Program-made: the position numbers and the translations under genes
Shown: piece after piece, positions 1 to 64,000 of the stretch
Position numbering within the stretch: position 1 is the stretch's first letter
Layout of the letters: the number at the start of each line of letters is the position of its first letter
Source of the DNA: Escherichia phage AV111
Sequence record: OR352941.1
Direction: 5' to 3' (one strand)
Length of the DNA stretch: 64,000 nt
The notes under the pieces: generated by a model
Seen by the model: the letters and a program-made list of their open reading frames with translations, nothing else
What the model was told of the DNA's origin: nothing
Database searches by the model: none

Positions 1-723
1 TACCTCTAGCTTTAGATTTTCTGAATTTATCCTTAAATTCTTTGGTTGCATTTCTTTTCGAAGCTGCGATAGAGGCCTTTGCTCTATTTTCAGGTTTAGA
101 CCAATACAATGTTTTAGATATTTTATTTTATCTTTAACATTAGGAGAATTCATTATATCTTTAAATTTTAAAGCAAAATCTCTATCGCTAAACATTTTTT
201 TAGAACGAATAGAAACTTTCTCTCTTCGTTCTTTGGTCCAATATGTTTTTTGAAATTCTCTAATTGCGTTTAAATGATTCTCCGACAATTTGCAATTTTT
301 TCTAACACCGACGTAATCTTCATTTATTTCGTTTTTAGAAAGTTTTACTATTTTGCCTGTTTTTAAATTTTTATACGGTGCATATCCTTTAGCTGATATT
401 CTAGACTTCTCGTTAGCATAAGCCTTATTAAAATATTTTTCATTTGAAACGGCTTTAACATTGAGTTGGAATAGTCTTTCTATTCTTCTAGGGTCTAATG
501 TGGTTTCGCCTAAAATTTTTACAGAATATTCGCCTTGGTCTATTAATCTGTTATATAAAGGAGAATACGAGGAATTAACACTACCGGTATATATTTTACC
601 GGTAGAATCTTCAATAATATCCTTTCCATTAAAATGACACGAAACTTTAGAACCTATATAATAACACGGGTATTCATTTTTAATCTCACGATTATAAAAG
701 GTTATAAGATATATTAAATTCAT
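1..723 (-). CDS. GIY-YIG (Seg-like) homing endonuclease, C-terminus cut by window edge
   Basis: Hand translation from ATG at 723: MNLIYLITFYNREIKNEYPCYYIGSKVSCHFNGKDIIEDSTGKIYTGSVNSSYSPLYNRLIDQGEYSVKILGETTLDPRRI...; frame stays open to position 1; YYIGS and YFNKAYAN motifs shared with ORF 11839-12660. Confidence 0.5.
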   Translation of the reverse strand, partial: MNLIYLITFYNREIKNEYPCYYIGSKVSCHFNGKDIIEDSTGKIYTGSVNSSYSPLYNRLIDQGEYSVKILGETTLDPRRIERLFQLNVKAVSNEKYFNKAYANEKSRISAKGYAPYKNLKTGKIVKLSKNEINEDYVGVRKNCKLSENHLNAIREFQKTYWTKERREKVSIRSKKMFSDRDFALKFKDIMNSPNVKDKIKYLKHCIGLNLKIEQRPLSQLRKEMQPKNLRINSENLKLEV

Positions 724-728
724 AATTA

Positions 729-1145
729 TCAAGCAGCAACCATCTGCTTTTTAATAGCTTCAGGCAGTGATTCAATATATTCTGGAATTTTAGAAGCAAC
801 AATTTCGCCAGCTGCAATTAGTTGTTCGTCGGCATCAACACAGTAAAAATCTTCAAGGCGTTCAGAACCGTCTTTATCAAGAACGATTTTAGCACCTGCT
901 TCGATAGAATCTTTATAGTGCTTACGCATCAAATGAATCCACATATCAGACACATCGTTATCAATAAAACCATAAATCATAAAACGAGTTTCTTGTGGCA
1001 AAGATTGGAGTTTTTTAGCACTTGCGTCATCACAATGCAGGACCCATGCTTTACGAACACGATTATGGTTATGCGGGTTAGCGTCAGTACGGATAGAAGT
1101 AACTTTCAGATCAGCAGCGGTAAAACCTTTAGCAGTAGTAAACAT
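729..1145 (-). CDS. hypothetical protein in the position of T4 rpbA
   Basis: 138 aa ORF between a 45.2-like ORF and the HEG; size and position fit T4 rpbA, sequence identity not verified. Confidence 0.4.
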   Translation of the reverse strand: MFTTAKGFTAADLKVTSIRTDANPHNHNRVRKAWVLHCDDASAKKLQSLPQETRFMIYGFIDNDVSDMWIHLMRKHYKDSIEAGAKIVLDKDGSERLEDFYCVDADEQLIAAGEIVASKIPEYIESLPEAIKKQMVAA

Positions 1146-1157
1146 ATTATTTCTCTC

Positions 1158-1358
1158 TTATTCGTAGAAGTCGGTAACTGTCCATGCGGAATTGCGATTA
1201 GACATTATTTTATTATACTCATCTTTAAAAGCAGATTTGAGCATTTGTTCAGTGACAATATGTTCTTCACCTGAAAACGTATTGGTCAAAACATATTTTT
1301 TAATTTCAGGGACAACGAGAAGATGTTGTCCAGTTGAATACTCCATGTTGTTCTCCAT
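1158..1358 (-). CDS. small protein, T4 gp45.2-like by position
   Basis: 66 aa ORF immediately downstream of gene 46. Confidence 0.4.
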   Translation of the reverse strand: MENNMEYSTGQHLLVVPEIKKYVLTNTFSGEEHIVTEQMLKSAFKDEYNKIMSNRNSAWTVTDFYE

Positions 1359-1400
1359 TTAATTTGATGTGGTCATTATAACCACATCGTGTTAAAGCGT

Positions 1401-3089
1401 TTATGAAACAGTCATTACAGTAAATCGTCCAACTTTGCTCATTTGCAAATGTTGTCCATAACGTTGAGGGTCATGGTCCCTATGAGAAATAATGAACACG
1501 TTAGTATTTTGTAAACTTCCAAGAATGGTATCTATAGCCTTAACAGCTTCAGAATCAACTGCCCCATCAAAAACCTCATCAAGAATCAGAGTGTTGATTT
1601 TAACACCAGAGACCTTTTCAGCAATATCTCGCCATGTAAACAACAACGCGATATCAATGCGTGCTTTTTCACCTTGACTAAATGAAGCATAACTAAAATC
1701 TTCACGACCACGTGATTTTATAGATTCATTGAATTCTTCATCAATAGAAAACACGTAATCAGCTTCCATAATTTTAAGATAATGGTTAATCTGCTTGTTG
1801 AACAGAGGCACATATTTTTTAATGATAGCACCTTTAATACCAGAATCTTTTAACATATCTGTGATAATACCACGATGGTATTTTTCAAGAACGATATCCG
1901 ATTTTGTTTTAATGATTTTATCAAGTTCTTTTTGAAGCAAAGCTATCTCATCGGCATGGTCGATAAATTCTGCTGAGGCTTGCTCTATTGCAGCTTTAAC
2001 TTTCTTAGCTTTATCAATAGTGGCAATCATTGCTTGTTTCTTGGTACGAATATCGGATGCAAGGTCCTGCTTAGTCTTAACATTAGCTCTATATTCGTCC
2101 ACTAGGACACTCAGATTATCTCTGTGACAGGTAAGTTGCTCGAATGAGTGATTACATTCATGAAGCTTATCGGTAATCTTAGAGACAATAGGGTCACCCT
2201 GGTGCAATTGTGATGCACAAGTAGGACATGTGCCACCGTCATGATACATCTTAATAACTTTGTTATATGAGTCGATTTTAGATTTAATCAAGAATGCTTC
2301 TTGTCCTATCTTGTTGAATGCCTCAGTAGGGTCTTCATCAAGAACGATATTAAGTAGTCGCTCATTAGCTTCTTCGATTTCTGCTTTTAATGAACGAGCT
2401 TCTTTGGCTAGGTCGTCATACATATTCTGTAGACGCGCTACATTATCACCAGATAATTTCTTTTGACGTTCGATATTCTCGTTATAAATCTTAATTTGTT
2501 GGATAACACCATCTTTCTTGGCATCAAGAACTTGTCCCTGAGAATTAAGTTCGCGAACTTGAGACTTATTGATTTTATCCATTTCAGCGAGTGTGCCGAC
2601 TTCTAAAAGGTCTTCGACAAGTTTTCTACGAGCAGGGGTGCTAAGAGCCATGAAAGGGGTATACCCTGCCGTCCCAAGCACAACGATCTGTTTAAAAGAC
2701 GCGTATGACATTCCGATGCTACGTTCAAATTCTTCTTGGAAGTCACGACTGCTGGCAGATTCATCAAGACGAACACCGTCAACGGAGATTTCGAAAATAT
2801 TGGGCTTTTGGCCTCGTTTAATGAAGTATTTTTTATCATCGAATTCCATCCAAAGCTCAACTAAGAGCTCTTTCTTGTTCGTGCTATTAATGATTTGTCC
2901 TTTCTTAACATCACGAAATGGTTTACCGAAAAGTCCGAAAGTAATGGCTTCTAACATCGTAGATTTACCACCGCCATTTTTACCGGTGATTAAGGTCTTT
3001 TGGACTTTATCTAATTGGATATCGATAGGATTCCCACCTACCGACATGATGTTTTGATAACGAACACGATTTAATTTAAATGATTTCAT
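1401..3089 (-). CDS. 46: gp46 recombination endonuclease subunit (Rad50/SbcC-like ATPase)
   Basis: 562 aa; Walker A GKNGGGKST near N-terminus, long coiled-coil middle, C-terminal ATPase half; T4 gp46 is about 560 aa; ATG at 3087-3089. Confidence 0.9.
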   Translation of the reverse strand: MKSFKLNRVRYQNIMSVGGNPIDIQLDKVQKTLITGKNGGGKSTMLEAITFGLFGKPFRDVKKGQIINSTNKKELLVELWMEFDDKKYFIKRGQKPNIFEISVDGVRLDESASSRDFQEEFERSIGMSYASFKQIVVLGTAGYTPFMALSTPARRKLVEDLLEVGTLAEMDKINKSQVRELNSQGQVLDAKKDGVIQQIKIYNENIERQKKLSGDNVARLQNMYDDLAKEARSLKAEIEEANERLLNIVLDEDPTEAFNKIGQEAFLIKSKIDSYNKVIKMYHDGGTCPTCASQLHQGDPIVSKITDKLHECNHSFEQLTCHRDNLSVLVDEYRANVKTKQDLASDIRTKKQAMIATIDKAKKVKAAIEQASAEFIDHADEIALLQKELDKIIKTKSDIVLEKYHRGIITDMLKDSGIKGAIIKKYVPLFNKQINHYLKIMEADYVFSIDEEFNESIKSRGREDFSYASFSQGEKARIDIALLFTWRDIAEKVSGVKINTLILDEVFDGAVDSEAVKAIDTILGSLQNTNVFIISHRDHDPQRYGQHLQMSKVGRFTVMTVS

Positions 3090-3340
3090 ATGTATTCTCT
3101 TCGAATGAAGTCCTCTACATATTTTAACATGTCATCTCTATCAGCAAAATATTCATCTAGTTCTGCATACATAACAACACCTGGTGCATACTCACAGGTA
3201 ACATACATTGTTCCAAAGAAACGAGGAGTTGATTCCTCGTAATTCTCAGTCCATTCAACGATACCAATATAACCGTCACCAATACTAAATTCATGACGAT
3301 GGATTTCATAATCAGTCTTCGTCATTATACGCATCCTCAA
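3086..3340 (-). CDS. hypothetical protein (46.1-like position)
   Basis: 84 aa ORF between genes 47 and 46, start overlaps neighbour. Confidence 0.45.
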   Translation of the reverse strand: MRMRIMTKTDYEIHRHEFSIGDGYIGIVEWTENYEESTPRFFGTMYVTCEYAPGVVMYAELDEYFADRDDMLKYVEDFIRREYI

Positions 3341-3569
3341 TACACGCTTCAGCCATTTTAAGAATAGAGCCGGGAGTATCGTTGTCCATTATATTAAAGC
3401 TAAATTCAATAGCCCAGTCGGTGCAGACATGAACTGCTTTAACTTCATTGCCTTCAACGCGTAATGGCTCAATCCAATACTTGATAGTGTTCTCGAATCC
3501 ATCATCGTCTTTAACGTCCATTTCAACTTCAAGTCCAAGCCCAGCATTATTAAATTCATCTAAAGTCAT
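3312..3569 (-). CDS. hypothetical acidic protein (46.2-like position)
   Basis: 85 aa ORF, stop overlaps gp47 region. Confidence 0.45.
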   Translation of the reverse strand: MTLDEFNNAGLGLEVEMDVKDDDGFENTIKYWIEPLRVEGNEVKAVHVCTDWAIEFSFNIMDNDTPGSILKMAEACIEDAYNDED

Positions 3570-4585
3570 TGTGTTGCCTCAATATAAAGTTCGTTGGAAT
3601 ATTTGACCAGCGCTTCTCTGTCTTCGTCTGAGATATCTGGAATCGCGTCAATATATTCTTTAATGATATCTTGAAGTGATTTAATCTCGATTTCCTGGTC
3701 GTCATCAGATTCAACACTGTTATCAACTTTAGAAACCATGCGAAGAGAGTGAACTACTTTTTCAAGTTCAGATTCAAACTTAGTCAACTCTGAATCAATT
3801 TCTGATACTATAACACGTAAGGCTAGATTAGTATAATCAGAATAATTGATTTTGCCTTTAAACGGATAAGTGATTCGTCGATGCCATGTTGTTTCATTAG
3901 GAATAAATTCCATACGTTCAACATCAGTGTCAAATACCCAGAATCCGCGCGGGTCATTCTCATCACCTGCAGTAAGGGTCCATGGTGTCCCAATATATTT
4001 GACGTTAGCAGCTTCAGAGATTGTGTGGAAGTGGCCGGACCAGACTTGTTTATAGGTCTTTAAGAAATCAGGTTCAAGCCCATGAGACTTCATTCCTTTA
4101 TAGAAATAAAAGCCGTTAAGTTCCCAGTGACCAACACAATACGCAGCAGAAGAAGTCTTGATGTGCTCTAAGATTTCACCTGTATTTTCTTCACACATCC
4201 ATGGAACGATATCAATCAGACATCCGTCAAAATCTACAGTAGTCGGATGCTCGTAAATAGTAAAGTTTTCAAATTGAGTTAACAATTCAGAAACAGTGTT
4301 AGGTGTTATTGTATTCTTAAACGCCATGTCATGGTTTCCTATCGTGACATGAACGTGAATGCCTGCTTTAGAAATCATATCAACGATTTCACGATTGAAT
4401 TCCATTGTACGATGTGTTATTGCTTTACGGACGTCAAACCAATCACCGTACTGAATCCAAGTTTTAATCCCGTGTTTCTTAGAGTATTCAATTGCTTGTT
4501 GAATACCATCACGTTGAATATCTTGAACCCATGGGTCGTCTTGTTTGACTCCGATATGGAAGTCGCCTAAGTGCAAAATTTTCAT
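3566..4585 (-). CDS. 47: gp47 recombination endonuclease subunit (Mre11/SbcD-like phosphoesterase)
   Basis: 339 aa, same length as T4 gp47; N-terminal MKILHLGDFHIG calcineurin-like motif; SD GAGGAAA upstream of ATG 4585. Confidence 0.9.
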   Translation of the reverse strand: MKILHLGDFHIGVKQDDPWVQDIQRDGIQQAIEYSKKHGIKTWIQYGDWFDVRKAITHRTMEFNREIVDMISKAGIHVHVTIGNHDMAFKNTITPNTVSELLTQFENFTIYEHPTTVDFDGCLIDIVPWMCEENTGEILEHIKTSSAAYCVGHWELNGFYFYKGMKSHGLEPDFLKTYKQVWSGHFHTISEAANVKYIGTPWTLTAGDENDPRGFWVFDTDVERMEFIPNETTWHRRITYPFKGKINYSDYTNLALRVIVSEIDSELTKFESELEKVVHSLRMVSKVDNSVESDDDQEIEIKSLQDIIKEYIDAIPDISDEDREALVKYSNELYIEATQ

Positions 4586-4608
4586 ATTATTTCCTCATTA
4601 GTTAATTC

Positions 4609-4633
4609 ATTCTATCATCCGTTTATAAAGCAA
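4609..4633 (-). promoter_or_regulatory. middle (MotA-type) promoter candidate for gene 47
   Basis: Minus-strand TTGCTTTA (MotA-box-like, 4626-4633) 11 nt upstream of TAGAAT (4609-4614), then SD and gp47 ATG. Confidence 0.45.
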
Positions 4634-4656
4634 AAAAGGAACTCCGAAGAGTTCCT
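4631..4656 (-). terminator. intrinsic terminator
   Basis: Minus AGGAACUC-UUCG-GAGUUCCU followed by UUUUUU; immediately upstream of the gene 47 promoter. Confidence 0.55.
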
Positions 4657-4867
4657 ATCCACATAGTACACCGTACAGAGGCTCATTTGAACTTTTAAAT
4701 CGAATGGGCTTGTACGTAATAGTTCCTTCGGCTTTAGCTTTATCATAAGACTCTTTAAAACGTCTCATTCTTTCTGCTTTGCCTTTACGGATTTTATCGA
4801 AATTTTCAGAAGTCGGGATGTTCGTCATGCATAAGCACCTCTCAGAAAATGCCTAAATCGATTTCTC

Positions 4868-5089
4868 TCATCGTTTCCACCATTTCTTAACTTGAAATGA
4901 ATCAACCCACACGAGTTGTTTTGGGTCTGCCTTTACAATAGGCGGACAAATTTCTGTAATAGAACCGTCGTGATATTCCTTTTCAGAAATTTTAACACAA
5001 AGAGGACCACCCAATTTAACGGTGAACCCTGCGTTCAGCTTCAGACGTTTAAACTTTGTTTGAACTAGCGCCATTAATGATGTCCTCAA
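4868..5089 (-). CDS. hypothetical small protein
   Basis: 73 aa ORF; start probably internal because it overlaps ORF 5049-5372. Confidence 0.35.
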   Translation of the reverse strand: MRTSLMALVQTKFKRLKLNAGFTVKLGGPLCVKISEKEYHDGSITEICPPIVKADPKQLVWVDSFQVKKWWKR

Positions 5090-5372
5090 TAGCCTGTCGA
5101 GTAGTAACCCATTGGATTTTAATTAACTTGTCATTGTATGGTTGTCGTAGAATATCCCGAGATTTCTTAATAGCATATTCGTAAGCTTCGAAGTTGTTTT
5201 TAATTGCTGCTTCTTGAGCATGGGCATAAAGACGGTTTAGTTCAAAACGATTCTTTTTAAGAATCTTTTCGGATTTTTTACGTGCTTCAGCTTCATTTTT
5301 CTTTTGGATTTCTTGTAGCATTTTAGCTACTGCATCTTCTGCTTCTTTATTTTCAATAATCTCGGTAGTCAT
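5049..5372 (-). CDS. hypothetical protein
   Basis: 107 aa Lys/Glu-rich ORF on the coding strand of the region. Confidence 0.45.
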   Translation of the reverse strand: MTTEIIENKEAEDAVAKMLQEIQKKNEAEARKKSEKILKKNRFELNRLYAHAQEAAIKNNFEAYEYAIKKSRDILRQPYNDKLIKIQWVTTRQAIEDIINGASSNKV

Positions 5373-5373
5373 A

Positions 5374-5667
5374 TTATCTCATTAAATTAAAATAAAAACG
5401 TCCATCCTCTTCAATACAGAACTCATATTCAACTGGAGTCCCGTTTATCGAAAATGACACGTCATGTGGGTTCAAAGGGTCGATGTCAAAATTAATTTTA
5501 AATTCACGACCCAACAGTTTTACCAAATAAGGGATTGCTTCGTCAAAAGGTTCTTCTAAGTAGTTAGAGATGTCAATTGTCATCCTCATATAAAAAATCC
5601 AAACTAGGCGAATCGCTAACAACTTCCTTCTTTTCAGCCCCAGGAGCTTTATAAGCGGATTCTTCAT
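5374..5667 (-). CDS. hypothetical protein (start uncertain, overlaps gene 55 3' end)
   Basis: 97 aa ORF; first 95 nt overlap gp55, internal ATGs at 5589/5583 may be true start. Confidence 0.35.
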
Positions 5668-6130
5668 AATGCGTCATTTTATCGTAGATGTCTTGAATAA
5701 ATGTTTCATCTACCAACGCTACCATATCATCGTCATGACTGTCGTAGACATTATGAACGAAGTAACTATATTTCTTTGCAACTTCCTTACGTTCTTTTTT
5801 GATACGTTGGACAAAAGCATTAAAACAAGCTCGAGTTATGTATGCATGTGGGTTATTGTACTTAGTTTCGTCGAAATTATGAAGTCCCTTAATAGAGGCT
5901 TCAATCCCATCTGCAATCATCTCCTGCTTCCAAGACTGGGTATATCCTGAAAAGTTGAAACGTTTGGACAGGCCTTCGGCGATAAGCATAATTGCTAAAC
6001 CGATGGTATCATTCTGACGAATAATTTTGTTTGGGTCTTTATTATTTAAGAGCTCCTTTTTCCACTCGATTATAGCGGCGAGAAGCTCTTTATTATTCAC
6101 ATAGTTATTTTTAGGTTTTTGTTCAGTCAT
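5573..6130 (-). CDS. 55: gp55 late-transcription sigma factor
   Basis: Track ORF starts at TTG 6148; ATG at 6130 with SD AAGAGGT gives 185 aa as in T4; [13 protein letters not shown]...[15 protein letters not shown] matches recalled T4 gp55. Confidence 0.9.
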
Positions 6131-6202
6131 AAGTACCTCTTGGCTCAATTCATAGGTCTATTATATCATAATATTTAGAGACCTATCTTAAAGCACGAGA
6201 TA

Positions 6203-6472
6203 CTATCGGAGCAAACAATAAGCCTGAAACACTTTTTCCATTAAACGTTTGAACTCATGGATATCGATATAAAGCTCAGTAAGACCGGCATTATAAAGAA
6301 AATCTAAAAAGTTCTCATGTGTTTCGTTATAGACGCCTTCGTTTAATTGAGATACATGAGTTTCCCAAAAACCAACACCTTTAACGAATGGAAAATACGT
6401 GACTTTCATGTATTCGTCAACATAAAATTCGCCCAGCTTTTCTTCAGTTATACTGATTCGAGTTAATTTCAT
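6203..6472 (-). CDS. hypothetical protein
   Basis: 89 aa ORF. Confidence 0.45.
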   Translation of the reverse strand: MKLTRISITEEKLGEFYVDEYMKVTYFPFVKGVGFWETHVSQLNEGVYNETHENFLDFLYNAGLTELYIDIHEFKRLMEKVFQAYCLLR

Positions 6473-6696
6473 TCTAGTTCCTTTGCTGCTTCAAGAGCAA
6501 CATCCAGCGAATCAAATTGGTCAACGAAATCAATATTCAACGCATCGTCAACCGTAGCATATAACCACCATTGTTTGAATTCGTATTCTAGAATAAATCC
6601 AGGACCTTCAATCTGAGGAAGACCTAGACTATTTGTACCAACTTCGTAACCAGCTAGACGCAGGTCATTAATCAAAGTTTCTGTTAATACGCTCAT
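6469..6696 (-). CDS. hypothetical acidic protein
   Basis: 75 aa ORF, translationally coupled to neighbours. Confidence 0.45.
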   Translation of the reverse strand: MSVLTETLINDLRLAGYEVGTNSLGLPQIEGPGFILEYEFKQWWLYATVDDALNIDFVDQFDSLDVALEAAKELE

Positions 6697-7025
6697 TTTA
6701 CCGCCTTAACAATTTTAAGGTCAACGAATTTTTTCTTACGTTGATTTTTCATACGACGGATAGTCTTTTCAGAGATTTCATGTTTCTGATAAGCTTTAGA
6801 TTCAACACCAAATGCAGCAACGTCAAATTCAGAAAGAATATATTGTACTAGAATTTCACGAATAGAATTACGTCCAATTTTCTGGTCGTGTTTTTGCATG
6901 ATTTCATAAAGACGGAATTCCCACGCATCAAGAACTTGAGGAGTAACAATATTGCCAGATTCCAGAAGAGCAACAACTTTATCGAAAGCGAAAGAATTAA
7001 CTACGTTTTTGATTTTAGTAGACAT
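6693..7025 (-). CDS. hypothetical protein
   Basis: ATG at 7023-7025 with SD GAGGAAA; track start 7073 is upstream of the promoter -10. Confidence 0.5.
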   Translation of the reverse strand: MSTKIKNVVNSFAFDKVVALLESGNIVTPQVLDAWEFRLYEIMQKHDQKIGRNSIREILVQYILSEFDVAAFGVESKAYQKHEISEKTIRRMKNQRKKKFVDLKIVKAVK

Positions 7026-7062
7026 ATTATTTTCCTCGGTTATTTTATTATCCAACGAGAGA

Positions 7063-7091
7063 ATTATACTCATCTCTCAAGAGTTTGTATA
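7063..7091 (-). promoter_or_regulatory. early promoter
   Basis: Minus TATACA-N17-TATAAT; -10 flanked by GAGAGA/TCTCTC inverted repeat. Confidence 0.45.
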
Positions 7092-7331
7092 CTATTTTTT
7101 AAGCATGAAAAGTAAGTAATTTGTATCACGTGGAGTAATATCAACACCCATATCAAAGATGCCTTTATAGATTGGGTATTTGTTTTCGGTTGTATCGAAG
7201 CTGAAACTATTTCCATCACAACTAACAGTAATAGCATCTGTTAAAATGTCATACTCAATCCTAACAATTGAATCCCCAATTTTAACGTCGAGGTGTTTTT
7301 TGAATTTGATAAAATCTAATTCTTGGGCCAT
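7092..7331 (-). CDS. hypothetical protein
   Basis: 79 aa ORF. Confidence 0.45.
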   Translation of the reverse strand: MAQELDFIKFKKHLDVKIGDSIVRIEYDILTDAITVSCDGNSFSFDTTENKYPIYKGIFDMGVDITPRDTNYLLFMLKK

Positions 7332-7394
7332 GATATTTTCCTCATTTTAAGACGATAGGAAGATAATAACATGTCTTCCTATCATTGTACATTA

Positions 7395-7595
7395 TTAACC
7401 GAACTTTTTAGCGCCTTTCCAGCCTTCGTACATAACTGCACAAGTCAGTAGTACAGCTTGCTGGCATTCTTTGTATTTGTAAATCCAGAACCAGCGTAAG
7501 AAGTCTTCATCCTCAACGCCGTTGAGTTTCATATTGGCAAAGAATTCGGCACGTTCTTCACGAAGCTTTTGCGATAACATAGATTCAGGATTCAT
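7395..7595 (-). CDS. hypothetical protein
   Basis: 66 aa ORF. Confidence 0.4.
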   Translation of the reverse strand: MNPESMLSQKLREERAEFFANMKLNGVEDEDFLRWFWIYKYKECQQAVLLTCAVMYEGWKGAKKFG

Positions 7596-7733
7596 TTTGT
7601 GTTCCAGGCCCCATTTTCATCGATGAACTTAATCCAGTCATTTACAGACCATTTAGTTGTATCACCCTTTGGATTAACATTTAAAGTATATAATCCCTGC
7701 TTAAAAAGCATTCGTTTGATATTCATAATTTCC

Positions 7734-8027
7734 TCAACTGTAACGATAACATTCGTTAGCTTTACGTTTGGCTTCAGTATGAGAAGTATTATAATCATAC
7801 TCTTCTTTACTGTAAACATCTTTTTTCAACTTATGAACTTCTTTGCGGAGTTGTCGATTCATTTCATTCTTGACTTCAGAATCAACGCCTTTCATACGTT
7901 TCCATTTATCTGAGCGGAAAATGTTTTCAACCATGTCTTTGTGGCTAACACCGTCAGGAGCTTTACGCTTACCAAAATAGTCATAATCGCGAACTTTCAA
8001 ATCTTTACGACGATACGTTTTACCCAT
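7734..8027 (-). CDS. hypothetical basic protein
   Basis: Internal Met (MGKTYRRKDL) chosen to avoid overlap with 8035-8283. Confidence 0.4.
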   Translation of the reverse strand: MGKTYRRKDLKVRDYDYFGKRKAPDGVSHKDMVENIFRSDKWKRMKGVDSEVKNEMNRQLRKEVHKLKKDVYSKEEYDYNTSHTEAKRKANECYRYS

Positions 8028-8034
8028 AAGTACC

Positions 8035-8283
8035 TCAGAGGTTGATTGATACAACGCGTTTGATAAAATTCACTTCACTTACTGAAAGGTCTTTAAGACC
8101 GATTGATTCTAAACGCTGAGTAAGCGTCAACATCGGGATATAATCCCAATGAGTTTTAGTTGCTTGATAAGTACGAACTCCATTAGCAATTTCAACGTTC
8201 AAATCGGAAATGGTAATGAATATCGGACGTTCGTTATTTACATTAAGAGATAGAACAACTTTCTTTGAATCTAAACTAATCAT
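8035..8283 (-). CDS. hypothetical protein
   Basis: 82 aa ORF. Confidence 0.45.
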   Translation of the reverse strand: MISLDSKKVVLSLNVNNERPIFITISDLNVEIANGVRTYQATKTHWDYIPMLTLTQRLESIGLKDLSVSEVNFIKRVVSINL

Positions 8284-8462
8284 GGCTTAATTTCCTTCGC
8301 AATTGAACAGAAGATACCACGGTCACAAAGCATTTCACCAATTTCTGGATATTTGATTGAACGGTACCAAACATCCAGGCTTGAAACTCTGGTTATCTGT
8401 ACGGCATTACCATTGACAGAATAGTACTGGTCAACCTTAATTTCTTTATCTTCAATTGTCAT
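8280..8462 (-). CDS. hypothetical small protein
   Basis: Track N-terminus looks out of frame; MTIEDKEIKV start at 8462. Confidence 0.35.
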   Translation of the reverse strand: MTIEDKEIKVDQYYSVNGNAVQITRVSSLDVWYRSIKYPEIGEMLCDRGIFCSIAKEIKP

Positions 8463-8611
8463 TTTATTTTCCTCTATAGCAGATGGTTTAATCTTAACAC
8501 ATCTATTGAGGATGTAAACTGTTTTATGAAAATATTTTTTGATTTGAGAGGGGCACAAGGAGATAGTGAAGTGAAGATTCCAATGGATTATATTAGAAAT
8601 GAGATAAAGAA

Positions 8612-8630
8612 GACCAGGCGGCACCTGGTC
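8612..8630 (-). terminator. stem-loop, possible terminator
   Basis: GACCAGG-CGGCA-CCUGGUC hairpin at end of ORF 8629-8952, partly U-rich tail. Confidence 0.3.
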
Positions 8631-8952
8631 AATCTTCTATGATATCAGAGTCATATCCTAATGAAATCAAGGACTTTTTAAACTCTGCAATATTCTTTTG
8701 TTTCTTATCATTTAAAAATATGACAGGATAACGAATATTAAGTGAAGTGAATCCTGCACGTTTAGCAAGAGATACGATTAAAGGACGGTCATATTCAATC
8801 TTACCATTATTAGTGAGGACTTTATAAAATGTATAAGGAGCATTGAGCTCCTTTAAAAGTTTTGTAACAGTATAACATCCTGGACAACGTCCAACTTCTT
8901 CAGGGATGCCATAAATTTCAATCTTGTTCTTTAAGTTCGAGTTTTGTTCCAC
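8629..8952 (-). CDS. thioredoxin-fold CxxC protein (NrdH/glutaredoxin-like), GTG start
   Basis: KIEIYGIPEEVGRCPGCYT redoxin motif; no ATG in frame near the domain; GTG at 8950-8952 with AAGGAA 9 nt upstream. Confidence 0.5.
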   Translation of the reverse strand: MEQNSNLKNKIEIYGIPEEVGRCPGCYTVTKLLKELNAPYTFYKVLTNNGKIEYDRPLIVSLAKRAGFTSLNIRYPVIFLNDKKQKNIAEFKKSLISLGYDSDIIED

Positions 8953-9235
8953 GAGAAATAATTCCTTGGTAAGCCCAATAAGGAGGATTAACAGAATCCT
9001 CACCAGAGTTTTCTTCAGGAAAATAAACCTGGATAACGAAGCCGGATTCATCAAAGGTAAAATAAACCGTAGGCAGTTCACCTAACAAATCGGCACGAGC
9101 GTTGATTTCTTCGAGGTCTTGTTCACGTCCAGCCCAGAAGCTTGGGTTCAGACTACATTCATAGAAATAATAGTCATTACCGAACATATCAAAACCATTC
9201 CAACTCTCTACTACATACCGCTCAAAACTAATCAT
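8918..9235 (-). CDS. hypothetical acidic protein
   Basis: 105 aa ORF; overlaps the nrdH-like gene in another frame. Confidence 0.45.
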   Translation of the reverse strand: MISFERYVVESWNGFDMFGNDYYFYECSLNPSFWAGREQDLEEINARADLLGELPTVYFTFDESGFVIQVYFPEENSGEDSVNPPYWAYQGIISRGTKLELKEQD

Positions 9236-9237
9236 AA

Positions 9238-9453
9238 TTAAGCCTTTTTATCAAGAACAGAATTCAGTTTATTAGTAATTTTGTCCAAACGTTCATTGAA
9301 TTCGCTGGAGGATAAACCCTTTTCTGGAGAAATTAAACTAATCACGAAAAATACACCAGTAAAAGGAATAAGAAAAATAGCTCCAACTGCCATAAACAAA
9401 AAGAACGTTACAGTTGTAAGAAAATCAGCTAAACCTTTACGAAATTTGTACAT
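9238..9453 (-). CDS. small membrane protein
   Basis: 71 aa with one long hydrophobic segment. Confidence 0.45.
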   Translation of the reverse strand: MYKFRKGLADFLTTVTFFLFMAVGAIFLIPFTGVFFVISLISPEKGLSSSEFNERLDKITNKLNSVLDKKA

Positions 9454-9563
9454 ATTTACCCTTAATTAACTAAGCATTGATAATCATTAAACTATATTGC
9501 GAATAAAATTCTGGACCAAAACGAAAAATCATATCATTTATAGTATCCATAATGTAATTCAAT

Positions 9564-10034
9564 TTAATCATGTTTCCACACCCCATCGGTATTTGACCAA
9601 AGTCGCTGATTATCTGATCCTCGCCACAGCTTTTTAGTCGGAAGATTTTTCTCATACTTCCCATCAATAATAACATCAACATATTTAAGCATTTCTAGTT
9701 GTTTAATATCTTCAAACTTATATCCTGTCCACAACCAAATGCTTTTATTGGGATAAAGATTTTTTACTGTTTGAACAATGCAATGAATAACATCTCGATT
9801 ATCAGGATAGAGAGGGTCTCCTCCGGTTATAGTCAATCCTTCTATATAATCGTTATTCAAACATTCAATTAATTGTTCTAGTGTTTCACCAGTGAATGGA
9901 ATACCATTTCTAGCATTCCATGTTGATTTATTATAGCACCCTTCACATTTATGCAAACAACCTGTAACGAAAAGAACGACCCTGCATCCAGGGCCATTCA
10001 CAAAATCGCAAGGATAAAATCTATCATAATTCAT
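9564..10034 (-). CDS. nrdG: anaerobic ribonucleotide reductase activating protein (radical SAM)
   Basis: 156 aa; CLHKCEGCYN radical-SAM cysteine motif; ATGA overlap with nrdD stop. Confidence 0.9.
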   Translation of the reverse strand: MNYDRFYPCDFVNGPGCRVVLFVTGCLHKCEGCYNKSTWNARNGIPFTGETLEQLIECLNNDYIEGLTITGGDPLYPDNRDVIHCIVQTVKNLYPNKSIWLWTGYKFEDIKQLEMLKYVDVIIDGKYEKNLPTKKLWRGSDNQRLWSNTDGVWKHD

Positions 10035-11848
10035 TGGTGTTTAACCCTATGCATGATTTCTTTATTTTTGCCGAGATTAAATCCGCGTTCGTTCGGGTTT
10101 CCCAAATAACCGCATGTTCTTCTTATGGTGTTCATCTTTTTAGGATCAGTTTCTCCGCAAACTGAACAAACAAATCCGTTTTCAGTAGGAGTCATTTCAT
10201 GGGTACTTCCACATGTAAAACATTTATCTACTGGCATATTAACACCAAAATAATCTAAATGTTGTGCAGCATAATCCCACACGGCCTCAAGTCCTTTTAA
10301 GTTATTTTTCATATCAGGAAGTTCAACATAAGAAATGTGACCACCTGTCGCAATGAAATGATATGGCGCTTCACGAGAAATCTTTTCAAACGGAGTAATA
10401 TTTTCTTCTACTGAAACGTGGAAACTGTTAGTGTACCAGCCTTTATCGGTAACATCTTTTACACTTCCATATTTTTCTGTATCGAGTTTACAGAAGCGAT
10501 AACAAAGGTTTTCAGCAGGAGTAGAATACAAACTAAAAGCAAAACCAGTTCTTTCAGTCCACTGCTTAAGATGAGCATTCATTTTAGTTAAAATTTCTTG
10601 CCCAATATCACGGCCGACAAGAATATTCAATTCGTGAATACCAATGTATCCTAAAGACACTGAACTTCTACCGTTTTTAAATAACTCAATTATGTCGTCA
10701 TCAGGTTTAAGACGAACCCCGAATGCACCTTCTTGGTAAAGAATAGGAGCTACAGTTGCTTTAACTCCTTTTAAGGAACTAATTCTACACATCAAAGCTT
10801 CAAAACACAGGTCCATTCGTTCGTTAAATAGCTCAACAAATTTCTGTTCATTGAACTGTGTTCCAATATAAGAATCTAACGCAATACGAGGAAGATTCAG
10901 TGTTACAACACCAAGATTATTACGTCCATCAAGAATTTCATTACCAGTCGAATCTTTCCATACGCTCAAGAAACTACGGCAACCCATTGGAGAAACTGGA
11001 ACTGAAGAACCGGTAATAGCTTTATTATTCTTAACCGAAATAATGTCAGGATACATTCTTTTGCTTGCACATTCTAACGCAAGTTGTTTAATATCATAGT
11101 TTGGATCATCTTTATAAAGATTAACACCTTCTTCAACAAACATAACAAGTTTAGGAAAAATAGGAGTTATTCCATCACGACCAAGACCTTTAATGCGGTT
11201 TTTAAGAATTGCCTTCTGAATCATTCGTTCAGTCCAATCGGTTCCCGTACCAAATGTAATTGTTACAAAAGGAGTTTGTCCGTTTGAACTAAAGAGAGTG
11301 TTTACTTCATATTCATAAGCTTGGAATGCATCGTATACGTCTTTTTCTGTTTTAGATTGAGCATAATTCAACGCGTCAGCGATTTGCCATTTTTCTGCAT
11401 CTTCAACATGTTTAGCGTATGTACGTTTAACATAAGGAGAAAGAACTTTATCGACATTCGCAAAAGTCGTTCCGCCGTATTGGTGTGAAGCAACTTGTGC
11501 AGTAATTTGTGCCATAATTGCAGTAGCAACACCAATCGATTTAGGCGTTTCAATTTGAGCATTGCCTAATTTAAATCCGTTCTCAAGCATCCCTTTTAAA
11601 TCTACTAAACAACAATTAGTAAAAGGCAATGATATACTGTAATCTAAATCATGAAAATGAATTAACCCGGCATTATGAGCATTTACAATATGGCTTGGAA
11701 GAATACTGCAAGCGATATGTTTAGAAACAATACCGGCCATTAAATCTCTTTTTGTTGGAAAGACACGAGAATCTTTGTTGGCGTTTTCGGTATTTAATTC
11801 TTTATCTTTATTTGAAATAAAATTTAAAACATCTTTCTCTAAAGACAT
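10031..11848 (-). CDS. nrdD: anaerobic ribonucleoside-triphosphate reductase
   Basis: 605 aa as in T4 NrdD; C-terminal zinc ribbon and glycyl-radical region RRTCGYLG; no interruption. Confidence 0.9.
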   Translation of the reverse strand: MSLEKDVLNFISNKDKELNTENANKDSRVFPTKRDLMAGIVSKHIACSILPSHIVNAHNAGLIHFHDLDYSISLPFTNCCLVDLKGMLENGFKLGNAQIETPKSIGVATAIMAQITAQVASHQYGGTTFANVDKVLSPYVKRTYAKHVEDAEKWQIADALNYAQSKTEKDVYDAFQAYEYEVNTLFSSNGQTPFVTITFGTGTDWTERMIQKAILKNRIKGLGRDGITPIFPKLVMFVEEGVNLYKDDPNYDIKQLALECASKRMYPDIISVKNNKAITGSSVPVSPMGCRSFLSVWKDSTGNEILDGRNNLGVVTLNLPRIALDSYIGTQFNEQKFVELFNERMDLCFEALMCRISSLKGVKATVAPILYQEGAFGVRLKPDDDIIELFKNGRSSVSLGYIGIHELNILVGRDIGQEILTKMNAHLKQWTERTGFAFSLYSTPAENLCYRFCKLDTEKYGSVKDVTDKGWYTNSFHVSVEENITPFEKISREAPYHFIATGGHISYVELPDMKNNLKGLEAVWDYAAQHLDYFGVNMPVDKCFTCGSTHEMTPTENGFVCSVCGETDPKKMNTIRRTCGYLGNPNERGFNLGKNKEIMHRVKHQ

Positions 11849-12660
11849 AATTCTAATTTATCCTTTTGAAATTCTTCGTCTAAATATGGGTTCCAACCCA
11901 TTTTAAACCTTTTGATGAAATTATCAATTCTAAATTTCGGTAAGTTTAAATCCGCAAAAATAGATGATTTACTTTTAAAATCTGGACCTAAATAATCATA
12001 TAAAATTTCTGCGTATTTTAACCATAATATATAAGTACCAGATTTAATTGCTCTCGGAGTTTTCCAAGGTTTTACACCATACATCGGATTTCCACTTCCT
12101 TTATGCCTGATAGAAGATGAAATTCCAATTTTAATTTTAGCTTCCTCTGTATGCGAAAATCCATGATGTGGATTTTCTTTCCAGTATTTTTTAGAAGCTT
12201 CTGATATTTTCTTTCTGGCTAAATTAGTATGATGCTTTCCATAAAATCCATGATTTTTACCTTTATTACGATTTCTTTTAATCATGGTTATTGATTGCTT
12301 TTTTCTAGTTTCTTTAGAAGGAGAAACACCATACGTTGTAAATTGACCATTAGCATATGCTAAATTAAAATACTCTTTATTCCATATATCTTTTTCTATA
12401 TTCTTTTGAAATTCAGCTTCAATGCTAGTTATTTGCTCATCTCCGACTAATTGAAAATATAATATTTCAACTTTCGGCGTTTCTTTCAACAGGGCTTTTT
12501 GAAATTCGGAAGATGACGAAGACGAATAATAAAATTTACCATTTTTATCAATAATATTCGTTCCGTCAAAAGTGCAATTAGTTTTACTTCCAATGTAATA
12601 ATATGGCGGGGTTTTAGCATTAATTCTATTAATAAATGATAGTTTATATACTACATTCAT
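11839..12660 (-). CDS. GIY-YIG (Seg-like) homing endonuclease with NUMOD3 repeats
   Basis: 273 aa; N-terminal VYKLSFIN...YYYIGS GIY-YIG-type motif; Lys-rich S.E.K.KIS repeats; inserted between nrdD and gene 49. Confidence 0.65.
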   Translation of the reverse strand: MNVVYKLSFINRINAKTPPYYYIGSKTNCTFDGTNIIDKNGKFYYSSSSSSEFQKALLKETPKVEILYFQLVGDEQITSIEAEFQKNIEKDIWNKEYFNLAYANGQFTTYGVSPSKETRKKQSITMIKRNRNKGKNHGFYGKHHTNLARKKISEASKKYWKENPHHGFSHTEEAKIKIGISSSIRHKGSGNPMYGVKPWKTPRAIKSGTYILWLKYAEILYDYLGPDFKSKSSIFADLNLPKFRIDNFIKRFKMGWNPYLDEEFQKDKLELCL

Positions 12661-13130
12661 TTTAAACTCTTTCTAAGCTGCTTTTTGAATGAAGCTATTA
12701 ATTGTGTTTTAGTATCAGATTCATTATATTCAAATCCTCTTTGAAGCATCTCAGCCATCATTTCCTCTTTGCCTAGTCTTGAGAACTCTTTAGTTTTGTC
12801 TGGAACAAAATTAGGATGGATATTATTATCAGAATAATCTTGTTTCAAATAAGCAAGAAGAGCTTCAAGCCATTCGAGGTAGTCAACATCACGTCCTTTA
12901 AGACCGGAACGATTGAACTTATGCTTCATTTGGCCTTCTGCTGCGTTGCACAGAGAACAGAGTAACCCACGAACTCTACCGGCTTTTGGCCCGTTTAATT
13001 CGTGGTCGTGGTCAAGATGGTTACCTTGAACATCAGGGTCTAATTCACGGTGGCAAATAGGACACTTACCATTCTGTGCATCATAAAATTTTTGTTTTTC
13101 TTCTTTGTATAATTTGCCAGATAATAACAT
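12657..13130 (-). CDS. 49: endonuclease VII (Holliday junction resolvase)
   Basis: 157 aa as in T4; CPICHREL...HLDHDH...CSLCN zinc/His motif; late promoter upstream. Confidence 0.9.
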   Translation of the reverse strand: MLLSGKLYKEEKQKFYDAQNGKCPICHRELDPDVQGNHLDHDHELNGPKAGRVRGLLCSLCNAAEGQMKHKFNRSGLKGRDVDYLEWLEALLAYLKQDYSDNNIHPNFVPDKTKEFSRLGKEEMMAEMLQRGFEYNESDTKTQLIASFKKQLRKSLK

Positions 13131-13160
13131 AATAAACCCTTACCATATATAAGATAAGGG

Positions 13161-13168
13161 TATTTATA
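13161..13168 (-). promoter_or_regulatory. late promoter (TATAAATA) for gene 49
   Basis: Exact TATAAATA on minus strand about 30 nt upstream of gp49 ATG. Confidence 0.55.
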
Positions 13169-13359
13169 ATTTAGTAAACGTTATAAAAGTCTCGATGAAA
13201 ACGTTTATACTGTCGAATCATTCTTTTAGTAGGACGTGTTACCGAAATGATTGAAGTCCTCATGTTCGGATTGTTTGGAGCCCCAATCATAATAAATTTC
13301 CAGGATTTTTGGCCGTTTGTTCTTTCGCCATAAAATAGTTCAGTTTTCATAATAAACCT

Positions 13360-13773
13360 TTAACTTAAACGTCTTTCTAAATATTCAATGTATTCCGCTG
13401 CGGCTTGCATCAGATTACCTTCATAACCGTCATTATTTTCTTGGGCGGCTAATTTAGCTAAAGCATAAGAAATACGTTCACCTTCGAATTCGCCAAGTCC
13501 ACCATCACAAACTACTTGGTCAATTTCTTCGAGTTCATCTATTGAATGGGATTCCCAGAAGCACCAAAGAGAAGTATCACGGTCATAGATGCAAAGTTTC
13601 TCACCTGTGTTCAACATCACTTCAATAATGCCATGGTCGCCATAACCATCTTCGGTAGTAGTGCCAATTACCTTGATGATTGTTCCTTTCTTTAATTCAG
13701 GAAACTTATCTTGGAGTTCTTCGTCATCTTTAACAATCTTGAACCACTTACCACGTGTGTCAGAAATATTCAT
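13360..13773 (-). CDS. hypothetical protein (position of T4 pin; start uncertain)
   Basis: Track ORF 183 aa; internal Met MNISDTRGKW gives 137 aa; identity to pin not verified. Confidence 0.35.
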   Translation of the reverse strand: MNISDTRGKWFKIVKDDEELQDKFPELKKGTIIKVIGTTTEDGYGDHGIIEVMLNTGEKLCIYDRDTSLWCFWESHSIDELEEIDQVVCDGGLGEFEGERISYALAKLAAQENNDGYEGNLMQAAAEYIEYLERRLS

Positions 13774-14073
13774 ATCAATATCCTCTATAAAAGTTGCGAT
13801 GCGTGCGTTTCGCTTTGCGAAGCTGACGTTTAGTTGGTCGAACCGTAAATGGTCGTCCGGAGAAAAAATTCGGATCGGTTTTAATAAGCAAATACCAATC
13901 ATGCTTGCCATTTTTTAATAAACGGTACAATAATTTAACTTGCATAATAATCTCTTCCCATCTCCATATCAATTAATTCATTTATTGAAGGTTCATCATA
14001 ACACGTTTCTTCGTCGTTGTAAACTGTTTCGACGTCTGGCTCGACTGTCTCCCATCGAGCCGAATACCATGGC

Positions 14074-14430
14074 TTAACCCCGGAGTTTATTGAGCTCTTC
14101 ATAATCAATCCAGGATTCTAGCCCTGACGGCAGGTCACATTCAATGTTCCACAGAAGCTCTTCAATGGCTTGCAGGCGATTATATTCTTCAACGGTAATG
14201 GTAACCATTGGTGCAACCGGTTCTGCCTTTTTAACCATCATGTCGTTCATCAGGACGTAAAGGTCATCACGAACGACAGTGTCGTTCCATCCCCATGATT
14301 TGGCTTCGTAAGCTAATGATGAAGGGAGCACATTTAAAACTTCAATAATAGTTGGAGCATCAGGACCAAGTTCATTGGCACAAACTTCGTATACATCTTG
14401 GAAATCTTTAAGATTTAATGAATATGTCAT
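14074..14430 (-). CDS. hypothetical acidic protein
   Basis: 118 aa ORF. Confidence 0.5.
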   Translation of the reverse strand: MTYSLNLKDFQDVYEVCANELGPDAPTIIEVLNVLPSSLAYEAKSWGWNDTVVRDDLYVLMNDMMVKKAEPVAPMVTITVEEYNRLQAIEELLWNIECDLPSGLESWIDYEELNKLRG

Positions 14431-14448
14431 TTAAAATTTTCTCGCAGG

Positions 14449-14745
14449 TTATTGTTCTACCCATGAACAAGAGACTTCAAAATCAGGACCACCGTATTCC
14501 CAGTGATATTCACCAACAGGAATCCAGTCACCGTGCTCGTTTTCTTCATAGTCCTCAGGCTCAAGGCCAACGAATCGCCATTGGACACCGATGATTCGAT
14601 TACCCATCATTACTCGAAATTCGCCCCATGGATTATCGATAGCATACTGAATATCGTTCTTGGCACGAGAGCACATTTCTTGATATAATAAAGCTTCTAA
14701 TTCACCCTGGTCATAAGGGCCAGGGAAAGTTAAATCAATACTCAT
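14449..14745 (-). CDS. hypothetical acidic protein
   Basis: 98 aa ORF; ATG overlaps nrdC stop. Confidence 0.5.
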   Translation of the reverse strand: MSIDLTFPGPYDQGELEALLYQEMCSRAKNDIQYAIDNPWGEFRVMMGNRIIGVQWRFVGLEPEDYEENEHGDWIPVGEYHWEYGGPDFEVSCSWVEQ

Positions 14746-15005
14746 TTAAAATATTCTCGCAGTTGATCAAATCCGCCAATGTGACTTCCGTCAGGAGCAA
14801 ACACTTGAGGCATAGTCAATCCAACTTGTGATTCACGTCCAAGCTTAACCAGAAGCTCAGTAATTTTCTCATCATCGAACACACCTTTTTCTGGCATAAC
14901 ATTAATGAATTCGAATGGCTGTTTCTTAACAGTCAGCAATCGTTTCGCATTATCACAATAAATGCATTTATGAATAGTAGAGTCATAACCGTACACTTTA
15001 AACAT
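14742..15005 (-). CDS. nrdC: thioredoxin (phage glutaredoxin)
   Basis: MFKVYGYDSTIHKCIYCDNAKRLL... matches recalled T4 NrdC; ATG 15005 with SD AAAGGA; 87 aa. Confidence 0.9.
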   Translation of the reverse strand: MFKVYGYDSTIHKCIYCDNAKRLLTVKKQPFEFINVMPEKGVFDDEKITELLVKLGRESQVGLTMPQVFAPDGSHIGGFDQLREYFK

Positions 15006-15411
15006 TATTTTTCCTTTCATCGATTAAATATGCAACACCAAATACAATACATGTAATAAAACCTGTGATACCGATAGAGAACATCAACACTGTACCAAAG
15101 AACCAAATCAAGTTATCTTTGGTAGTTTGTTTGATATCCATCTCACGAATTTCTATAGCTATCGTATCACCTTTATTCAGAAGCGTATAAAACGATGGCG
15201 ATACACGCCTGTCAAAAACTCGTCCTTGTTCATCTTTATAAACTGCAATAAATTCCAGTTTAGAATATTTTCCTGTAGATTGGCCTGAGATTAATTCTAC
15301 TACCTCCACAGGAATTACTTTAGTTTCCATGTAAGTATTCTGGCTGTTCCAAATGAATGGAATGATGGCAAAAACTAAAGCTGCAATAAAACAACGAAGG
15401 CTATATCTCAT
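14998..15411 (-). CDS. membrane protein, N- and C-terminal TM segments
   Basis: 137 aa, hydrophobic at both ends. Confidence 0.5.
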   Translation of the reverse strand: MRYSLRCFIAALVFAIIPFIWNSQNTYMETKVIPVEVVELISGQSTGKYSKLEFIAVYKDEQGRVFDRRVSPSFYTLLNKGDTIAIEIREMDIKQTTKDNLIWFFGTVLMFSIGITGFITCIVFGVAYLIDERKNNV

Positions 15412-15716
15412 TATAATGTTCTCTCAAATTTGTGGAAGCATTTACGGCATTTCAATTTCAAGTTATCAGTGGTCCAGTTAACCAGTTGGACTTGGATAGT
15501 TCCACATTCCGGGCATGGATGTTTTGCTGCCGATTTGGCAGCATTTTCACGTCGTTCAACCATTTTCATTATTTCGTTCCATGCCGGAGGAACGAACTCT
15601 TCTTCACCGTGGATTTTATCTCGCTGAACAAATTCAATCTTTGAACTATCGTCAATAAACTTAACCAAGCCATGATTAGTGCTCATATCAATATCCTCTA
15701 AAAGACGTAGTTTCAT
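15411..15716 (-). CDS. zinc-ribbon protein
   Basis: 101 aa; CPECG...CRKCFHKF C4 motif. Confidence 0.5.
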   Translation of the reverse strand: MKLRLLEDIDMSTNHGLVKFIDDSSKIEFVQRDKIHGEEEFVPPAWNEIMKMVERRENAAKSAAKHPCPECGTIQVQLVNWTTDNLKLKCRKCFHKFERTL

Positions 15717-16666
15717 TATAACACCTCAATGGCATTTCGTAAACCGTCCGCTTTCGCATTCAGAGCTTTTAACGATTTAGTTTGTTCTGCAATCTGGGCT
15801 TCGACTTCTTTCAGACGAGATTTGAGGTACTCACGTTCTTCGCTCAAGTTGTCAACTTTTTCTACTTTAGGTTCTTTAATAGTCTTAAGTTTATACTCGT
15901 TAGGGTTCTTCAACTTAATTCGGGTACGAGAACTATATAACATTGAACCGTTATCTTCGGATTCGTCGAACGTTTCAACAACATCCATAGTCTCTAACAA
16001 TGTAATAAGTTTATAAGACAACGAACGAATAGTTTTGTTGTGCTTATTAATTTCTTCGGCTTTCATAGTACCGAGATTACGTGAGTAGTAATAAGGAACC
16101 TGGATATCAATTGACAATGATGCGTTACCATTACCAGTTGGTTTGAATACTGCAGTAACCCAATCTTTAACATGAACTTTATTTGTACGGCCATCACCGC
16201 CAGTGAATAATTTACGAGAATGTTTAAAAAGCATATTCACTTGTTTATTGAATTCACAAGCAAATTTATCAGCAAATTTAGTTTCAGGAATGGTAGATAA
16301 CCAATCAGCCAAATGAGTCTTTTTAACATCATTAACAATAGTGAATTCAACCAAATCGGTTTTAGATGTCACAGATTTAATAAAGCTCGGTTTCATAAAG
16401 TTTTTAATGTTATCGCGAGCTACAGTAGAAGATAATAAACGAGAACGTTTGAACCATTGAAGCAGCGTCCCTAGTGAATGAGAATATGCATTTTGAGTAT
16501 CTTTACAGATATGATTTTCTTGGCCTGTGTATGTACCAAAATCGCGAAGAATACCACTTACTACATCTCGGTGTGGAACATCAAATCCTAGTGCACCAAC
16601 AGCGCGCTGGGCACGAACGTTAGCGATAAGACCGGCAAAGTATTCAATGTAATGTGAACGTGTCAT
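15716..16666 (-). CDS. hypothetical protein with C-terminal coiled coil
   Basis: 316 aa; own early promoter 16695-16724. Confidence 0.55.
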   Translation of the reverse strand: MTRSHYIEYFAGLIANVRAQRAVGALGFDVPHRDVVSGILRDFGTYTGQENHICKDTQNAYSHSLGTLLQWFKRSRLLSSTVARDNIKNFMKPSFIKSVTSKTDLVEFTIVNDVKKTHLADWLSTIPETKFADKFACEFNKQVNMLFKHSRKLFTGGDGRTNKVHVKDWVTAVFKPTGNGNASLSIDIQVPYYYSRNLGTMKAEEINKHNKTIRSLSYKLITLLETMDVVETFDESEDNGSMLYSSRTRIKLKNPNEYKLKTIKEPKVEKVDNLSEEREYLKSRLKEVEAQIAEQTKSLKALNAKADGLRNAIEVL

Positions 16667-16694
16667 AATATTTTCCTCTCGTTAAGATAGATTC

Positions 16695-16724
16695 ATTATA
16701 CTCCAACCATCCTTGGTTGTAAAC
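16695..16724 (-). promoter_or_regulatory. early promoter
   Basis: Minus GTTTACA-N17-TATAAT; spacer holds CCAACCA/TGGTTGG inverted repeat. Confidence 0.55.
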
Positions 16725-16728
16725 CGTT

Positions 16729-17685
16729 TTATGATTTTAATGCATTCATTGCGTTAAAAAGTTTAGAATACTGCAACTGGAGATTCGTTACAACACTTTG
16801 AGCATCACGAAGCTTAGCTTGTGCTTTGTCAAGTTCAACGGACAGTTGGTCTACAGTAGCCTTGATTTGGTTGTAATAATAATCTTCGGCCGGAAGAAGG
16901 TCATTAGAAACATTTAGTTTTACTGCCGACAGTTTGCACACATTTGGCAAACCTTTAAACATATCGGGTTGTGCCGGAGAATATGCGCTTAGAACCTCTG
17001 CATTACCGACTGGTGTTGCTGTGATATTGCCTTCGAACGTTGCATTTTCCTTTTTAAGATTTTGATAGTATTCAGAGTCTTTGTGCCACCATGGCGCAGG
17101 AACCTTTTTACCAATAGATACACGAGCCTGGATAGCGATATGGCCCTTATTCTTGATAATGTCGATAATATTAAGCTCACGAGAATAAATCGCTTTAATC
17201 TGGTGGATATTATCACCTAAAACTTCCAACGCTTGGTGGAATACACGAGCAACGTTATCATTCTTAGGTTTATACGTAAGAGTGAACTCATTCTCACTGA
17301 TAACCATGATTTCCAACTTATCGTAAGTATATTTCAAATGTTTCATGTTAATTGCTTGAGGACGAATACGAGAAGCAATGGCCATCAAATTGTTAAGGTT
17401 ATTTCTGAACTGTTTAGCAAAATATTGTCCGGTGCCGCCGATACAAAAATTACGAAGTTTCTGTTTGGCTAATAAACGGCTGAACTCACCATTTTTAATG
17501 AACTCTTTAACGGGTGTGTTGGTAACGCATTCAAATTGAGTAAACTTACGAGAAGTAATCCCATAATATGAACAGATTTCCTCAATCTCTTCAGGAGTCT
17601 TTACAGGCATACGGATAGGATTAGGTCCTGGAGTATATGCGTTCGAGGTAAATTCTTTAATAAGTTCTCTACGTGTAATAGCCAT
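16729..17685 (-). CDS. hypothetical protein with C-terminal coiled coil
   Basis: 318 aa; own early promoter 17712-17740. Confidence 0.55.
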   Translation of the reverse strand: MAITRRELIKEFTSNAYTPGPNPIRMPVKTPEEIEEICSYYGITSRKFTQFECVTNTPVKEFIKNGEFSRLLAKQKLRNFCIGGTGQYFAKQFRNNLNNLMAIASRIRPQAINMKHLKYTYDKLEIMVISENEFTLTYKPKNDNVARVFHQALEVLGDNIHQIKAIYSRELNIIDIIKNKGHIAIQARVSIGKKVPAPWWHKDSEYYQNLKKENATFEGNITATPVGNAEVLSAYSPAQPDMFKGLPNVCKLSAVKLNVSNDLLPAEDYYYNQIKATVDQLSVELDKAQAKLRDAQSVVTNLQLQYSKLFNAMNALKS

Positions 17686-17711
17686 TTTATATTCCTCATG
17701 TTGAAAAATTT

Positions 17712-17740
17712 ATTATACTCCAACCATCCTTGGTTGTACA
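17712..17740 (-). promoter_or_regulatory. early promoter
   Basis: Minus TGTACA-N17-TATAAT, same spacer as 16695-16724. Confidence 0.5.
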
Positions 17741-18736
17741 TCATTCCTTAAGAAGTTTTACTACCTGAATAAGATTAGCTCGTTCTGTTTTATTTTTACC
17801 GTTTAAGCCTGCTAATCGTGAGATTTCATCGTCAGTCTGCTGAATAGTTACATTAAGTTCGTTAATCAAAGCTTCAAAGTATTTGATTTGCTCAGCATGT
17901 TTTGATTCAAATTTCTGAACCGGAATAACGTCTTGGTTTAGTTCATCAATAAGGTCTTTAAGAGCATCTTCTTGGTTGATATCATATTCAACTTCTTTTA
18001 TTTCTTCAACGAGCTCGTCTTTATATCTAACGTCTTTTAGTCCTGGTGCGGGTCCCGAAATCTCTTCTTTAAGAGTACAAACATATCCAATACGATATCC
18101 AATGCCATCTCGCTTGATATCAACTTCGTCGATAAATCCACAATGTTTAAGTCCAGAGCCGATTATGTCAAAATATCCTTGACGTCGCCCTTCAAACGTT
18201 ACACGAACTACTAAGACGGTTTTACCTGCAACCTTTTGAAGCTCACATTTATAAAAGTCAGTTGAACCTGAATAACGTGGATGAGTTTTAAAGTTCATCT
18301 GACGATCTAGGCCCATTTGTAAACGTGCTGATACAGCCAGAAAACGTGTTTGGTTCTCGTTAAGATGAGCAACAATCTGTTTCAAAGGCATTTTACCCTG
18401 TTCACGACCGAACAAATCGGTACGTCCTAAATTACGCAGGATATTGTTAGAGTTAATCATCGACAGAACGTTAAGTTTATTCAGCGCGCTGAAGATTCCA
18501 TCAGCCATTGATTTTCCATAACCTTTACACGCTTTAATAAGTGCTCGCGGCAGATTAGTATAAATTTCAGACGGCATATGAAAATCAAATTTTCTAACCA
18601 ATAATTGATGAACTTGGATAGCAATTTGCTCATAATTAAGTGCTCTGCGATCGTTATGGTCTTTAAACCACACTTTAATCTGTGAAGCACATAAACCGTT
18701 AATTTCATGTTTTACCGCATCAGATGTAATGCTCAT
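17741..18736 (-). CDS. hypothetical protein with C-terminal coiled coil
   Basis: 331 aa; promoter-like element 18772-18797. Confidence 0.55.
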   Translation of the reverse strand: MSITSDAVKHEINGLCASQIKVWFKDHNDRRALNYEQIAIQVHQLLVRKFDFHMPSEIYTNLPRALIKACKGYGKSMADGIFSALNKLNVLSMINSNNILRNLGRTDLFGREQGKMPLKQIVAHLNENQTRFLAVSARLQMGLDRQMNFKTHPRYSGSTDFYKCELQKVAGKTVLVVRVTFEGRRQGYFDIIGSGLKHCGFIDEVDIKRDGIGYRIGYVCTLKEEISGPAPGLKDVRYKDELVEEIKEVEYDINQEDALKDLIDELNQDVIPVQKFESKHAEQIKYFEALINELNVTIQQTDDEISRLAGLNGKNKTERANLIQVVKLLKE

Positions 18737-18771
18737 AACTATTTCCTCAGATTGAATTGGAACTCAAAACC

Positions 18772-18797
18772 ATTATAACCCGTCCTTGGGTAAAGCG
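18772..18797 (-). promoter_or_regulatory. promoter candidate (middle-type?)
   Basis: Minus CGCTTTAC (MotA-box-like) about 13 nt upstream of TATAAT at 18772-18777. Confidence 0.35.
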
Positions 18798-18798
18798 T

Positions 18799-19326
18799 TT
18801 ATGCGTGAACCGTCTTTAAACGTTCTTCAAATTTCCGAAGAGTACTAATACGTTCTGCTTTCTGTTTTGTATAGTTTGCAATACGTTCTGAAGTGAGAGC
18901 GTATCGTTCGTTTACTGTTTCTTTCATGAAGTCAGGGATTTCACGAGAAGCTTTAATTTCATCAAACTTATCGAGTACCGCCTGGTCTTCAGCGATTAAA
19001 TTTTCGTACATCTCGATATCTTTCTTGATAAACTCGATATCTTCCTGGGTTACTTTGGATAAACGAGATGCTTTATCCTTTTTGTACTGATCGTTAGTTT
19101 CACGAGACCAGAATAATGTACGTTTTTTGTTAGTGTTTTTGTAGACTTCCACAATTCCAACTGAATCGATGATAGCAATCCAATTCCAGCGAGATTTGAA
19201 AATCTGACCTCCGTCCACGGTAATCTCGTTACCATAAGCAATGTCATTAAAGAACTTACTTTGTGCTTCAGATTTAAATTTACCGTCGTTATAATTTACC
19301 AGGTTGAAAATATCTTTAGCGTTCAT
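18799..19326 (-). CDS. hypothetical protein
   Basis: 175 aa; early promoter 19354-19383. Confidence 0.5.
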   Translation of the reverse strand: MNAKDIFNLVNYNDGKFKSEAQSKFFNDIAYGNEITVDGGQIFKSRWNWIAIIDSVGIVEVYKNTNKKRTLFWSRETNDQYKKDKASRLSKVTQEDIEFIKKDIEMYENLIAEDQAVLDKFDEIKASREIPDFMKETVNERYALTSERIANYTKQKAERISTLRKFEERLKTVHA

Positions 19327-19353
19327 GTTTTACCTCCAGTAGTTGATAGGTCT

Positions 19354-19383
19354 ATAATAACATAACCATAGACCTTGTAAACA
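19354..19383 (-). promoter_or_regulatory. early promoter
   Basis: Minus GTTTACA-N17-TATTAT; AGGTCTAT/ATAGACCT inverted repeat. Confidence 0.5.
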
Positions 19384-19384
19384 A

Positions 19385-19672
19385 CTAAAAGAAACTTTTT
19401 TCGGTATTTTTTCCACTGAACCAAACAGACTTCGGGATTTTTTGTAATTTTTCAGATTTAAGTTTCTCTTCCTGTTCTTTCTTATATACACCCTTGTCGT
19501 ACTGGAGCATCTCTATGGCATTCTTTTGCAAACGATCTAAGGTAATTAAGGCTTTAGTTTTTCCTTTCAAGGAAGAGTCCTGGCGAACCTCCTCGCTATA
19601 TTGCATTGTAGAACTAACCATACGATGAGCATAGAGTTCGACTGCGGCTTTAATTTTTTGCATAAAATCCAT
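19385..19672 (-). CDS. hypothetical protein
   Basis: 95 aa ORF; overlapping 68 aa ORF 19567-19773 is an alternative. Confidence 0.35.
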   Translation of the reverse strand: MDFMQKIKAAVELYAHRMVSSTMQYSEEVRQDSSLKGKTKALITLDRLQKNAIEMLQYDKGVYKKEQEEKLKSEKLQKIPKSVWFSGKNTEKSFF

Positions 19673-19810
19673 AACATATCCTCTTTGATTTGTACATCAT
19701 TATTTTTAAATATTTCTATGCCCTCAGTAGGTTCCTGGTGTCCTTCTTTGAGGTAAGCCATATGATTATTCATCTTTATGGCTTTTGTTACCTCAGAACT
19801 TCCTATAAGC

Positions 19811-20812
19811 TTATTTCAGTAAAGTTACTTCAGAGATTTCCTCCCAACCATCTTTATCAGTTGAAATAAAATCTGCTACATAAAGAGCCGTACGTAATGA
19901 TACATTGCGAAGACGAGATACGTTAGCCTTCATCCAGGACAATGCTTTATACGTTTCTGCATCCGTCAGACCACGTTTCTGCATCATGTCAGTAGATAAT
20001 ATTACATCTTCAACTCGAACCATAATCTCTTCATTAGAGTGTACTCCAAGGTCGAGATACACTGAACGAGATACTAAAGCTTGAAGGTGTGGAGCAAGTT
20101 TCGAACCCCGTTCTAACTCTTTATCGATATCAACGTTTGTAATGAAAACGATAGTACCTTCAAACTCAAATTCTTTATCAATACCCTTATCCTCGAGATA
20201 AGATGACGCAGTGCTCCAACAAACTTTGCGTTTATCTCCGGTATCTAATGCTGCTTTAAGAAGGTTCAGGATGTCCATATCTGAGAATACGTCAACGTCA
20301 TCGATTAAGAGAACGCTGTCTGCATCACGGTTGAGCCAAAGTTGTTCGTAAAGGCCAATACCAGAGATTTTACCATTAATGCTTTTGTATTTGATGAAAC
20401 CATTATCATTAGCATTATTAAGTGCTTTATCCAGAGAATACGTCTTACCAATACCAGCTGCACCTGAAATAATGAGTGAACGAATTTTGCCATCGATAAT
20501 GCCATTCGTCATCATGTTCATTACTTTAAAGCGTTTGTTGATACGAGTTTTCATATCTTCAGTGCTTTCAACAACTGCAACTGGTGATGTCTCAACTCCT
20601 TCCATTACGATGTCTGATTTGAAGACCCATACTCCACGTTCAGAACCATCAATCATAACGAAAATTTTACCATCACCTAAGTGTGAACATTCAGGATTAA
20701 GCTTTGCCGGGAACCATGTCTTTGTGGCAACATAAGAACCAGAGATTTCGTTATTACGATAGATACCTTTTTTGATTTGAACGTTGAACATTTTATTCTC
20801 CAATTTACTCAT
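19811..20812 (-). CDS. P-loop NTPase (AAA-like)
   Basis: 333 aa; Walker A ISGAAGIGKT, Walker B VLLIDDVD, sensor-like FITN. Confidence 0.6.
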   Translation of the reverse strand: MSKLENKMFNVQIKKGIYRNNEISGSYVATKTWFPAKLNPECSHLGDGKIFVMIDGSERGVWVFKSDIVMEGVETSPVAVVESTEDMKTRINKRFKVMNMMTNGIIDGKIRSLIISGAAGIGKTYSLDKALNNANDNGFIKYKSINGKISGIGLYEQLWLNRDADSVLLIDDVDVFSDMDILNLLKAALDTGDKRKVCWSTASSYLEDKGIDKEFEFEGTIVFITNVDIDKELERGSKLAPHLQALVSRSVYLDLGVHSNEEIMVRVEDVILSTDMMQKRGLTDAETYKALSWMKANVSRLRNVSLRTALYVADFISTDKDGWEEISEVTLLK

Positions 20813-20829
20813 TTCGTTTCGATAGGTCT

Positions 20830-20858
20830 ATAATAACATATCCTAAAAGCATGTACAC
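20830..20858 (-). promoter_or_regulatory. early promoter
   Basis: Minus TGTACA-N17-TATTAT, same core as 19354-19383. Confidence 0.5.
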
Positions 20859-20886
20859 CACTTTTTAAAAATATTTTATCCCCCTA

Positions 20887-20904
20887 AAGGGCCTTCAGGC
20901 CCTT
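20887..20904 (-). other. GC-rich stem-loop abutting stop codon
   Basis: AAGGGCC-UUCA-GGCCCUU hairpin; no U-tract; near-identical to hairpin 61399-61412. Confidence 0.35.
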
Positions 20905-20905
20905 A

Positions 20906-21895
20906 TCATTTATAGTACGAATTGTGGTTTTCTAAGTAAACTTGCTCAAGGAAATCATCCCAGAAACTCATATCTACTTTTTGTTGCATACCGTTCTTAG
21001 CGGCTTGTTCTGATGCTTGTTCTACCTGGTCAACGATATCTTCTAGGAATTCTTGCACAGTTTTAAACGTATGTTTACCAAGCTTAACATCGAGAATAAA
21101 TGGAGCATCCTGAAGTGGGTAAACCAGGTCACCGGTTTTGTAAATTTCCAATAGTTGAAGTCCACCACGACATGCATGACTCAATGCTTTCCAGTCAATA
21201 CCTTCGTTGGCTTCTGCCTTACGAGCACGTTCACCATAGTTCTCTTCCAGTTTAACCAGGATGGCATTGAACTCTTTATTGGTTAACGTGTCTTGGAATT
21301 TACGGTCTAACAGATTATAGAATGTTTGCTTACCTGTTTTCTCGTTTTCGGTTTCAACCCACGAAGCAAATTCACCTACGGGCAGAACATTCTTCATATG
21401 TGATAAACGAATTACTGCACCATTATCAAAGTATTGTCCCCATTCATTAGAACGTTTAAGGGCTTGACGAAGAACGGCCAGTCGAGAACCCTTGACACCA
21501 TATTTAGAAGCTTGCTTACGGACATACCCTAAATAAGATTTCATGTTAGTGGTATAGAAACGAGACCTGTTATCTTGAATATACTTCCATACATCAGGCA
21601 AATCAGATTTAACTACTAGACTTGGTGGAGTGTGAAGCATATCTAATGCGACGGTTTCACCATCCGCAGCCAGTTTAAAGAAATATTTGAGACTATATAA
21701 CTCATGGTCCACGTCGTCTTTTGTGTTCTTAGAAGATGTGTTATTCGTGTTCTTGCTCATGTGTTCTTTAACGTTACCGGTCAAGATATCACGAGCATGA
21801 GGGACATAAATTTCTTTAAAATCGACGTCAGATTCAGGAGTAGACGTTCCATAAAGGTGGCTACCAAAGTAGCCTTTCATAATTGTTTTCATCAT
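20906..21895 (-). CDS. nucleotidyltransferase-fold protein (Pol-beta-like superfamily)
   Basis: 329 aa; N-terminal FGSHLYGTSTPESDVDF matches the hG[GS]-x(9-13)-Dh[DE] NTase signature. Confidence 0.55.
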   Translation of the reverse strand: MMKTIMKGYFGSHLYGTSTPESDVDFKEIYVPHARDILTGNVKEHMSKNTNNTSSKNTKDDVDHELYSLKYFFKLAADGETVALDMLHTPPSLVVKSDLPDVWKYIQDNRSRFYTTNMKSYLGYVRKQASKYGVKGSRLAVLRQALKRSNEWGQYFDNGAVIRLSHMKNVLPVGEFASWVETENEKTGKQTFYNLLDRKFQDTLTNKEFNAILVKLEENYGERARKAEANEGIDWKALSHACRGGLQLLEIYKTGDLVYPLQDAPFILDVKLGKHTFKTVQEFLEDIVDQVEQASEQAAKNGMQQKVDMSFWDDFLEQVYLENHNSYYK

Positions 21896-22365
21896 TTAGC
21901 CTTATATTCAAGAGTAGGACAGACTTTTTCTTTACGAGCTTTAAGGTATTCGCCTATTAATGATTTCTTACGTTCAATAGGCTCAAGTCCATTTTTAATT
22001 CGTTCTTGGTTTTGCGCAATGAGCTCAATTTCTTTATAATATTTTCTGTCGTTATATTTGTCTAACAACCAAGACGGAACAATTACCAACCCGGTAGAAA
22101 TAAAAGCCATGACTGCTACCATTGAAATGCCTACGCCAATTGAGGCTGGAACTAATGTCCATAGACTGCTAAAAACAAAGAATTTAGTTAAAATTTCATG
22201 GCCAACGATTGTGACTGCTGCTAAAATCGCAAATCCAATAATTGAAACAGACAATACCGGAATTAACGTTTTCCAAAAATAAGCACACAACGTTTTCGGG
22301 CGATTCCATGTACTATTGAACGCGGCATAAATTTTAAAGTGCCAAGAGTTTTCATTGATAATCAT
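21892..22365 (-). CDS. membrane protein
   Basis: 157 aa with three hydrophobic segments. Confidence 0.5.
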   Translation of the reverse strand: MIINENSWHFKIYAAFNSTWNRPKTLCAYFWKTLIPVLSVSIIGFAILAAVTIVGHEILTKFFVFSSLWTLVPASIGVGISMVAVMAFISTGLVIVPSWLLDKYNDRKYYKEIELIAQNQERIKNGLEPIERKKSLIGEYLKARKEKVCPTLEYKAK

Positions 22366-22374
22366 AATAATTCC

Positions 22375-22917
22375 TTATTTCAAAGTCGGGATAATAGAAT
22401 CAAGATAAGCTTTAAGAGCAACTGCTTCATCTTTGTCTAATGTAACGATATGTTGACGAAGGTCATCAATTTGGCGAATAACTACGACATCACCATCTTC
22501 ATAAGAAGGATTAACGCCTAGGACTGTTGTATAGTCAGGGCGGTCCTGATTTGTAATAAAAGCATTACGGCATTTAGCCCATTGAAGTTTGGCCTTTTTG
22601 GCTGTTTCAGATTCCATTAATTCTTTCACCTTATTGACAAATGTTTTCCAATTATTAATAGAAAAACATTCGTCTTCAGTTTCGATATTAACCCCACTAT
22701 AAAGTCCGTGATAAAAACGAACTTGAAGGTCTTCATCAATGTTAATTACAGATGCATGGCCGGGTGGATTGAGTTTCAAAATCTTGTCCAGTTCCATAGG
22801 AAGAATAGTAGCAGCATCATCTTCTTGTGTCAGAACATACACATAACCACGTTTTTCGATACATAAATCACCAAACAACTCGGTTGTTTCAATTACAGTT
22901 TTCATATTATTCACCAA
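22375..22917 (-). CDS. hypothetical protein
   Basis: 180 aa ORF. Confidence 0.5.
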   Translation of the reverse strand: MVNNMKTVIETTELFGDLCIEKRGYVYVLTQEDDAATILPMELDKILKLNPPGHASVINIDEDLQVRFYHGLYSGVNIETEDECFSINNWKTFVNKVKELMESETAKKAKLQWAKCRNAFITNQDRPDYTTVLGVNPSYEDGDVVVIRQIDDLRQHIVTLDKDEAVALKAYLDSIIPTLK

Positions 22918-23221
22918 TTAAAGTTTCAACAAAATTCACCAAATCATTCAGACAAGCATCAACCTGTTTTTCATAAAAGTCTTCGTTATCATTTACTGCA
23001 TGATAAGCTACATCATTCAAATCTGAATCGGCTTCACGTAAGTCACGGATAAGGTCCATCAATTTATTAGCTTGTTCACGGGTCATTTTACCATACTCGT
23101 TTCAATAAGATTCATTATGCCGTTTACCATGTTATAAGTAAACATTGGATAATTGTATTGTACCACAACATAAGCGATAAGCAAAAGTTTCATTTTGTTC
23201 TCCGTTTGTTTTGATAGGACT

Positions 23222-23251
23222 ACTATAACATAGTCCTACCAAGATGTAAAC
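23222..23251 (-). promoter_or_regulatory. early promoter (stem-loop cassette family)
   Basis: Minus GTTTACA-N17-TATAGT embedded in TAGGACTA...TAGTCCTA palindrome. Confidence 0.55.
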
Positions 23252-23511
23252 TACCGATTGTGTTTTAAATGTTGATAAAGTTCTTCAACTTGTTTTGGGT
23301 CCAAAACAATTAGGTCATTTTCTTGACGAAGATAAATCCATCCCTTATCCCCAGGACCATTTTTACAAAACATCACCGTCGTCATATCATCATCTTCAGC
23401 GCTTTCAGGTAAAAGTTCAAGTACACCGTCTTCAGATTTTCCAGTATAATCGTAAAGCATAATATCCTCACATAATCTCGTTAACATACATTTGCAATTC
23501 GGTGTGGGCAT
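23251..23511 (-). CDS. hypothetical acidic protein (start uncertain)
   Basis: 86 aa ORF; overlaps 23468-23647, internal Met at 23460 possible. Confidence 0.35.
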   Translation of the reverse strand: MPTPNCKCMLTRLCEDIMLYDYTGKSEDGVLELLPESAEDDDMTTVMFCKNGPGDKGWIYLRQENDLIVLDPKQVEELYQHLKHNR

Positions 23512-23647
23512 CGGCCATCTTTTTCATAGCTCTGTTAATGTCGATGTCTCCATCTTCGCAACCATGAGCATTTTCCCAATCAGATACCGCATTAGCGTAC
23601 TCTTCAATCAAAAACATTAACTTAGAAATTTTTTCTTTACGTGACAT
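23468..23647 (-). CDS. hypothetical small protein (rI.-1 position)
   Basis: ATG 23645-23647 with SD GAGGAGAA directly downstream of early promoter 23675-23702. Confidence 0.4.
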   Translation of the reverse strand: MSRKEKISKLMFLIEEYANAVSDWENAHGCEDGDIDINRAMKKMADAHTELQMYVNEIM

Positions 23648-23674
23648 AACGTTCTCCTCTAGTAAGTAAGGTTT

Positions 23675-23702
23675 ACTATAACACAACCTGAGGAGAAGTA
23701 AA
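23675..23702 (-). promoter_or_regulatory. early promoter
   Basis: Minus GTTTACT-N16-TATAGT; flanked by CTCCTC/GAGGAG inverted repeat. Confidence 0.5.
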
Positions 23703-23714
23703 CTGATAGATGCC

Positions 23715-23742
23715 AAAAAGCCCCAACCATAAGGAAGGGGCT
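23715..23742 (-). terminator. intrinsic terminator downstream of rI
   Basis: Minus AGCCCC-loop-GGGGCU followed by UUUUU. Confidence 0.55.
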
Positions 23743-23748
23743 AGTAAA

Positions 23749-24051
23749 TTAGATAGATGTAGGCTCTAATTTTATTTTCATGAACTCGGCAAATTGTCTG
23801 GCAGTTTTTATGCCTTGTTCATGACATTCAAATGCATCATCACAGGGACTATTTTTGTAATGCTTTGCCATATACTTATAGAATTTTTCAGAATTCTCGA
23901 CATTTTGAATTTCAAACAAAGTATATACGTTTTTAATCCCTGATTCCATAAAGTTATCAAAATATGGGTCGATATGTGCAATACCAACGATAGGAGTTGT
24001 TGCTGCAAAAAACCCCAGCATCGCTATGACAGCTATCGCTCTTAAGGCCAT
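23749..24051 (-). CDS. rI: lysis-inhibition regulator RI (antiholin)
   Basis: 100 aa; MALRAIAVIAMLGFF signal-anchor then DPYFDNFMESGIKNVY...PCDDAFEC matches recalled T4 RI; sits upstream of tk as in T4. Confidence 0.8.
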   Translation of the reverse strand: MALRAIAVIAMLGFFAATTPIVGIAHIDPYFDNFMESGIKNVYTLFEIQNVENSEKFYKYMAKHYKNSPCDDAFECHEQGIKTARQFAEFMKIKLEPTSI

Positions 24052-24063
24052 ATAGGCCTCCTG

Positions 24064-24276
24064 TTAATTTTGGCCAGTATTTATTTTTCGCCTTTGGACG
24101 GCCTTAACATCTGCGAGGTATTTTTCCAGCTTGCGCTTGCGTGTATAATCAGCTTTAGAACCAGTTTGACGGATATCCTCGTTTAAATGAGAAATAGAAT
24201 GTCCTAATTCTCTTCGGATTTCATCCAATTGGGTTACAGTAAGATTACGAAGTTGTCTTTCGTTTAATTGCTGCAT
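24064..24276 (-). CDS. hypothetical protein (rI.1 position)
   Basis: 70 aa ORF between tk and rI. Confidence 0.45.
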
Positions 24277-24303
24277 ATATACCTCTTGGTTAGATATTAG
24301 TAT

Positions 24304-24885
24304 TTATAACAACCCTGTCAAATCGTTCCAATGCTTCCGGCATAATGACACATATCTATCGGTATCACCAATTTCAATTTGACTGCCATCTGTAATTGGA
24401 AGTCCGTCTTCCGTGACTCTAGCTACCATTGTGGCCTTTTTACCACAATGACAGACACCTTTAAGTTCAACAAGCTTATCGGCAATAGCCATTAATGCTT
24501 GAGAACCTTCAAATAGATTACCTTTAAAATCTGTTCGTAGTCCATATGCCATTACCGGCACATTGTATACGTCAACAATACGACTAAGTTGATACACCTT
24601 TTCAGTAGTTAAGAACTGAGCTTCGTCAACAAATACGCAGTGAATATCCTTTTGTGCTGCAGCCCATTTATAGAATTCAAAGATATCCATGTCTTTTGTA
24701 ATTATATTGGCGTCCTGACGAATACCAATACGAGAGACTATTTCACCTTTTGAATCGCGAGTATCAATAGCCGGTTTAAGAACTAATACACCCATGCCAC
24801 GTTCTTTATAGTTATGTGCGGCAGTAAGTAATGAAGCAGACTTACCAGCGTTCATAGCGGCATAGGTAAAAATTAAACTAGCCAT
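24304..24885 (-). CDS. tk: thymidine kinase
   Basis: 193 aa; P-loop AAMNAGKSASLL and C-terminal Cys cluster typical of TK. Confidence 0.9.
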   Translation of the reverse strand: MASLIFTYAAMNAGKSASLLTAAHNYKERGMGVLVLKPAIDTRDSKGEIVSRIGIRQDANIITKDMDIFEFYKWAAAQKDIHCVFVDEAQFLTTEKVYQLSRIVDVYNVPVMAYGLRTDFKGNLFEGSQALMAIADKLVELKGVCHCGKKATMVARVTEDGLPITDGSQIEIGDTDRYVSLCRKHWNDLTGLL

Positions 24886-24894
24886 AAGAGTCCC

Positions 24895-25077
24895 TTATAG
24901 TGAATTCACGTAGTCAATGAGTTCTTGTTCTTTCCTGTCAAATGATTCCAACAATGCTTGATATTCTTCGTCCGTCAAAGGAGCATATTCATCATACGCA
25001 TTGGTGGCTGCTTGCTCATCCAATAGGTCATGGATAAGTTCAAACAGTTTAGTTTTCTCTTCTTTAGTCAATTTCAT
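24895..25077 (-). CDS. hypothetical acidic protein
   Basis: 60 aa ORF. Confidence 0.4.
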   Translation of the reverse strand: MKLTKEEKTKLFELIHDLLDEQAATNAYDEYAPLTDEEYQALLESFDRKEQELIDYVNSL

Positions 25078-25301
25078 TTAGGTTCACCTTCTTTAACGAA
25101 ATCTGGGTAAGGGTAAAATCCTGAGTAAAACCCTTCACCTTTATGATTGCTACAACCTTTGTTCGAACAGTAACACCAATAATCAAAATCACAAGCCATT
25201 TCGTCATTGCATAAAGCAAAAACTACAGGCCATTCGCATTTTTCGCATTTAGCACCTGTAAGAATTTTTGTTTGACTCATAGCCATGTCACCTTTAAGCA
25301 A
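25074..25301 (-). CDS. Cys-rich small protein
   Basis: 75 aa, about ten Cys. Confidence 0.45.
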   Translation of the reverse strand: MLKGDMAMSQTKILTGAKCEKCEWPVVFALCNDEMACDFDYWCYCSNKGCSNHKGEGFYSGFYPYPDFVKEGEPK

Positions 25302-25504
25302 TATTCTTCTACATGTTGTTTACGGCCTTTCTTATCAATAAAGGTATATTCAACGAATGTTCCGATGTAGTCTTTATCTACATCATGTGGACTATTAATT
25401 GGACATTTAGTACGACAAATGCGTTCCCATTGACGAATAATTACTGCCTTATTCTTTGGATCATATGGATGTGGATAATGTATATTCATAATAACGGTTC
25501 CCAA
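25277..25504 (-). CDS. hypothetical protein
   Basis: 75 aa ORF. Confidence 0.45.
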   Translation of the reverse strand: MGTVIMNIHYPHPYDPKNKAVIIRQWERICRTKCPINSPHDVDKDYIGTFVEYTFIDKKGRKQHVEEYCLKVTWL

Positions 25505-25983
25505 TCAACAATCACAATTTCTAGTTTAGTGGAATACGTATCTAAAATCTCTTCGATGACATCCCAGTTTCCACCGCCAATACCTGCACCAATTCTTGGC
25601 ATATAAATTACAGGCTTTGTTATCTTATTCTTTCCAAATTCATTTAATTCTATTATACAATTCATTAAAGCAGAGTACTCAAAATTAGGTCCCGGCTCAA
25701 ACTGTGTATAAAGATTAAAGCAATAAGCTTTATGGGTCTTAAAATATTTTTCATAAACCGAATAAGTCCCGAGTTTAGACTTGTCTCCGAATTCGGTTTG
25801 AAGTTTATCGGCTTCTAAAATTTTTGGATAAGCCTTTGCTAATTGGCCTGCTACACCGGCGCCCATTGTATGAAAACAATTACACCCATGAGCAATATTA
25901 TTACCTTTAGAAAACAGGGCGACAATATCGCCCTTGATATAGTTTTTAATCACTTGCTGCAAGTCCTCTATTATAAGAGTCAA
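25486..25983 (-). CDS. macro-domain protein (putative ADP-ribose binding / ADP-ribosylhydrolase)
   Basis: 165 aa; Gly-rich motifs HGCNCFHTMGAGVAGQ and MPRIGAGIGGG resemble macro-domain phosphate-binding loops. Confidence 0.55.
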   Translation of the reverse strand: MTLIIEDLQQVIKNYIKGDIVALFSKGNNIAHGCNCFHTMGAGVAGQLAKAYPKILEADKLQTEFGDKSKLGTYSVYEKYFKTHKAYCFNLYTQFEPGPNFEYSALMNCIIELNEFGKNKITKPVIYMPRIGAGIGGGNWDVIEEILDTYSTKLEIVIVDWEPLL

Positions 25984-26293
25984 CTAGACGGTCCACCATA
26001 GAATTGCATGCTGCCTTATCTTTAGGTTCCGCCACCGAGCATTCTAATATTTGCCATTTTTTATAGTATCTTTTAATTAAGGTAGACGCCTTGAACCTAC
26101 TAGACGCCCCATCTTTTTCTCCGTCTTTATACGCGTATAACAATTTTTGTGAAAAATCTACTTTACACTCTTGACTTTTACCACAATAATCAGACGCCGT
26201 TCTGTTTGTATACTCCGTTACATCAGTATATGTAGTATTAGCAAGAGCGTTAAATGAAACCAAGCTAACTATTAAAGCCAACATTTTGGTCAT
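25946..26293 (-). CDS. secreted hypothetical protein (position of T4 vs)
   Basis: 115 aa; N-terminal signal peptide MTKMLALIVSLVSFNALA; identity to Vs not verified. Confidence 0.4.
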   Translation of the reverse strand: MTKMLALIVSLVSFNALANTTYTDVTEYTNRTASDYCGKSQECKVDFSQKLLYAYKDGEKDGASSRFKASTLIKRYYKKWQILECSVAEPKDKAACNSMVDRLVDSYNRGLAASD

Positions 26294-26832
26294 TCTTTTA
26301 TTTCCAGTAGTTTATTTGATTTAAGGTAATTAGCCTTTTCTAGGACTTCAGAAGCATATTTACTTCCGGCACTTGTCTTCCATCCCGCATTATATGAGGA
26401 TATAGCTTTTCTTATATCCCCGTTATGTATATTTAACCAATAAGAAAATTCGATATAAGCCCATCTGGCTGAATTAGACCGCTTAGATAGCATTTTCTTA
26501 ATTTGGGCATCAGTCATATTATAACCAAGCTGGTTAATTCTTGCCCTCATTGTCGGTAGATAATTTTGGAACATTCCATACGCATGGTGACCTTTCTTAT
26601 CTTTAAGATTAATACCGGCAGATGATTCCTGCCATAGTATTGCGGCCATTATGTATCCAAGTCCTTTCTTATGCATATTTTCATGCGTTTTAAATTTTCC
26701 ATCCTTAGAAAACTGTTCCCCAAACTGATAAGCATAATTCAAGTTATCGAGTTGGACATTACTAAAAGTATGCTCGGAGCTATGTGCTGATAATGAAAGA
26801 GCAAATAGACCAGCGAGTAGTGCTTTTCTCAT
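26290..26832 (-). CDS. secreted lytic-transglycosylase-like protein
   Basis: 180 aa; signal peptide then GLGYIMAAILWQESS...YGMFQ resembling SLT/lysozyme-like fold. Confidence 0.5.
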   Translation of the reverse strand: MRKALLAGLFALSLSAHSSEHTFSNVQLDNLNYAYQFGEQFSKDGKFKTHENMHKKGLGYIMAAILWQESSAGINLKDKKGHHAYGMFQNYLPTMRARINQLGYNMTDAQIKKMLSKRSNSARWAYIEFSYWLNIHNGDIRKAISSYNAGWKTSAGSKYASEVLEKANYLKSNKLLEIKE

Positions 26833-26840
26833 GTTTACCT

Positions 26841-27299
26841 CTAGATTTTAATCACTGCTTTAGAAGCTTTTCCTGGTAGTCGTTTACTGTTAATAATAGC
26901 CATTCTGCATTGAAGAGTCTTCATTTTGAATGCTGGATTTTCGCGACAAACTGTAAGTCCTAACCAAAGATTTCCGTCAGTTATTTCTAAACGGCCTGGG
27001 CGATATTCGACACCTTCGACAAAATCTTCATCAACATCTGGACGGGCCGGCATTGATAAAAATTCTGCAACTTCTTTAACATGATTTTTTACTTTACGAA
27101 ATAATTCAAAAACGTAATTCTCATCTATTTCTCTCTGGATGGCACGATCTAAGAGATGTTGAGAATACTTGATATGAAAGCCCGGTAGTCCAAGAGACTT
27201 TGCAGCATCTTTTATACCGGCATTTATTTTGCGGAACTCCGTTTCAAAGATTCGACGGAGTTTATTACGGCGGATAAAAACGTCTGAATTGATAGTCAT
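26841..27299 (-). CDS. regB: RegB site-specific endoribonuclease
   Basis: 152 aa; MTINSDVFIRRNKLRR...QCRMAIINSKRLPGKASKAVIK matches recalled T4 RegB. Confidence 0.9.
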   Translation of the reverse strand: MTINSDVFIRRNKLRRIFETEFRKINAGIKDAAKSLGLPGFHIKYSQHLLDRAIQREIDENYVFELFRKVKNHVKEVAEFLSMPARPDVDEDFVEGVEYRPGRLEITDGNLWLGLTVCRENPAFKMKTLQCRMAIINSKRLPGKASKAVIKI

Positions 27300-27327
27300 T
27301 TTGATTTCTCCTCTAGTTGACAGGTCT

Positions 27328-27355
27328 ATAGTAACACAACTAGAGGAGAAGTAAA
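27328..27355 (-). promoter_or_regulatory. early promoter upstream of regB
   Basis: Minus GTTTACT-N16-TACTAT; 9-bp inverted repeat CTCCTCTAG/CTAGAGGAG pairs spacer with the SD. Confidence 0.5.
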
Positions 27356-27360
27356 CTACT

Positions 27361-27576
27361 TTATTGATAAAATGGAGTTAAAGCCCAAGATTCTTTAGAT
27401 ACCATATTGGCGAAATGCCTCATCTCTTCGATTTGGCGTCGACGCTGGTCAGCATAGTCTTCTTCGCCTTCTTCCTTACAATCTTCAAGGTCTTCTTCAA
27501 GATACTTTAAGTATTCACTACAAATTTTGTTGACCTTTTCTTGAAAGTCCAATAACCCAGTAATAGTAGAAGCCAT
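27361..27576 (-). CDS. hypothetical acidic protein
   Basis: 71 aa ORF. Confidence 0.45.
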   Translation of the reverse strand: MASTITGLLDFQEKVNKICSEYLKYLEEDLEDCKEEGEEDYADQRRRQIEEMRHFANMVSKESWALTPFYQ

Positions 27577-27839
27577 TAGTATTTTTCCTCAGGTCGAAAT
27601 ACTGCACGACATGCCCACATGCTGGCTTCTTTTAGATGTTGCTTAGCATACTTAAGAGCCTGCACTGCATCCATATCTTCTTTGGTTTGTTGCTCTGTTT
27701 CATTTTCTTTCAAGATATATGCTTCTTCAATCAGAGCATCAAACATCAATCCAAGACGGACTTCTGCATCTTTAATAGCGTTCACTTTACCGATTTTATC
27801 GTCGGTATGTGGCTTGTAGCCTTTGATGTCTTCAATCAT
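27576..27839 (-). CDS. hypothetical protein
   Basis: 87 aa ORF, ATGA-type coupling. Confidence 0.45.
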   Translation of the reverse strand: MIEDIKGYKPHTDDKIGKVNAIKDAEVRLGLMFDALIEEAYILKENETEQQTKEDMDAVQALKYAKQHLKEASMWACRAVFRPEEKY

Positions 27840-28069
27840 TTCACTTCCTCGCCGGTTGCGATATCATATTCTACCAAACTAAGTCCGTCGGTCCAACCCT
27901 GAACGGAGATATAAGTGCTAGGATAAACCAGTTCTTTACCGTTCCACTGACCACCGTCCCAACATTCCATAAAGTCCTGTTCGCCTTGACCGTGGAACCA
28001 GTCAACAAACATCTTCAGAGCTTCTTCAGAACCTTCAATAGTCAATTTAGACATATTTTTTCCAGTCAC
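27836..28069 (-). CDS. hypothetical Trp-rich acidic protein
   Basis: 77 aa ORF. Confidence 0.45.
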   Translation of the reverse strand: MTGKNMSKLTIEGSEEALKMFVDWFHGQGEQDFMECWDGGQWNGKELVYPSTYISVQGWTDGLSLVEYDIATGEEVK

Positions 28070-28343
28070 TAATTAATCGCACATCCTGGTCATATGTCAG
28101 GAGGCTACGAGTTATAATACCCTTACATGGTCCAGAAATAAATTCCAAAGTAAAGTAAGGAACCAACTTCATCAAGCGAATACTCGGAGCAGTGCAACGA
28201 AATCTGGACCCAATAAAAGGTCCAGACAAAAACACGTACTCAAAGAAATTTGCTTTATTAAAGATTTCAAAATTCTTTACGAAATCTTCAGACCTAACCT
28301 TTGGAATAAAATAGATTTGGTCAAAAAGCTCTTCATGAGTCAT
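28047..28343 (-). CDS. hypothetical protein
   Basis: 98 aa ORF. Confidence 0.45.
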   Translation of the reverse strand: MTHEELFDQIYFIPKVRSEDFVKNFEIFNKANFFEYVFLSGPFIGSRFRCTAPSIRLMKLVPYFTLEFISGPCKGIITRSLLTYDQDVRLISDWKKYV

Positions 28344-28924
28344 TATTGCATTCCAATCACAAAAAATTGAGGACGAACTGTTCCACCCGTTTTAAAACAA
28401 TGAGCATGACAGCAGTGTTGTACAGTTTTCATATGGATATCGTAAATCTTGTCCATATCAGGAGCTTTAATAGGTTCATCAATTATATACAATACGCGTG
28501 AAAGCGCAAGGCCACGGAATTTAGAACCTTCATTACCGATAAAGCTACGTAATGAATCATGGAAAAGCTGGTAACGAATATCTTCCGCGCTAAAACGAAT
28601 AAAATCATTTTTGATAGAATCGGATGAAATTCTTGCATAAGCAGAGGTATTAGACAGGACAATTACTGTACCTCCGTCATAAATCCAGTTAGCGGCAAAA
28701 TTAGTTACTGCAGTAGATTTACCTGATTGTCGCCCGCCATCCATACGGAGTGTGCAGTATTCTTTGAGCAAGACTTCCATTGGAGGAATATAACAATCGG
28801 TCTTACAAAGTTCTTCTATTCGAGCATCAGAATGGTGGGTAAAAGCATTCATCAGGGATAGATAAGGTCCAGTTAAAAATGTTCTCATATTATTTCTCTT
28901 AAGGTTTGGGCCATTCCGTGGCAC
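28343..28924 (-). CDS. P-loop NTPase, small
   Basis: 193 aa; Walker A DGGRQSGKST, Walker B VLYIIDEP, C-terminal Cys/His cluster. Confidence 0.5.
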   Translation of the reverse strand: MPRNGPNLKRNNMRTFLTGPYLSLMNAFTHHSDARIEELCKTDCYIPPMEVLLKEYCTLRMDGGRQSGKSTAVTNFAANWIYDGGTVIVLSNTSAYARISSDSIKNDFIRFSAEDIRYQLFHDSLRSFIGNEGSKFRGLALSRVLYIIDEPIKAPDMDKIYDIHMKTVQHCCHAHCFKTGGTVRPQFFVIGMQ

Positions 28925-29060
28925 ATGTTAGGTCCTTCGACTCGCTATGTAAACCCATTACCGCATTGCGCTCGACCTTATTACAGGTTGGAAAAGGTAC
29001 ATCACTCAGAGGACTCGACGTTCATAAGGAGAGGTTGCGTTTCCCTTTATTAGGCAAGAA

Positions 29061-29390
29061 TTATACTCGAGGCTTTTGAGCTTGTTTGGTATTGGATTCC
29101 CATGCAGCTTTGGTAATTTTGTTAGCGGCATAACCAAAGGCATTAGATAGAACACCTTTAGAGTTGAATACATCCAATCCAATAAGTACACCGGCTGCGT
29201 TAAATTTAGGAGCAAAGTATGCATTAGTTTTAGAAAGAGCTTTTTTCAATTCAGGGTCTTGAACCAAACCATCAAAAACGCCTTTACTATTTACTTTATA
29301 TGTTACTTTGGGATTTTTACCTTCTTCGATAGCAGCTTTCTGTTCCGCAGATAATGTAACTTCAGTGATAAACTCTTGATACGTTTTCAT
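29061..29390 (-). CDS. internal-protein-like (capsid-targeting leader)
   Basis: 109 aa; N-terminal MKTYQEFITE leader. Confidence 0.6.
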   Translation of the reverse strand: MKTYQEFITEVTLSAEQKAAIEEGKNPKVTYKVNSKGVFDGLVQDPELKKALSKTNAYFAPKFNAAGVLIGLDVFNSKGVLSNAFGYAANKITKAAWESNTKQAQKPRV

Positions 29391-29453
29391 TTTTGTTTCC
29401 TTGTTTATTTTGATAGAGTAATTATACCATATTAATACTTAAGCGTAAACAAT

Positions 29454-29714
29454 TTAAGCTTTACCGCCAGAAATAATTCCGAAGTTGTTAAAATCGTATC
29501 CAATATCGTCAACATCTACTTTAGGGCTTGCTACAACATAAGCAATTTCACTACGTTTTGCATAGGTGTTGATTTCTTTACCATCGCCACCTAAGAAAGA
29601 ATACCCATTACGTTTTAATGAGCCAAAGTCTTCCGCATCACCAATGAAAGCTTTAACTTTAAATTTAGGACCTTTGGCATCTGCTTCAATGATAAATTCT
29701 TGATACATTTTCAT
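29454..29714 (-). CDS. internal-protein-like (capsid-targeting leader)
   Basis: 86 aa; N-terminal MKMYQEFIIE leader. Confidence 0.6.
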   Translation of the reverse strand: MKMYQEFIIEADAKGPKFKVKAFIGDAEDFGSLKRNGYSFLGGDGKEINTYAKRSEIAYVVASPKVDVDDIGYDFNNFGIISGGKA

Positions 29715-29720
29715 TTTTCC

Positions 29721-30134
29721 TTAGTAAATTGATTTGCCATAATATTTATACCAAGACGGCCGTTGAGCAATTTTTTCATCTAAGCGTGCTTGACTTATCG
29801 CAATGGACGCTTCGGACGGGTCATAATTATTACGAAATTCGGCAGGGATGTCGGAAATATCCTGGACTGTCGTGTCCTTGATTTTGAAACCACGTTTCAA
29901 GCATTCAGCGATTAGCTCGATTTGACGTAAACGTAAAAATTCGAGTTTGTCGTAAAAGAATGTTACGTGACCTGTGCCTAAGATAAATGTTGGAGAGATT
30001 TTAAAATCCTTTACACGTTTACCGTTTTGAACATGTTTACGGACTGCACCAAATACGCGTGGTAATTCACGATACTCAGCCATAAGATGTTGGTCGGACA
30101 GTTCAGAAACAAGTGTTAAATTGATACGAGTCAT
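29721..30134 (-). CDS. denV: endonuclease V (pyrimidine-dimer DNA glycosylase)
   Basis: [31 protein letters not shown]... matches recalled T4 DenV; ATG 30132-30134; early promoter 30162-30190. Confidence 0.9.
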
Positions 30135-30161
30135 AATTTCCTCCAAGTAGTTGATGAATGT

Positions 30162-30190
30162 ATAGTATCAAAACCCTTGGAGGAAGTAAA
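30162..30190 (-). promoter_or_regulatory. early promoter upstream of denV
   Basis: Minus GTTTACT-N17-TACTAT; CCTCCAAG/CTTGGAGG inverted repeat overlapping the SD. Confidence 0.5.
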
Positions 30191-30192
30191 CA

Positions 30193-30474
30193 CTATTTTT
30201 CTGAAGCGCCTGAAATATATTTTTCAAGACGTTGTTTCATTAGCGAGCCGTTCTTAGCGATTTCTTCCGGTTTATCGCACATACGTAACAAGGCTTCAAG
30301 CTTAGCGATATCGCTGGTACGTTCAAATTTGCGAGTATCTATCTTACTAGCAAGTTCAGAAATACGTGCTAATAGACTTTCGGCTTCAACCAAAGCTGCA
30401 CCTAGCTTAGTTGCAAATGTGTCAGTAGCTTCGTTAAGAATAGATTCTGATAAAAATTCACTATATGTTTTCAT
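30193..30474 (-). CDS. internal-protein-like (capsid-targeting leader)
   Basis: Start at [10 protein letters not shown] (ATG 30472-30474), ATGA overlap with lysozyme stop. Confidence 0.55.
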
Positions 30475-30959
30475 ATATACGCTTTCCAAGTTCCTGTTTT
30501 AAATGTTGAGATTACGCGTTTCGCGCGATTAGGTGTCTGACGATACCATTTAGATTGGGCTAGATTTACTGCCGCTTCATCCCAACGTTTCTGTTGAAGC
30601 ATACGAAGAGAATTAGTAAAACCGGCGACGCCTGATATACCCATTTGGAAGACCATATTGACCAATGCACACCGACGAACCGCATCTAAAGAATCATATA
30701 CCGGTTTAAGTTTAGCATTACCCAAGATTCCGCGAACGGCTTTATCAACGTCTTCATTAAATAGCTTTTCAGCCTCATCAAGGGTAATTGTACCGTTGCA
30801 TTTACGTCCGATCATTCTGTCAAGTTCAGCTTTAGCTACGGCTAAAGACGGATTCTTTGTTACTAAATGGCCAATGCCAATAGTCCAAAAGCCTTCGGTG
30901 TCTTTGTATAAAATCAGTCTAAGACCTTCGTCATTACGAAGCATTTCAAATATATTCAT
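30471..30959 (-). CDS. e: endolysin (T4 lysozyme)
   Basis: [32 protein letters not shown]... near-identical to recalled T4 lysozyme; 162 aa. Confidence 0.95.
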
Positions 30960-30993
30960 AATACCTCCCACGTTTATAGGAGGTATTTATTAC

Positions 30994-31452
30994 TTATAGG
31001 AGTGTAGTGAGCACCTTATATAATGATTTGCCCATTACATATTCCCATTGAGAAGGTTTAATTAAAGCGAATGCATCAAATTCAGGAATCTGTCGTCCGT
31101 CTGGGAATGTATGATAGGAATTACAAACACTGTTTCTGAATTGCTCGTGCTCTACAGGGATGGTATATAGGAACAGATGAATATTCTTATTGTCTGAGTA
31201 ATGATGTTCACCTAGGTCTTTCAGGAAGGCAGGGTCATATTGTGTAAACCCGGTTTCTTCTTCGCATTCACGAATAGCGGCTTCAATAGGAGATTCGCCA
31301 GGTTCGACACGGCCTTTAGGAATATCCCACCGATGAGCTAAAGAACCTTTAGGACGAGAACCAGTTACACGCCCCATGAATAATTCTTTATCTTCGGTAA
31401 GGAAAATAATACCGGCTGATAGTTCTTTCACTTTATTTTTCTTACTCATCAT
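30994..31452 (-). CDS. nudE: Nudix hydrolase
   Basis: 152 aa; Nudix box GRVEPGESPIEAAIRECEEETGF. Confidence 0.8.
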   Translation of the reverse strand: MMSKKNKVKELSAGIIFLTEDKELFMGRVTGSRPKGSLAHRWDIPKGRVEPGESPIEAAIRECEEETGFTQYDPAFLKDLGEHHYSDNKNIHLFLYTIPVEHEQFRNSVCNSYHTFPDGRQIPEFDAFALIKPSQWEYVMGKSLYKVLTTLL

Positions 31453-31678
31453 CTCGGTCCCATGATTTGGCCATTAATTCGGACATAAATTCTTCAATGC
31501 GCGTTTCTTTAGATGGACTTTCACTATTAGAGACCGCAAGTTTGTAATCTGCAATAGGACAGAACATATCAAGGTCCATATTAAGGTCGTCTTTGATTTT
31601 TTCTTCTGACACATCTTTATCGTATGTGTACAGATAACTATCACATGATTCTGATTTAATGTAAATTGCTATACTCAT
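31442..31678 (-). CDS. hypothetical acidic protein
   Basis: Start at second ATG (MSIAIYIK) overlapping upstream stop. Confidence 0.4.
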   Translation of the reverse strand: MSIAIYIKSESCDSYLYTYDKDVSEEKIKDDLNMDLDMFCPIADYKLAVSNSESPSKETRIEEFMSELMAKSWDRDDE

Positions 31679-32166
31679 CTCAAATTCCTGCATTCGGTAA
31701 TAAAACGTTCAACTTCATTATTCTTGGCCTTTATCTTGTCTTTACGTTCCTGTAAACTACTTTTAACAAGATTAATAATGATGCCTACAGTACCGCCGCC
31801 AATGATGCCACCAACAACACTTATGATAATAGATGCTAATAAGATAGCAATAATATCAACAAAACCGAAAGAACTCACCTTAGTACTAAAAAACCATACC
31901 GATGGTACAAATATAATCCATCCTGCTATCCATTGGCACTTATTGAAAAACTTTTCAAGATCAGCTTGAGTTGTTCGTATTACTTCATCGATAGGTTGAT
32001 AACCGTTAATGTATCTGTTCACGATAATACCTGCTGGCTGGTCGATTTTAAATTCTTGGCAAATACGTTTAACTAAGTAGGATGGACATCCTGTCCAATC
32101 TACTGAATAGTATGAAATACCTTCGTTGCCATCGTCTATATTAGACCAATATGTTTTGTTAATCAT
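31675..32166 (-). CDS. membrane protein with C-terminal ERFITECR tail
   Basis: 163 aa; TM segments in C-terminal half; shared tail motif. Confidence 0.5.
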   Translation of the reverse strand: MINKTYWSNIDDGNEGISYYSVDWTGCPSYLVKRICQEFKIDQPAGIIVNRYINGYQPIDEVIRTTQADLEKFFNKCQWIAGWIIFVPSVWFFSTKVSSFGFVDIIAILLASIIISVVGGIIGGGTVGIIINLVKSSLQERKDKIKAKNNEVERFITECRNLR

Positions 32167-32852
32167 TACCAGCCTTCCATAGGGAATTCCAGATAAACTT
32201 GAGCGTTGACACGAATTTCATTGGTAATCTTTTTAACTCGGTCTGTATTACGAGATACACGTCCGAACCAACGCCATCCATTACTAATTGCACGAGAACC
32301 AGTGTGCCATGTTTGCCAATCAAACTGAAGAAGAGTACGGTCTGGAGCTTCCCATTTCTCTAGTTCACCTTTTTCAATTTTTTCGAGGACTTCTTTGTGC
32401 CACTGGCGATAGATAAGTTCACCATCAGGAATCTGACTGAACTCTGCAGTTCCTGTTGCAAAATGAGTAGGACACACATCAGCGTTAACAAGACCAAGAA
32501 TATGTTCAGATAAATAGCGAGGATTGTCATAATCAGGTTGTCCTGCAGTAATAAAGTGTTGACCAACTGGAATATCAGGGCGTGGTACGTCATCATGGTG
32601 ATAACCTGGGATAGCAGGGTACCAACCGGGCATCAGCATATGAACCCGAGAATCAAATACAACATGTTGATTAGTCCAATCAATTGGGAGATTGGCAATA
32701 AAGCTACGAGTGATTGAGCCACCATTATCCCAAGCAAAACCCAAATCACAATTAAAGAACATTGGTTCATTTTTGATTCGGTCATTTTGTACGTTATGTG
32801 CAAAACTACCAACTGCACGAGCTTGACTATTAAACACTTTAGAACTATTCAT
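32166..32852 (-). CDS. hypothetical protein, His/Asp-rich
   Basis: 228 aa; GYHHDD and WHTGSRA segments. Confidence 0.5.
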   Translation of the reverse strand: MNSSKVFNSQARAVGSFAHNVQNDRIKNEPMFFNCDLGFAWDNGGSITRSFIANLPIDWTNQHVVFDSRVHMLMPGWYPAIPGYHHDDVPRPDIPVGQHFITAGQPDYDNPRYLSEHILGLVNADVCPTHFATGTAEFSQIPDGELIYRQWHKEVLEKIEKGELEKWEAPDRTLLQFDWQTWHTGSRAISNGWRWFGRVSRNTDRVKKITNEIRVNAQVYLEFPMEGW

Positions 32853-32853
32853 A

Positions 32854-33159
32854 TTATTTTCCTCGACATTCTTTAATGAAATTTTCTAGATTGGTAGATT
32901 CAATAGCTTTTTTACGAGCTTCTGCGTGTTCTTCTTCAGACAATTTACATTTATAATTGACCCAGACGTTATGGTCGAAACTAGTCGTGGCATATAATAA
33001 CAATGCTCCAACGAATAGCAAAAACGGCGATAAGAATACAAAACCAGGAACACCATCCATACTGTAAGCCTTTTGTAATACTGCAACAGAAAGAGTTGCG
33101 TAAAAAGGTGATGCAAGTATTGTTAAAAGACCAATTCGATTGGTTTCTGTTAATTTCAT
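32854..33159 (-). CDS. membrane protein with C-terminal ENFIKECR tail
   Basis: 101 aa; two TM segments; SD GAGGAGA; early promoter 33188-33217. Confidence 0.55.
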   Translation of the reverse strand: MKLTETNRIGLLTILASPFYATLSVAVLQKAYSMDGVPGFVFLSPFLLFVGALLLYATTSFDHNVWVNYKCKLSEEEHAEARKKAIESTNLENFIKECRGK

Positions 33160-33187
33160 AATATTCTCCTCATGTTTTAATAGGACT

Positions 33188-33217
33188 ACTATAACATAGT
33201 CCTATAATTGTGTAAAC
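33188..33217 (-). promoter_or_regulatory. early promoter (stem-loop cassette family)
   Basis: Minus GTTTACA-N17-TATAGT in TAGGACTA...TAGTCCTA palindrome, then SD GAGGAGA and ATG 33159. Confidence 0.55.
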
Positions 33218-33229
33218 AGTTTTGTGAAG

Positions 33230-34186
33230 TTATTTGAAAGGTTTTACCATATGGAAATTTTGTTTGAAACGTTTGACGTAATCGTCATGTCCTAAGCTTT
33301 GGTACATACTTACTACTTTGCTGTAGTTTTCCCAGGCGTATTCACGGAACCAACCGGAGGTGATGCTTGTGCAGACTTTTTCCAATGCCATTATGAAACT
33401 GGCTTCAGGGTTAATTTCAAAGTTATTAGGAATCTGAGAACGTTCTAATGCTAGTACACATGATTCTTCATATACACCGGCCAATTTGACCATTTCTGGT
33501 AATGATTCGAACTTCTCGCGTGAGGTCATGACTTCAGAACCATCTTTCATGTAAAATGTATACGCTGGACGGTCAGTTAGTGCAATGGCTTCATGGATAG
33601 TATCATGGTCATATGTATAGATGTCATCTTTAAAGAACGCACTTTTAGAAGTGTCAAGAACTGGGTGAGCATAATTCAAGGTTTCTTTCTGGCGTTTCAG
33701 CATAATTTCAGTAAGTTCATCGTTCAGTGTAACACCTTTACCACGAAGATACTGAATATGGTTCATAGTCTTTAAAAAGAATGGATTATTTTTCTTGAAA
33801 CGATGAGACATCTTAATTGCAAGACATATCTCAGGAGTTGCCCAGTAAAACCCGTTCAAACGGTCTTTAGTCAAATTTTTCTTGGCGTATTTTAAAAGGT
33901 CATAAGAAGACGTGAAATCTTCAGGAGTGAGTTCACCGACTAATTCACGGACATTAGTGATTGCCGGAACAATATATGCTTCAAAATGAGTTTCGCGTCC
34001 ATTATGGAAGCATTTGAAAACTTGGACATCAGGGTTATCTTGGTGAACATATACACCCATCATTTGATTTTTGAATGCATTCCAAGAACATTGGTCCGCA
34101 ATAAAGTCCCAATCACTATTTTTAATAGCGCTAGAATCAATAAGACCGTGATAGTGAAGTGCACGAGAACCAATAACTAACATCAT
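33230..34186 (-). CDS. hypothetical protein with N-terminal NTase-like motif
   Basis: 318 aa; N-terminus VIGSRALHYHGLIDSSAIKNSDWDF resembles the GS...D.D nucleotidyltransferase signature. Confidence 0.5.
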   Translation of the reverse strand: MMLVIGSRALHYHGLIDSSAIKNSDWDFIADQCSWNAFKNQMMGVYVHQDNPDVQVFKCFHNGRETHFEAYIVPAITNVRELVGELTPEDFTSSYDLLKYAKKNLTKDRLNGFYWATPEICLAIKMSHRFKKNNPFFLKTMNHIQYLRGKGVTLNDELTEIMLKRQKETLNYAHPVLDTSKSAFFKDDIYTYDHDTIHEAIALTDRPAYTFYMKDGSEVMTSREKFESLPEMVKLAGVYEESCVLALERSQIPNNFEINPEASFIMALEKVCTSITSGWFREYAWENYSKVVSMYQSLGHDDYVKRFKQNFHMVKPFK

Positions 34187-34214
34187 AATATTTTCCTCGG
34201 ATTAATTCATTAAC

Positions 34215-34466
34215 TTAAATTTCACGACATGCGATATTATATTCATCCCAGAGGTCATCATGTGAAGCCTCTACCAATGGAACGATTGTACCGTTTATGT
34301 CTTCATTATAAGGGCAAATTGTACAGTGCGCATCTTCGAATCGGATGCCTTTGTGTTCAGATTTTTTATAACGCATATCGAATATCTTTGCAAACTTTTC
34401 ACGAGTAATGGTTTTAGCAACTACTTTGGTTCCGATACTTTCGTAATAAATCATTGTGGACTCCAT
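34215..34466 (-). CDS. hypothetical protein
   Basis: 83 aa ORF downstream of early promoter 34483-34512. Confidence 0.5.
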   Translation of the reverse strand: MESTMIYYESIGTKVVAKTITREKFAKIFDMRYKKSEHKGIRFEDAHCTICPYNEDINGTIVPLVEASHDDLWDEYNIACREI

Positions 34467-34482
34467 TTGTTTTGATAGGACT

Positions 34483-34512
34483 ACTATAACATAGCCCTAT
34501 CTTGTTGTAAAC
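34483..34512 (-). promoter_or_regulatory. early promoter (stem-loop cassette family)
   Basis: Near-identical copy of the 33188 element. Confidence 0.55.
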
Positions 34513-34516
34513 TGTT

Positions 34517-34714
34517 TTAGCAAGAATAACTAGATGATACCCAGCCTTGAACAGTGATACTATTGTGGGATAATGAGATCGCGTCCTGGAGATTCAGACC
34601 TGCGTTATCTTCAATCCATAATGTAACTTCTTCGCGTTCTTCTGTTGCAATTTGGAACAGGTTTTCCAGAGCAGCTACTGCCGTACGTACAGCACAATCT
34701 AATTCACGAGACAT
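34517..34714 (-). CDS. small protein, WVSSS-x-x-C family
   Basis: 65 aa ending QGWVSSSYSC. Confidence 0.5.
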   Translation of the reverse strand: MSRELDCAVRTAVAALENLFQIATEEREEVTLWIEDNAGLNLQDAISLSHNSITVQGWVSSSYSC

Positions 34715-34723
34715 ATGGTTTCC

Positions 34724-34996
34724 TTAGCAAGTGTGAGAAGATGCGACCCAGCCGCCATCTTCAAGGCTCAGGTTGTAGTCGTATTGGTAAACGTCAGCCC
34801 ATTCAGCCTGGCCGTTTTTTGTACAACGTTCAAGATCGGCTTTAAGATGTCCGGGTGAATGATAGGTTCCACCCATACCATAAGCTGGATACAAGTTGAA
34901 CGTTGTGTTTTGTTTATCAGCAATTTCTTTGGCAGCCTCAATAGCTGCATAGATTTTTGCTACAGCTTCAGCCAGTTCGGTTTGTTCTTTAGACAT
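34724..34996 (-). CDS. small protein, WVSSS-x-x-C family
   Basis: 90 aa ending DGGWVASSHTC; paralog of 35006-35311. Confidence 0.55.
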   Translation of the reverse strand: MSKEQTELAEAVAKIYAAIEAAKEIADKQNTTFNLYPAYGMGGTYHSPGHLKADLERCTKNGQAEWADVYQYDYNLSLEDGGWVASSHTC

Positions 34997-35005
34997 AATG
35001 ATTCC

Positions 35006-35311
35006 TTAGCACAACGCAGAAGACGAAACCCAAGCACCTTCAGTAATAACGTAACCATTACCTTCACGCTTAACATCGCCACCATTATTTTCAATTTCAT
35101 CTTTCATCCACTGGGATACGATTTCACCCTTAGGATAATAAGTACGGCCGCTACCATAATCACCTACAGAAAATGATACGGCATATTGGTCTGCGATCTT
35201 TGTTGCTTCTTCTTCGATACGTTCAGCTTGATTCAGAAGTTTATAAATTGCATCTGAAGCGGATTTGGCATCATTAAACTCTGGTACTTTAATTTCAATA
35301 ATCTTACTCAT
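35006..35311 (-). CDS. small protein, WVSSS-x-x-C family
   Basis: 101 aa ending EGAWVSSSALC; ATG overlaps upstream stop. Confidence 0.55.
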   Translation of the reverse strand: MSKIIEIKVPEFNDAKSASDAIYKLLNQAERIEEEATKIADQYAVSFSVGDYGSGRTYYPKGEIVSQWMKDEIENNGGDVKREGNGYVITEGAWVSSSALC

Positions 35312-35667
35312 TTTCTACATTCCTTAATAAAGTTTTCGATTGTTTCATTTTCACGTTTAGCTAGAAGTTCATTATAACTAATCATTTGAGAAGCGTAAAT
35401 ATTTTTATTTTTCTTGTTATGGTTTATAAAATCGTAGTAAAAATAGACTACGGTACAAAAGGATGCGATGGATGCAAAGGCTTGGGTATACCGTAAGTCC
35501 TGCCATTGGTCTGTGAATCCACCAGTGTTCCCTATAAATCCTAACACAACGCCGTCAATAAGAAATCCAACTAATCCAAAGGCAAATCCCATGCCAATAC
35601 TCATAATAAAAATTAGAATGTTCTCACCAAGAGAAGGCCATACGGTTAAGAGTTGAGGCTTTTGCAT
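35308..35667 (-). CDS. membrane protein with C-terminal ENFIKECRK tail
   Basis: 119 aa, multiple TM segments. Confidence 0.5.
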   Translation of the reverse strand: MQKPQLLTVWPSLGENILIFIMSIGMGFAFGLVGFLIDGVVLGFIGNTGGFTDQWQDLRYTQAFASIASFCTVVYFYYDFINHNKKNKNIYASQMISYNELLAKRENETIENFIKECRK

Positions 35668-36071
35668 CTTATTTCCTTAACGAATTCCATAGCTTCTTCA
35701 TATTCATACTTTTTAACAGCTTCATCATACTGAGCTTTGGCTTTTGCGCACTGAACTTTCCATTCACGAACTCGAGCTCTGTGATGACGGCCTTGGTACC
35801 AATATCCCACCCAGTTAATAGGCATTAATAAAAATGGCACAATAAACGGCCCGGCTATAACAAGTAAAAACACTGCATCAGACGATATAACTTCACTAGA
35901 ATCTAAAACAGCTCCTATAATCATAAAGATTAAAAATGCTAAAGCTAAAATAGGGCCAAATAGTACTTCGTTTGGGATTAATTTACGTTTGTATTCGTAT
36001 GCCCAGGGCTTACTTGGCATGTATAGGGTTGGCTTTGACATATTCTCTACATTCCATAATAAATTGCTCAA
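35646..36071 (-). CDS. membrane protein (start uncertain)
   Basis: 141 aa with TM segments; N-terminus overlaps 36010-36633. Confidence 0.45.
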   Translation of the reverse strand: MSNLLWNVENMSKPTLYMPSKPWAYEYKRKLIPNEVLFGPILALAFLIFMIIGAVLDSSEVISSDAVFLLVIAGPFIVPFLLMPINWVGYWYQGRHHRARVREWKVQCAKAKAQYDEAVKKYEYEEAMEFVKEIRCKSLNS

Positions 36072-36633
36072 GGATTAAATTGTTAGTGAAATTAGGACTA
36101 ACAACCATAGTTTCATAAAGCGCGTCAATAGCACTTAAAGCATCAACTCTTTTAAGCAAAGGCTTGCCTTCATACATAGTTTCAGAATCGATGATTAACG
36201 TAAAGTAATATTTTTTATTATCGACTAGAACTTCTGTATCGATATAAAACATATTAGACCTCAGAAGCTTATCTCTAAAACCATAATAATCTTCTGAACG
36301 TTCACTGATATATTCCAATTCGGTGTTTAAACAACAAACAGACCACGTAGGAGCAACGAAATCAGTGAATCTAATATCATGGTCTGCAACTAGTTTAGCA
36401 ATAGCTCCGATATCATGAATCATAATACCTGGGGCTAATAAAGATTTTCTGCTATGGCTAGCCGTTTTCTCGGTGGTCTCATAAGAAGACGACCAGTACC
36501 ATTTACGTCCGGTTGCAACATATCGTAATGAATCAACTAAAGACGTAGGTGGATTTACCTTATCTCGGAACTCTTCGAACATTGAGTCAATATCATTATT
36601 TTGGTTTCGCATGTTAACTCCTTTATTATCCAA
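36010..36633 (-). CDS. hypothetical protein with C-terminal ...FIMECR motif
   Basis: 207 aa ORF. Confidence 0.5.
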   Translation of the reverse strand: MDNKGVNMRNQNNDIDSMFEEFRDKVNPPTSLVDSLRYVATGRKWYWSSSYETTEKTASHSRKSLLAPGIMIHDIGAIAKLVADHDIRFTDFVAPTWSVCCLNTELEYISERSEDYYGFRDKLLRSNMFYIDTEVLVDNKKYYFTLIIDSETMYEGKPLLKRVDALSAIDALYETMVVSPNFTNNLILEQFIMECREYVKANPIHAK

Positions 36634-36661
36634 AAGGAGGACCGGAGTCCTCCGTATTATT

Positions 36662-37255
36662 TTATTTCAAAGAGTTAATATATTCTTGTACATCAGCAGA
36701 AGTGGTTTCAACACCAGCTGGAGTGCCATTGAACGTTTCAACACGAGTCAGAGTATCTTCGATATCAACCTTAGTCAGTGCAGCGATTTCAATTACATCA
36801 TCGGCCGTAGAGATACCAAGGGCATTAGCTGCTCGAGTTTCACGAATGTATTCGAGTTTGATTGCCAGATTCTGACGAGCATCATCAAGTTCAACCACCT
36901 TACGAGCAATTTCAATTCGCATAGCGGCATACCCATCAGCTTTTGTATTAAGTTGTTCGGCAGTTCGACGATACAGAAGACCAAGCTTAGCATGCATAGT
37001 AACATCTTGTCCTTCAGCCAGGAGCTTACGAATTTCACGTTCCTTAGAAGCGGCTTGCTTGTTCTTTTCATTAACAAGTTCGCGAATACGTTTTTCTTCA
37101 TTAATAGATTTAACAGAAGCCGTTTTTAGTTCTTTGATTTGGGTAATCAACTTATCTGCAGCTGCGTTATACTGTTCTTCGACAGTCAGATTTTTAGCCA
37201 TAGCAGTACCCAGTTTAGTGCGGATGAATTCAACAAGTTTCTTCAGTGTGTTCAT
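36662..37255 (-). CDS. coiled-coil protein
   Basis: ATG at 37253-37255 with SD AAAGGT; track start at 37270 is TTG; charged coiled-coil throughout. Confidence 0.5.
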
Positions 37256-37296
37256 ATTATTACCTTTCAATTGGTGGTTTATTATCCAACGAGAGC

Positions 37297-37325
37297 ATTA
37301 TACTCTGCTCTCAAGAGTTTGTAAA
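37297..37325 (-). promoter_or_regulatory. early promoter
   Basis: Minus TTTACA-N17-TATAAT with GAGAGC/GCTCTC inverted repeat; paralog of 7063-7091. Confidence 0.5.
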
Positions 37326-37553
37326 TTATTTTTTAATCAAATTGACATAAAACTTGGCGTCTTCGGGGTGCATGCCTTCGCAGTATTCTTCAACCATGAA
37401 CTTCTTAACAGCTTCATAAGGACCACTCAGATTAAGCTCAGTTGTCCAGAACTTGGAATCTTGGGCTGAATCGATACGAACTTCAGGGTGTCGGTTGCGA
37501 ATAACTTCTTCGGTGTATTCATAATCAACGACATCAATACTAACTTTAGCCAT
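37326..37553 (-). CDS. hypothetical acidic protein
   Basis: 75 aa; early promoter 37583-37611. Confidence 0.5.
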   Translation of the reverse strand: MAKVSIDVVDYEYTEEVIRNRHPEVRIDSAQDSKFWTTELNLSGPYEAVKKFMVEEYCEGMHPEDAKFYVNLIKK

Positions 37554-37582
37554 TTTGTTTCTCCTCTTGATTTGATGTGATT

Positions 37583-37611
37583 ACTATAACATAAACGTAC
37601 TTAGATGTAAA
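37583..37611 (-). promoter_or_regulatory. early promoter
   Basis: Minus TTTACA-N17-TATAGT. Confidence 0.5.
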
Positions 37612-37765
37612 TTATTTCAACGTCACCTTTAGCTGCTTTATAACCTTCAGCCCAAGATACAACAGAGTTTTTATCTGAGGATTCAAATTCAGGCATTGGA
37701 CTTTCACCAATATTCACACAGTATGTTTCTTCATTTTCATCAAACCAAATAATTAAAGTAGTCAT
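37601..37765 (-). CDS. hypothetical small protein (53 aa, below ORF-track cutoff)
   Basis: Hand translation MTTLIIWFDENEETYCVNIGESPMPEFESSDKNSVVSWAEGYKAAKGDVEIIYI; SD GAGGAG; early promoter 37796-37824. Confidence 0.4.
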   Translation of the reverse strand: MTTLIIWFDENEETYCVNIGESPMPEFESSDKNSVVSWAEGYKAAKGDVEIIYI

Positions 37766-37795
37766 TTTGTTTACTCCTCTGTAGTTGATAAGTCT

Positions 37796-37824
37796 ATAGT
37801 ATCACCATCCTTGGGGCTTGTACA
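37796..37824 (-). promoter_or_regulatory. early promoter
   Basis: Minus TGTACA-N17-TACTAT. Confidence 0.5.
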
Positions 37825-37832
37825 TCATTATT

Positions 37833-38138
37833 TTATTTTTTCCAACTCAACAACTTGTAGTGCCCTTCATTCGTACGAGGTTTATCCCAAGAAATACTAA
37901 TATATGATTCGCTGTCAATAGAAGTCGCCGGGTTTTTCTCTACCGTAAGACCTTCACTTTCCAGCCACTCAATAGTATTTGCGCATAAATCTGAAGAACA
38001 CCTAATCGGAAACCGGCAAGATTTTTCACCTTTAGCTGCAGCGTTATACATCTTTTCTAAAATACGCTTTTGCACGTTTTTAAAAATAGTTTCAGCAGAT
38101 TCTTCAGATTTTTTATTCAGTTCAGTGTAAAGACTCAT
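37833..38138 (-). CDS. hypothetical protein
   Basis: 101 aa; early promoter 38167-38194. Confidence 0.5.
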   Translation of the reverse strand: MSLYTELNKKSEESAETIFKNVQKRILEKMYNAAAKGEKSCRFPIRCSSDLCANTIEWLESEGLTVEKNPATSIDSESYISISWDKPRTNEGHYKLLSWKK

Positions 38139-38166
38139 AACATTTTCCTCTGTGGTTGATAAGTCT

Positions 38167-38194
38167 ATAGTATCATGTCCTTAGAAGAAGTAAA
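38167..38194 (-). promoter_or_regulatory. early promoter
   Basis: Minus GTTTACT-N16-TACTAT. Confidence 0.5.
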
Positions 38195-38228
38195 CATCTT
38201 TATGAAATATTTTTATGCCCTAGATACC

Positions 38229-38255
38229 AAAAAGCCCCAACCTTTCGGAAGGGGC
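38229..38255 (-). terminator. intrinsic terminator
   Basis: Minus GCCCC-UUCCGAAAGG-UUGGGGC then UUUUU; near-identical to 38763-38790. Confidence 0.55.
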
Positions 38256-38261
38256 ATTCTA

Positions 38262-38525
38262 TTATTTAATTTGTTTAGCAGACCAGATACGGTCTTTAAT
38301 AAGTTTTTGGATATCTTCAACATACTCAAGGCTATGAGCGTGAGGATTATCTTTGAAGCTATGTGCTCGTGCCAGTTTCTGGCCTTCTGTTTTGATTACT
38401 AAAAGCTCTTTAAGAATTGCTTCATACTTAGAAATAATTCCTTTGGCGATATTTTTTTTCTTGAGCTGCTTTAGGGTCCGCTTTTGGCGCAGGTGCTTTA
38501 CCTGTAGCTTTCTGGAACAATTCAC
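38262..38525 (-). CDS. hypothetical basic protein; may be the shifted-frame continuation of 38428-38727
   Basis: 87 aa ORF overlapping the IP-like ORF by 98 nt across a T8 run at 38452-38459. Confidence 0.3.
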   Translation of the reverse strand: MNCSRKLQVKHLRQKRTLKQLKKKNIAKGIISKYEAILKELLVIKTEGQKLARAHSFKDNPHAHSLEYVEDIQKLIKDRIWSAKQIK

Positions 38526-38727
38526 CTGATGCAGCTAGGCTTTTAAAAACTCGGCTAACAGTATTAGCATTAGTAAAACCTTCGGCTTTAAAATCTCTAA
38601 TAAAACGGAAACGTTCTTCATCAGAGGCGTCTTTGTAAGAATATTTACCTGCTTGAATTGCTGCAATCGCAGCGGCTTTTACATCTGAACTAGATTGTTC
38701 AGTCAAAAATTCAGCGTATGATTTCAT
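38428..38727 (-). CDS. internal-protein-like (capsid-targeting leader)
   Basis: 99 aa; N-terminal MKSYAEFLTE; Ala/Lys/Pro-rich C-terminus. Confidence 0.5.
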   Translation of the reverse strand: MKSYAEFLTEQSSSDVKAAAIAAIQAGKYSYKDASDEERFRFIRDFKAEGFTNANTVSRVFKSLAASGELFQKATGKAPAPKADPKAAQEKKYRQRNYF

Positions 38728-38762
38728 GTTGCTTTTCCTAAGTTAATTAACTTATCTATTTA

Positions 38763-38790
38763 TTATTATGCCAAAAAGCCCCGACCTTTC
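38763..38790 (-). terminator. intrinsic terminator downstream of the structured-RNA region
   Basis: Minus AGCCCC-UUCCGAAAGGUC-GGGGCU then UUUUU. Confidence 0.55.
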
Positions 38791-39110
38791 GGAAGGGGCT
38801 AAGCCTTGCGGCAACCTTGTCGGGGTTCCACCTGCTAAGGCAAGTGTTTGTACGAAACGCCGGGATTCGAACCCGGTTATTAAGTAGTTGACGCTACTCA
38901 ATATTTTTAAAAGGCCATATCTCGACCATATCCGAACGTTCCGTCAAAAACGCTACTCGGCTTACGGCAAAGATATTTCCTCGAATCGATAATTCGGTGC
39001 GCCGTTTCTGCTGTGATGTAAGGGGATATTAACGAATCATAAAGATTTATTAAGACCAGTCCTTACTCAGGGAACATCAGTCCGACGACTTACCGGTAGC
39101 GACCCGGCTT
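38791..39110 (-). ncRNA. putative structured stable RNA region with tRNA-like acceptor/T-arm element (38851-38941)
   Basis: No ORF on either strand; perfect T-arm CCGGG-UUCGAAU-CCCGG at 38858-38874 flanked by pairing CGGAACG/CGUUUCG; further hairpins; bounded by tRNA-Arg region upstream and terminator 38763-38790 downstream. Confidence 0.35.
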
Positions 39111-39111
39111 C

Positions 39112-39456
39112 TTATTTTGGCATATCATCAATTTGCTCTCGACGCCGACGCCATAGATTAATCGCTTCATTGGCACATTCTGCGTTTGGTATATGACGGC
39201 AATAATATAATGATTCGCGTTTCTGGAACCGATGTTGTAATGGGATTTCGTTTAAAAGGTCTTTACGGTCAAAGTATTCAAAACTAGTTAACCCGGAACG
39301 GTTTTTAATGAACTTCCAATGTCCAAATTCATTTTGAACATAGATGTAATCGGCATGTTGGTATAACAAATTAATCAATCGGTCTGAAATAACTGTATCA
39401 TGTTCGTTAAAATAAAACGTTAAATCATGAACTACCAGATAAATATTGCCTTTCAT
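39112..39456 (-). CDS. hypothetical protein immediately downstream of tRNA-Arg
   Basis: ATG 39454-39456 with SD GAGGAAA; 114 aa. Confidence 0.45.
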   Translation of the reverse strand: MKGNIYLVVHDLTFYFNEHDTVISDRLINLLYQHADYIYVQNEFGHWKFIKNRSGLTSFEYFDRKDLLNEIPLQHRFQKRESLYYCRHIPNAECANEAINLWRRRREQIDDMPK

Positions 39457-39474
39457 ATTTTCCTCACTTAAAGT

Positions 39475-39550
39475 TGGTGCCTCTAGAAAGATTTGAACTC
39501 TCACCATTAACCTTAGAATGATTATATGCTATCCATTACACTATAGAGGC
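39475..39550 (-). tRNA. tRNA-Arg (anticodon UCU), CCA encoded
   Basis: Hand-folded 76 nt cloverleaf: acceptor GCCUCUA/UAGAGGC, D-stem GUGU/GCAU, anticodon stem UAAUC/GGUUA with loop AUUCUAA, T-arm GAGAG-UUCAAAU-CUUUC. Confidence 0.75.
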
Positions 39551-40201
39551 AATTAAATTATTTACAATATCTTCTTTATAAACTTCAGCATAATGAAGTT
39601 CATATATTTCCCATCCTAATGATTTTATAATATCATGGCGTTCTTTATAATAAGGGGCCAAAATCTTTTTCTTAGGATTGGAGTAATGTTGGTTTCCATT
39701 AACTTCAATAATAATCTTTTTATCTATTAAAGCAATATCCGTGCAATACGCTCGGTTTTTAACCGGTTGGTATTCTTCAATAAATGAAATTCCATTTTCT
39801 ATTAATTTAGATTTCAAAAATTCACAAGGCACAGATTTAAATTTTGTATTTTTCTTCCAAGGATGTTTATCGGGGTTTTCATTCAACCATTTTTTCCGAG
39901 CATTAGATATTTTTATTCTAGCTTCCTCAGAGTGTTCTCTACCTAATGAAGCGGCTGACAATTTTTGTCTAGTCTCTTCCGAAATTACTACAGGAACACC
40001 AGTCTTTTTAGATACAACATACTGGTTTAAATTACCTGAAGCTATACGTGCTTTATTCATTGCTGCAATGGCTGATTTAGAACTTTCTTTATACAATTCC
40101 AATTTAGGGTTGGATTTACACCATCTAGTGTGGTTAGCCATCCATCCTTTAGGTTTATTAGAAATATCAAATTCCATATTACAATGTTTACAAATGCTCA
40201 T
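39536..40201 (-). CDS. homing-endonuclease-like protein: Zn finger + NUMOD3-like repeats + DUF559/Vsr-like PD-(D/E)XK nuclease domain
   Basis: ATG at 40199-40201 (track start is TTG 40207); CKHC...WC; SEETRQKLSAASLG and SEEARIKISNARK; C-terminal IDKKIIIEVNGNQH...ERHDIIKSLGWEI; sits between tRNA genes. Confidence 0.6.
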   Translation of the reverse strand: MSICKHCNMEFDISNKPKGWMANHTRWCKSNPKLELYKESSKSAIAAMNKARIASGNLNQYVVSKKTGVPVVISEETRQKLSAASLGREHSEEARIKISNARKKWLNENPDKHPWKKNTKFKSVPCEFLKSKLIENGISFIEEYQPVKNRAYCTDIALIDKKIIIEVNGNQHYSNPKKKILAPYYKERHDIIKSLGWEIYELHYAEVYKEDIVNNLIASIV

Positions 40202-40275
40202 TACCAATTATCTCCTATAAAATATAGGAGTATTTATTATTTGGATAGAGCACTTAATTTACTTCGTTTAAATTA

Positions 40276-40347
40276 CTGGCGCACTTTGACTCGAACCAAG
40301 ATAAAGGAGTTAACAGCTCCCCGTAATAACCTTTATACGATGCACCA
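40276..40347 (-). tRNA. candidate tRNA-Asn (anticodon GUU), CCA not encoded
   Basis: Hand-folded 72 nt: acceptor UGGUGCA/UGCGCCA (one GU), anticodon stem GGGAG/CUCCU with loop CUGUUAA, T-loop UUCGAGU; one G-A mismatch in T-stem, 3-bp D-stem. Confidence 0.4.
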
Positions 40348-40353
40348 TTTGTT

Positions 40354-40428
40354 TGGTGACCCTGGCTGGTTTCGATCCAGCTACCTATCAGTTATGAGCT
40401 GACAGCTCTCCCATTGAGCTACAGGGCC
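40354..40428 (-). tRNA. tRNA with CAU anticodon (elongator Met or Ile2), CCA encoded
   Basis: Hand-folded 75 nt: acceptor GGCCCUG/CAGGGUC, D-arm GCUC-AAUGGGA-GAGC, anticodon loop CUCAUAA, T-stem GCUGG/CCAGC. Confidence 0.7.
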
Positions 40429-40507
40429 TAAATAACTTTCTATTATGAAAGGCACTTTAGAGCACCTTTGGTAATAGAGGGTATTAATTAATAATAACAC
40501 ATAATTC

Positions 40508-41023
40508 TTAAAGCAAATCAATCATTTTAACAGTTGGCAAAACGATTTCTTCTTCAATATAAGCAAATTCAACACATTCAACTACACGCAAGAAATCATA
40601 ATCATAATATTCAGAAGCATGACCAAGAATATCAATGAGACCTTCTGATACCAAATATCCATTCTCACGGAACAGGTCGAATACACGCGATTCGTCTTCT
40701 TCAGATTTATTACCAAGGTCGACTTCAATATCAAAGACCTTTTTAATGAATTCTGGATAAAGCTGGTCCGAGAACAGTCCTTCAACTAAGTATTCATAGA
40801 TTAAAAGTGAGCAATCACTGAATGGTGTATTACCACAGTAACGTTCAGCTTTAGTGCTGGAATGACGACTCTTAAATTTCTTCAAAAGATATTTAAACTG
40901 TTGGAGCTCATGCTCTTCCACACCAAATAACGTTTTGGTTTTATAGTTGTCGCCGTCATTTTCCCAAGTAGTGACATCAATTACGTAACCCTTAGGAATT
41001 GTACTGCCTAAACAAATATTCAT
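40508..41023 (-). CDS. hypothetical acidic protein
   Basis: 171 aa ORF. Confidence 0.5.
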   Translation of the reverse strand: MNICLGSTIPKGYVIDVTTWENDGDNYKTKTLFGVEEHELQQFKYLLKKFKSRHSSTKAERYCGNTPFSDCSLLIYEYLVEGLFSDQLYPEFIKKVFDIEVDLGNKSEEDESRVFDLFRENGYLVSEGLIDILGHASEYYDYDFLRVVECVEFAYIEEEIVLPTVKMIDLL

Positions 41024-41027
41024 TTAC

Positions 41028-41318
41028 TCACCGTACCATATTAATGTAATTATATTCAATGCAACGTAATTTCAAAGGATTCTTGAAAATATCATATTCA
41101 AGAGGACCTTTTTCTGTTTCAATAAAGAAATCAAAGTTCACACTATTAAATTTGCGGTCTTCCCAAAGTAATTTAACCTGTGAAGATGAACGGTCGACGT
41201 AAACCTTTTCAACTTCAAAGTGGGTCAAAATACCATAGTAATCGACTAGTGCTTTAGCTGCACGTTGATCGCTCTCATATCCGTTCTCGACAGATTTTAC
41301 TTTAGCATAAAGAATCAT
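41028..41318 (-). CDS. hypothetical protein
   Basis: 96 aa ORF. Confidence 0.5.
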   Translation of the reverse strand: MILYAKVKSVENGYESDQRAAKALVDYYGILTHFEVEKVYVDRSSSQVKLLWEDRKFNSVNFDFFIETEKGPLEYDIFKNPLKLRCIEYNYINMVR

Positions 41319-41686
41319 GAATGTTCCACCATTTCAAAGGTATGAGCATCAACAATATGATACCAGTCAAAATTTTCTTCCGCGTTTTTATAAATTTCGC
41401 GAAGAGCCTCAACAGTTTTTCCTGTAGCAACAAGGTCGTCAATACCACCAAGAGGATAACAGTCATAACCAGCAAACAGAAGGAAATTAATAGTTTCTGT
41501 AGGTTCTGGATGCAGTGTACCGTTGTCATCGACTACTTCAAAGAAAGTGTAAGAAGGAGTACAAGTTTTAATCCAAGCCCATGCTTGAGCTGCCGAATCA
41601 AATGGTCTGCGTATTAAACGACAATCAGGGTCTTTAGAAGGATTTGCTTCAAAATCCGCATATACGTGATATTTCATTTTACTCAC
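41315..41686 (-). CDS. hypothetical protein
   Basis: 123 aa ORF, coupled to neighbours. Confidence 0.5.
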   Translation of the reverse strand: MSKMKYHVYADFEANPSKDPDCRLIRRPFDSAAQAWAWIKTCTPSYTFFEVVDDNGTLHPEPTETINFLLFAGYDCYPLGGIDDLVATGKTVEALREIYKNAEENFDWYHIVDAHTFEMVEHS

Positions 41687-41886
41687 CTTTTTGCAATTTT
41701 ATCCATAACGATAGCGATTAAACCGATTAGAAATGCTACTACCAATGAGATAGAATTTTCAGTTGTTGTCAGTAGTCCGCAAATGAATCCTACAAACATC
41801 GAAAAACTAAAAGCCATTGAAGCAATTACTACAGCAACATTACGAATCAGTTCAGCGCGTTTCATTTTATTTCTCCATTTACTCAT
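41683..41886 (-). CDS. small membrane protein
   Basis: 67 aa, two TM segments; early promoter 41903-41932. Confidence 0.5.
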   Translation of the reverse strand: MSKWRNKMKRAELIRNVAVVIASMAFSFSMFVGFICGLLTTTENSISLVVAFLIGLIAIVMDKIAKR

Positions 41887-41902
41887 TTGTTTTGATAGGA
41901 CT

Positions 41903-41932
41903 ACTATAACATAATCCTATCAGCATGTAAAC
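41903..41932 (-). promoter_or_regulatory. early promoter (stem-loop cassette family)
   Basis: Minus GTTTACA-N17-TATAGT in TAGGACTA...TAGGATTA near-palindrome. Confidence 0.55.
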
Positions 41933-41935
41933 TAC

Positions 41936-42223
41936 TTACAGAAGAGTTTTTGCAATAATTTTAAGCTGAGCTACAGAAATATGCTTAGCTTTAAACAGTG
42001 CAGTCTCTTCAGCCGGAGAGATAACAATAGTAGCGCCGTCTTTCTTAGCAGACCATCCATCCCCTAAGTAAACAGTACCTTTTACTTCTTCGCCGTCAAC
42101 CAGACTAATCATTGGTTTACCCTCACGTCCTTTATTTGTTTTAATAACTTCGGAAGTAAGGGTTGCTTCGGTCAGAGTAGAAACGTTAGCATCAGGTGAT
42201 ATAAATTCTTTATAGGTTTTCAT
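41936..42223 (-). CDS. ipI: internal protein I (injected anti-restriction protein)
   Basis: 95 aa as in T4 IPI; MKTYKEFISP leader; adjacent to 57B as in T4; early promoter 42258-42287. Confidence 0.7.
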   Translation of the reverse strand: MKTYKEFISPDANVSTLTEATLTSEVIKTNKGREGKPMISLVDGEEVKGTVYLGDGWSAKKDGATIVISPAEETALFKAKHISVAQLKIIAKTLL

Positions 42224-42242
42224 TTTATTTCCTTGAGGTCGT

Positions 42243-42985
<743 letters not shown>

Positions 42986-42989
42986 TTTA

Positions 42990-43724
42990 TTACCTTAAGA
43001 TTTTTTCAATTTTAGAATAAAGCTCTTCTAAAGAGCCGTCGTTTGTAATAACTAAATCGCCTTCTTCAATAGGCAACCCAGCTTCTGTAATATGTTTATC
43101 AGTGGATTCCGTACCAGAGCGAACCACATGAATAACTGTAGCACCCATCGCTCTAGCGGTTTCCATTTCATGGACTTGGCGTGTATCGGTCACAACGTAG
43201 TAATCGAAATCACTTCCAATATAATCCATATAGTTTAATGCAAAAAGCTTAACCCAATACATACGGTCAAATAAATTAACGACAACATCCGTACCGAGGG
43301 CTTGCATAAGACGGCGGATCGACCACGTGTCGTTGATATTATTTATAGCTTCACGCAGGGCTTCGTACGGTTTAATATCTAGATATGAGTATCCACCTTC
43401 TAAGGATGATAATACTTTAACATTATTAATTGGTAAATATTGACTTTGTAAATAAATTAGCGCTTCTTCCATTAATTCAATAACATCCAACTTATTGATA
43501 TTTAATGGTGTTTCACGGTCATATCCGACACCTTCAAAGTATTCGTATTTCAACTCCGTGAATACATCAGGGTTTTCAGCATGTTTACGCCCCCAGGCTA
43601 TTGCTAGAGCGTCTTTAATCGGATATGCCAATTGATATTTTACGGATTTAAAGTTTGAATTGATGTAATCAGCAGTAGTGTCTTTACCACTACGTTTGAT
43701 GCCGCTTAAAAAGATTAGCTCCAT
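42990..43724 (-). CDS. 1: gp1 deoxynucleoside monophosphate kinase
   Basis: 244 aa; MELIFLSGIKRSGKDTTADY P-loop as in T4 gp1; SD GAGGAAAA. Confidence 0.9.
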   Translation of the reverse strand: MELIFLSGIKRSGKDTTADYINSNFKSVKYQLAYPIKDALAIAWGRKHAENPDVFTELKYEYFEGVGYDRETPLNINKLDVIELMEEALIYLQSQYLPINNVKVLSSLEGGYSYLDIKPYEALREAINNINDTWSIRRLMQALGTDVVVNLFDRMYWVKLFALNYMDYIGSDFDYYVVTDTRQVHEMETARAMGATVIHVVRSGTESTDKHITEAGLPIEEGDLVITNDGSLEELYSKIEKILR

Positions 43725-43777
43725 AGGTTTTCCTCATATAATTTATGAATGATTATAACATACGGAGCTAGAAGCGA

Positions 43778-44362
43778 TTAACGCAAGGAAGGGTGTCTAG
43801 AAATGGATTTAGATTCGACCGCTTGACGTGGTTGTTGAGATACAATGACTTCACCATCCTTTTCTATCGTCATATACGCGTAGTGAATAGTTGCTACGCA
43901 CGTAACGGCAGGGTCAGAGTCTTCAGTGTAACTAAATTCAATTTCACTCAAATCAGAAATCCATGGTTTATAGAAATTTGCCGTCAAAACTACTTCGGTC
44001 TTATTGTTGTTTAAAATGTGCAAAGTAACAAACTCAGGACCATCAGAGTGGGCCGTATTATGTCCTGTTATATAGTTATTAGTGCTGAGCATCCATTTAT
44101 ACATGTTCATCCAGGACGTCATGTCTTCATCAACTATAAATCGTACAACAAAAGGGTCGTATTCAAATGTGGTGCCTGCACGCATTGCACGTCCTAACCC
44201 CATTGTGCCTGTCACAGTTTCAACAACAGGAATTCTCACACCTGGTAATGGTGCCGTCTGGGCATTGAGCACAAAACCTGAAGTTCGTGTACTATCCGGG
44301 ATATCCACAACAAAGTTTGTTATATTTGTTTGGTTAAAAATCTGTCTCGTTGGACGAGTCAT
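43778..44362 (-). CDS. 3: gp3 tail completion / tube terminator
   Basis: Position between genes 1 and 2; ATG 44360-44362 with SD GAGGTG (track start is GTG 44368); about 18 aa longer than T4 gp3. Confidence 0.7.
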   Translation of the reverse strand: MTRPTRQIFNQTNITNFVVDIPDSTRTSGFVLNAQTAPLPGVRIPVVETVTGTMGLGRAMRAGTTFEYDPFVVRFIVDEDMTSWMNMYKWMLSTNNYITGHNTAHSDGPEFVTLHILNNNKTEVVLTANFYKPWISDLSEIEFSYTEDSDPAVTCVATIHYAYMTIEKDGEVIVSQQPRQAVESKSISRHPSLR

Positions 44363-44464
44363 AAGCACCTCAAAAACGCTTTAATAAAAATGCAGTATAA
44401 TGGTTTTAGGTCTCTTCCATTAATCCGGTTCAACAGAATATCAGAAGAACGGAAGAGAATAGAA

Positions 44465-45286
44465 TTAAGATTTCCAAACAGTATTCGCAGAGAAACGTTT
44501 TCCTTTTGACATAAACTGCTGAGTAGGTAACATGATTATGTTAGCCCAGTCTTTAGGAGCTATTTCTGTTATTGTTCCTCTAATGTGGCCTGGCAGGTAT
44601 GCTTTAATCATTTTGTCAGCACCTTGAAATCCTTTCACCTTGCTCCAGTCTATCTTCAACTTTGTGTTATTAGTAATAGTAGTTGTGCTAGCATATTGCT
44701 TCAGCAATTCTTCAAGAAACTGTTGACGTGCTTTAGGTGGGATATAGTGCAAGTTTAACCCGTACATCAAATTATGTTTACCTAATCCCAAATAAATAAT
44801 TAAAGGATATCGGTCCCAGTATGGCAGAGTATCTTTATGTTTAGCATCATACACGTAAGTATAAATTTTGCCTGGCGTAGGCTTGACTACTTTATGGCCT
44901 TTTACACTTTTCTTAATTGTTTCAACGAACCACTTAGATGATTTGTTGTTTACTGCTGCGCCTTCATTTCTAATCTTTTCTCGTATTGAACTGCGAAACG
45001 AGTTTATCATCAGAAGTTGACGTTCTTGCTTATTGAGTTTATTTTTAGGTTTAGATTCAAGCGTTTCAATTTTCTGTGCAGTCTTAATAGATGATGCATA
45101 TCTAGACATTGCAGATGTAAACGACGAGTATTTTATTCCTTTTGATTCTGCAAATGCTTTTGCAGTGATTCCTTTCTCTTTAGCTTTCTTGTATTCTAAT
45201 CCTATCTCAATCCATTTTCTTTCATTCATAGACTGAGCAATCTTAGGGGCTTGTACGCCTTCAGATATAATTTGGAATATGCTCAT
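44465..45286 (-). CDS. 2: gp2 DNA end-protector protein
   Basis: 273 aa (T4 gp2 274 aa), position between genes 3 and 4. Confidence 0.8.
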
Positions 45287-45288
45287 AA

Positions 45289-45738
45289 TTACCCCTTGTA
45301 TCCGAGTTTCCTAAGTCCGTCTTCGGTTAGAACTCGAAATTTTATATTTCTCTTTTCAGCAACAGCTGAAGCAGCTTTCCATTTGTCACAGTTCACAGAC
45401 CAGGTGTATATTTCATTCATATAACGTTTCTTTGCTGCGGTAGTAAGATTTGCAGGCTTAATAGGTGGCTGAGTTTCTTTCTTTGGTTTTATTTCTACAA
45501 AGAACTCTTGGCCTGATGCATCTTTCATCCATATGTCCATATAGTATCGACGTTTCTTGCCTTCAGCATTACAAAAATATGGAATTACTGCTGTTTCACT
45601 ACCCCATGCAATAATTTCTGGATTTTTATCCAACCATTCGAAAAAGAATTTTTCCCAGTTTGAACGATACGTTATTTTGGTATGGTCTCCACGGTATTTT
45701 TTTAAATTTTTCGGGACCCATTTACCAGAGTAGGCCAT
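45289..45738 (-). CDS. 4: gp4 head completion protein
   Basis: Start at MAYSGKWVP (ATG 45736-45738) with SD AAGGAGG gives 149 aa; late promoter upstream. Confidence 0.8.
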
Positions 45739-45749
45739 GTTGTCCTCCT

Positions 45750-45757
45750 TATAAATA
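45750..45757 (+). promoter_or_regulatory. late promoter (TATAAATA) for gene 53
   Basis: Exact TATAAATA on plus strand 42 nt upstream of gp53 start; divergent from the gene 4 late promoter. Confidence 0.55.
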
Positions 45758-45764
45758 GTATTAT

Positions 45765-45772
45765 TATTTATA
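45765..45772 (-). promoter_or_regulatory. late promoter (TATAAATA) for gene 4
   Basis: Exact TATAAATA on minus strand 27 nt upstream of gp4 ATG. Confidence 0.55.
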
Positions 45773-45799
45773 CCAATTTCATATTGGAAGGAGACTATC

Positions 45800-46375
45800 T
45801 TGTTATTTACATTCTTCGACCCAATAGGATATAGTGCTAAAACAGTTAATAAGAATGCACCTACTATTCCTATGACAGACATATTTCGTAACTATAAAGA
45901 GTACTTTAAGCGTGTGGCTGCCAATTATAGATTACGTTCTTATTACATTAAAGGCTCTCCACGTCCTGAAGAACTAGCGAATATCATTTATGGCAACCCG
46001 CAATTATACTGGGTTCTTTTGATGTGCAACGATAACTACGACCCGTATTACGGTTGGATTACATCTCAGGAAGCAGCGTATCAAGCTTCTATTCAGAAAT
46101 ATGCTAATGCAGGCGGCGACCAAGTTCTTTATCATATTAATGAAAATCGTGAGAAATTTTACAATTTGGTTTCATATCCTGACGAGCCTTTAGTGTGGTA
46201 CGATAAAGGTGATGAAGCTCGTAAGTATCCGCAATATAAAGGACCTTTAGCTGCAGTAGATACTTATGAAGCGGCAGTATTAGATAATGAAAAACTTCGT
46301 AAAATAAAAATTGTTGCAAAAGAAGATATAAACTCGTTTATCACAGATTTGATTCGTGAGATGGAGATTGCATAA
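45800..46375 (+). CDS. 53: gp53 baseplate wedge protein
   Basis: 191 aa; MLFTFFDPIGYSAKTVNKNAPTIPMTDIFRNYKEYFK matches recalled T4 gp53; TTG start with GGAGA SD. Confidence 0.85.
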   Translation: MLFTFFDPIGYSAKTVNKNAPTIPMTDIFRNYKEYFKRVAANYRLRSYYIKGSPRPEELANIIYGNPQLYWVLLMCNDNYDPYYGWITSQEAAYQASIQKYANAGGDQVLYHINENREKFYNLVSYPDEPLVWYDKGDEARKYPQYKGPLAAVDTYEAAVLDNEKLRKIKIVAKEDINSFITDLIREMEIA

Positions 46376-48108
46376 TGGAAATGATTAGCAGTAGCCTTAA
46401 TTGGTTCGTTGGTGTTGTTGAAGACAGAATGGACCCATTAAAACAAGGGCGAGTTCGAGTTCGAGTCGTTGGCCTTCATCCGGCTCAGAGAACACAAGGT
46501 GATGTACAAGGTATTCCTACAGAAAAACTTCCATGGATGACTGTTATTCAACCTATTACGTCTGCATCAATGTCAGGTATCGGTGGTTCTGTTACAGGTC
46601 CTGTTGAAGGAACTCGAGTATATGGTCATTTCTTAGACAAATGGAAAACAAACGGGATTGTACTTGGTACATATGGCGGAATCGTACGTGAAAAGCCTAA
46701 TAGACTTGAAGGTTTTTCAGACCCGACAGGCCAGTATCCGCGACGTTTAGGTAATGATACGAACGTATTAAACCAAGGTGGTGAAGCTGGTTATTATTCA
46801 AACTCTAACGTAATTCAAGATAACAACTTAGATTATGGTATAAACCCAGACGATACAGATTTAGCAAATATTCCAGAAGATGATGACCCTAATTTTACAA
46901 TAACAGAAATGTTACGTCGTGACGAAGGTCTTCGTGATAAAGTGTATTGGGACCATCTCGGATATCCTACCGTAGGTATTGGACACCTTATCGTAATGGA
47001 AAAGACCCGAGATATGTCTCGAATTAATAAATTGCTATCTGATCAAGTAGGGCGTGAAGTAACAGGAAATCCGGGAACTATTACATTAGAAGAAGCAACA
47101 GCGTTATTTGAGAAAGACCTTGCTAAGATGCAGAAAGACATTCGTTCTAATTCTAAAGTAGGTCCTGTTTATGCTAAAATGAACAGATCTCGTCAAATGG
47201 CATTAGAAAACATGTGCTTCCAAATGGGCGTTGGTGGTGTAGCAAAATTCAATACTATGCTTAAAGCAATGGCCGAAGGTGATTGGAAAACTGCATACAA
47301 ATCTGGGCGCGATTCATTATGGTTCCAACAGACTAAAGGACGCGCTTCACGTGTAACAACAATTATTTTAACCGGTAACATGGAATCATACGGTGTTCCT
47401 GTTAAAACACCGCCTTCACCAGGAGTTGGTGCCGATTTAGTTACTAGAAATACCGATTCAGAAGACCCGGCTGGTCCTCCTGTTCCATTAGATTCACGCA
47501 TCCTTTTTAAAGAACCGGAATCAAGTTATCGTGGTGAGTACCCATATGTTCATGCTATGGAAACAGAAAGTGGTCATATCCAAGAATTTGACGATACTCC
47601 AGGTAATGAACGTTATCGCTTAGTTCATCCAACAGGTTCATATGAGGAAGTTTCTCCGTCTGGGCGTCGTACTCGTAAAACTGTAGAAGACCTTTTTGAC
47701 ATCACTAATGGCGATGGGAACTTCTTGATTTCTGGCGATAAGCTTGTTAACGTTGGTGCTAATGAAATATATTATAACATGGCAGACCGCCTCCATCAAA
47801 TAGACGGCAATGACACAATCTTTATTCGTGGTAACCAATCTAAAACTGTTGAAGGCGATGGAACTCTTTACGTTAAGGGTAATATCAAAATAGTTGTTGA
47901 CGGAAATGCAGATATTCTTGTTAAAGGCGATGCTAAAACTCAGGTCGAAGGGAATCATGATTACACCGTCAACGGAAACGTTAAATGGACCGTTAATGGT
48001 AATGTTGATATGACTGTTGCCGGGGATTGGGCAGAAACAATGTCTACAATGAGCTCAGTAGCTTCAGGACAATACACTGTTGACGGATCTCGTATCGATA
48101 TTGGGTAA
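46375..48108 (+). CDS. 5: gp5 baseplate hub / tail lysozyme with C-terminal beta-helix
   Basis: 577 aa; N-terminal OB domain, central lysozyme domain (TITEMLRRDEGLRDKVYWDHLGYPTVGIGHLI), C-terminal VxGxxxxx repeats. Confidence 0.9.
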   Translation: MEMISSSLNWFVGVVEDRMDPLKQGRVRVRVVGLHPAQRTQGDVQGIPTEKLPWMTVIQPITSASMSGIGGSVTGPVEGTRVYGHFLDKWKTNGIVLGTYGGIVREKPNRLEGFSDPTGQYPRRLGNDTNVLNQGGEAGYYSNSNVIQDNNLDYGINPDDTDLANIPEDDDPNFTITEMLRRDEGLRDKVYWDHLGYPTVGIGHLIVMEKTRDMSRINKLLSDQVGREVTGNPGTITLEEATALFEKDLAKMQKDIRSNSKVGPVYAKMNRSRQMALENMCFQMGVGGVAKFNTMLKAMAEGDWKTAYKSGRDSLWFQQTKGRASRVTTIILTGNMESYGVPVKTPPSPGVGADLVTRNTDSEDPAGPPVPLDSRILFKEPESSYRGEYPYVHAMETESGHIQEFDDTPGNERYRLVHPTGSYEEVSPSGRRTRKTVEDLFDITNGDGNFLISGDKLVNVGANEIYYNMADRLHQIDGNDTIFIRGNQSKTVEGDGTLYVKGNIKIVVDGNADILVKGDAKTQVEGNHDYTVNGNVKWTVNGNVDMTVAGDWAETMSTMSSVASGQYTVDGSRIDIG

Positions 48109-48111
48109 TAT

Positions 48112-48627
48112 ATGGCACAAATACTTCCTTTAAATACCGACTTAGGAGAAGACATGGAAGGGGCGTCTATTGACGTCCTTTTTACTCCACAGTTAGAAAC
48201 AACCGAAACTTTAGTGTCAATAAATATAACAGATTATGAACCGACACAAGGCATTACGGTAGATGGTAATCGTTTATATGGAACATATGAAAGTGTGTTT
48301 AGCTTTTCTTCGGACGCATTGAAATACCGATTAAATGATGATTTTGAAACCGCATCTTCATGGGATGATTTACCAAAAGATGAGTCCACACAGTTATATT
48401 TGTGGAGAGCTCCTCAGAATCTTCGTAAAGTGTTTAGTTATACGGTTGAAATGATTTATAACTACCAAGAAGAAAGTTCATCAGGAGGTTCTAGAAGTGA
48501 CTCTGGTACAGAACCTCCACCAGCTCCAGTACAAAAAACTCTTACTAAGGTTTATACAAAAACTATAGTAGGAAATTGGAGCAAATGGGCTCATCAATTA
48601 CGAAACTATGTTTATGTGAGGCCGTGA
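48112..48627 (+). CDS. gp5.1-like hypothetical protein
   Basis: 171 aa ORF between gp5 and the PAAR gene. Confidence 0.5.
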
Positions 48628-48629
48628 AA

Positions 48630-48923
48630 ATGTCTGGCTTAAGTTACGACAAGTGCGTTACAGCAGGTCATGAAGCATGGCCTCCTACTGTAATAAATGC
48701 TTCCCAATCTAAAGTATTCACCGGCGGTATTCCTGTTCTTGTAGCAGGAGACCAAATAACACCTCATACAGAAATTAAAAAACCGTACGAGACTCATGGT
48801 GGTGTTACTGAACCTCGTACATCTAAAGTATACGTCACCGGTAAAAAGGCTGTTCAAATGGCTGACCCAATTTCATGCGGGGATACTGTTTCTCAGGCCT
48901 CGTCAAAAGTCTTTATAAAATAG
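48630..48923 (+). CDS. 5.4: gp5.4 PAAR-repeat spike tip protein
   Basis: Start at [21 protein letters not shown] (ATG 48630); 97 aa as in T4 gp5.4. Confidence 0.85.
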
Positions 48924-48931
48924 GAATTAAA

Positions 48932-50902
48932 ATGGCAAACACTCCTGTAAATTATCAATTAACCCGAACAGCGAATGCTATTCCCGAGATTTTTATCGGG
49001 GGCACATTTGCCGAAATCAAACAGAACATTATCGAATGGCTCAACGGGCAGAATGAATTTCTTGATTATGATTTTGAAGGTTCACGTTTAAACGTATTGT
49101 GTGACCTTTTAGCATATAACACTCTTTACATCCAACAGTTCAGTAATAGTGCAGTGTATGAAAGTTTTATGCGTACTGCAAACTTGCGTAGTTCTGTTGT
49201 ACAAGCGGCTCAAGATAACGGATATCTGCCTTCATCTAAATCAGCAGCACAAACAGAAATTATGCTCACGTGTACGGATGCATTAAATAGAAACTATATC
49301 ACCATTCCACGCGGCACTCGTTTCTTAGCATACGCTAAAGATACTTCTGTTAACCCGTATAACTTTGTTTCTACTGAAGATGTCATTGTAGTTAAAGACA
49401 AAAATAACCAATATTTTCCACGTCTTCGATTAGCTCAAGGACGCATTGTTCGCACTGAATTAACATTTGATAGATTAAAACCTATCATTATTCGTGATAA
49501 GAATATTGACCGTAATTTGGTTAAGTTGTATGTTGACGGAGCAGAATGGATTAACTGGACTCGTAAGTCGATGGTTCACGCTGGTTCTACGTCAACAATC
49601 TATTATATGCGTGAAACAGTTGATGGGAACACCGAATTTTATTTTGGTGAAGGCGAAATCTCTATTAACACATCAGAAGGTGCGTTAACATCTAACTATA
49701 TTGGTGGCCTTAAACCTGTTCAGGGTTCTAAAATCGTAATTGAGTATATTTCTACTAATGGCGCAGATGCTAATGGTGCTGTAGGATTCTCTTATGCTGA
49801 TACATTAGCTAATATCACAGTTATTGGAATTAATGAAAACCCAAGTAATAACCCTGACTTCGTTGGTGCGGATGGCGGTGGCGACCCTGAAGATATTGAA
49901 CGTATCCGTGAATTAGGTACAATTAAACGCGAAACTCAACAACGATGTGTGACTGCGACTGATTACGACACATTCGTCTCTGAACGATTTGGTTCTATTA
50001 TTCAAGCGGTTCAGACATTTACGGATTCATCTAAGCCTGGGTACGCATTTATTGCTGCCAAACCTAAGTCTGGGTTATATTTGACTTCTGTCCAACGAGA
50101 CGATATTAAAAATTATCTTAATGAGTATAACTTAGGGACGATAACTCCTGTTGTTATTTCTCCTGATTATTTGTTTATTAAAATGAATATTCGCGTTACG
50201 TATGCATTGAACAAATTACAGGAATCTGAACAATGGTTAGAAGGCCAAATTATTAATAAAATCGACCGTTATTATATTGAAGACGTGGAAATTTTTAACT
50301 CGTCATTCGCAAAATCTAAAATGTTAACGTATGTCGATGACGCAGATATTTCTATCATTGGTTCGTCTGCGACTATTCAAATGGTTCGCGAGGTACAGAA
50401 CTTCTACAAAACACCTGAAACAGGTATTAAATACAATAACCAGATTAAAGATAGAACATTAGAATCTAACGTGTTTTCATTTGATAGTTTACGCGTTGAC
50501 CCTGAAACGGAAGCTACTATTAAATACGACGTTCGCATTGTAGGTTCAGATAGAAATGACCGCGGCATTGGACAAGTTATTATTGGCCCGTTTGCAGATG
50601 GCGACGTTATAGAAAACGCTTATATTCAACCATATACTGGTGACGATTTTAATAAACTTCATGTTACGGACGGAAGAAACAAATATTACTCTATAGGTGA
50701 AGTAAATTATCCGGCTGATTCAATTTATTGGAATATAGCTAAAATTGATTTAACTTCTGATAGGTTTGAAGTTCAAACTATTGAACTCTATTCAGACCCA
50801 GCTGATGATGTTATCTTTACTAAAGACGGGTCGTTAATTGTATTTGAAAATGACTTACGTCCGCAATATTTAACCATAGATTTGGAGCCTATTTCACAAT
50901 GA
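48932..50902 (+). CDS. 6: gp6 baseplate wedge protein
   Basis: Start at MANTPVNYQLTRTANAIPEIF (ATG 48932) as in T4 gp6. Confidence 0.9.
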   Translation: MANTPVNYQLTRTANAIPEIFIGGTFAEIKQNIIEWLNGQNEFLDYDFEGSRLNVLCDLLAYNTLYIQQFSNSAVYESFMRTANLRSSVVQAAQDNGYLPSSKSAAQTEIMLTCTDALNRNYITIPRGTRFLAYAKDTSVNPYNFVSTEDVIVVKDKNNQYFPRLRLAQGRIVRTELTFDRLKPIIIRDKNIDRNLVKLYVDGAEWINWTRKSMVHAGSTSTIYYMRETVDGNTEFYFGEGEISINTSEGALTSNYIGGLKPVQGSKIVIEYISTNGADANGAVGFSYADTLANITVIGINENPSNNPDFVGADGGGDPEDIERIRELGTIKRETQQRCVTATDYDTFVSERFGSIIQAVQTFTDSSKPGYAFIAAKPKSGLYLTSVQRDDIKNYLNEYNLGTITPVVISPDYLFIKMNIRVTYALNKLQESEQWLEGQIINKIDRYYIEDVEIFNSSFAKSKMLTYVDDADISIIGSSATIQMVREVQNFYKTPETGIKYNNQIKDRTLESNVFSFDSLRVDPETEATIKYDVRIVGSDRNDRGIGQVIIGPFADGDVIENAYIQPYTGDDFNKLHVTDGRNKYYSIGEVNYPADSIYWNIAKIDLTSDRFEVQTIELYSDPADDVIFTKDGSLIVFENDLRPQYLTIDLEPISQ

Positions 50903-53900
50903 CAGTAAAAGCGCCAGCAGTCACGAGTCTCAGATTATCTAAATTGTCCGCAAACCAAGTTCAAATTCGCTGGGATGAGGTTGGCGCTAATTTCTACTAT
51001 TTTGTGGAAATAGCTGAGACCAAAACAGCTAATGGGGAAGAAATTCCCCGTAATAGTTATAGATGGACTAATTTAGGATATACCGCTGATAACAATTTCT
51101 TTGAGTCTGGTTTAAATTCATTAACAACATATATGATGCGTGTGGCTACAGCAGCGGAGGGATTTGAGCAGTCTGATTGGAGATACACCGAAGAGTTTGA
51201 AACATTTGAAATAAACGCTTACACATTCCAACATATGATTGAAATGCAATTAGCTAACGAGTTTATTTCTGAAAAATTTACAAAAAATAATACAAACTAC
51301 GTTGATTTTAATAATGACACGATCATGGCAGCACTGATGAGCGAGTCGTTCCAATTTAGTCCTGCATACACCGATGTGTCATCGATTAGAAATTTTATAA
51401 TTGGTGAAAATCAGTATCATGAAATCCAGGGGCATATCCAGGACGTATGTAAAGATATAAATCGAGTATATCTAATGGAATCTGAAGGAATTCTTTACCT
51501 TTTTGAAAGATTCCAACCTATTGTAAAAGTGTCTAATGATAAAGGCCAAACATGGAAAGCGGTTAAATTGCTTAATGACCGTGTAGGATATCCACTTTCA
51601 CGAACTGTATATTACCAATCAGAATATACGACGTATTTGCTCGGCTATGATAAGATTTTTTACGGGCGTAAATCATCCGATATTCGTTGGTCTGCTGATG
51701 ATGTTCGTTTCAGTTCACAAGATGTAACATTTGCTAAAATCGGGGACCGATTAAATTTAGGTTTTGATGTAGAGATTTTCGGTACATACGCGTCATTACC
51801 AGGAAACGTATCACGTATTGCAGAAGCTATTACTTGTAATGATGACTATGTTTATATTGCGGCCAGAGATAAAGTTCGCTTCGTTAAAACCAGTAACGCT
51901 CCTATTGATTCAGATCCATTATCTCCGACCTATTCCGAACGGTTGTTTGAACCTGAGACGTTTACAATAACAGGCAACCCTAAAGCAGTTTGTTATAAAA
52001 TGGATTCTGTTGGTGGAAGAATATTCGCTCTTATTATTGGTGAAGTCGAAAATGTTAATGACGACCCAAGAACAAAGCCTATTTTGGATTCCGTTGATAA
52101 AGGTGTATACGTTTTAGACCATGACGCTGGAACATTTAAAAGGATATTTGGTAATACCGAAGAAGAACGCCGTCGTATAGAACCGGCTTTCACTAATATG
52201 TCTACTGATGGTGTTGAGCTTTATATCTCTTCTAGTAATTTTAAATTTTTAGAATCTGATATTGTTGACGACCCAGAAACGCAATCTAAGTATGGACTTT
52301 TAAGAGCAGTTAAGTATGAATATCCTAGAGAATGGCTCGCAGATAAACATTACCATATGATGATTTTCGCATCAAACGAAGAAAGTAATTGGGAAACTTT
52401 TTCACCAACTCCTATGCAGTATTATGCAGAACCTTTCTTTAGTTATTCTAGAAAATCAGGCACACGTTCTTGGATTAATAACTCTGATAGAGCGGTAGTG
52501 ATTTATTCTGATTTGCTTTACACAAAGGTAGTGGAAAGCCACCCTAGCACTTCACCTGATCGTAAAGTTCATGAATACTGGAATGATGGCGATTGTAAGA
52601 TTGTTATGCCGAATATAGAATTCACTGGATTTAAAAAATACGCATCTGGTATGTTGTTTTATAAATCATCAGGTGAAATAATTTCATATTACGATTTTAG
52701 TTATCGTGTTAGAGATAACGTTTCTATAATTTGGAAGCCCACTAACGTATTCTTGACCGCCTCATTACAAAACCAAGAAAAAGAAACTTCTTGGGTTCCT
52801 GTTGAAGAGACAGGTCTAGCTGACCCGGATTTACGCCCATTACTCACTACAATGATGCCAGAGTCTTATCTGTTGGATAATACAAACTTTGAAGCATTTT
52901 GTGAAGCGTATATTCAATATCTTTCTGATGGATACGGGACTCATTATAATAACTTATTGAATTTGATTAAAAATAAATACCCACGAGAAGAACACGCATG
53001 GGAATATCTTTGGTCTGAAATTTATAAACGGAACATTTATTTGAATGCTGAGAAACGTGATTTAGTTTCTAGGTTCTTTGAGTCCAGAAGTTATGATTTT
53101 TATTCTACTAAAGGAACTGAAGCGTCGTATAAGTTTTTGTTTAAAGTTCTTTATAACGAAGACGTTGAAGTGGAAATTGAGTCATCTGCTGGAACAGAGT
53201 ACGATATCATAATTCAATCTGATTCTATAAGTGAAGATTTGGTTGGACAAACTATATACACCGCTACAGGTAGATGTAATGTTACATATTTAGAAAGAAG
53301 CTATTCTAAAGGTAAATTACAATGGACTGTTACTATTCATAACCTTTTAGGTAGGCTTTTAGTCGGCCAAGAAGTAAAAGCCGAAAGACTAGCAGATTTT
53401 GAAGGTGAAATAGTTCGCGGTATTAAAGGTAAAGAACTTGCCCAAAACACTATTGATTATTTTAATCGTGGTAGAGCTTATTACGTCATGAAAATAAAGT
53501 CAAATCTTCCATCCTCTCGATGGAAATCTGACGTACTACGTTTTGTACATCCGGTAGGATTTGGATTTATTGCAATAACCTTATTAACAATGTTTATTAA
53601 TACAGGATTAACGCTTAAACATGTTGAAACTATTATTAATAAATATAAAAATTATAAGTGGGATTCCGGACTGCCTACGGAATATGCAGACCGCGTCGCT
53701 CGTTTAGACCCTCAAGGTAATGTAGAATTCAATCCTGTTACAGGTGAAGTAATTTATGATGCTGGACCTTATGCCGGTATCGAATACCCTTTACCTGCAA
53801 ATTATAACGAAGAAAATGATAACTCTATTTTCCAAGGACAATTACCGTCTGAACGACGCAAGCCAATGAGCCCATTATTTGATGCATCAGGTACAACGTT

Positions 53901-53997
53901 CTCTAGATTTAGAGAGCTTGTTAATGAAAGATTGTTAGATAACGTGGGAAATCCTAGAGACCCGATTAATCCACCACAGGTTAAATTAGATGAATGA
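50899..53997 (+). CDS. 7: gp7 baseplate wedge initiator
   Basis: 1032 aa, identical length to T4 gp7; ATGA overlap with gp6. Confidence 0.9.
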   Translation: MTVKAPAVTSLRLSKLSANQVQIRWDEVGANFYYFVEIAETKTANGEEIPRNSYRWTNLGYTADNNFFESGLNSLTTYMMRVATAAEGFEQSDWRYTEEFETFEINAYTFQHMIEMQLANEFISEKFTKNNTNYVDFNNDTIMAALMSESFQFSPAYTDVSSIRNFIIGENQYHEIQGHIQDVCKDINRVYLMESEGILYLFERFQPIVKVSNDKGQTWKAVKLLNDRVGYPLSRTVYYQSEYTTYLLGYDKIFYGRKSSDIRWSADDVRFSSQDVTFAKIGDRLNLGFDVEIFGTYASLPGNVSRIAEAITCNDDYVYIAARDKVRFVKTSNAPIDSDPLSPTYSERLFEPETFTITGNPKAVCYKMDSVGGRIFALIIGEVENVNDDPRTKPILDSVDKGVYVLDHDAGTFKRIFGNTEEERRRIEPAFTNMSTDGVELYISSSNFKFLESDIVDDPETQSKYGLLRAVKYEYPREWLADKHYHMMIFASNEESNWETFSPTPMQYYAEPFFSYSRKSGTRSWINNSDRAVVIYSDLLYTKVVESHPSTSPDRKVHEYWNDGDCKIVMPNIEFTGFKKYASGMLFYKSSGEIISYYDFSYRVRDNVSIIWKPTNVFLTASLQNQEKETSWVPVEETGLADPDLRPLLTTMMPESYLLDNTNFEAFCEAYIQYLSDGYGTHYNNLLNLIKNKYPREEHAWEYLWSEIYKRNIYLNAEKRDLVSRFFESRSYDFYSTKGTEASYKFLFKVLYNEDVEVEIESSAGTEYDIIIQSDSISEDLVGQTIYTATGRCNVTYLERSYSKGKLQWTVTIHNLLGRLLVGQEVKAERLADFEGEIVRGIKGKELAQNTIDYFNRGRAYYVMKIKSNLPSSRWKSDVLRFVHPVGFGFIAITLLTMFINTGLTLKHVETIINKYKNYKWDSGLPTEYADRVARLDPQGNVEFNPVTGEVIYDAGPYAGIEYPLPANYNEENDNSIFQGQLPSERRKPMSPLFDASGTTFSRFRELVNERLLDNVGNPRDPINPPQVKLDE

Positions 53998-54994
53998 TTC
54001 AAGTGTTGTCTATCGTGCGATAGTTACTTCAAAATTTAGAACTGAAAAAATGTTGAATTTCTACAATTCAATAGGTGATGGTGATAATAAAAACACCATC
54101 TTTATAACGTTTGGTCGGTCTGAACCATGGGCTGCTAATGAAAATGAGGTGGGCTTCGCCCCACCGTATCCAACAGACTCGGTTTTAGGTGTAACAGATA
54201 TGTGGACTAACATGATGGGTTTAGTTAAAGTTATCCCATCTATGTTAGACTCGGTTATTCCTAGACGTGACTGGGGAGATATTCGTTATCCAGACCCTTA
54301 TACATTCAAAATAAATGATATAGTCGTATGTAATACAGCCCCTTATAATGCTACTGAAGTCGGGGCCGGATGGTTAGTATATCGTTGCGTAGATGTTCCT
54401 GATGTTGGGATGTGTTCTATTGAGTCTCTCGACAACAAAGAAGAATGTCTTAAATTAGGTGGTAAATGGACTCCATCTGTTAGGTCTTTAACCCCTCCTG
54501 AAGGCCGTGGAGATGCTGAAGGGATTATCGAAGTTGGTGATGGATATATATGGGAGTATCTTTATGAGATTCCACCTGATGTGTCTATAAACCGATGTAC
54601 TAATGAATATATAGTCGTTCCATGGCCGGAAGAAGTTAAAGAAGACCCTGCTCGTTGGGGATATGAAAACAATCTAACCTGGCAACAAGATGATTTTGGC
54701 CTTGTGTATAGAGTTAAAGCAAACATAATTCGTTTTAAAGCCTATTTAGACTCAGTTTATTTCCCTAATGCAGCACTGCCTGGTAATAAAGGATTTAGAC
54801 AAATTTCTATTATCACAAACCCCTTGGAAGCTAAACTCCGTCCTAATGACCCTAATATAAAGGCTGAAAAGGATTATTATGACCCTAGAGATTTACAGCG
54901 TCATTCTGGTGAAATGATTTATATGGAAAACCGTCCACCTATTATTATGGCAATGGACCAAACCGAAGAGATCAATATTTTGTTTATGTTCTAA
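53990..54994 (+). CDS. 8: gp8 baseplate wedge protein
   Basis: 334 aa as in T4 gp8. Confidence 0.9.
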   Translation: MNDSSVVYRAIVTSKFRTEKMLNFYNSIGDGDNKNTIFITFGRSEPWAANENEVGFAPPYPTDSVLGVTDMWTNMMGLVKVIPSMLDSVIPRRDWGDIRYPDPYTFKINDIVVCNTAPYNATEVGAGWLVYRCVDVPDVGMCSIESLDNKEECLKLGGKWTPSVRSLTPPEGRGDAEGIIEVGDGYIWEYLYEIPPDVSINRCTNEYIVVPWPEEVKEDPARWGYENNLTWQQDDFGLVYRVKANIIRFKAYLDSVYFPNAALPGNKGFRQISIITNPLEAKLRPNDPNIKAEKDYYDPRDLQRHSGEMIYMENRPPIIMAMDQTEEINILFMF

Positions 54995-54997
54995 TTT

Positions 54998-55017
54998 AGG
55001 GAGACTTCGGTCTCCCT
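54998..55017 (+). terminator. stem-loop between genes 8 and 9 (weak terminator / RNA element)
   Basis: AGGGAGAC-UUCG-GUCUCCCU, 8-bp stem with UUCG loop, short U tail, followed by late promoter. Confidence 0.4.
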
Positions 55018-55023
55018 TTCGTG

Positions 55024-55031
55024 TATAAATA
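55024..55031 (+). promoter_or_regulatory. late promoter (TATAAATA) for gene 9
   Basis: Exact TATAAATA 25 nt upstream of gp9 ATG, just after the gp8 stem-loop. Confidence 0.55.
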
Positions 55032-55056
55032 GTATAAACTATTAAGGATTAGCCAC

Positions 55057-55920
55057 ATGTATATTCAAACTCCAAAACAATTGATTGACGTTGGCGAAAT
55101 TGGTAACGCTTCTACAGGCGATATCCTTTTTGACGGCGGTGTTAAAATAAACAATGATATAAATGCTATTTACAATGCGTTTGGTGACCAACGAAAAATG
55201 GCAACTGCTAATGGGACAGGACCGAATGGACAAATAATCCATGCCACTGGATACTACCAAAAAGGAGGCCCTACTGATTATTTCACCCCTGTTCCAGTAG
55301 GAAGTAGACACGACATAGATGCTTCTACCGGTGGTGTTATTGTTACTGTTGCTAGAGGTGAACTCGGCGATTCCGTGGAATTTATAAATTCAAACGGGTC
55401 AATTTCTGTAAACAACCCATTAAGTATCCAAGCATTAGATTCTATTAAAGGTGTTGCAGGTAATTTAGTTATAACCACACCTTATACTAAAGTTACTCTT
55501 CGTTGTATTTCTTCTGGTGCAGGCGGTTCAATATGGGATTATTCTACAGAAAGTATGTTTAGTCATACCGAAATTCCTGTAGACGGGACATGGAATATTA
55601 TTTCAGACTATGTCAATATTCCTCTATTTTATAAAACTGAATATAACGCTGCTAAACTTTTGGTTACATGCCAATCTGCCAACGGTAGAAAAATTAAATC
55701 ATGTGAAATAAATATTCTAATAGATACAATTAATTCAAGAGTTATTTCAACCGAATACGCAGTGATGCGCGTTGGAAATGATAACGAAGAAGATGAAATT
55801 GCGAATATTAGTTTTTCGATAATTAACAATTTTGCCACTATGACAGTTTCTTCACATATAAATGGTCTTCGAGTGGCAGCTAAAGTTATTTCAACTCAGA
55901 AAATTAGGGTCGCTCAATAA
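55057..55920 (+). CDS. 9: gp9 baseplate wedge, long-tail-fibre socket
   Basis: 287 aa (T4 288); SD AAGGA; late promoter 55024-55031. Confidence 0.9.
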   Translation: MYIQTPKQLIDVGEIGNASTGDILFDGGVKINNDINAIYNAFGDQRKMATANGTGPNGQIIHATGYYQKGGPTDYFTPVPVGSRHDIDASTGGVIVTVARGELGDSVEFINSNGSISVNNPLSIQALDSIKGVAGNLVITTPYTKVTLRCISSGAGGSIWDYSTESMFSHTEIPVDGTWNIISDYVNIPLFYKTEYNAAKLLVTCQSANGRKIKSCEINILIDTINSRVISTEYAVMRVGNDNEEDEIANISFSIINNFATMTVSSHINGLRVAAKVISTQKIRVAQ

Positions 55921-57734
55921 TGAAACAAAATATTAAAATTGGGAACGTCGTTGATGACGGACAAGGCGATTACCTTCGTCGTGGTGGTGCAAAAATTAAT
56001 GAAAACTTTGATGAGTTGTATTATGAATTAGGCGATGGCGAAGTTCCATATTCCGCTGGTGCCTGGAAAACATACCATTCTTCAGATGGACTTAATTTAG
56101 CTGCTGAATGGGGTAAATCATACGCAATTGATACTTCAACAGGGCGTGTTTCTATAAATTTACCTAAAGGGACAGTGGAAGATTATAATAAAGTAATTAG
56201 AGCCCGTGATGTATTCGCCACATGGAATATTAACCCTGTAACATTAATTGCTGCCAGTGGTGATACTATTAAAGGTTCTTCTAGCCCAGTAGAAATCAAT
56301 GTGCAGTTTTCAGACTTAGAATTAGTTTACTGTTCTCCTGGGCGCTGGGAATACGTTAAAAATAAACAAATAGACAAAATTACTAGTTCTGATATTAGTA
56401 GTGTAGCTCGTAAAGAATTTTTAGTCGAAGTTCAAGGTCAAACTGATTTTCTTGATGTATTTGGGTCTGTTTCTTATAATGTGAATAATATCCGTGTAAA
56501 ACATCGTGGTAACGAATTATACTACGGTGATGCGTTCAGTGACAATAGTGACTTTGGTTCTCCAGGAGCTAATCCTGGAGAAATCGTTGCATTAGATGGT
56601 AAAAACATCCGTTTAAGACAACCATGTAATATTGGCGACACCGTACAAATTGAAACCTTTTTGGATGGGATTACACAATTACGCAGTTCTTATTCTCGCC
56701 GCCAAATACGTATTTTAGATTCGAAATTAACAACCCGTCCTTCCTTAGAAGGAAGTGTATATGTCGCGGATTTGTCAACTTTGAAATCTATTCCTTTTTC
56801 GGCATTTGGAGTTAATCCTTCAGAACCGGTCAATACTAATTCTTTAGAAGTTCGTTTTAACGGTATTCTTCAAGAATTAGCTGGTACTGTTGGTTTACCT
56901 ATGTTCAGATGTGAAGGCGCTGATGCAGAAACTTCTACCGAGTGTTCAGCTTTAGGTGGGACTTGGGTTACATCTAACACCGATTATTCTATTGAATATG
57001 ATGATAACGATGCAACTATTGCACGTGCTTTAGTCTTTGACCGTAAGTTTGAAGACCAAGACATTATTGATATTACATGGTTTAATAACGATTTAGGCAC
57101 TTTATTAAGTATCGATGACATTTTAGATACAACTGATGAAAGGTATGTCGCACAAGGTGCAACCGTAAATGTGACCGGCGATGTGGCTTTGACCGATTTC
57201 AATAATATCGGATGGCCTAATGTAGAATCTGTTCCGGCATATAGCAGGGAATTCTCATCTATTGCAAATATTTTTAACACTATTTACCCTGTCGGTACTA
57301 TTTACGAAAATGCAGTGAACCCTAATAACCCAGCCACGTATTTAGGATTTGGTTCTTGGAAATTATGGGGACAAGGAAAAGTATTAGTTGGATGGAACGA
57401 CGATATTAGCGATCCTAATTTTGCATTAAATAATAACGACCTTGATTCTAGCGGGAATCCTACACATACCGCCGGTGGAACAGTCGGAACAACGTCTAAC
57501 ACACTAACTAATTCTGATTTACCTCCTACTCAAACTGACGAGAAAGTTCTTATTTCCGATGAGAACGGTACAATTATTATTGGTGGCTGTCAATACGACC
57601 CTGATGCAGAAGGTCCTATATACACCAAATACCGTGAAGGCCACGCCACAACGAATAGTACACACGTACCGCCTCAAGCCGTAAATAATATTCAACCGTC
57701 AATTACCGTATACCGTTGGGTAAGGATTGCATAA
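55920..57734 (+). CDS. 10: gp10 baseplate wedge protein
   Basis: 604 aa (T4 602). Confidence 0.9.
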
Positions 57735-58393
57735 TGACCATACTTAATACTAAAGCGGGAGTAATATCCCGCGAAGCAGATTTTTTAGGATTTAGAAAAA
57801 ATCCTACTAAAATTGATATTTTAAACAACCAAGGCGTAGGTTCTGTAACCATTTCTCAATTGGCAAAAGGATTCTACGATGATAACGTAGAATCTGCAAT
57901 AAACGATGTTCATAATATTGCTAGAGCAGATGTAGGAACAGTTACAATTAACACCTCAGGTGTATCTCCTGAAGGAACTTCACAGGTAGATTATTGGTCC
58001 TTTAGTGGAAGTGTAACTGACCCTAGTTTGCCCGATGGAAGCCCTGTTATTGTAAAAGTTTACGGGCTTCCTGTTAATGCTACTGTAGGTATGACAGCCG
58101 ACGAATTTGTTGTACAATTACGTACTACTCTCCAGAATGCGATTTCAGACCAATTGGCTATTGCAGAGTATAAAGATGACCCTACTGTTGGGACTAAATT
58201 ACAAATAACATATTTAGATAACCAAAGACACGTACTCCCAACGTATTCCGCTTATGGTATCACGGTTTCTCAAGAAATAGTGTCTCAGGCTAAGTCTGGG
58301 TACGGCACTTGGAATTTACTAGGTGCGCAAACCCTTACTCTTGACAACCATACTTCACCTACAACCTTTTATTATTTTGTGAGAACCGCATGA
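57734..58393 (+). CDS. 11: gp11 baseplate wedge / short-fibre attachment
   Basis: Start [20 protein letters not shown] (ATG 57734, TAATG overlap with gp10); 219 aa as in T4. Confidence 0.9.
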
Positions 58394-59940
58394 GTAACAA
58401 TACATATCAACACGTTTCGAACGAATCTGTATATGTTGAATTTGACCCTACTGGGTCAAATTTTGATAGTTCAATAACCAATGTCCAGACGGCCTTAGCC
58501 TCAATTAGCGCATATGGTGTTAAAGGTGTTCCGGACGCAAGTGAAACAGAAAAAGGTGTAATTCAATTAGCGACGGAACAAGAAGTTCTTGACGGTTTTA
58601 ATAGTACTAAGGCCGTTACACCTGCCACATTAAATGCAAGACTTCAGTATCCGAATGCATCAGAAACACAATACGGCGTAACTAAATATGCAACACAAGA
58701 GGAGGCCATTGCTGGCACTTTAGACACTGTTTCTATTACTCCGCTTAAATTAAACCAAACTATTGATAACACGTTCTCTACTCGTTATTCAACAGAAACA
58801 ACTAACGGTGTTATTAAAATTGCATCTCAAACCGCTGCACTTGCCGGGTCTGATGACACCACGGCAATGACTCCGCTTAAAACGCAACAATTAGCAATAA
58901 AATTAATTTCTCAAATAGCTCCTAATAACGACCCGGCTTCAGAATCTATTACCGGTGTTGTGCGTTTAGCTACGGTGGCTCAAACACGTCAAGGAACTCT
59001 TCGCGAAGGATATTCAATTTCCCCGTATACCTTTATGAATTCTGTTGCAACACAAGAATATAAAGGTGTTATACGTCTAGGAACACAAGCGGAAATTAAT
59101 AGTAATTTGGGAGATGTTGCTGTAACAGGTGAAACGCTAAATGGTAGAGGAGCTACCGGTTCTATGCGTGGAGTCGTAAAATTAACGACGCAGGCCGGTG
59201 TTGCACCAGAAGGCGATGGCTCTGGAGCATTAGCATGGAACGCAGATGTAATTAATACACGCGGTGGGCAAACTATTAATGGTTCTTTAAATTTAGATCA
59301 CCTCACAGCAAATGGAATTTGGTCGCGTGGCGGAATGTGGAAAAATGGTGACCAGCCAGTTGCAACAGAGAGATATGCATCTGAACGTGTTCCTGTTGGA
59401 ACAATTCAAATGTTCGCAGGTGATAGCGCTCCTCCAGGTTGGGTTTTATGTCATGGTGGGACCGTTTCTGGAGACCAATTTCCGGACTATCGAAATGTGG
59501 TTGGAACGAGATTTGGCGGTGATTGGAATAATCCTGGAATTCCAGACATGCGCGGTCTTTTTGTTAGAGGAGCTGGTACTGGCAGTCATATTTTAAATAA
59601 TCGTGGCCAAGACGGCTATGGAAAGGATAGATTAGGTGTAGGATGTGACGGCATGCATGTTGGCGGTGTCCAAGCACAGCAAATGTCATATCATAAACAC
59701 GCTGGTGGATGGGGTGAATATCAACGTCATGAGGCACCATTCGGAGCATCCGTATATCAAGGTTATTTGGGTACTAGAAAATATTCCGACTGGGACAATG
59801 CTTCATACTTCACCAATGATGGATTTGAATTAGGTGGACCGAGAGATGCCCTTGGTACACTTAATCGTGAAGGACTTATCGGATATGAGACTCGTCCATG
59901 GAATATATCTTTAAATTATATTATTAAAGTCCATTACTAA
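58390..59940 (+). CDS. 12: gp12 short tail fibre
   Basis: 516 aa; position and collagen-like/beta-helix repeats; C-terminal receptor domain. Confidence 0.85.
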
Positions 59941-59949
59941 GGGTAAAAA

Positions 59950-61392
59950 ATGATCGAATTAAAAAGTCTACCATATGTTGATGGCCCTCCTGACGAGGGT
60001 CAAAAACGTTTAAACTGGATTAAAAATTCAGAAGAAATAACTGGTGCTGACACGTTATATGGTTCTGAAGGAGTAATGAACCGTCCAATAACAGAAGTTC
60101 AACGAAATGTGGAAACAATTAACGATAACGTTAAGACTATCGCAGAATCTTTAGATACCGCTAATGCCGATATTGCCACAATTAAAGGTATCTTGGATGT
60201 TTCTGGTGACGTAGATGCTTTAGCACAAATTGGACATAACACTGATGATATTGAAGTATTAAAACATACTGTAAATTCACACGGTGTTGATATTTTAAAC
60301 ACTGAAGAAAAACTAGATGATACTATTGCTAATATCGGAGTAGTTAATCCAGAAACAGATTCGGTGTATCGTACGGTGCGTAACGACCTTCTTTGGATTA
60401 AAACCGAATTAGGGCAATATACTGGACAAGATATTAATGGAGTCCCGACCGAAGGTAATGAAAGCACCGGGATGAAACGACGTATTATTACTAACAGCTC
60501 AGTGTTGGTTGACCAAGGCGTTCGTTTAACCGAGTTGGAAAATAAATTTGCCGATTCTGATGTTGGGGCTCTGACAACTGAAGTTGAAAACCTCCGCCAA
60601 GAAATGGGTCCTAGACCATCGTTAACAGTACCGGTTTACACTCGTTTATCTGGTATTGATTCATCCATTTCTATCCAAACCAGAGATATTGCGGCATTAA
60701 AAGATTTTGTTGGATATCCTAATTCAACCGCTATTAAAACTCAAGTCGAGGCCAATCGTCTTTCTATATCAACAATAAATTCAGACATTAACTCGCCTGG
60801 TGGTATTAAACCACGTTTGACAACGTTAGAAACTACTATAGGCTCTCCAGATTTACCGACTACTCTTCAGGGTAAGATCAAATTAAATACCGATTCCATT
60901 TCAGGTATTAACACAGTTTTAGGTGTTGATTCTTCTAGTGGTTTACGTTTTAACGTAGCATGGCTTAATCAGGTGGTTGGCGTTGATTCAAATGGTGGAC
61001 AACCTGAACCGGCTGGTTCACTTTTATATAGGACTCGTATTCTTGAAACTGGTGTTATTGACCTAGGCAATAACATTCAAAACGTTCAAACCGAATTGGG
61101 AACTAATTCGTCCGGTATTAAAGGACAAGTGACTAGTTTAAATAAACTTATAAGCGGCACTAACCCAAACGGTCAAACCATAGAAGAACGTGGTATATTG
61201 CCAACAGTTAAAAACCATGACACGACAATTACGGATTTAACTACGCGTGTTACCACTTTAGAAACAGACCTTGCTGCAGCAGAAGCAGAAATTCAAGCCC
61301 TTAAAGAGGCCGGATATATCGAAGACGCTCCTTCAGACGGTAAATTCTATGTTCGTAAAGATGGTGCTTGGGTTGAACTTCCTACAGCTTAA
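59950..61392 (+). CDS. wac: fibritin (whisker antigen control)
   Basis: 480 aa segmented coiled coil; C-terminal foldon-like GYIEDAPSDGKFYVRKDGAWVELPTA. Confidence 0.9.
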   Translation: MIELKSLPYVDGPPDEGQKRLNWIKNSEEITGADTLYGSEGVMNRPITEVQRNVETINDNVKTIAESLDTANADIATIKGILDVSGDVDALAQIGHNTDDIEVLKHTVNSHGVDILNTEEKLDDTIANIGVVNPETDSVYRTVRNDLLWIKTELGQYTGQDINGVPTEGNESTGMKRRIITNSSVLVDQGVRLTELENKFADSDVGALTTEVENLRQEMGPRPSLTVPVYTRLSGIDSSISIQTRDIAALKDFVGYPNSTAIKTQVEANRLSISTINSDINSPGGIKPRLTTLETTIGSPDLPTTLQGKIKLNTDSISGINTVLGVDSSSGLRFNVAWLNQVVGVDSNGGQPEPAGSLLYRTRILETGVIDLGNNIQNVQTELGTNSSGIKGQVTSLNKLISGTNPNGQTIEERGILPTVKNHDTTITDLTTRVTTLETDLAAAEAEIQALKEAGYIEDAPSDGKFYVRKDGAWVELPTA

Positions 61393-61398
61393 TGAAAA

Positions 61399-61412
61399 GG
61401 GCCTTCGGGCCC
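61399..61412 (+). other. GC-rich UUCG stem-loop between wac and gene 13
   Basis: GGGCC-UUCG-GGCCC immediately before the gene 13 SD. Confidence 0.35.
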
Positions 61413-61424
61413 TAAAGGATTTAT

Positions 61425-62351
61425 ATGTCAGGTTATAATGCACAAAACCCTAAAGAATTAAAGGATGTAATATTACGTCGTTTAGGCGCTCCTATTGTAA
61501 ATGTTGAATTAACTGCAGACCAAATTTATGATTGTATTTCACGAGCGTTAGAACTTTATGGCGAATACCATTTTGACGGGTTGAATAAAGGTTTCCACGT
61601 ATTTTTTGTTGATGACGAAGAAAAATACCGTCACGGCGTATTTGATATGCGTGGTTCTAACGTATTTGCTGTAACAAGAATTATAAGAACAAACGTTGGC
61701 TCTATTACTTCAATGGATGGTAATGCAACTTATCCATGGTTCACTGATTTCCTTTTAGGAATGGCCGGTGTTTCAGGTGGTATGGGTAGTAATTGTGGTA
61801 AATTCTACGGTCCGAACGCTTTTGGCGCTGATCTCGGGTATTATTCTCAATTAGTATCTTATATGGGTATGCTTCAAGATATGATTGCTCCTCTTCCAGA
61901 TTTTTGGTTTAACTCTGCAAACGAGCAATTAAAAGTAATGGGTAACTTTAGACAGAAAGATGTCATTATCGTTGAATCGTATGTTCGCTCTTATATCGAG
62001 ACCCATAAGATGGTAGGAAATACAATAGGTTACGGACAGGTCGGTCCTCGTGATTCATGGTCTATTTCTGAGCGGTATGACAACCCGGACCATAATTTGG
62101 TCGGACGACGAGTTGGTGAAGATCCTGCAACCAAACAAGGCGCATATAACAACCGCTGGGTTAAAGATTATGCAACTGCATTAGCTAAAGAGCTTAATGG
62201 ACAAATTCTTGCTAAACATCAAGGTATGATGTTACCTGGTGGTGTCACTGTTGACGGTGTTCGATTAATTGAAGAAGCCCGTTTAGAGAAAGAAGCTTTA
62301 CGAGAAGAGTTATATTTACTAGACCCTCCTGCAGGTATTTTGGTAGGTTAA
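61425..62351 (+). CDS. 13: gp13 neck protein
   Basis: 308 aa (T4 309), position after wac. Confidence 0.85.
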
Positions 62352-62352
62352 T

Positions 62353-63117
62353 ATGGCAACTTATGATAAAAATCTTTTCGCCAAACTAGAAAATCGCGGT
62401 GGGTATTCTCAGACAAATGAGACCGAAATCCTCAATCCATTTGTCAATTTTAATAACTATGAGAATAGTCAGACATTAGCCGATGTTCTAGTGGCAGAAA
62501 GCATACAAATGCGCGGTATTGAGTGTTTTTATGTTCCACGTGAATATGTTGCCGTGGACCTTATCTTTGGTGAAGACCTTAAAAATAAATTTACTAAAGC
62601 ATGGAAATTTGCTGCATATCTGAACTCTTTTGAAGGTTATGAAGGAGCGAAATCGTTCTTCAGCAACTTCGGAATGCAAGTTCAAGACGAAGTTACATTA
62701 TCTATTAACCCGGGTCTTTTCAAACACCAGGTCAACAATCAGGAGCCTAAGGAAGGTGATTTAATATACTTCCCAATGGACAACAGTTTGTTTGAGATTA
62801 ACTGGGTTGAACCATATGACCCATTCTATCAAGTAGGTAAAAATGCGATTCGTAAAATTACTGCAGGCAAGTTTATTTACTCTGGCGAAGAAATCAATCC
62901 GGTGCTTCAGAAAAATGAAGGTATCAATATACCTGAATTTAGTGACTTGGAACTTAACCCTGTTAGAAATCTTGACGGTATCCATGACATTAATATCGAT
63001 GAATATTCTGAAGTTGAGCAAATCAATTCAGAGGCAAGTGAATACGTTGAACCGTACGTAGTAGTTAACAACCGTGGTAGACAAAATTCACCATTTGACG
63101 ATGGGTTTATGAATTAA
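62353..63117 (+). CDS. 14: gp14 neck protein
   Basis: 254 aa (T4 256). Confidence 0.85.
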
Positions 63118-63169
63118 TAAATAAATAAGATAAAGCAAACACCGGTCGAAAGGCCGGTTAGGAGAAATG

Positions 63170-63991
63170 ATGTTTGGCTATTTTTACAACTCGTCGTTCA
63201 GGCGATATATCACAATGATGGGCGATTTGTTTTCAAATATCCAAGTTAACCGTCAATTGTCTACAGGCAATAAATTAATTAGAGTTCCTATTACTTATGC
63301 ATCTAAAGAGCACTTTATGATGAAACTTAATAAATGGACCTCTATAAACTCACAAGAAGATGTGGCTAAAGTCGAAACTATTCTACCACGTATAAATCTC
63401 CAAATGGTAGATTTCGTTTATAACCCAACGTTTAAAACGAATATATTGAATAACTCTCTTTTGAGTAAATCGACTAAGGATATTGTAGACCAATACAACC
63501 CATCACCAATTAAAATGATTTTTGAACTGAGCATCTTTACTCGTTATGAAGATGATATGTTCCAAATCGTTGAGCAAATTATTCCATATTTTCAGCCGCA
63601 TTTTAATACGACTATGATTGAGCAATATGGGCAGGATATTCCATTTGAAAGGGATATTAAAGTCGTATGGATGGCAGCAGCAATGGATGAACAAATAGAC
63701 GGTGATAATTTATCTCGTCGACGTTTAGAGTGGTCATTAACATTTGAAGTAAATGGATGGATGTATCCTCCGGTAGGCGCAGCCGAAGGCCTTATTAAAA
63801 CGACTTATCTTGATTTTCATGCTAATGAACGAGACCTTCAAACAGCCGCCAGTGTTTTTGAATCAGTTGATACAGAAATTAAACCGAGAGACGTTGAAGC
63901 ACAAGATTGGAATGGTGAAGTTGAACAAACCTATACTCATGATATTCCAATCCCGACTCCACCAACCCCTCCTGGTCCTAGAAAACAATAA
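63170..63991 (+). CDS. 15: gp15 tail sheath stabilizer / tail terminator
   Basis: Start at second ATG (MFGYFYNSSFRRY) as in T4 gp15; SD GGAGA. Confidence 0.9.
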   Translation: MFGYFYNSSFRRYITMMGDLFSNIQVNRQLSTGNKLIRVPITYASKEHFMMKLNKWTSINSQEDVAKVETILPRINLQMVDFVYNPTFKTNILNNSLLSKSTKDIVDQYNPSPIKMIFELSIFTRYEDDMFQIVEQIIPYFQPHFNTTMIEQYGQDIPFERDIKVVWMAAAMDEQIDGDNLSRRRLEWSLTFEVNGWMYPPVGAAEGLIKTTYLDFHANERDLQTAASVFESVDTEIKPRDVEAQDWNGEVEQTYTHDIPIPTPPTPPGPRKQ

Positions 63992-64000
63992 GAGGTAAAT

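Follow-up and report, generated by a model that had tools for sequence, protein, structure and literature searches.

The gene 47-55 interval of Escherichia phage AV111 lacks the alpha-glucosyltransferase gene of T4, as do RB69-like Mosigvirus phages

Phage T4 produces glucosyl-5-hydroxymethylcytosine by way of gp42, a-gt and b-gt. Which host defences a T-even phage evades, and which it sets off, depends on how its cytosines are hypermodified; the defences concerned include type II and type IV restriction (GmrSD, McrBC), glucosyl-hmC DNA glycosylases and CRISPR-Cas. The modification also has a bearing on the cutting, cloning and sequencing of the phage DNA by standard methods. A different modification has been described for RB69. 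Arabinose was found in the DNA of this phage and ORF003c was proposed as the transferase, in a study in which RB69 was found by BlastP to be without all of the T-even glucosyltransferases (Thomas 2018, PMC6024577). The chemistry was later revised and a pathway proposed for RB69 by Lee 2026 (PMC13326640). As shown chemically in the latter work, which establishes the chemistry of the virion DNA for RB69 alone, the cytosines of RB69 are fully replaced by alpha-Araf-5-hydroxy-dC and beta-Araf-3-alpha-Araf-5-hydroxy-dC, the nucleosides having m/z 376.13 and 508.18 with a base fragment of m/z 128.05 (PMC13326640). The flavin-binding thymidylate-synthase homologue gp48 makes 5-hydroxy-dCMP, as determined experimentally, and gp159, the gene 1 dNMP kinase, converts 5hodCMP to 5hodCDP; the first arabinose is predicted to be added by gp46:47 and the second by gp3, both of them GT-B-like arabinosyltransferases, and gp50-gp55 are predicted to make the NDP-arabinose donor (PMC13326640). 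The number of sugars varies among related Straboviridae, with one in Thanatos, two in RB69 and three in DLP3 (PMC13326640).

The DNA analysed here, referred to as the window, is a stretch of 64,000 nucleotides from Escherichia phage AV111 (OR352941.1). The genes in its first 6.2 kb all lie on the minus strand and comprise gene 46 (1401-3089), 46.1, 46.2, gene 47, four small ORFs and gene 55. Gene 47 (3566-4585, minus strand), which encodes an SbcD-like recombination nuclease subunit of 339 aa with 75.5% full-length amino acid identity to T4 gp47 (tblastn) and a Pfam Metallophos domain, forms one boundary of the interval under study. The other is gene 55 (5573-6130, minus strand), whose product, the late sigma factor, is 90.7% identical to T4 gp55 over 182 aa (tblastn). 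From the gene 47 start to the gene 55 stop there are 987 nt (4586-5572), which directly downstream of gene 55 hold a collinear block comprising homologues of all four T4 genes a-gt.2 to a-gt.5, each on the minus strand. The a-gt.5 homologue (5374-5589; 71 aa, 47% identity to T4 a-gt.5; Pfam DUF5491, E=5.8e-13) shares 17 nt with the 3' end of gene 55 and is followed by those of a-gt.4 (5049-5372; 107 aa, 58% identity; Pfam DUF2654, E=1.4e-27), of a-gt.3 (4868-5074; 68 aa from ATG, or 73 aa if counted from an upstream TTG; 71% identity; no Pfam family), whose limits match the annotation in RB69 and mar005P1, and of a-gt.2 (4655-4828; 57 aa, 76% identity; Pfam DUF5486, E=4.5e-28). None of the four small ORFs (0/4) matches AGT (PF11440) or any glycosyltransferase family in Pfam, while T4 a-gt, used as control, is recognized with E=2.9e-260. 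An a-gt ORF between a-gt.2 and gene 47 is absent, and its slot consists of a non-coding, terminator- and promoter-like spacer of 69 nt (4586-4654, minus strand) that separates the a-gt.2 stop from the gene 47 start. ORF analysis, tblastn, blastn breakpoints and Pfam thus bear out an earlier, sequence-only reading of this DNA, according to which no glucosyltransferase gene lies between genes 47 and 55 and the interval is shorter than 1 kb and holds only three or four ORFs of 57-107 aa, the number of ORFs being exactly four. On the functions of a-gt.2 to a-gt.5 we found a single incidental mention in the literature.

The same reading had placed the T4 alpha-glucosyltransferase gene between genes 47 and 55, and the T4 interval does include a-gt; it measures 3,152 nt as compared to the 987 nt of the window, the extra genes being 47.1, a-gt and mobB. 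Genes 47 and 55 and a-gt.2 to a-gt.5 of T4 (Tequatrovirus) are orthologous to those of the window and unchanged in order, whereas a T4 stretch of 2,252 nt (positions 2451-4702 of the T4 locus, L002), which contains 47.1, a-gt (PF11440) and mobB, a gene for an HNH homing endonuclease, has no counterpart, its place being taken by 34 nt (4588-4621) in the window. The flanks defined by blastn pair L002 1408-2450 with window positions 3545-4587 and L002 4703-6200 with window positions 4622-6172. The Klebsiella phage Mineola (Jiaodavirus) has the backbone of the window too, with 55, a-gt.5, a-gt.4, a-gt.3, a-gt.2 and then 47, but differs in that a-gt, the product of which is 66% identical to the T4 protein, lies directly between a-gt.2 and 47, without mobB or 47.1. 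Since a-gt occupies this slot in both Tequatrovirus and Jiaodavirus, the slot is conserved in two genera and empty in the window, and a-gt.2 to a-gt.5 persist beside it whether or not a-gt is present.

A consensus scan of the spacer identified a terminator-like, G+C-rich hairpin with a T-run at 4637-4656, which overlaps the stop codon of a-gt.2. The hairpin is followed on the minus strand by the MotA-box-like motif TTTGCTTTA (4634-4626) and, eleven bases past this motif, by the -10-like TAGAAT (4614-4609), and a GAGGAAA ribosome-binding site at the end of the spacer precedes gene 47. Judged by the T4 middle-promoter consensus (MotA box plus -10), the spacer may be read as a terminator and then a putative middle promoter for gene 47. 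It aligns with the spacer between a-gt.2 and mobB of T4 and resembles that between a-gt and 47.1. As in the window, a-gt.2 of T4 is followed by a terminator hairpin and then the GCTTTATA motif, and T4 has a second hairpin-plus-GCTTTATA unit after a-gt, so that a pair of these units flanks the mobB/a-gt cassette. Recombination between these units could add or remove the a-gt cassette, and the repeated units around the T4 cassette fit cassette exchange by recombination, be it as a loss in Mosigvirus or as a gain in Tequatrovirus and Jiaodavirus.

The window is a segment of an RB69-like (Mosigvirus) T-even phage. It is 96.5% identical in nucleotide sequence to RB69 over 59.5 of its 64 kb, and in megablast positions 3400-6400 are matched over at least 80% of their length by 146 phage records, nearly all with 95-99.5% identity. 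Among the matches listed (30 of the 146) all are E. coli or Shigella phages and no glucosyltransferase is annotated under the match; Mosigvirus taxonomy is given in all four of the best-matching records that were examined. The closest record at the 47-55 locus is vB_EcoM_G53 (G53). Like the window, RB69 carries 47, a-gt.2, a-gt.3, a-gt.4, a-gt.5 and 55 in identical order with no glucosyltransferase, and its gene 1 kinase and IPI homologue are 96.3% and 97.9% identical to those of the window. It differs in being without the seg-like homing-endonuclease insertions of the window and in containing RB69p156, which the window lacks. The closest database records reach 97-99% identity to the window, no single one of them having its full set of insertions, and the genome is mosaic.

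The missing a-gt is thus real but ordinary for the group, as RB69-like phages are already known to be without the T4 glucosyltransferases, and constitutes a published genus-level trait (Thomas 2018, Lee 2026). The main value of the finding is that of an annotation pointer: where an RB69-like 47-55 interval is without a-gt, arabinosyl-5-hydroxycytosine is to be expected, and the 'gene 42' homologue of an RB69-like phage is not to be annotated as a dCMP hydroxymethylase. The latter point corrects the sequence-only reading, which had assumed such an enzyme. The homologue of this lineage is a 5-hydroxy-dCMP synthase; consistent with this, the gene 42 position is taken in G53 and RB69 by an ORF that is only about 25% identical to T4 gp42 and matches Pfam Thymidylat_synt.

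We consider it highly probable that AV111 is an RB69-like Mosigvirus phage which is without a-gt and makes arabinosyl-5-hydroxycytosine instead of glucosylated hydroxymethylcytosine. The possibility of a different DNA hypermodification had already been raised from the letters of this DNA, and the RB69-lineage assignment, the lack of glucosyltransferase homologues and the published chemistry of RB69 support it; that AV111 has the arabinose cluster and the DNA chemistry of RB69 we infer from its relatives. Because Mosigvirus phages do not glucosylate hydroxymethylcytosine they would carry no alpha-glucosyltransferase gene, and the slot between a-gt.2 and gene 47 would have been reduced to the terminator/promoter spacer of 69 nt with a-gt.2 to a-gt.5 being kept. 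In the pathway envisaged, dCMP would be supplied by a gp56-type dCTPase and turned into 5-hydroxy-dCMP by the flavin-dependent thymidylate-synthase homologue (gp48 in RB69); this nucleotide would be phosphorylated by the gene 1 dNMP kinase found in the window, and the base would then be incorporated into DNA. One or two arabinofuranoses would be put on its 5-hydroxyl by gp46:47, which adjoins gp48, and by gp3, with a phage-encoded arabinose-5-P isomerase, a phosphatase and a kinase/nucleotidyltransferase providing the sugar donor.

Of the published RB69 pathway the window contains gene 1 (42990-43724, minus strand) and no other component. The gene 1 product, a dNMP kinase by homology, is identical to RB69 gp159 at 96.3% of positions over all 244 aa. 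The arabinose cluster is located between uvsX and gene 43 and starts about 5 kb upstream of where the window begins; gp3 adjoins rIIA. For their presence in AV111 the relatives provide evidence which, if indirect, is consistent. All proteins of the RB69 pathway are 92-100% identical in G53. Moreover, contigs with an rpbA or gp46 identical to that of the window are without an alpha-glucosyltransferase-sized gene in the 47-55 interval in 15 of 15 cases and have SIS, NTP_transferase and U32 genes beyond gene 43 in all 15 as well, and a thymidylate-synthase homologue is present in all six of those whose flank reached far enough. Phage AV116, which has a rare seg-like insertion in common with the window, contains the arabinose cluster together with a gp3 homologue. 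The gp46:47 arabinosyltransferase as such is found in 348 phage records from several Straboviridae groups, including RB69 and other RB69-like coliphages.

But could the transferases of AV111 differ from those of RB69? The transferase genes lie outside the window and the number of sugars differs among related Straboviridae, so that a variant of the Mosigvirus system might attach another number of arabinoses or another sugar. However, in Mosigvirus relatives with 97-99% identity to the window both gp46:47 and gp3 are at least 99% identical to their RB69 counterparts, and we give this variant only a small chance. A slightly smaller one falls to what would be the more unexpected outcomes, namely that a transferase set outside the window unlike that of RB69 yields another cytosine glycan, or that one of the a-gt.2 to a-gt.5 proteins handles modified DNA. 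As to RB69-type arabinosylation, the reading we favour, a third transferase hidden in the window was considered and rejected: the DNA of RB69 is only mono- and di-arabinosylated and two transferases are assigned, which together cover its two sugars, so that a further, hidden one is not to be expected. In the RB69 reference record gp46/gp47 (24597-25497) and the kinase-nucleotidyltransferase gp52/gp53 (28094-29780) are split into two ORFs each, while each of them is one ORF, of 299 and 561 aa respectively, in G53 (24465-25364 and 27965-29650) and in metagenome contigs. The gp46/gp47 split has been ascribed to a sequencing error and gp52:53 has been treated as one protein (PMC13326640), in agreement with the single ORFs of G53.

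A search for glycosyltransferases had been proposed as a check along with the sequence-only reading; T-even glucosyltransferase homologues were looked for directly in the 64-kb window and, for the rest of the genome, in close relatives, and none was found. With T4 a-gt, T4 b-gt, the RB27 beta-glucosyl-HMC-alpha-glucosyltransferase (beta-alpha-gt) and Mineola a-gt as tblastn queries, no credible glucosyltransferase match was obtained within the window. The best a-gt match (36346-36525; E=0.017, 27.5% identity over 69 aa) lies inside the e.5 homologue and is attributable to chance; it recurs in RB69 at E=0.042, the ORF has no Pfam family, and it was rejected as a-gt. For b-gt (PF09198), whose canonical locus between uvsX and gene 42 falls outside the window, and for beta-alpha-gt there was no match in the window at E<=1, and their matches in RB69 were at chance level with E of 0.8 or worse (tblastn). 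Pfam detected no glycosyltransferase domain in ten window ORFs, most of them without assigned function. Both RB69-type arabinosyltransferases, which served as a control for this screen, match no Pfam family either, and its negative outcome is therefore uninformative for divergent GT-B enzymes.

There is, then, the question of whether a-gt or another T-even glucosyltransferase has moved elsewhere in the genome, in which case the phage would still make glucosyl-hmC. About 104 kb of the genome lie outside the window, T-even genomes are mosaic, and the window itself contains mobile-endonuclease insertions that are missing from RB69, all of which would accommodate a relocation. Against it stands that tblastn of the complete RB69 genome gave no homologue of a-gt, b-gt or beta-alpha-gt, and that of positions 1-36,000 of G53 no glucosyltransferase homologue. 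Moreover, of the 657 phage records with a-gt homologues those listed are Tequatrovirus-type phages (at least 90% identity) or Klebsiella/Raoultella phages (about 66%) and none is RB69-like. In addition, since the gene 42 position in the relatives is occupied by the 5-hydroxy-dCMP synthase, with its 25% identity to T4 gp42, the hmC acceptor base would not be made. Taken together, this makes relocation very improbable. A recent deletion of the a-gt cassette from an otherwise glucosylating T4-type phage, by laboratory passage or in assembly, would leave non-glucosylated hmC DNA and could in principle have occurred by recombination between the two similar hairpin-then-GCTTTATA units that bound the T4 cassette. 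This alternative is effectively refuted, since independent isolates share the arrangement (about 146 phage records and 15 of 15 metagenome or isolate contigs), and the flanking genes, being just 47-91% identical to T4 in protein, point to an old lineage difference.

The anti-restriction systems on which the sequence-only reading had remarked are touched upon by a further gene of the window. In T4, internal protein I (IPI) is an injected inhibitor of the type IV restriction enzyme GmrSD. The window contains an IPI homologue (41936-42223, minus strand; function predicted) with 97.9% identity to RB69 gp155, which bears on that remark. RB69 gp155 has been named an IPI homologue (PMC13326640). The other RB69 internal-protein genes p125, p127 and p155 are present in the window, but nothing corresponds to RB69p156, a 108-aa product annotated as an internal head protein, at 42224-42242, between the IPI homologue and 57B (42243-42755).

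Several insertions distinguish the window from RB69. A GIY-YIG (seg-like) homing-endonuclease gene occupies positions 1-722 (minus strand), between rpbA (729-1145) and the expected gene 45; in RB69, G53 and 15 related contigs this site is occupied by gene 45 itself. This insertion is common to only nine phage records, the best match being AV116 with 99.2%. Compared to the 296-aa protein of AV116, the frame of the window gene shifts after about 201 codons, near position 120, which suggests a frameshift or a sequencing error. A second seg-like ORF of 273 aa with the motif 'YYIGSK' (11839-12660, minus strand) separates nrdD from gene 49, with a 10-nt overlap with the nrdD start; it is missing from RB69 and present in one related contig (L024), with a faint NUMOD3 match. 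A third ORF (39536-40207, minus strand; 223 aa) resembles a homing endonuclease by weak Pfam matches to RAP, DUF559 and NUMOD3. The segment around it (about 39478-40383) has no alignment to RB69, whose tRNA genes are located near this position. In the Mosigvirus AV116 (L015), a 267-aa ORF (41771-42574) whose N-terminus is GIY-YIG-like (FYIGS motif) and whose C-terminus is seg-like takes the place that a-gt.2 and a-gt.3 have in the window, with gene 47 on one side and a-gt.4 on the other. This ORF, together with mobB of T4, suggests that homing-endonuclease genes recurrently land in the 47-55 interval. Finally, positions 28339-29401 of the window are 87.9% identical to RB69 as compared to 95-98% in the rest of the window, and two short gaps, 27838-28338 and 38148-38772, do not align to RB69; all three represent local mosaicism, affecting the vs.8 and e.8 regions.

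Follow-up and report, generated by a model that had tools for sequence, protein, structure and literature searches.

Two endonuclease genes at two gene junctions

The window (the whole 64,000-nt stretch of DNA analyzed here) comes from a T4-like phage belonging to the RB69 group (Mosigvirus). Mosigvirus genomes match it best, at 95-97% identity, none of the records being identical. On the coding (minus) strand, the order at the locus is gene 49, a first homing endonuclease gene (HEG), nrdD, and nrdG. Gene 49 (12657..13130, minus strand) encodes endonuclease VII, recognized by the Pfam Endonuclease_7 domain and the endonuclease VII dimerisation domain, and its stop overlaps the ATG start of the first HEG by 4 nt, as an ATGA at 12657-12660. 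The first HEG (11839..12660, minus strand) encodes 273 amino acids and is a free-standing member of the SegG family of GIY-YIG homing endonuclease genes, an assignment that draws on the ORF listing, membership in phrog_7504, identity to SegG, and purifying selection. Its 3' end overlaps the start of nrdD by 10 nt (11839-11848); the ORF listing agrees here with the initial annotation, which had described the gene as wedged between nrdD and gene 49. The predicted target gene, nrdD (10031..11848, minus strand; 605 aa), overlaps in turn with nrdG (10034-9564, minus strand; from the ORF listing). Consistent with the earlier statement that nrdD is uninterrupted, the ORF listing, the comparison to T4 and RB69, and an alignment all give one continuous gene. 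The T4 nrdD intron that carries I-TevII (at window position ~11311) and T4 mobC (at ~10035) are both missing from the window, their positions being mere gaps opposite T4 in the alignment.

A second SegG-family HEG occupies positions 1..723 (minus strand) and is identified by its ORF, its match to phrog_7504, and its paralogy to the first. It stays open from position 723 down to 1, that is, for 241 codons without a stop, and then runs off the window; these are the first 241 of 296 codons, as the full-length gene in phage AV116 encodes 296 aa, with a stop that overlaps the start of gene 45 by 4 nt. The gene begins 5 nt past its upstream neighbor, rpbA (729..1145, minus strand; Pfam Phage_RpbA, 4.8e-48). 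The first and second HEG proteins share 31% identity over 194 aa (E = 6e-16) as well as the motifs YYIGS and YFNxAYAN, and on this similarity are paralogs, much as had been noticed at the outset for the ORF beside rpbA at the window edge. The second protein is 38% identical to T4 SegG, and a Pfam scan gives it no NUMOD3 match. A family-profile scan of all six frames detects only these two family members in the window. Both ORFs form troughs in G+C content (0.28-0.30, versus 0.35-0.39 in the flanks), which is counted in favor of a foreign origin.

Neither junction holds a seg gene in T4, as the initial annotation stated, and both are empty in RB69 too. In these two phages an ATGA forms a direct overlap of gene 49 with nrdD, 42-55 nt lie between rpbA and gene 45, and neither place has a HEG. 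Window positions 11500-13200 match 873 phage records, 48 of which contain the entire stretch; by tblastn, the N-terminal domain of the first HEG is found at 95% identity or better in 49 records, in every one beside endonuclease VII. The first HEG is therefore sporadic (48-49 of ~870 related records) at one fixed site, invariably between gene 49 and nrdD. The second HEG occurs in 9 of 154 Mosigvirus records, and relatives without it match the window from position 726 onward only. A gene 57-62% identical to it sits at the rpbA/gene 45 junction in about 30 more records (Tequatrovirus and the VR26 group). Universal presence at these sites, which would have counted against insertion, is thus not what is seen; both HEGs are sporadic and site-specific. 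The idea that they are homing endonuclease insertions is supported, with the amendments that they are not peculiar to this phage, being found in many GenBank genomes, and that the mobile unit extends beyond the ORF (see below). Many GenBank records label these genes "homing endonuclease," and one labels the first gene "SegG homing endonuclease"; literature searches returned no paper characterizing an HEG at 49/nrdD or at rpbA/45. The type of element is ordinary, even a textbook case among T-even phages, and such genes are already present in dozens of sequenced phages. The two insertion sites, 49/nrdD and rpbA/45, both used by the SegG family, join those cataloged for homing endonucleases in T-even phages.

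A divergent GIY-YIG nuclease domain

Both HEGs belong to phrog_7504, "homing endonuclease" (PHROGs; 5.7e-34 for the first HEG). The nuclease domain of the first HEG product (approximately residues 1-105; 12346..12660, minus strand) is a divergent GIY-YIG domain marked by Y5, R12, Y22-I-G-S-K26, Y44, S47, E81, and N99, and over 128 aa the N-terminal domain shares 40% identity with T4 SegG (E = 3e-27). A linker follows (approximately residues 118-185; 12106..12309, minus strand) with two stretches of Pfam NUMOD3 motif, scoring 35.2 bits against a cut-off of 20.4. When the family profile is searched against PDB sequences, the sole match is the DNA-binding domain of I-TevI (1i3j, E = 0.0015), by way of NUMOD3. 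The C-terminal domain (approximately residues 190-273; 11842..12093, minus strand) is SegG-like and presumed to bind DNA. Direct BLASTP of this domain against the C-terminus of SegG yields no match, and its homology to that of SegG appears through intermediates only: it is 40% identical to the C-terminus of the protein P0004 (E = 1e-16), P0004 is 40% identical to T4 SegG across the full length (3e-45), and the SegG C-terminus matches that of a second intermediate, P0002 (E = 2e-6). The AF2 model has low confidence over this domain.

The nuclease domain has the GIY-YIG fold, a three-stranded sheet plus helices as in I-TevI and the UvrC N-terminal domain. In an alignment of 20-22 homologs, the invariant or nearly invariant residues are Y5, R12, P19, Y22-I-G-S-K26, Y44, S47, E81, Y97-F-N99, and A103. 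The Tyr of the GIY element (V-V-Y5) and that of the YIG element (Y22-I-G) are both present, at a spacing of 17 residues rather than 10-11. Of the residues expected to bind metal, E81 pairs with I-TevI E75 (hhalign) and N99 with N90 (hmmsearch), and both are invariant. The initial annotation had made its reading depend on the GIY-YIG catalytic residues being found on alignment; this works out for Y5, Y22, E81, and N99 but not for Arg27 of I-TevI, opposite which a collinear alignment places a non-conserved acidic position. The structures differ at this very point. In the I-TevI catalytic domain (PDB 1LN0), Arg27 and His31 are carried on helix alpha1; in the model of the first HEG product a beta-meander of about 20 residues (residues 27-47), which includes the invariant Y44 and S47, stands in place of this helix. 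The model also shows a short helix with the invariant R12 inserted in the hairpin between the GIY and YIG strands, and 1LN0 has no such helix. The invariant residues R12 and K26 are candidate substitutes for Arg27.

The initial description of the ORFs as Seg-like GIY-YIG genes stands on SegG homology and on fold, although the Pfam GIY-YIG model (PF01541) matches neither one, even at E = 10 for the N-terminal domain alone. Scans of Pfam and NCBIfam report no GIY-YIG domain, only NUMOD3 and a sub-threshold TIGR01453, and hhalign against a canonical GIY-YIG alignment gives just a local match around Glu81 (probability 37%). T4 SegG likewise has no match to the Pfam GIY-YIG model. Because SegG itself is missed, the absence of a PF01541 hit represents a gap in the model and not counter-evidence. 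The point matters for annotation, as SegG-type nuclease domains are overlooked by the Pfam GIY-YIG model.

The pattern, with no alignable Arg27, is common to T4 SegG, an active enzyme, and extends more weakly (13 bits) to T4 I-TevII. In a two-sequence search, I-TevII matches the SegG-type profile over residues 28-87 (YIG ... Y-x-SSS ... E) with 13.2 bits (E = 1e-5). Like the first HEG, I-TevII is associated with nrdD and has no Arg after the YIG motif; unlike it, I-TevII is encoded in an intron, and its nrdD site (~11311) is empty here. The similarity between the two is weak.

The endonuclease gene travels with a variant nrdD 5' end

The initial annotation proposed a comparison with T4-like genomes lacking these ORFs as the way to define insertion points, and at the gene 49/nrdD junction such a comparison also maps the boundaries of a larger cassette. 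The HEG-bearing sequences aligned were the window, JK42, and 348Ecol098PP (Mosigvirus), and Lutter (Tequatrovirus); the HEG-less ones were RB69, OLB35, and T4. In gene 49, the window is 71-89% identical to Lutter (HEG-bearing, other genus) and 89-99% identical to RB69 (HEG-less, same genus). In the HEG segment, identity to Lutter is 95-100%, and RB69 has no counterpart. In the first ~270 nt of nrdD, identity is 94-100% to Lutter but 59-72% to RB69. The window is equally distant (59-72%) from T4 in this nrdD segment, while RB69 and T4 are 91-97% identical to each other. Taken together, the HEG and the nrdD 5' end show 94-100% identity between carriers from Mosigvirus and Tequatrovirus, versus just 71-89% for the adjoining gene 49.

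Site patterns place the edges. Genus-specific sites are found across gene 49 as far as 12684 and again from 11570 onward. Between 11837 and 11627 there are 66 sites at which HEG-bearing phages of both genera agree with one another and differ from RB69 and T4; elsewhere in 3.9 kb (outside the cassette and the gene 49 junction) there are only three HEG-specific sites. By site patterns and identities, the HEG-linked variant nrdD 5' end (11571..11848, minus strand) forms the right part of the cassette and ends between 11627 and 11571, and gene 49 forms its left boundary. The cassette is thus about 1.1 kb long and consists of the first HEG plus nrdD from nt 1 to nt 222-278, so that 222-278 nt of nrdD flanking sequence are linked to the HEG across two genera. 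Because carriers share sites and identity across genera within these limits, and genus-specific sites lie outside them, it is the ~1.1-kb cassette that has moved between genera; its near-identity in the two indicates recent horizontal spread. The first 149 nt of the variant nrdD allele are found in only 49 records, namely the HEG-bearing genomes and OLB35. A sensitive blastn search of the phage collection found no donor lineage for the variant 5' end, the next-best match being 74% (Citrobacter phage Moon), and the nrdD piece of the cassette appears to come from an unsampled lineage.

Two relatives are informative. OLB35 (Mosigvirus; its record is flagged UNVERIFIED) has no HEG, but its nrdD opens with 22 nt from the start of the HEG (MNVVYKL), such that HEG codons 1-7 are fused in frame to the HEG-linked variant nrdD allele. 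This junction is a deletion scar, left by one event of HEG loss in a record that is, again, UNVERIFIED. The metagenomic contig L011 has a homolog 58% identical to the first HEG in the same place, in the order gene 49, a remnant of 55 codons from an old nrdD 5' end, the HEG homolog, and a complete nrdD. The remnant spans from the native nrdD start to a stop created by the ATGA of the HEG, and the start of the full nrdD overlaps the 3' end of the HEG, as in the window. Because the 55-codon remnant precedes the HEG, the L011 cassette (HEG plus new nrdD 5' end) was joined to the resident nrdD at about codon 55. The HEG in L011, whose reads are under SRR27536177, seems to carry a 1-nt frameshift, whether through genuine decay or through a mistake in assembly.

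Five independent copies of the first HEG are all intact at 822 nt, with pN/pS of 0.04-0.24, and for this reason it is a conserved gene rather than a chance ORF. Such a gene might still be a catalytically dead or domesticated relic that has ceased to home, kept as a DNA-binding protein or carried along as a neutral passenger. The apparent frameshift in L011 would fit this reading, as would the splitting of second HEG copies into two pieces in some other phages, the lack of an alignable Arg27 equivalent, and the lack of a Pfam GIY-YIG match. A relic seems quite unlikely, however, for a gene with these pN/pS values that keeps every family-invariant residue, in common with the experimentally active SegG, and whose cassette is nearly identical in two genera with flanking genes differing by 10-30%, a sign of recent horizontal spread. 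Both HEGs are real genes whose products are probably active.

Expression, predicted target, and related systems

The first HEG has no obvious promoter of its own, and it employs the Shine-Dalgarno sequence and ATGA junction that belong to nrdD in T4 and RB69. Within its 3' end is AAGGA (11861..11865, minus strand), a Shine-Dalgarno-like pattern whose function for nrdD is inferred, and L011 has the same arrangement. Two pattern matches lie upstream: ahead of gene 49, TATAAATA at 13168, which fits the late-promoter consensus and has a hairpin after it; and a MotA-box-like TGCTTCA with TATAAT within the 3' end of gene 49. The first HEG would then be a promoterless cassette that took over the ribosome-binding site and ATGA junction of nrdD; it would be read together with gene 49, its own 3' end supplying a new ribosome-binding site to nrdD. 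RNA folding around the first HEG start codon is no better than in shuffled sequences (z = -0.03), with no significant regulatory structure, and we make no claim for hairpin-based translational control of this gene.

Among characterized proteins the nearest relative is T4 SegG, listed as an active free-standing GIY-YIG endonuclease encoded between genes 59 and 32, with gene 32, just downstream, as its target (PMC2988022). SegG (gene 32.1) has the same invariant residues in its nuclease domain as the first HEG product. Like the first HEG, its gene is promoterless, lies directly upstream of the presumed target gene, and has the signals of that downstream gene embedded in it (PMC2988022). The sites differ, 59/32 for segG and 49/nrdD here, where the presumed target is nrdD and not gene 32; the first HEG product also has about 70 extra residues and two NUMOD3 motifs. 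By its location at 49/nrdD, the first HEG is not segG itself but a paralog that occupies a new site.

We consider it likely that the first HEG encodes an active SegG-family endonuclease that cuts the 5' part of nrdD in HEG-less phages and spreads, through repair, as the ~1.1-kb cassette; activity here is a prediction. The divergent GIY-YIG domain, the NUMOD3 linker, and the presumed DNA-binding SegG-like C-terminal domain would act together in a mixed infection, cutting the conserved 5' region of nrdD in a HEG-less relative somewhere in about its first 170-280 nt. The break would then be repaired by recombination with the HEG-bearing genome, the inferred direction of conversion, bringing in the HEG along with the diverged nrdD 5' end, which is presumably uncuttable. 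The likely cut region is bracketed in this way because the L011 junction falls at nt ~165 of nrdD and the tract ends at nt 222-278. The diverged 5' end could instead be a historical passenger that came with the donor rather than an immunity allele.

The enzyme could be active and yet have its target at the 49/nrdD junction or in the 3' end of gene 49 instead of the nrdD interior. A junction target is made possible by the left boundary of the cassette, which falls exactly at the gene 49 stop and coincides with the ATGA; the insertion also splits the junction sequence, and gene 49 shows high conservation across genera over its final ~80 nt. Yet the divergence linked to the HEG is all on the nrdD side, where it extends for 222-278 nt, and the left end of the L011 cassette lies away from the junction, at nrdD codon ~55. 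SegG, moreover, cleaves inside the gene downstream, at a distance from its own insertion site (Liu et al. 2003, going by its title as cited in PMC10448857; PMC2988022). We regard a target at the junction or in gene 49 as unlikely.

A very improbable alternative is that the main role of the first HEG is a benefit to the phage, through exclusion of competitors or through break-induced amplification or rearrangement of nearby genes. SegB offers a precedent, in that a 2026 report has it promoting the amplification of anti-defence loci (PMC13096335), and purifying selection on the first HEG would agree with such a role. Nothing near the site resembles an anti-defence locus, however, and a gene that is present only sporadically, has a linked flank, and has left a deletion scar follows the usual life cycle of homing endonuclease genes.

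These observations amount to a clean natural experiment: a sharp-edged cassette of ~1.1 kb in two genera, one deletion scar, and one putative invasion fossil, which in combination predict a cut site in the first ~170-280 nt of nrdD. A broader proposal, which we hold only tentatively, is that GIY-YIG domains of the SegG/I-TevII type may be a distinct catalytic variant that lacks the Arg27 helix and uses R12 or K26, and that genes of this kind may spread as self-immunizing cassettes bearing a replacement 5' end for the target, with contig L011 as a fossil of invasion in which a remnant of the resident nrdD 5' end survived. If true, loss of the Arg27 helix would explain why standard GIY-YIG profiles miss SegG-type domains. 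Useful additions are the boundaries of the cassette, the scar, the remnant, and the unusual arrangement of the active site; the biology is otherwise as expected for T4-like phages.

The second HEG, a paralog, would act likewise at the rpbA/gene 45 junction. Its linked variant flank is short, approximately the first 40 nt of gene 45.

Other free-standing endonuclease genes lie beside the anaerobic ribonucleotide reductase genes, as the first HEG does: mobC in T4 and segH in other T-even phages. The latter was reportedly described by Sandegren and colleagues in 2005 as a free-standing endonuclease gene between nrdD and nrdG. Both are on the opposite side of nrdD (nrdD/nrdG) from the first HEG, and mobC encodes an HNH enzyme, unlike the GIY-YIG first HEG. 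The nrdD/nrdG site is empty in the window, where nrdG overlaps nrdD.

Loss and duplication at the gene 49/nrdD junction

Phage OLB35 (L009, MH992122.1, a record that bears an UNVERIFIED flag) is without the SegG-family homing endonuclease gene (HEG) that lies between gene 49 and nrdD in AV111 (window 11839-12660, minus strand), and its nrdD begins instead with the initial 22 nt of that gene, encoding MNVVYKL. This piece (L009 3128-3149, equal to window 12660-12639) is joined in register, at about window position 11826, to the HEG-linked nrdD allele, the diverged 5' end that travels with the HEG as a cassette of about 1.1 kb. The OLB35 nrdD fusion is the scar left when the endonuclease gene was deleted.

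A divergent T4-like contig (L011, from Logan SRR27536177) has two nrdD 5' ends flanking the HEG, a duplication: after gene 49 come a 55-codon remnant of the old nrdD 5' end (2188-2355), a HEG homolog 58% identical to ours (2352-3180), whose reading frame appears to shift by 1 nt near position 2490, and, from 3165 onward, an nrdD that is complete.

Among 50,697 phage records, nothing closer than 74% was found to the HEG-linked nrdD 5' segment (window 11575-11848), the best match being Citrobacter phage Moon at that value. The lineage that donated this segment is unsampled.

The SegG-type nuclease domain and its sites

T4 SegG (L010 2410-3042) gives zero matches to Pfam, even at E 10. The SegG type and T4 I-TevII (L001 18837-19613) have in common a "YIG ... 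Y-x-SSS ... E" layout, and both lack Arg after YIG. The SegG/I-TevII subfamily is under-annotated by standard GIY-YIG profiles. The HEG nuclease domain is found at several sites, with C-terminal domains swapped.

In a T4-like contig (L012, ENA ERZ13617658), the protein encoded at 4001-4822 shares its N-domain with the HEG (56% identity) but ends in a different C-terminus; its neighbours are gene 5, for the baseplate hub lysozyme, on one side and a 5.1-like gene on the other. The Tequatrovirus vB_Eco_F26 (L007 6001-10498) carries three endonuclease-type insertions around nrdD. One is the HEG at 49/nrdD; a second, which contains an ORF, interrupts nrdD where T4 has its intron; and the third, a further "homing endonuclease", separates nrdD from nrdG.

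Split copies at rpbA/45 and the region upstream of gene 49

In four of nine close copies of the paralogous rpbA/45 HEG (G2285, JM17, FL18 and AV115; equivalent to window 1-723, minus strand, and beyond), the protein match falls in two pieces, each such copy being annotated as two hypothetical proteins, which suggests that these copies are frameshifted and decaying.

Just upstream of gene 49, on the minus strand (window 13136-13168), a T4 late-promoter consensus, TATAAATA, is directly followed by a hairpin with a 9-bp stem and a T run, a layout that resembles the regulatory arrangement of T4 gene 49.

Follow-up and report, generated by a model that had tools for sequence, protein, structure and literature searches.

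A minus-strand gene of Escherichia phage AV111, lying within a 64,000-nucleotide stretch of its sequence record (OR352941.1; hereafter the window), encodes a single macrodomain and is, by sequence, the ortholog of tk.4 (adfM) of phage T4. At a probability of roughly three in four, we consider that this ortholog erases the ADP-ribose which the bacterial toxin DarT2 places on thymidine. The targets of DarT2 are thymidines in single-stranded phage DNA, whose ADP-ribosylation blocks replication. The initial annotation of the locus had suggested that a phage macrodomain could counter an ADP-ribosylating defence, as DarG does; this is what a DarTG2 screen and a knockout have reported for the T4 gene, and hence the idea was right but not new, the anti-DarTG2 role of tk.4 and the name adfM being already published. 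What is shown here in addition is the fold and class of the protein, the residues of its active site, its orthology and the purifying selection on the gene.

The macrodomain had been proposed from two glycine-rich stretches, HGCNCFHTMGAGVAGQ and MPRIGAGIGGG, both of which are present in the open reading frame (ORF) at 25486..25983, and the assignment is borne out by profile searches and by a confident structure prediction. Pfam PF01661 (Macro) matches at 28.2 bits, above its gathering cutoff of 22 bits, and spans profile positions 2–117 of 118. When the single sequence was searched against solved macrodomains, Bt_1257 (1.8e-10) and Poa1p (1.4e-8) were returned, with weaker matches to SCO6735, TARG1 and DarG. 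A family profile of 95 members from the protein database, mostly metagenomic and phage-like, matched Bt_1257 (5e-18), TARG1 (2.5e-16), SCO6735 (4.5e-15), Poa1p (1e-13) and Mycobacterium tuberculosis DarG (1.6e-13) in the PDB, with matches extending down to 1.5e-11. The AlphaFold2 model derived from the 95-member alignment (pLDDT 95.8, pTM 0.91) has the three-layer alpha/beta/alpha macro fold and finds human TARG1 as its best Foldseek match (E 3.7e-10); the PADLOC DarG model also matches the protein (E 1.2e-8). Both structure and sequence are nearer to the ALC1-like class (TARG1, DarG, SCO6735, Poa1p) than to the MacroD, viral or PARG classes, and the window protein is an ALC1-like macrodomain of one domain. 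By profile alignment, the two glycine-rich stretches are the two ADP-ribose-binding loops of the macro fold.

The gene on the minus strand is genuine, although its 5' boundary was probably misplaced in the initial annotation, which took the ORF to its TTG start and so to 165 aa. In T4, the codon immediately upstream of the tk.4 ATG is a TAG stop, such that the extra ten codons are not open there, and the homologous codon in the window is the GTG at 25953. The GAGGA motif upstream of this GTG occurs likewise 11 nt upstream of the T4 ATG, and in phage mobillu the annotation of a near-identical gene begins at the homologous GTG and gives 155 aa. Because of the upstream stop in T4, the shared GAGGA and the mobillu annotation, we take the coding sequence as given in Table 1, the true start most likely being the GTG. 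A TTG-initiated protein was rejected as the less likely reading, in view of the T4 stop codon and the 155-aa annotation in close relatives; the ten extra codons arise from the mechanical choice of whichever start comes first after a stop. The first 8 nt of tk.4 are shared with the 3' end of vs, and the TGA of tk.4 runs into the ATG of tk.3 (ATGA), tight junctions that are the usual packing of T4 early regions. Relative to the T4 ortholog, dN/dS is 0.078 at a dS of 1.24, placing the frame under strong purifying selection, and the protein of the T2 ortholog has been seen by proteomics; tk.4 is thus a genuine and well-conserved gene.

Codons 7–13 of tk.4, some 20 nt past its start, contain a hairpin (25916..25934, minus strand) in which a perfect 8-bp stem closes a loop of 3 nt (AGGGCGA-TAT-TCGCCCT); a T-rich run follows. 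Most of the stem-loop also occurs in T4. As terminator-like hairpins in the region do not outnumber those expected from shuffled sequence, it may reflect chance or simply result from conservation of the KGDIVAL codons.

Table 1. Positions in the window of tk.4, its sequence elements and its neighbours.
Feature	Position	Strand	Details
tk.4/adfM coding sequence (most likely extent)	25486..25953	-	155 aa, GTG start, TGA stop, single macrodomain
Ten extra codons from TTG start	25954..25983	-	within 3' end of vs; probably untranslated as Tk.4
GAGGA Shine-Dalgarno	25964..25968	-	10 nt upstream of GTG
Loop 1, H22-G-C-N25-C-F-H-T-M-G-A-G-V-A-G-Q37	25843..25890	-	conserved Asn25 and GxG ADP-ribose-binding loop
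Strand end, N80-L-Y-T-Q84	25702..25716	-	from profile alignments
Loop 2, M118-P-R-I-G-A-G-I-G-G-G128	25570..25602	-	diphosphate-binding; from aligned macrodomains
Thymidine kinase	24304..24885	-	same strand as tk.4
tk.3 (DUF7202), downstream neighbour	25277..25489	-	70 aa; Pfam DUF7202 131 bits; T4 annotation
vs (valyl-tRNA synthetase modifier), upstream neighbour	25946..26293	-	115 aa; T4 synteny, mobillu annotation
vs.1 homolog	26290..26832	-	180 aa; SLT-like, apparent N-terminal signal-like sequence

Relatives of Tk.4 were found by tblastn in 2,800 of 50,697 phage records, the match in phage mobillu having 99.4% identity and that in T4, which coincides with the annotated gene Tk.4, 83%. Orthology with the T4 gene follows from this identity, which holds across residues 1–155, and from the flanking genes, since the order vs–tk.4–tk.3 is the same in both phages. 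The two proteins share their start position and all family-invariant residues; they differ at 26 of 155 residues, with no invariant position among them. For instance, loop 2 has GIGGG in the window protein where T4 has GIGKG, and the window gene starts with GTG where that of T4 starts with ATG. Several relatives are labelled ‘macro domain protein’ or ‘Macro domain, Poa1p_like’ in GenBank.

The active site can be read from these alignments. Loop 1 aligns with N22 of DarG, H24 and N27 of SCO6735, N23 of PhiKZ AdfM and loop 1 of TARG1, and its residues H22, G23, N25, C26, G33 and A35 show little or no variation among 95 family members and 80 bacterial relatives. Loop 2 aligns with MPRIGCGLAGG in Bt_1257/SCO6735 and with MPRIGCGLDRL in TARG1, where D125 of the human protein becomes G126. 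The segments MGAGVA and PRIGAGIGGG fall on the loops of TARG1, Poa1p and DarG structures with bound ADP-ribose, and binding of this ligand by Tk.4 is predicted accordingly from sequence. Six residues, His22, Asn25, Asp49, Asn80, Tyr82 and Gln84, are invariant in all 95 family members and all 80 bacterial relatives. The Gln84 column holds the catalytic lysine of TARG1 (K84) and DarG (K80), and Gln85 in SCO6735. SCO6735 removes DarT-made T-ADP-ribose from DNA faster than either DarG or TARG1; the Q85A mutation abolishes its activity, N27S leaves little of it, and its proposed mechanism is water-mediated. Since the invariant Asn25/Gln84 pair matches N27/Q85, the chemistry of Tk.4 is most likely that of SCO6735, by analogy, and not the lysine mechanism of DarG and TARG1. 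The analogy is partial, because Tk.4 has neither the extended mobile loop nor Lys34 of SCO6735.

SCO6735, from Streptomyces coelicolor, and Bt_1257 both hydrolyse ADP-ribose linked to thymidine in DNA. Like Tk.4 they combine glutamine at the catalytic position with a positioning asparagine (Q84 and N25 in Tk.4), and they are stand-alone, single-domain proteins with no adjacent DarT. However, their identity to Tk.4 is only about 26–29%, and their mobile loop, about 5 residues longer than in DarG and TARG1, has an insertion of 4–6 residues relative to the phage family; the gap between Q84 and Y93 is 8 residues in the phage loop and mostly 11 in bacterial relatives. The DNA-positioning Lys34 of SCO6735 (in GGWGKG, a stretch found also in Bt_1257) corresponds to Ala32 in Tk.4 (TMGAGV), and D49, invariant in the Tk.4 family, is not shared by SCO6735 or Bt_1257. 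Among the other members of the class, TARG1 (OARD1), which is also able to remove T-ADP-ribose from DNA, aligns at loops 1 and 2, but its Lys84/Asp125 dyad is replaced by Q84 and G126 in Tk.4 and it lacks an equivalent of Asn25. His23 and Asn26 of Poa1p correspond to H22 and N25, while its S30 is T29 in Tk.4 and it carries serine where the Tk.4 family has Gln84.

DarG shares the conserved asparagine (N22, corresponding to N25) and opposes DarT, as T4 Tk.4 does by genetics. Nevertheless, Tk.4 reaches 31 bits against a cutoff of 250 for the NCBIfam DarG equivalog (NF048014), matching positions 4–146 of 338; the C-terminal DarT-binding domain of DarG is absent from the 155-aa protein, and the catalytic Lys80 (Taq DarG K80) is glutamine. 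Searches by tblastn and phmmer, made with a single query and so of limited sensitivity, detected nothing resembling DarT2 anywhere in the window, nor next to any of its 80 closest bacterial relatives. Tk.4 was accordingly rejected as a DarG on four counts: the equivalog score, the missing C-terminal domain, the missing lysine and the absence of a DarT neighbour in this single-query search.

A second phage protein bears the same name. Gp104 of PhiKZ, ‘AdfM’, is a single macrodomain that counters DarTG2; biochemically it strips DNA of the ADP-ribose placed there by DarT2, and the N23A mutation impairs it (Cell Rep 2026, PMC13309987). Gp104 matches M. tuberculosis DarG at E 9e-25 and has an FPTK motif with the catalytic lysine, that is, it is of DarG type, and its match to the window protein is a local one of 23 residues. 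T4 Tk.4 and PhiKZ gp104 are different macrodomain lineages under a single name, and the independent naming of two non-orthologous macrodomains is likely to cause confusion in annotation. T-even phages possess further anti-DarTG factors in AdfA and AdfN (gp30.3 in T4, NADAR). AdfN, which is encoded outside the window, is an ‘eraser’ enzyme, as is proposed for Tk.4, but of the unrelated NADAR fold; it acts on guanine-ADP-ribose made by DarT1 and gives no protection from DarTG2. ICP1 AdfB was considered as a relative of Tk.4 and rejected, being reported to interact directly with DarT and not being described as a macrodomain.

The published evidence for the role of tk.4 comes from HIDEN-SEQ, a bioRxiv preprint of November 2025, in which a T4 transposon library was passed on DarTG2-expressing E. 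coli and tk.4 was the single significant match; a clean deletion rendered T4 sensitive to DarTG2 (10.1101/2025.11.20.689424). The authors named the gene adfM (anti-DarT factor, macrodomain) and noted its likeness to the macrodomain of M. tuberculosis DarG; removal of ADP-ribose from DNA is their proposal, the evidence being genetic, and among the conditions of the preprint a fitness effect of tk.4 was reported for the DarTG2 host only (10.1101/2025.11.20.689424). An earlier paper had found that T4 lacking both adfA and adfN stays resistant to DarTG2, predicting another factor, and tk.4 fills that gap. The phenotype derives from T4 alone and the window allele is known from its sequence; at 83% identity, it would be expected to behave like that of T4 against DarTG2.

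The following sequence of events would account for these data. Infection releases the bacterial toxin DarT2, which ADP-ribosylates thymidines on single-stranded phage DNA and blocks its replication, as the literature has shown for this toxin. Tk.4 would then bind the ADP-ribose between its two glycine-rich loops, with Q84 locked by N25 against the distal ribose and the chemistry left to a water molecule, probably as in SCO6735; hydrolysis of the bond between ribose and thymine would leave DNA that could be replicated again. We infer the hydrolase activity of Tk.4 on T-ADP-ribose DNA in this sense.

Phage T5 served as the DarTG2-sensitive control in the T4 study (10.1101/2025.11.20.689424). Neither of two macrodomain profiles found a macrodomain in a six-frame translation of T5, the best match reaching 9 bits (E 0.07), while the same two profiles identify exactly one in the window. 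The sensitivity of a phage without a macrodomain is consistent with an anti-DarTG2 role, as a single case. One T5 gene, T5.105 (7588..8094), carries the annotation ‘Sir2 (NAD-dependent deacetylase)’ and has a true Sir2 gene, T5.102, in its vicinity; neither profile identifies T5.105 as a macrodomain, its sequence looks unlike a sirtuin, and the Sir2 annotation is probably wrong.

An alternative to catalysis is that Tk.4 mainly binds and blocks DarT2, or shields ADP-ribosylated DNA, as a stoichiometric mimic of the antitoxin in the manner of ICP1 AdfB, which acts through direct interaction with DarT. We regard this as unlikely, although it has experimental parallels: inhibition of DarT in vitro persists in the dead mutants SCO6735 Q85A, DarG K80A and TARG1 K84A, and is strongest for SCO6735, and the support from T4 tk.4 is genetic, with hydrolysis a proposal. 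As SCO6735 Q85A inhibits DarT by binding, protection by Tk.4 need not be wholly catalytic. However, H22, N25, the GxG, Q84 and loop 2 are kept across phage and bacterial relatives that face no common DarT, and this retention of catalytic-site residues in the absence of a shared toxin favours an enzyme over a toxin-specific binder; nor does Tk.4 have the C-terminal toxin-binding domain found in DarG.

Less probable again is a main role in processing a soluble ADP-ribose derivative, either as a Poa1p-like ADP-ribose-1''-phosphate phosphatase or as an O-acetyl-ADP-ribose deacetylase. The protein matches PHROG 335, ‘phosphatase’, at E 1e-66, related records and JGI names carry the labels ‘phosphatase’, ‘Poa1p_like’ and ‘O-acetyl-ADP-ribose deacetylase’, and H22/N25 have their counterparts in Poa1p H23/N26. 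These labels are, however, putative names transferred by homology, and Poa1p has serine in place of the invariant glutamine at the catalytic position. Furthermore, RNA repair in T4 (Pnk/Rnl) is not known to make ADP-ribose-1''-phosphate, which counts against a phosphatase. The sole known phenotype of T4 tk.4, among the conditions of the preprint, is sensitivity to DarTG2 (10.1101/2025.11.20.689424).

The most improbable alternative, if only slightly more so, is that Tk.4 reverses other ADP-ribosylations, either those made on host proteins by the phage enzymes Alt, ModA and ModB, in line with a suggestion in the initial annotation that the phage might tune its own ADP-ribosylation, or those made on RNA by CmdTAC-type defences. 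SCO6735 and TARG1 do also use protein substrates, and macrodomains reversing RNA ADP-ribosylation exist, to judge from the titles of papers. However, Alt and Mod act on arginine, and the resulting linkage is one for ARH/DraG-type enzymes, macrodomains not being known to cleave it, so that reversal of the phage's own modifications is unlikely. Reversal of CmdT-made RNA modification is unlikely because T4 is strongly restricted by CmdTAC despite carrying tk.4. No fitness defect of tk.4 was reported beyond the DarTG2 condition (10.1101/2025.11.20.689424). Erasure of thymidine ADP-ribose remains our preferred reading.

The genomic setting is that of a T4-like phage. From downstream to upstream, the minus strand encodes thymidine kinase, three small ORFs, tk.4, vs, vs.1 and RegB (Pfam REGB_T4, 231 bits), and these neighbours mark the window as T4-like; megablast matches to 24000–28000 are in T4-like (Tevenvirinae) phages and reach 99.5% identity. 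On this synteny, tk.4 belongs to the minus-strand pre-replicative array regB–vs.1–vs–tk.4–tk.3–tk.2–tk.1–tk. All genes from about 700 to 45,900 lie on the minus strand, and it is this shared orientation, together with T4 synteny, that gives the region its ‘early’ label. Scans of 24000–29500 found 16 promoters (17.7 in shuffled sequence), showing no excess, and 6 terminators (3.7 in shuffled sequence), judged within expectation; with counts at the shuffled level, no transcription unit can be defined from sequence.

Other features of the region may be recorded. The vs.1 homolog has a match to SLT transglycosylase below threshold (18.8 bits against 21.3), and in related records the gene is sometimes called ‘SLT transglycosylase’ and sometimes mislabelled ‘endoribonuclease’. 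An 87-aa ORF (27576..27839, minus strand) matches Pfam Acb2_Tad1_hairpin at 65 bits and occupies the position of T4 vs.4, which we take to be the anti-CBASS nucleotide sponge Acb2; this Acb2-type ORF and tk.4 belong to one minus-strand array, in which the ORF lies upstream at a distance of 1.6 kb, so that two counter-defence genes are close together. ARAGORN finds three tRNA genes only (39475..40428, minus strand), Arg-tct, Asn-gtt and Met-cat, a smaller and different set from the eight tRNAs of T4.

The origin of Tk.4 was considered through its 80 closest bacterial loci, which were fetched with their neighbourhoods. These relatives, from Ruegeria, Desulfobacter, Verrucomicrobia and others, are 36–45% identical to Tk.4 and are stand-alone genes encoding about 155 aa. 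They are flanked by housekeeping genes (hydrolases, a PLP enzyme, a tRNA synthetase, peptidases), and even the commonest neighbour recurs at only 11 of the 80 loci. Stand-alone relatives are widespread in marine and sediment bacteria, Planctomycetes included; H22, N25, D49, N80, Y82 and Q84 are invariant in them, and the loop after Q84 is about three residues longer. A recent origin as an ‘orphan antitoxin’ is disfavoured, given stand-alone genes with neither a shared neighbour nor a DarT2 match in the single-query DarT search. Tk.4 might instead represent a separate, lysine-less lineage (Asn/Gln, water-mediated) that derives from stand-alone bacterial macrodomains and is not a captured DarG, a proposition for which we judge the odds to be even.

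DarTG systems stop phages through ADP-ribosylation of DNA, and eraser genes explain host range and guide the choice of therapeutic phages. With the anti-DarTG2 role of tk.4 already reported, the remaining value of the present analysis is mechanistic, namely a T-even eraser with a predicted SCO6735-like Asn/Gln site and no toxin-binding domain; such an active site would single out N25 and Q84 as informative mutants. If the separate lineage is real, ‘AdfM’ erasers arose in phages on two or more occasions, Tk.4 representing one and the DarG-type gp104 of PhiKZ another. Furthermore, because its target would be the adduct and not the toxin, Tk.4 could then broadly erase thymidine ADP-ribosylation by any DarT2, and possibly other ADP-ribosylations of nucleic acids.

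Follow-up and report, generated by a model that had tools for sequence, protein, structure and literature searches.

Early promoters nested in hairpins predicted to mask the Shine-Dalgarno sequence in a T4-type phage

In the T4-type myovirus genome of the RB69 group (Mosigvirus) examined here as a 64,000-nucleotide stretch (Escherichia phage AV111, OR352941.1; hereafter the window), the immediate-early promoters of regB, denV and two small open reading frames (ORFs) lie inside inverted repeats whose downstream arm is the Shine-Dalgarno sequence (SD) of the gene that follows. The anatomy of these sites, their predicted energetics and their conservation by compensatory change make it probable that the promoters are nested in SD-masking hairpins, with translation gated to the local promoter.

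In the proposed mechanism, the -35/-10 spacer of a sigma-70-type T4 early promoter would double as an anti-SD arm, a role that in some relatives would fall to the segment between the -10 box and +1. RNA polymerase starting locally would begin inside the loop, and the resulting mRNA, with an unstructured leader of ~20 nt, would be translated; at regB this leader would also be open to self-cleavage by RegB at GGAG. Polymerase arriving from upstream promoters would copy the 5' arm too, and a helix of 10-14 bp (predicted at -19 to -23 kcal/mol) would form, burying the SD in the long RNA so that 30S subunits could not bind. For regB, denV and the two small ORFs, the amount and timing of expression would in this way be tied to their own immediate-early promoter. 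Read-through RNA into regB is to be expected, since a terminator scan found no terminator between the 71-aa ORF upstream and the promoter, and ribosomes terminating at the stop codon of that ORF should not melt the regB helix. The gating mechanism fits what is known for regB.

All coordinates are those of the window, and sequences are given as the coding strand, which is the minus strand across 8-43 kb, regB, denV and the 59-aa ORF included. Around regB, the window is patchily ~96% identical to RB69 and ~77% identical to T4; the protein itself is 96-98% identical to RB69-type RegB and 77% identical to T4 RegB, whose orthologous promoter is a typical early promoter (PMC3014915). At all four sites the 5' arm occupies the -35/-10 spacer, the loop contains the -10 box and the predicted start, and the 3' arm corresponds to the SD (Table 1). 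The predicted start falls ~7 nt past the -10 box, with the 5' arm upstream of it in the four window sites and in their orthologues, and for this reason a locally initiated RNA could not form the helix. The promoters are of the early type GTTTAC-N17/18-TAnnnT and not of the T4 late type (TATAAATA).

At regB, a previous inspection of the letters alone (the sequence-only reading) had described an exact 9-nt complement between the promoter spacer and the SD region. The complementarity is real and was understated, as it extends to a perfect 14-mer. One copy had been placed correctly at 27340-27348; the other, CTCCTCTAG on the plus strand, occupies 27308-27316 rather than 27309-27317, and the letters and roles assigned to the arms hold only when read on the minus strand, with 27340-27348 in the spacer and 27308-27316 on the SD side. 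The predicted fold pairs the two 14-nt arms with each other (minimum free energy, MFE, -21.6 to -23.2 kcal/mol), and the linkers are tgt from the 5' arm to the -10 box, agacctgt from there to the 3' arm and atcaaa from the 3' arm to the ATG at 27299. The same arrangement had been proposed upstream of denV, where we indeed found a perfect 10-mer pairing the spacer with the SD. At the 59-aa ORF (23652-23697), the 8-bp stem encloses an inner 5-bp stem, AGGTT/AACCT. A fourth site (promoter 8518) had not been listed in the sequence-only reading. A canonical terminator is already located just upstream of both this site and promoter 23702, which speaks against the masking reading there.

Table 1. Features of the four promoter hairpins and of other elements of the window (window coordinates; sequences of the coding strand)
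Feature	Coordinates	Strand	Basis or remark
regB early promoter, -35 GTTTAC	27356-27351	minus	T4-type pattern GTTTAC-N17-TACTAT
regB 5' arm (anti-SD) TTCTCCTCTAGTTG, within -35/-10 spacer	27350-27337	minus	perfect 14-nt inverted repeat
regB -10 TACTAT, in hairpin loop	27333-27328	minus	promoter pattern, fold
regB predicted start site	~27319-27322	minus	inferred from spacing
regB 3' arm CAACTAGAGGAGAA	27319-27306	minus	contains SD GAGGAG (27313-27308)
regB coding sequence (CDS), 152 aa	26841-27299	minus	ORF
Stop TAA of 71-aa ORF upstream of regB	27361-27363	minus	11 nt before 5' arm
denV -35 GTTTAC	30191-30186	minus	early promoter scan
denV 5' arm TTCCTCCAAG, in spacer	30185-30176	minus	perfect 10-nt inverted repeat
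denV -10 TACTAT, in loop	30167-30162	minus	promoter scan, fold
denV 3' arm CTTGGAGGAA, contains SD GGAGG	30147-30138	minus	inverted repeat; MFE -19.1 kcal/mol
denV CDS	29721-30134	minus	ATG at 30134
59-aa mobD.2a-like ORF	23468-23647	minus	ATG 23647; name from RB69 annotation
59-aa ORF promoter, -35 GTTTAC	23703-23698	minus	promoter scan
59-aa ORF 5' arm TTCTCCTC	23697-23690	minus	8-bp stem
59-aa ORF -10 TATAGT	23680-23675	minus	promoter scan
59-aa ORF 3' arm GAGGAGAA = SD	23659-23652	minus	8-bp stem
Fourth promoter predicted to mask an SD, 60-aa ORF (8280-8462)	8460-8519	minus	-35 8519-8514; -10 TAAGAT 8496-8491
Arms of the fourth site (promoter 8518)	TCCTC 8512-8508 / GAGGA 8474-8470	minus	ATG 8462
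Gene e (lysozyme), positive control, CDS	30959-30471	minus	
Gene e hairpin arms ATACCTCC / GGAGGTAT	30986-30979 / 30968-30961	minus	late-promoter-like TATAAACG in loop
Promoters with hairpin bracketing the -10 box only	42286, 41931, 37325, 34511, 33216, 23250, 19381	minus	

A promoter scan (GTTTAC, 16-18 nt, TAnnnT, then an SD and a start codon) yielded ~20 promoter/gene pairs on the minus strand. For these, the free energy of keeping the region from the SD to the AUG unpaired (dG_open) was calculated in a read-through RNA modelled from 40 nt upstream of the -35 box and in a local RNA starting 7 nt after the -10 box. It replaced the probability of SD pairing, which separated the sites poorly: shuffled upstream segments on their own gave 0.5-0.8. 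The opening cost in read-through versus local RNA was 18.1 versus 2.7 kcal/mol at regB, 11.1 versus 2.8 kcal/mol at denV, 11.9 versus 2.7 kcal/mol at the 59-aa ORF (23647; promoter 23702) and 10.0 versus 0.8 kcal/mol at the 60-aa ORF (8462; promoter 8518), and the read-through value at each of the four sites exceeded those of all 40 shuffles of the promoter segment. Since only 4 of the 20 early promoter/gene pairs of the window showed a large read-through-specific cost, the effect is no general property of such promoters; the pair at promoter 38194 was intermediate, and the remaining pairs showed a read-through/local difference of at most 3.3 kcal/mol. The suggestion that a local transcript, lacking the upstream arm, leaves the SD free agrees with the low cost of 0.8-2.8 kcal/mol predicted for local RNA at the four sites, and its counterpart, that read-through RNA would hide the SD in a hairpin, is supported computationally by anatomy, energetics and covariation.

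Gene e was used as a positive control. In T4, its hairpin is established by experiment and reduces the synthesis of lysozyme ~100-fold (PMC3014915). In the window, the dG_open of the gene e hairpin was 16.3 kcal/mol in read-through RNA versus 3.7 kcal/mol in RNA starting in the loop, and the helices of regB and denV are predicted to be of the same strength.

A perfect inverted repeat of 9 or 10 nt is in itself ordinary for 64 kb, and the unusual feature of the sites is the position of their repeats. Perfect 9-mer inverted repeats with a loop of at most 45 nt numbered 22 (15.4 +/- 3.8 in dinucleotide shuffles) and perfect 10-mers 6 (4.2 in shuffles), both unremarkable. The full regB 14-mer is one of the longest inverted repeats at short range in the window and the sole perfect one there of at least 12 nt with a loop of at most 45 nt, compared to 0.3 in dinucleotide shuffles. 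Whole-fold z-scores against such shuffles were -3.62 for regB, -2.89 for denV, -2.17 for promoter 8518 and -1.01 for promoter 23702. The last of these, the third site proposed at the outset (near 23650-23700), passes on opening cost, which lies beyond 40 of 40 shuffles; it is nonetheless the weakest, with 8 bp plus the inner stem and a whole-fold energy that is not significant (27 of 200 shuffles fold equally well). The position-specific opening-cost test is stronger than the whole-fold z-scores.

The T4 counterparts of two of these elements were noticed decades ago. Record X04567 (Valerie et al. 1986) annotates imperfect repeats C/C' at denV and D/D' at ORF 61.9 (regB) with the label 'put. 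stem-loop; pot. transcription terminator' of the upstream gene. They share with the window sites a -10 box between the arms and a ribosome-binding site inside the 3' arm, and differ in their stems, which at regB are CCTCTTGACTG/CAGTTAAGAGG in T4 and CTCCTCTAGTTG/CAACTAGAGGAG in the window. The same calculation gave 15.8 kcal/mol for T4 regB and 9.6 kcal/mol for T4 denV. The repeats at T4 ipII (B/B') and ipIII (A/A') bracket the -10 box only, leaving the SD unmasked (ddG <1). Across T4 positions 1-76,000, ddG was at least 8 kcal/mol in 6 of 28 early-type promoter/gene pairs (regB, denV, nrdC.8, e.8, modB and motB.2) and at least 5 kcal/mol in 8 of 28. The masking class thus makes up about a quarter of early promoters in the window and in T4 alike.

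Similar promoters have also been described as PeSLs (promoter-early stem-loops) and interpreted as terminators or attenuators and as recombination sites (Arbiol 2010, PMC2839356; Comeau 2014, PMC4122927). Like the masking sites, PeSLs combine a strong early promoter, overlapped by a stable stem-loop, with an SD and ATG behind it, and the sites described here have the corresponding parts, a sigma-70-like early promoter with AT-rich sequence ahead of it and SD and ATG behind. Also shared are the repetition of the element in hyperplastic early regions, near-identical copies before different genes and, possibly, recombination junctions at the promoters. PeSLs differ in that the stem-loop lies entirely upstream of the start in all five published subclasses (PMC2839356), whereas the 3' arm of the masking sites is found downstream of the predicted start and coincides with the SD. 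Nothing is said of a masked ribosome-binding site in the published PeSL texts, and the words 'ribosome', 'sequester' and 'hairpin' are absent from the text of PMC2839356. The published elements are matched instead by hairpins at 7 of the 22 early promoters of the window (PMC2839356; PMC4122927), which are strong (z -3.3 to -6.9) and bracket the -10 box only, with the 5' arm in the spacer, the 3' arm at ~-6 to +2 and the SD free.

These precedents suggest another reading, in which the stem-loop is a PeSL-type terminator or attenuator for polymerase coming from the upstream gene and the involvement of the SD is incidental. We consider it unlikely, even though one RB49/phi1 PeSL stem-loop cut lacZ expression like rrnB T1 (PMC2839356) and, besides the 1986 label, the hairpins that bracket the -10 box only speak for it, the two types alternating at one orthologous gene. 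Because the leader is only ~20 nt, a hairpin with its 3' arm past the start would also often overlap the SD. A terminator would not require an SD in the 3' arm, yet precisely this feature has been kept at regB and denV, by way of two geometries. The 3' arms are followed by A-rich tails (AAAUCAAAAUG, AAUUAUG) with no U-tract, the loops measure 17-28 nt, and the sites were not called by the terminator and consensus scan, which led us to reject an intrinsic (Rho-independent) terminator; the real terminators of the same genomes consist of a GC stem, a tetraloop and a T-run. Under SD masking, a side effect on transcription would nevertheless be expected, namely Rho-dependent polarity on the untranslated cistron. 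Rho acting on untranslated cistrons is the classical delayed-early polarity of T4 (PMC2988021), and by this route the element could cause attenuation although it is no intrinsic terminator.

Conservation was analyzed in RegB relatives located in 43 viral contigs, from which the upstream regions were extracted. At least 10 clades keep the spacer-to-SD helix at regB with differing stem sequences: CTCTAGTTG/CAACTAGAG in the window, CTCTTGACTG/CAGTTAAGAG in T4 (with two G-U pairs), and CTCTTTATG/CATAAAGAG, CTGTAAG/CTTACAG, CTTTTAGT/ACTAAAAG, CTGTAG/CTACAG and CCTCATTTG/CAAATGAGG in further clades. When each clade was represented by a single sequence, the leader that paired best with a promoter segment was the cognate one for 10 of the 12 helix-bearing regB clades, and the summed duplex energy of cognate partners was -254.7 kcal/mol versus -160 +/- 10.8 kcal/mol for permuted ones (0 of 100,000 as low). 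Masking with a ddG of at least 5 kcal/mol was kept in 27 of 32 distinct regB and 27 of 28 distinct denV upstream regions (median ~11). Relatives of DenV show the same pattern of a conserved helix, and several denV clades have a second geometry (loci L083, TAAGATGTCCTCCTA...TAGGAGGACATATG, L073, L088 and L095), in which the end of the -10 box and the discriminator form the 5' arm and the predicted start again falls between the arms.

A plain MAFFT alignment of the regB leaders left the 3' arms out of register and was unusable for counting pairs, so that 30 distinct arm pairs were aligned by their arms only, anchored on the GGA[G/U] core and the fixed 6-nt linker. This anchor forces pairing in columns 4-7, and only columns 8-16 are independent evidence. 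Paired cells amounted to 72% versus 58.8% with shuffled partners, the pairing at the GGAG core being built in. Both sides had changed in 12 of 16 helix columns, and double-change cells numbered 78 versus 37.7 +/- 4.9 (0 of 500 shuffles), counts that are inflated by the relatedness of the sequences. The covariation score was 0.335; with shuffled partners it fell to 0.122, and with slid partners it did not exceed 0.103. Many 'compensatory' differences may have arisen through the exchange of entire promoter cassettes and not through mutation in single steps.

Several comparisons are suggestive of such exchanges. The same cassette precedes regB and denV within one genome and in T4, and the window cassettes of regB and promoter 23702 have both halves in common. 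One group of phages (L033-type) carries at regB a cassette nearly identical to that of T4 denV, and the T4 denV cassette is also homologous to the window regB cassette save for a double change from CTCTAG/CTAGAG to CTGTAG/CTACAG. In two further loci, L027 and L028, the promoter is the exact point of divergence. The repeats might accordingly be DNA-level features of mobile promoter cassettes, serving as recombination substrates or as targets in hairpin or cruciform form, a role that has been proposed in PeSL-mediated shuffling, with no function in RNA. Near-identical cassettes before different genes and in different phages, the break between L027 and L028 and the PeSL recombination demonstrated in RB49/phi1 (PMC2839356) are in line with this idea, as is the finding that the two strands, sense and antisense, do not differ overall in how well they fold (Wilcoxon p = 0.42), by which a sense-strand RNA structure is not proven against a DNA-level palindrome. 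We nevertheless regard it as improbable. Homologous recombination needs repeats between cassettes and not self-complementarity within one, and although the stems vary between cassettes, each is still self-complementary. Several stems moreover need G-U pairs available only in the sense RNA (-22.4 versus -12.5 for T4 regB and -23.5 versus -14.8 for L095), and loops of 17-28 nt would be expected to disfavour cruciform extrusion.

The masked SDs also bear on RNA stability, as RegB cuts GGAG in SDs, its own included, and is blocked by secondary structure (PMC3014915; PMC1702504). GGAG is present in the masked SDs of regB, denV and promoter 23702. At regB the SD reads GGAGAAATCAA, a partial match to the RegB/S1 consensus GGAGRAYARAA (PMC1702504), and is predicted to be unstructured in the local transcript only. 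There is thus a slim chance that the helix mainly protects RNA, shielding the intercistronic GGAG of polycistronic RNA from RegB, blocking entry of RNase E/G or forming a 3'-exonuclease barrier for the upstream cistron. Against this, the SD at promoter 8518 (GAGGAA) has no GGAG/U motif, and the GGAG of T4 denV is already RegB-resistant through its 3' context (PMC1702504). Protection is also compatible with translational masking and would be a side effect more than a rival: given that RNA structure blocks RegB (PMC3014915; PMC1702504), the masked GGAG in read-through RNA should resist the nuclease, sparing downstream cistrons. An RNase III site was rejected on the stem length, which at 10-14 bp would argue against it.

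The device that we propose for regB, denV and the two small ORFs is a known T4 one, a promoter within an SD-masking hairpin, found here on an immediate-early promoter and overlapping with the PeSL class. For late genes, the promoter-in-hairpin principle is textbook T4 biology. In T4 e, soc, 49 and I-TevI, the SD or AUG is hidden in long early or middle RNA, an arrangement conserved in relatives (PMC3014915), and, as is proposed for the masking sites, the promoter inside the hairpin DNA yields a translated RNA without the 5' arm. The internal promoter of these genes is a late one (TATAAATA), and its purpose is delay until late infection; the immediate-early promoters of the window would, unlike the e type, confine translation to the first minutes and to their own promoter strength. 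Their 5' arm also lies in a -35/-10 spacer, which late promoters do not have. Hairpins of homing-endonuclease genes (Aeh1 mobE, I-TevII/III, segB) likewise mask the ribosome-binding site in read-through RNA (PMC3014915), but they limit a selfish nuclease in a host gene or intron and have no early promoter in the stem. We found no explicit earlier statement of the principle for early promoters in the literature covered, to which the main T4 genome review and the promoter papers of the 1980s did not belong.

SD-masking promoters might even be a distinct and widespread subclass of early cassettes, about a quarter of the total (4-5 of 20 in the window, 6-8 of 28 in T4 1-76 kb), that act as self-insulating modules, a generalization that we put forward tentatively and hold to be doubtful. 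If it is true, a shuffled cassette would carry its own anti-SD, and the gene downstream would be read only from its own promoter. Read-through RNA would not be translated, could not be cut by RegB at the masked GGAG and would be exposed to Rho polarity, and PeSL 'attenuation' would be linked to translation and not to intrinsic termination. The gating mechanism would make the production of RegB, a nuclease needed for a short time and at a low level, dependent on its immediate-early promoter, and that of endonuclease V likewise, even though tandem promoters are dense in T4-type early regions. It allows stem-loops filed since 1986 as putative terminators and later as PeSLs to be interpreted in terms of translation, and it provides a simple rule by which early genes shielded from read-through can be predicted. 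In phage engineering, moving or deleting these promoters would also move or remove an anti-SD element. The finding opens no new field.

The two kinds of promoter hairpin seem to be interchangeable. Orthologues of the nrdC.8-like gene (19326) were meant as a negative control, with a hairpin bracketing the -10 box in RB69-like phages and a ddG of 3.6-4.8 in the window; in T4-type phages and another clade, the orthologues have a masking helix with a ddG of 14-18, and they are thus evidence of interchange between the hairpin types. Some relatives of regB and denV (L035, L054 and L078) combine both types in a two-tier structure. SD masking may therefore be one of several equivalent solutions and not the sole selected property. 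At distant RegB loci (L058-L061), the strong helix is absent and a canonical terminator lies upstream of the promoter instead, while in jumbo phages the denV loci (L084-86 and L090) possess a true terminator that includes the -35 box in its stem. These terminators, too, would insulate the gene, in keeping with a common requirement for shielding against transcription from upstream.

The early promoter at 8460-8519, whose hairpin has its 3' arm in the Shine-Dalgarno sequence (SD), is the fourth SD-masking early promoter of the window, and was not among the sites noticed in the sequence-only reading; a canonical terminator lies approximately 90 nt upstream of it, at about 8605-8632. A further promoter, at 38138-38194, is intermediate, with a predicted SD opening cost of 7.9 kcal/mol in read-through RNA versus 1.7 kcal/mol in local RNA, and 6 of 40 shuffles of the promoter segment were equally high. 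The hairpin upstream of gene e (predicted opening cost 16.3 versus 3.7 kcal/mol) is a conserved form of the classical T4 lysozyme SD-masking hairpin, and its loop contains the late-promoter-like TATAAACG. Perfect 10-nt inverted repeats with short loops were no more numerous in the window than expected by chance.

Features located in the window
Feature	Position	Strand	Details
Fourth SD-masking early promoter	8460-8519	(-)	before 60-aa ORF (8280-8462), near nrdH-like region
Intermediate SD-masking promoter	38138-38194	(-)	arms TTCTTCT / AGAGGAA, with G-U pairs
Gene e SD-masking hairpin	30961-30986	(-)	ATACCTCC / GGAGGTAT; upstream of gene e (30471-30959)
-10-bracketing hairpin promoters	42286, 41931, 37325, 34511, 33216, 23250, 19381	(-)	
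Canonical intrinsic terminator	23716-23745		GCCCCTTCCTTATGGTTGGGGCTTTTTGG (minus-strand sequence)
Other perfect 10-nt inverted repeats, short loops	7354-7383, 53593-53643, 56558-56582, 58439-58462		

At seven early-type promoters of the minus strand, the -10 box alone is enclosed by a strong hairpin (z from -3.3 to -6.9). The 5' arm lies in the spacer and the 3' arm at approximately -6 to +2, leaving the SD unmasked at all seven, and four share the near-identical cassette TATAGTAGTCCTATCAAAAC. These promoters match the published description of the promoter-early stem-loop (PeSL) cassettes.

In T4, in addition to regB and denV, opening of the SD is predicted to carry a read-through-specific cost of 11 kcal/mol or more at the early promoters of nrdC.8, e.8, modB, and motB.2, and an intermediate one at those of mrh.2 and 55.6 (NC_000866, 1-76000; segments L155, L156, L145, and L157). 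At the nrdC.8-orthologous gene, the window (19326-19381) carries the -10-bracketing hairpin of RB69-like phages, whereas orthologues in T4-type phages and another clade (upstream regions L148, L149, L152, L154, L150, and L151; T4 nrdC.8 ATG at 53885) have an SD-masking hairpin with a predicted cost difference of 14-18 kcal/mol. Since one orthologous gene bears a different hairpin depending on the phage, the two types appear to interchange at a single locus.

The regB upstream regions of two close phages (L027 and L028) diverge totally just upstream of the -35 box and also differ at 2 nt of the spacer; the divergence point is an apparent recombination junction in the regB promoter. A near-identical 60-nt promoter/hairpin cassette precedes both regB (L033) and denV (L065) on the same contig, as well as T4 denV (L145).

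The masking 23702 promoter is preceded by the terminator at 23716-23745, with approximately 10 nt between this terminator and the -35 box, and the gene that the promoter serves would therefore be doubly insulated. At the denV loci of 345-378 kb phages (L084, L085, L086, and L090), terminator and promoter form a composite, with the -35 TTGAC within the stem of a GC stem-loop and the T-run serving as the spacer ahead of TATAAT (for example, GGGGTTGACTTAGGTCATCCCCTTTTTGCTATAAT).

Follow-up and report, generated by a model that had tools for sequence, protein, structure and literature searches.

The window is the whole stretch of DNA that was analysed, 64,000 nucleotides of Escherichia phage AV111 (OR352941.1). 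It is ~98% identical to the Mosigvirus phages HY126, JK36 and APCEc01. On its minus strand exactly five ORFs start with MK[TMS]Y.EF[IL] (Table 1). They belong to the internal-protein (ip) genes of T-even phages, here a Mosigvirus of the RB69 group. The initial annotation had listed five ORFs with the N-terminus MK(T/M/S)Y(Q/K/S/A)EF(I/L) at these coordinates and had given no strand; all of them were found.

Three of the genes surround denV in the order e - ip - denV - ip - ip - vs.8. The ip gene before denV encodes a homologue of T2 Ip5; its ATG shares bases with the stop of the lysozyme gene e (ATGA). The two genes behind denV belong to the RB69ORF125c and RB69ORF123c families, respectively. 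A gene of the RB32ORF132c family has the tRNA cluster on one side and e.8-e.5 on the other, and ipI adjoins 57B on its downstream side, as in T4. Of the five leader genes, four thus map to the two Ip loci that are recognised, i.e. around e and denV and downstream of 57B.

Table 1. Positions of the leader-bearing genes and associated features in the window.
Feature	Position	Strand	Basis or remark
Ip-type gene, 109 aa, RB69ORF123c family	29061..29390	-	phrog_3966 'unknown function'
Leader MKTYQEFITE	start 29390	-	translated ORF
29061-29390 gene: chimeric leader with upstream region	29361..29449	-	alignment with APCEc01
Sigma-70-like promoter TTTACG-17-TGgTATAAT	29449-29421	-	
Ip-type gene, 86 aa, RB69ORF125c family	29454..29714	-	phrog_2667 'internal head protein'
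Leader MKMYQEFIIE	start 29714	-	translated ORF
denV	29721-30134		Pfam-confirmed
Perfect T4 late-promoter box TATAAATA	29743..29750	-	~36 nt ahead of the start codon at 29714, within the 3' end of denV
Ip5 homologue, 93 aa (RB69ORF127c)	30193..30474	-	phrog_3499 'internal head protein', E 2e-46
10-letter leader, motif LSE at 8-10	start 30474	-	translated ORF
Lysozyme gene e	30471-30959		Pfam-confirmed
32-nt direct repeat, downstream copy	38224..38255	-	repeat comparison; GC-rich hairpin and U-run, terminator-like
Ip-type gene, RB32ORF132c family, 154 aa (465 nt) in relatives	38262..38727	-	phrog_2280 'unknown function'
C-terminal part of the split gene	38262-38525	-	
5' part of the split gene, 99 aa	38428-38727	-	
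A8 homopolymer run (T8 on the plus strand), cause of the frameshift	38452..38459	-	A7 in APCEc01, DCP548 and RB18
Leader MKSYAEFLTE	start 38727	-	translated ORF
32-nt direct repeat, upstream copy	38768..38799	-	94% identical; AATAAATA and the gene's ribosome-binding site follow
ipI, 95 aa	41936..42223	-	PF11634 (IPI_T4), E 5.8e-50 over residues 20-95
Leader MKTYKEFISP	start 42223	-	translated ORF

The shared leader and its predicted cleavage sites

The degenerate DNA pattern for M-K-x-Y-x-E-F (ATGAARNNNTAYNNNGARTTY) has five matches on both strands of the 64 kb, with zero expected, and these are just the five ORFs. Dinucleotide-preserving shuffles of the sequence contained matches in 0 of 100 cases. 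A relaxed peptide search in six frames of the window revealed no credible candidate beyond the five. The codons of the leader vary synonymously (Thr ACG/ACA/ACC, Tyr TAT/TAC, Glu GAG/GAA, Ile/Leu ATC/ATA/TTA/TTG). Therefore the conservation is that of the peptide, which is itself under selection, and not just of a stretch of DNA.

The first ten residues of T4 IPIII suffice for entry into the head, and amber-suppressor genetics assigned residues 4 and 7 to targeting and residues 8 and 10 to processing by gp21 (PMC9026906). Position 4 of this capsid-targeting sequence (CTS) of T4 is aromatic and position 7 is Phe (PMC9026906). Foreign proteins, e.g. GFP, are packaged into T4 by the 10-residue CTS alone (PMC3012670; PMC9026906). 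In the window, the targeting determinants Tyr4 and Phe7 are kept in all five leaders and position 8 is either Ile or Leu throughout. Glu10 is present in four leaders; IPI has LTE at 17–19 instead. The gp21 cleavage motif [IL]xE is found in each of the five products: ITE, IIE, LSE (with an additional LNE at 13–15) and LTE at positions 8–10, and the LTE of IPI. The leaders resemble those of T4, where IPII and IPIII start with MKTYQEFIAE and IPI starts with MKTFKEFTSTTTPVSTITE; the cleavage motif of T4 IPI is ITE. Judged by these residues, the identification of the shared N-terminus as a T4-type CTS is supported. The comparison with the T4 N-termini and the search for the protease motif hence agree with the initial annotation, in which the leader was assigned to the internal-protein type of T4.

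The predicted cleavage sites are ITE|V in the ORF123c-type product and IIE|A in the ORF125c-type product. In the leader of the Ip5 homologue there are two candidate sites, LSE10 and LNE15, of which LNE|A is the one conserved in the family. Relatives of Ip5 with an altered residue 10 retain LNE at 13–15, and for this reason the true site of the homologue is probably LNE 13–15. T2 Ip5 has the same layout, with a 15-residue leader and cleavage at [IL]xE 13–15. The leader of ipI comprises 19 residues (MKTYKEFISPDANVSTLTE), followed by a body of 76 residues that is 93% identical to T4 IPI*. Residues 1–76 of mature IPI* (PDB entry 2JUB) align with residues 20–95 of the window protein, directly after LTE19 (E 2.3e-41).

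A scan of IMG/VR with the strict form of the leader detected at least 120 stretches with at least 142 ORFs. Among the matches listed, at least ~55 clusters of unrelated bodies stand behind the leader, and pieces of T4-like genomes carry 2–6 leader genes each, commonly 4–6 (JS98 and phiE142 are among those with five or six). A number of five is therefore ordinary, though above the three of T4. The set had been described as expanded; this is true relative to T4 and does not apply among T4-like genomes, where 4–6 such genes are common and RB69 has one more at the e/denV locus.

The N-terminus might also be a shared translation-initiation or recombination sequence that was spread by cassette shuffling, with the four proteins other than IPI being cytoplasmic and unpackaged. 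The DNA of the leader does act as a recombination site (see below) and similar AGGA-type ribosome-binding sites precede all five genes. However, conservation is seen at the amino-acid level, with synonymous codon differences. The conserved positions are the experimentally defined targeting and cleavage residues, and a translation signal needs no Glu10 (PMC9026906). The packaging of GFP by the CTS alone and the occurrence of the leader ahead of that many unrelated bodies in many T4-like genomes argue in the same direction. We regard such an origin as most improbable. At the sequence level, the alternative named in the initial annotation, a similarity due only to a shared translation-initiation sequence, is disfavoured by the synonymous codons and the conserved Glu10.

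Bodies behind the leader

By sequence, the product of the 41936-42223 gene is the true IPI, orthologous to T4 IPI; the name it had been given is borne out by the Pfam family IPI_T4 and the alignment with 2JUB. The other four are direct orthologues of RB69 ORF127c, ORF125c and ORF123c and of RB32ORF132c, with bodies that are 96–99% identical. The three families other than that of the Ip5 homologue are small and restricted to T-even phages. The Ip5 homologue is 48% identical to T2 Ip5 (E about 2e-17).

With 90 phage records and 2 clusters in 5.8 billion proteins, the RB69ORF123c family is very small; all databases queried label it 'hypothetical'. An exhaustive HMMER search against 1.84 billion representatives returned its own cluster and one relative with 39% identity. 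Further matches were large repetitive proteins and look compositional. The RB69ORF125c family comprises 217 phage records and the RB32ORF132c family 511, all of the latter 'hypothetical'. An AlphaFold model of the ORF125c-type protein (alpha/beta, low confidence, pLDDT 63) has no match in the PDB, IPI* included.

When the leaderless bodies were compared all-against-all by BLAST, the only matches were between orthologues, and the bodies belong to different PHROGs. By sequence, the bodies are thus mutually unrelated, as had been proposed. No homology of the window bodies to IPII or IPIII was detected (no match better than E 0.8), so that the window, in contrast to T4, has no homologue of either. 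Profile searches of the four non-IPI bodies in Pfam, NCBIfam and PHROGs yielded just 'internal head protein' or 'unknown' and no functional lead, in line with the initial annotation, which had left the function of at least four bodies open. None of these four is similar to known anti-restriction proteins by sequence or, where modelled, by fold.

All predicted mature proteins are in the range of 8–16 kDa, similarly small as the T4 proteins. Clearly basic, lysine-rich bodies are predicted for three of the five proteins: IPI (pI 9.0), the ORF123c-type protein (99 aa, pI 9.7) and the RB32ORF132c-type protein (pI about 9.6–9.8). T4 IPI-III are similarly basic, with a pI of 9.0–9.7. With a pI of 8.1 and a net charge of +1, the mature Ip5 homologue is only weakly basic. 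The ORF125c-type body (76 aa, pI 6.4, net charge 0) is the sole non-basic one.

The basic bodies suggest that the proteins could be packaged for a mainly structural purpose, i.e. that they neutralise the charge of the DNA or aid the scaffolding core or head assembly rather than act as dedicated anti-defence effectors. In T4, IPIII mutants assemble heads more slowly and form more polyheads, and lysines of the IPs contact the phosphates of the DNA (PMC9026906; PMC3012670). A structural role would, however, favour conservation, whereas the bodies are unrelated to one another, fall into the at least ~55 clusters among the matches listed and are gained or lost between near-identical genomes. Moreover, one body is neutral, and T4 can do without all three of its Ips on laboratory strains, while each of them has a specific GmrSD target (PMC9026906; PMC12373910). 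A mainly structural role is thus rather improbable.

Gene order, cassette exchange and the frameshifted gene

The window shares with T4 the ip neighbourhoods downstream of e and downstream of 57B. The order in T4 is e - ipIII - ipII - denV - vs.8, with both genes of the e locus preceding denV; in the window one gene precedes denV and two follow it. In RB69, denV is preceded by one ip gene and followed by three, and in JS98 leader-bearing genes flank it on both sides. A position of denV amid ip genes is therefore normal outside T4. Accordingly, the initial annotation was right that the arrangement differs from T4, and the arrangement is not peculiar to this phage, as RB69 and JS98 are similar. 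In T2, ip5 (together with ip7) is located downstream of 57B in the place of ipI, whereas in the window its homologue lies between e and denV and ipI is found at 57B. Compared to RB69 the order around denV is equal; the leader of RB69 ORF127c, on the other hand, is degenerate (MKTYMNFYQNLSLNE).

One additional leader-bearing gene is present in APCEc01 and RB69 between the two genes downstream of denV. The corresponding difference between the window and APCEc01 amounts to ~340 bp, and its junction is located inside the leader codons. Promoter, ribosome-binding site and codons 1–4 of the ORF123c-type gene are those of APCEc01 gene 180, and the sequence from codon 5 onward is that of gene 181. Because the junction falls within the leader codons, joining the front of the missing gene to the next gene from its codon 5 on, the alignment identifies the difference as a deletion of the neighbouring Ip gene (ORF124c type, present in RB69) by recombination between two leader-coding copies.

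The RB32ORF132c-type gene is bracketed by two copies of a 32-nt direct repeat. The ip genes behave as exchangeable cassettes, with the DNA of the leader and the flanking terminator hairpins serving as the short repeats for gain and loss.

This gene is split in the window. APCEc01, DCP548 and RB18 contain a single reading frame of 154–157 codons; the frame is broken because the window has A8 where these phages have A7. In contrast to RB32ORF132c, the window copy is frameshifted. The 38428-38727 ORF had been listed as one of the five genes; it exists as an ORF, yet it covers the front 99 codons of the gene and is not a complete one. In the AlphaFold model of the intact 154-aa form (pLDDT 73.6), a bundle of three helices at the N-terminus is connected by a disordered linker rich in proline and lysine (KAPAPKADPK) to a helical hairpin at the C-terminus. 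The A8 run is located at the end of the linker between the domains, and the frameshift removes the hairpin of the model. The intact model has no fold match in the PDB better than E about 1.

The truncated copy may be inactive in AV111, and the set may be partly decaying, with this gene and perhaps others being non-functional remnants and a working set of fewer than five. The additional A truncates the protein ahead of the conserved C-terminal hairpin, the A8 form is absent from IMG/VR (0 hits, compared to 3 hits for the A7 form) and one neighbouring cassette is deleted. Against this, the additional A may be a homopolymer sequencing error, and the truncated product keeps the leader and the whole N-terminal helical domain, which could allow both packaging and activity. 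Truncation at this run is also seen in P0021 and P0022, two further public protein clusters; the run is thus prone to errors, whether these arise during sequencing or in the phages themselves. The remaining four genes show no interruption and share 96–100% identity with the copies of many relatives. Partial decay is possible, with odds clearly below even.

The position between the tRNA cluster and e.8 is also occupied in RB18 (Tequatrovirus) and is empty in T4. It is possibly a third ip site, outside the two recognised Ip loci. T4 e.8 was considered as a counterpart of the 38428-38727 ORF and rejected, as e.8 has no leader and no similarity. Searches for RNA genes around this ORF with Rfam and ARAGORN gave only three tRNAs, further upstream.

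Proposed packaging and function

Our main reading is that the five are T-even ip genes whose products are packaged, trimmed, injected and active against restriction. We assign it a probability of roughly 0.78. For the four proteins other than IPI, we infer packaging, cleavage, injection and anti-restriction activity by analogy to the T4 proteins.

Each product would carry a T4-type CTS at its N-terminus, by which it would dock on the gp22/gp67/gp68 scaffolding core during prohead assembly. The protease gp21 would then cut after the Glu of [I/L]-x-Glu, i.e. after residue 10 in three of the proteins, probably after residue 15 in the Ip5 homologue and after residue 19 in IPI. The small, mostly lysine-rich mature body would be freed in the head and remain with the DNA. 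The machinery for this is present in APCEc01 (98% identical), where portal, gp67, gp68, the gp21 protease, the gp22 scaffold, gp23 and gp24 are encoded; these genes lie outside the window. The bodies would enter the cell with the DNA and act ahead of any phage gene expression.

Most likely, each body would block one variant of a modification-dependent type IV nuclease of the GmrSD/BrxU family, as do T4 Ip1, Ip2 and Ip3. IPI blocks the GmrSD of strain CT596. T4 requires IPIII on E. coli ECOR17, and IPIII expressed in the host is active without its CTS (Srikant 2022). Ip1, Ip2 and Ip3 inhibit one GmrSD variant apiece, a different one in each case and without cross-protection, and the remaining proteins of the Ip loci were predicted to be GmrSD inhibitors likewise (Silas 2025, PMC12373910). 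BrxU, an enzyme of the GmrSD family, cuts the DNA of Mosigvirus, which contains 5-arabinosyl-dC (PMC13390438); the same class of enemy therefore applies. The target enzymes of the window proteins would attack arabinosylated cytosine DNA, whereas those of the T4 proteins face glucosylated cytosine DNA. For the four non-IPI bodies, a target of the GmrSD/BrxU class is proposed purely by analogy.

Several observations count against the main reading. A perfect late-promoter box is present upstream of only one of the five leader genes (that of the ORF125c type), and the body of the same protein is neutral. The lack of resemblance to known anti-restriction proteins and the truncation of the RB32ORF132c-type copy also speak against it.

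A further proposal combines several of these points. Each of the four non-IPI bodies would be a new family of injected inhibitors and at least one would have a target other than GmrSD, e.g. nucleases of a different class that recognise arabinosylated cytosine DNA. The RB32ORF132c-type protein, encoded at a third ip locus, might moreover alternate between its full length and the N-domain alone through A7/A8 slippage at the domain boundary. We consider this combination unlikely.

As is proposed for the window proteins, the ejection and inner-body proteins of the giant phages phiKZ and SPN3US enter the head along with the DNA, have their propeptides cut off after Glu by a homologous gp21-like prohead protease and are ejected into the host (PMC9026906). 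The phiKZ and SPN3US proteins are much larger, have other propeptides, lack a 10-residue leader of the MKTYQEFIAE type and are not related to the bodies described here. Other parallels are T2 Ip5 and Ip7 and the T-even ip4-ip13 series, in which variable bodies follow a constant leader (Repoila et al. 1994, as cited by Rao and Black 2010 and by Silas 2025).

The feature is already known in kind, since it was stated by Rao and Black 2010 and by Silas et al. 2025, and these same genes have been public since the sequencing of RB69. Rao and Black 2010, citing Repoila 1994, described the T-even Ips as diverse defence proteins that share only the CTS (PMC3012670). The same idea is found again in PMC9026906 and in Silas 2025, where at least ten reported Ips are counted (PMC12373910). 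An IPI homologue of RB69 is mentioned in a 2026 paper. No mention of the RB69 or RB32 ORF names was found in the searched literature, and no virion proteomics of RB69-group phages in the searchable literature. Added here are two families so far labelled 'hypothetical', a possible third ip site, the frameshift and the leader-to-leader deletion.

Interchangeable injected proteins that share one packaging leader are a textbook phenomenon of T-even phages, for which a function has lately been assigned (Ip1, Ip2 and Ip3 against GmrSD). The other Ip bodies are small and easily testable candidates for new anti-restriction proteins. The RB69ORF123c and RB32ORF132c types, now 'hypothetical' in the databases queried, could be relabelled as candidate internal proteins. 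The candidate anti-restriction proteins are of relevance for the host range of therapeutic T4-like phages and for phages that carry arabinose instead of glucose on their DNA.

Diverse bodies and a gene deletion at the leader

The strict T4-type capsid-targeting leader (MKTY.EF..E) of internal-protein (ip) genes precedes at least ~55 unrelated body clusters in the IMG/VR scan (loci L013-L132). A few of the leader-bearing matches listed in that scan are long ORFs (364, 610 and 836 aa), and the scan also lists a family of 53-54 aa (MKTYKEFIKEDMVAGD...), which several T4-like genomes carry at a different position.

Near denV, the window and the ~98%-identical relative APCEc01 differ by an indel of ~340 bp. 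One leader-bearing gene, of the RB69ORF124c type (104 aa in APCEc01), is missing from the window. The indel junction falls between leader codons 4 and 5, so that the 29061-29390 gene carries a chimeric leader together with the promoter of the lost gene. The junction is direct evidence that leader-coding DNA serves as a recombination site. This promoter is strong and sigma-70-like, and the adjacent ip gene is preceded by a perfect T4 late-promoter box; the two neighbours may thus be expressed at different times.

Features of the ip-type genes and their surroundings
Feature	Coordinates	Strand	Remarks
T4 late-promoter box, TATAAATA	29743-29750	minus	in the terminal part of denV, preceding the 29714 start
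Sigma-70-like promoter, extended -10	29421-29449	minus	ahead of the 29390 start
Region compared at the ~340-bp indel	29361-29449		versus 1932-2412 of the APCEc01 locus (L001)
32-nt direct repeat, two copies	38224-38255 and 38768-38799		on both sides of the 38262-38727 gene
A8 run	38452-38459	minus	inside the 38262-38727 gene
tRNA-like T-arm sequence, GGTTCGAATCCCGG	~38800-38900	minus	directly upstream of the 38768-38799 hairpin
RB69 orthologue of the Ip5-like gene	1076-1357 of the RB69 locus (L008)

Surroundings and reading frame of the 38262-38727 gene

The two copies of the flanking repeat are 94% identical, and both form a GC-rich hairpin with a U-run after it. They resemble the promoter/terminator stem-loop cassettes of T4-type phages, which are proposed agents of modular shuffling. 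At the neighbouring T-arm-like sequence no gene was called by ARAGORN or by Rfam; a remnant of a tRNA is one possible reading of this sequence, and an equivalent of the T4 small stable RNAs rnaC/rnaD is another.

Within the gene, the A8 run causes a frameshift; relatives have A7 and encode 154 aa. Two further public protein clusters, P0021 and P0022, end prematurely at the same A run, which is located at the border of two predicted domains. The A8 run may reflect an error in sequencing, represent a null allele or be a site of slippage.

A degenerate leader in RB69

The leader of the RB69 Ip5-like orthologue is degenerate (MKTYMNFYQNLSLNE). It lacks Glu6, Leu8 and Glu10 and retains Tyr4, Phe7 and the LNE site, in front of a body with 99% identity. 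The RB69 gene provides a natural test for the importance of individual leader residues.
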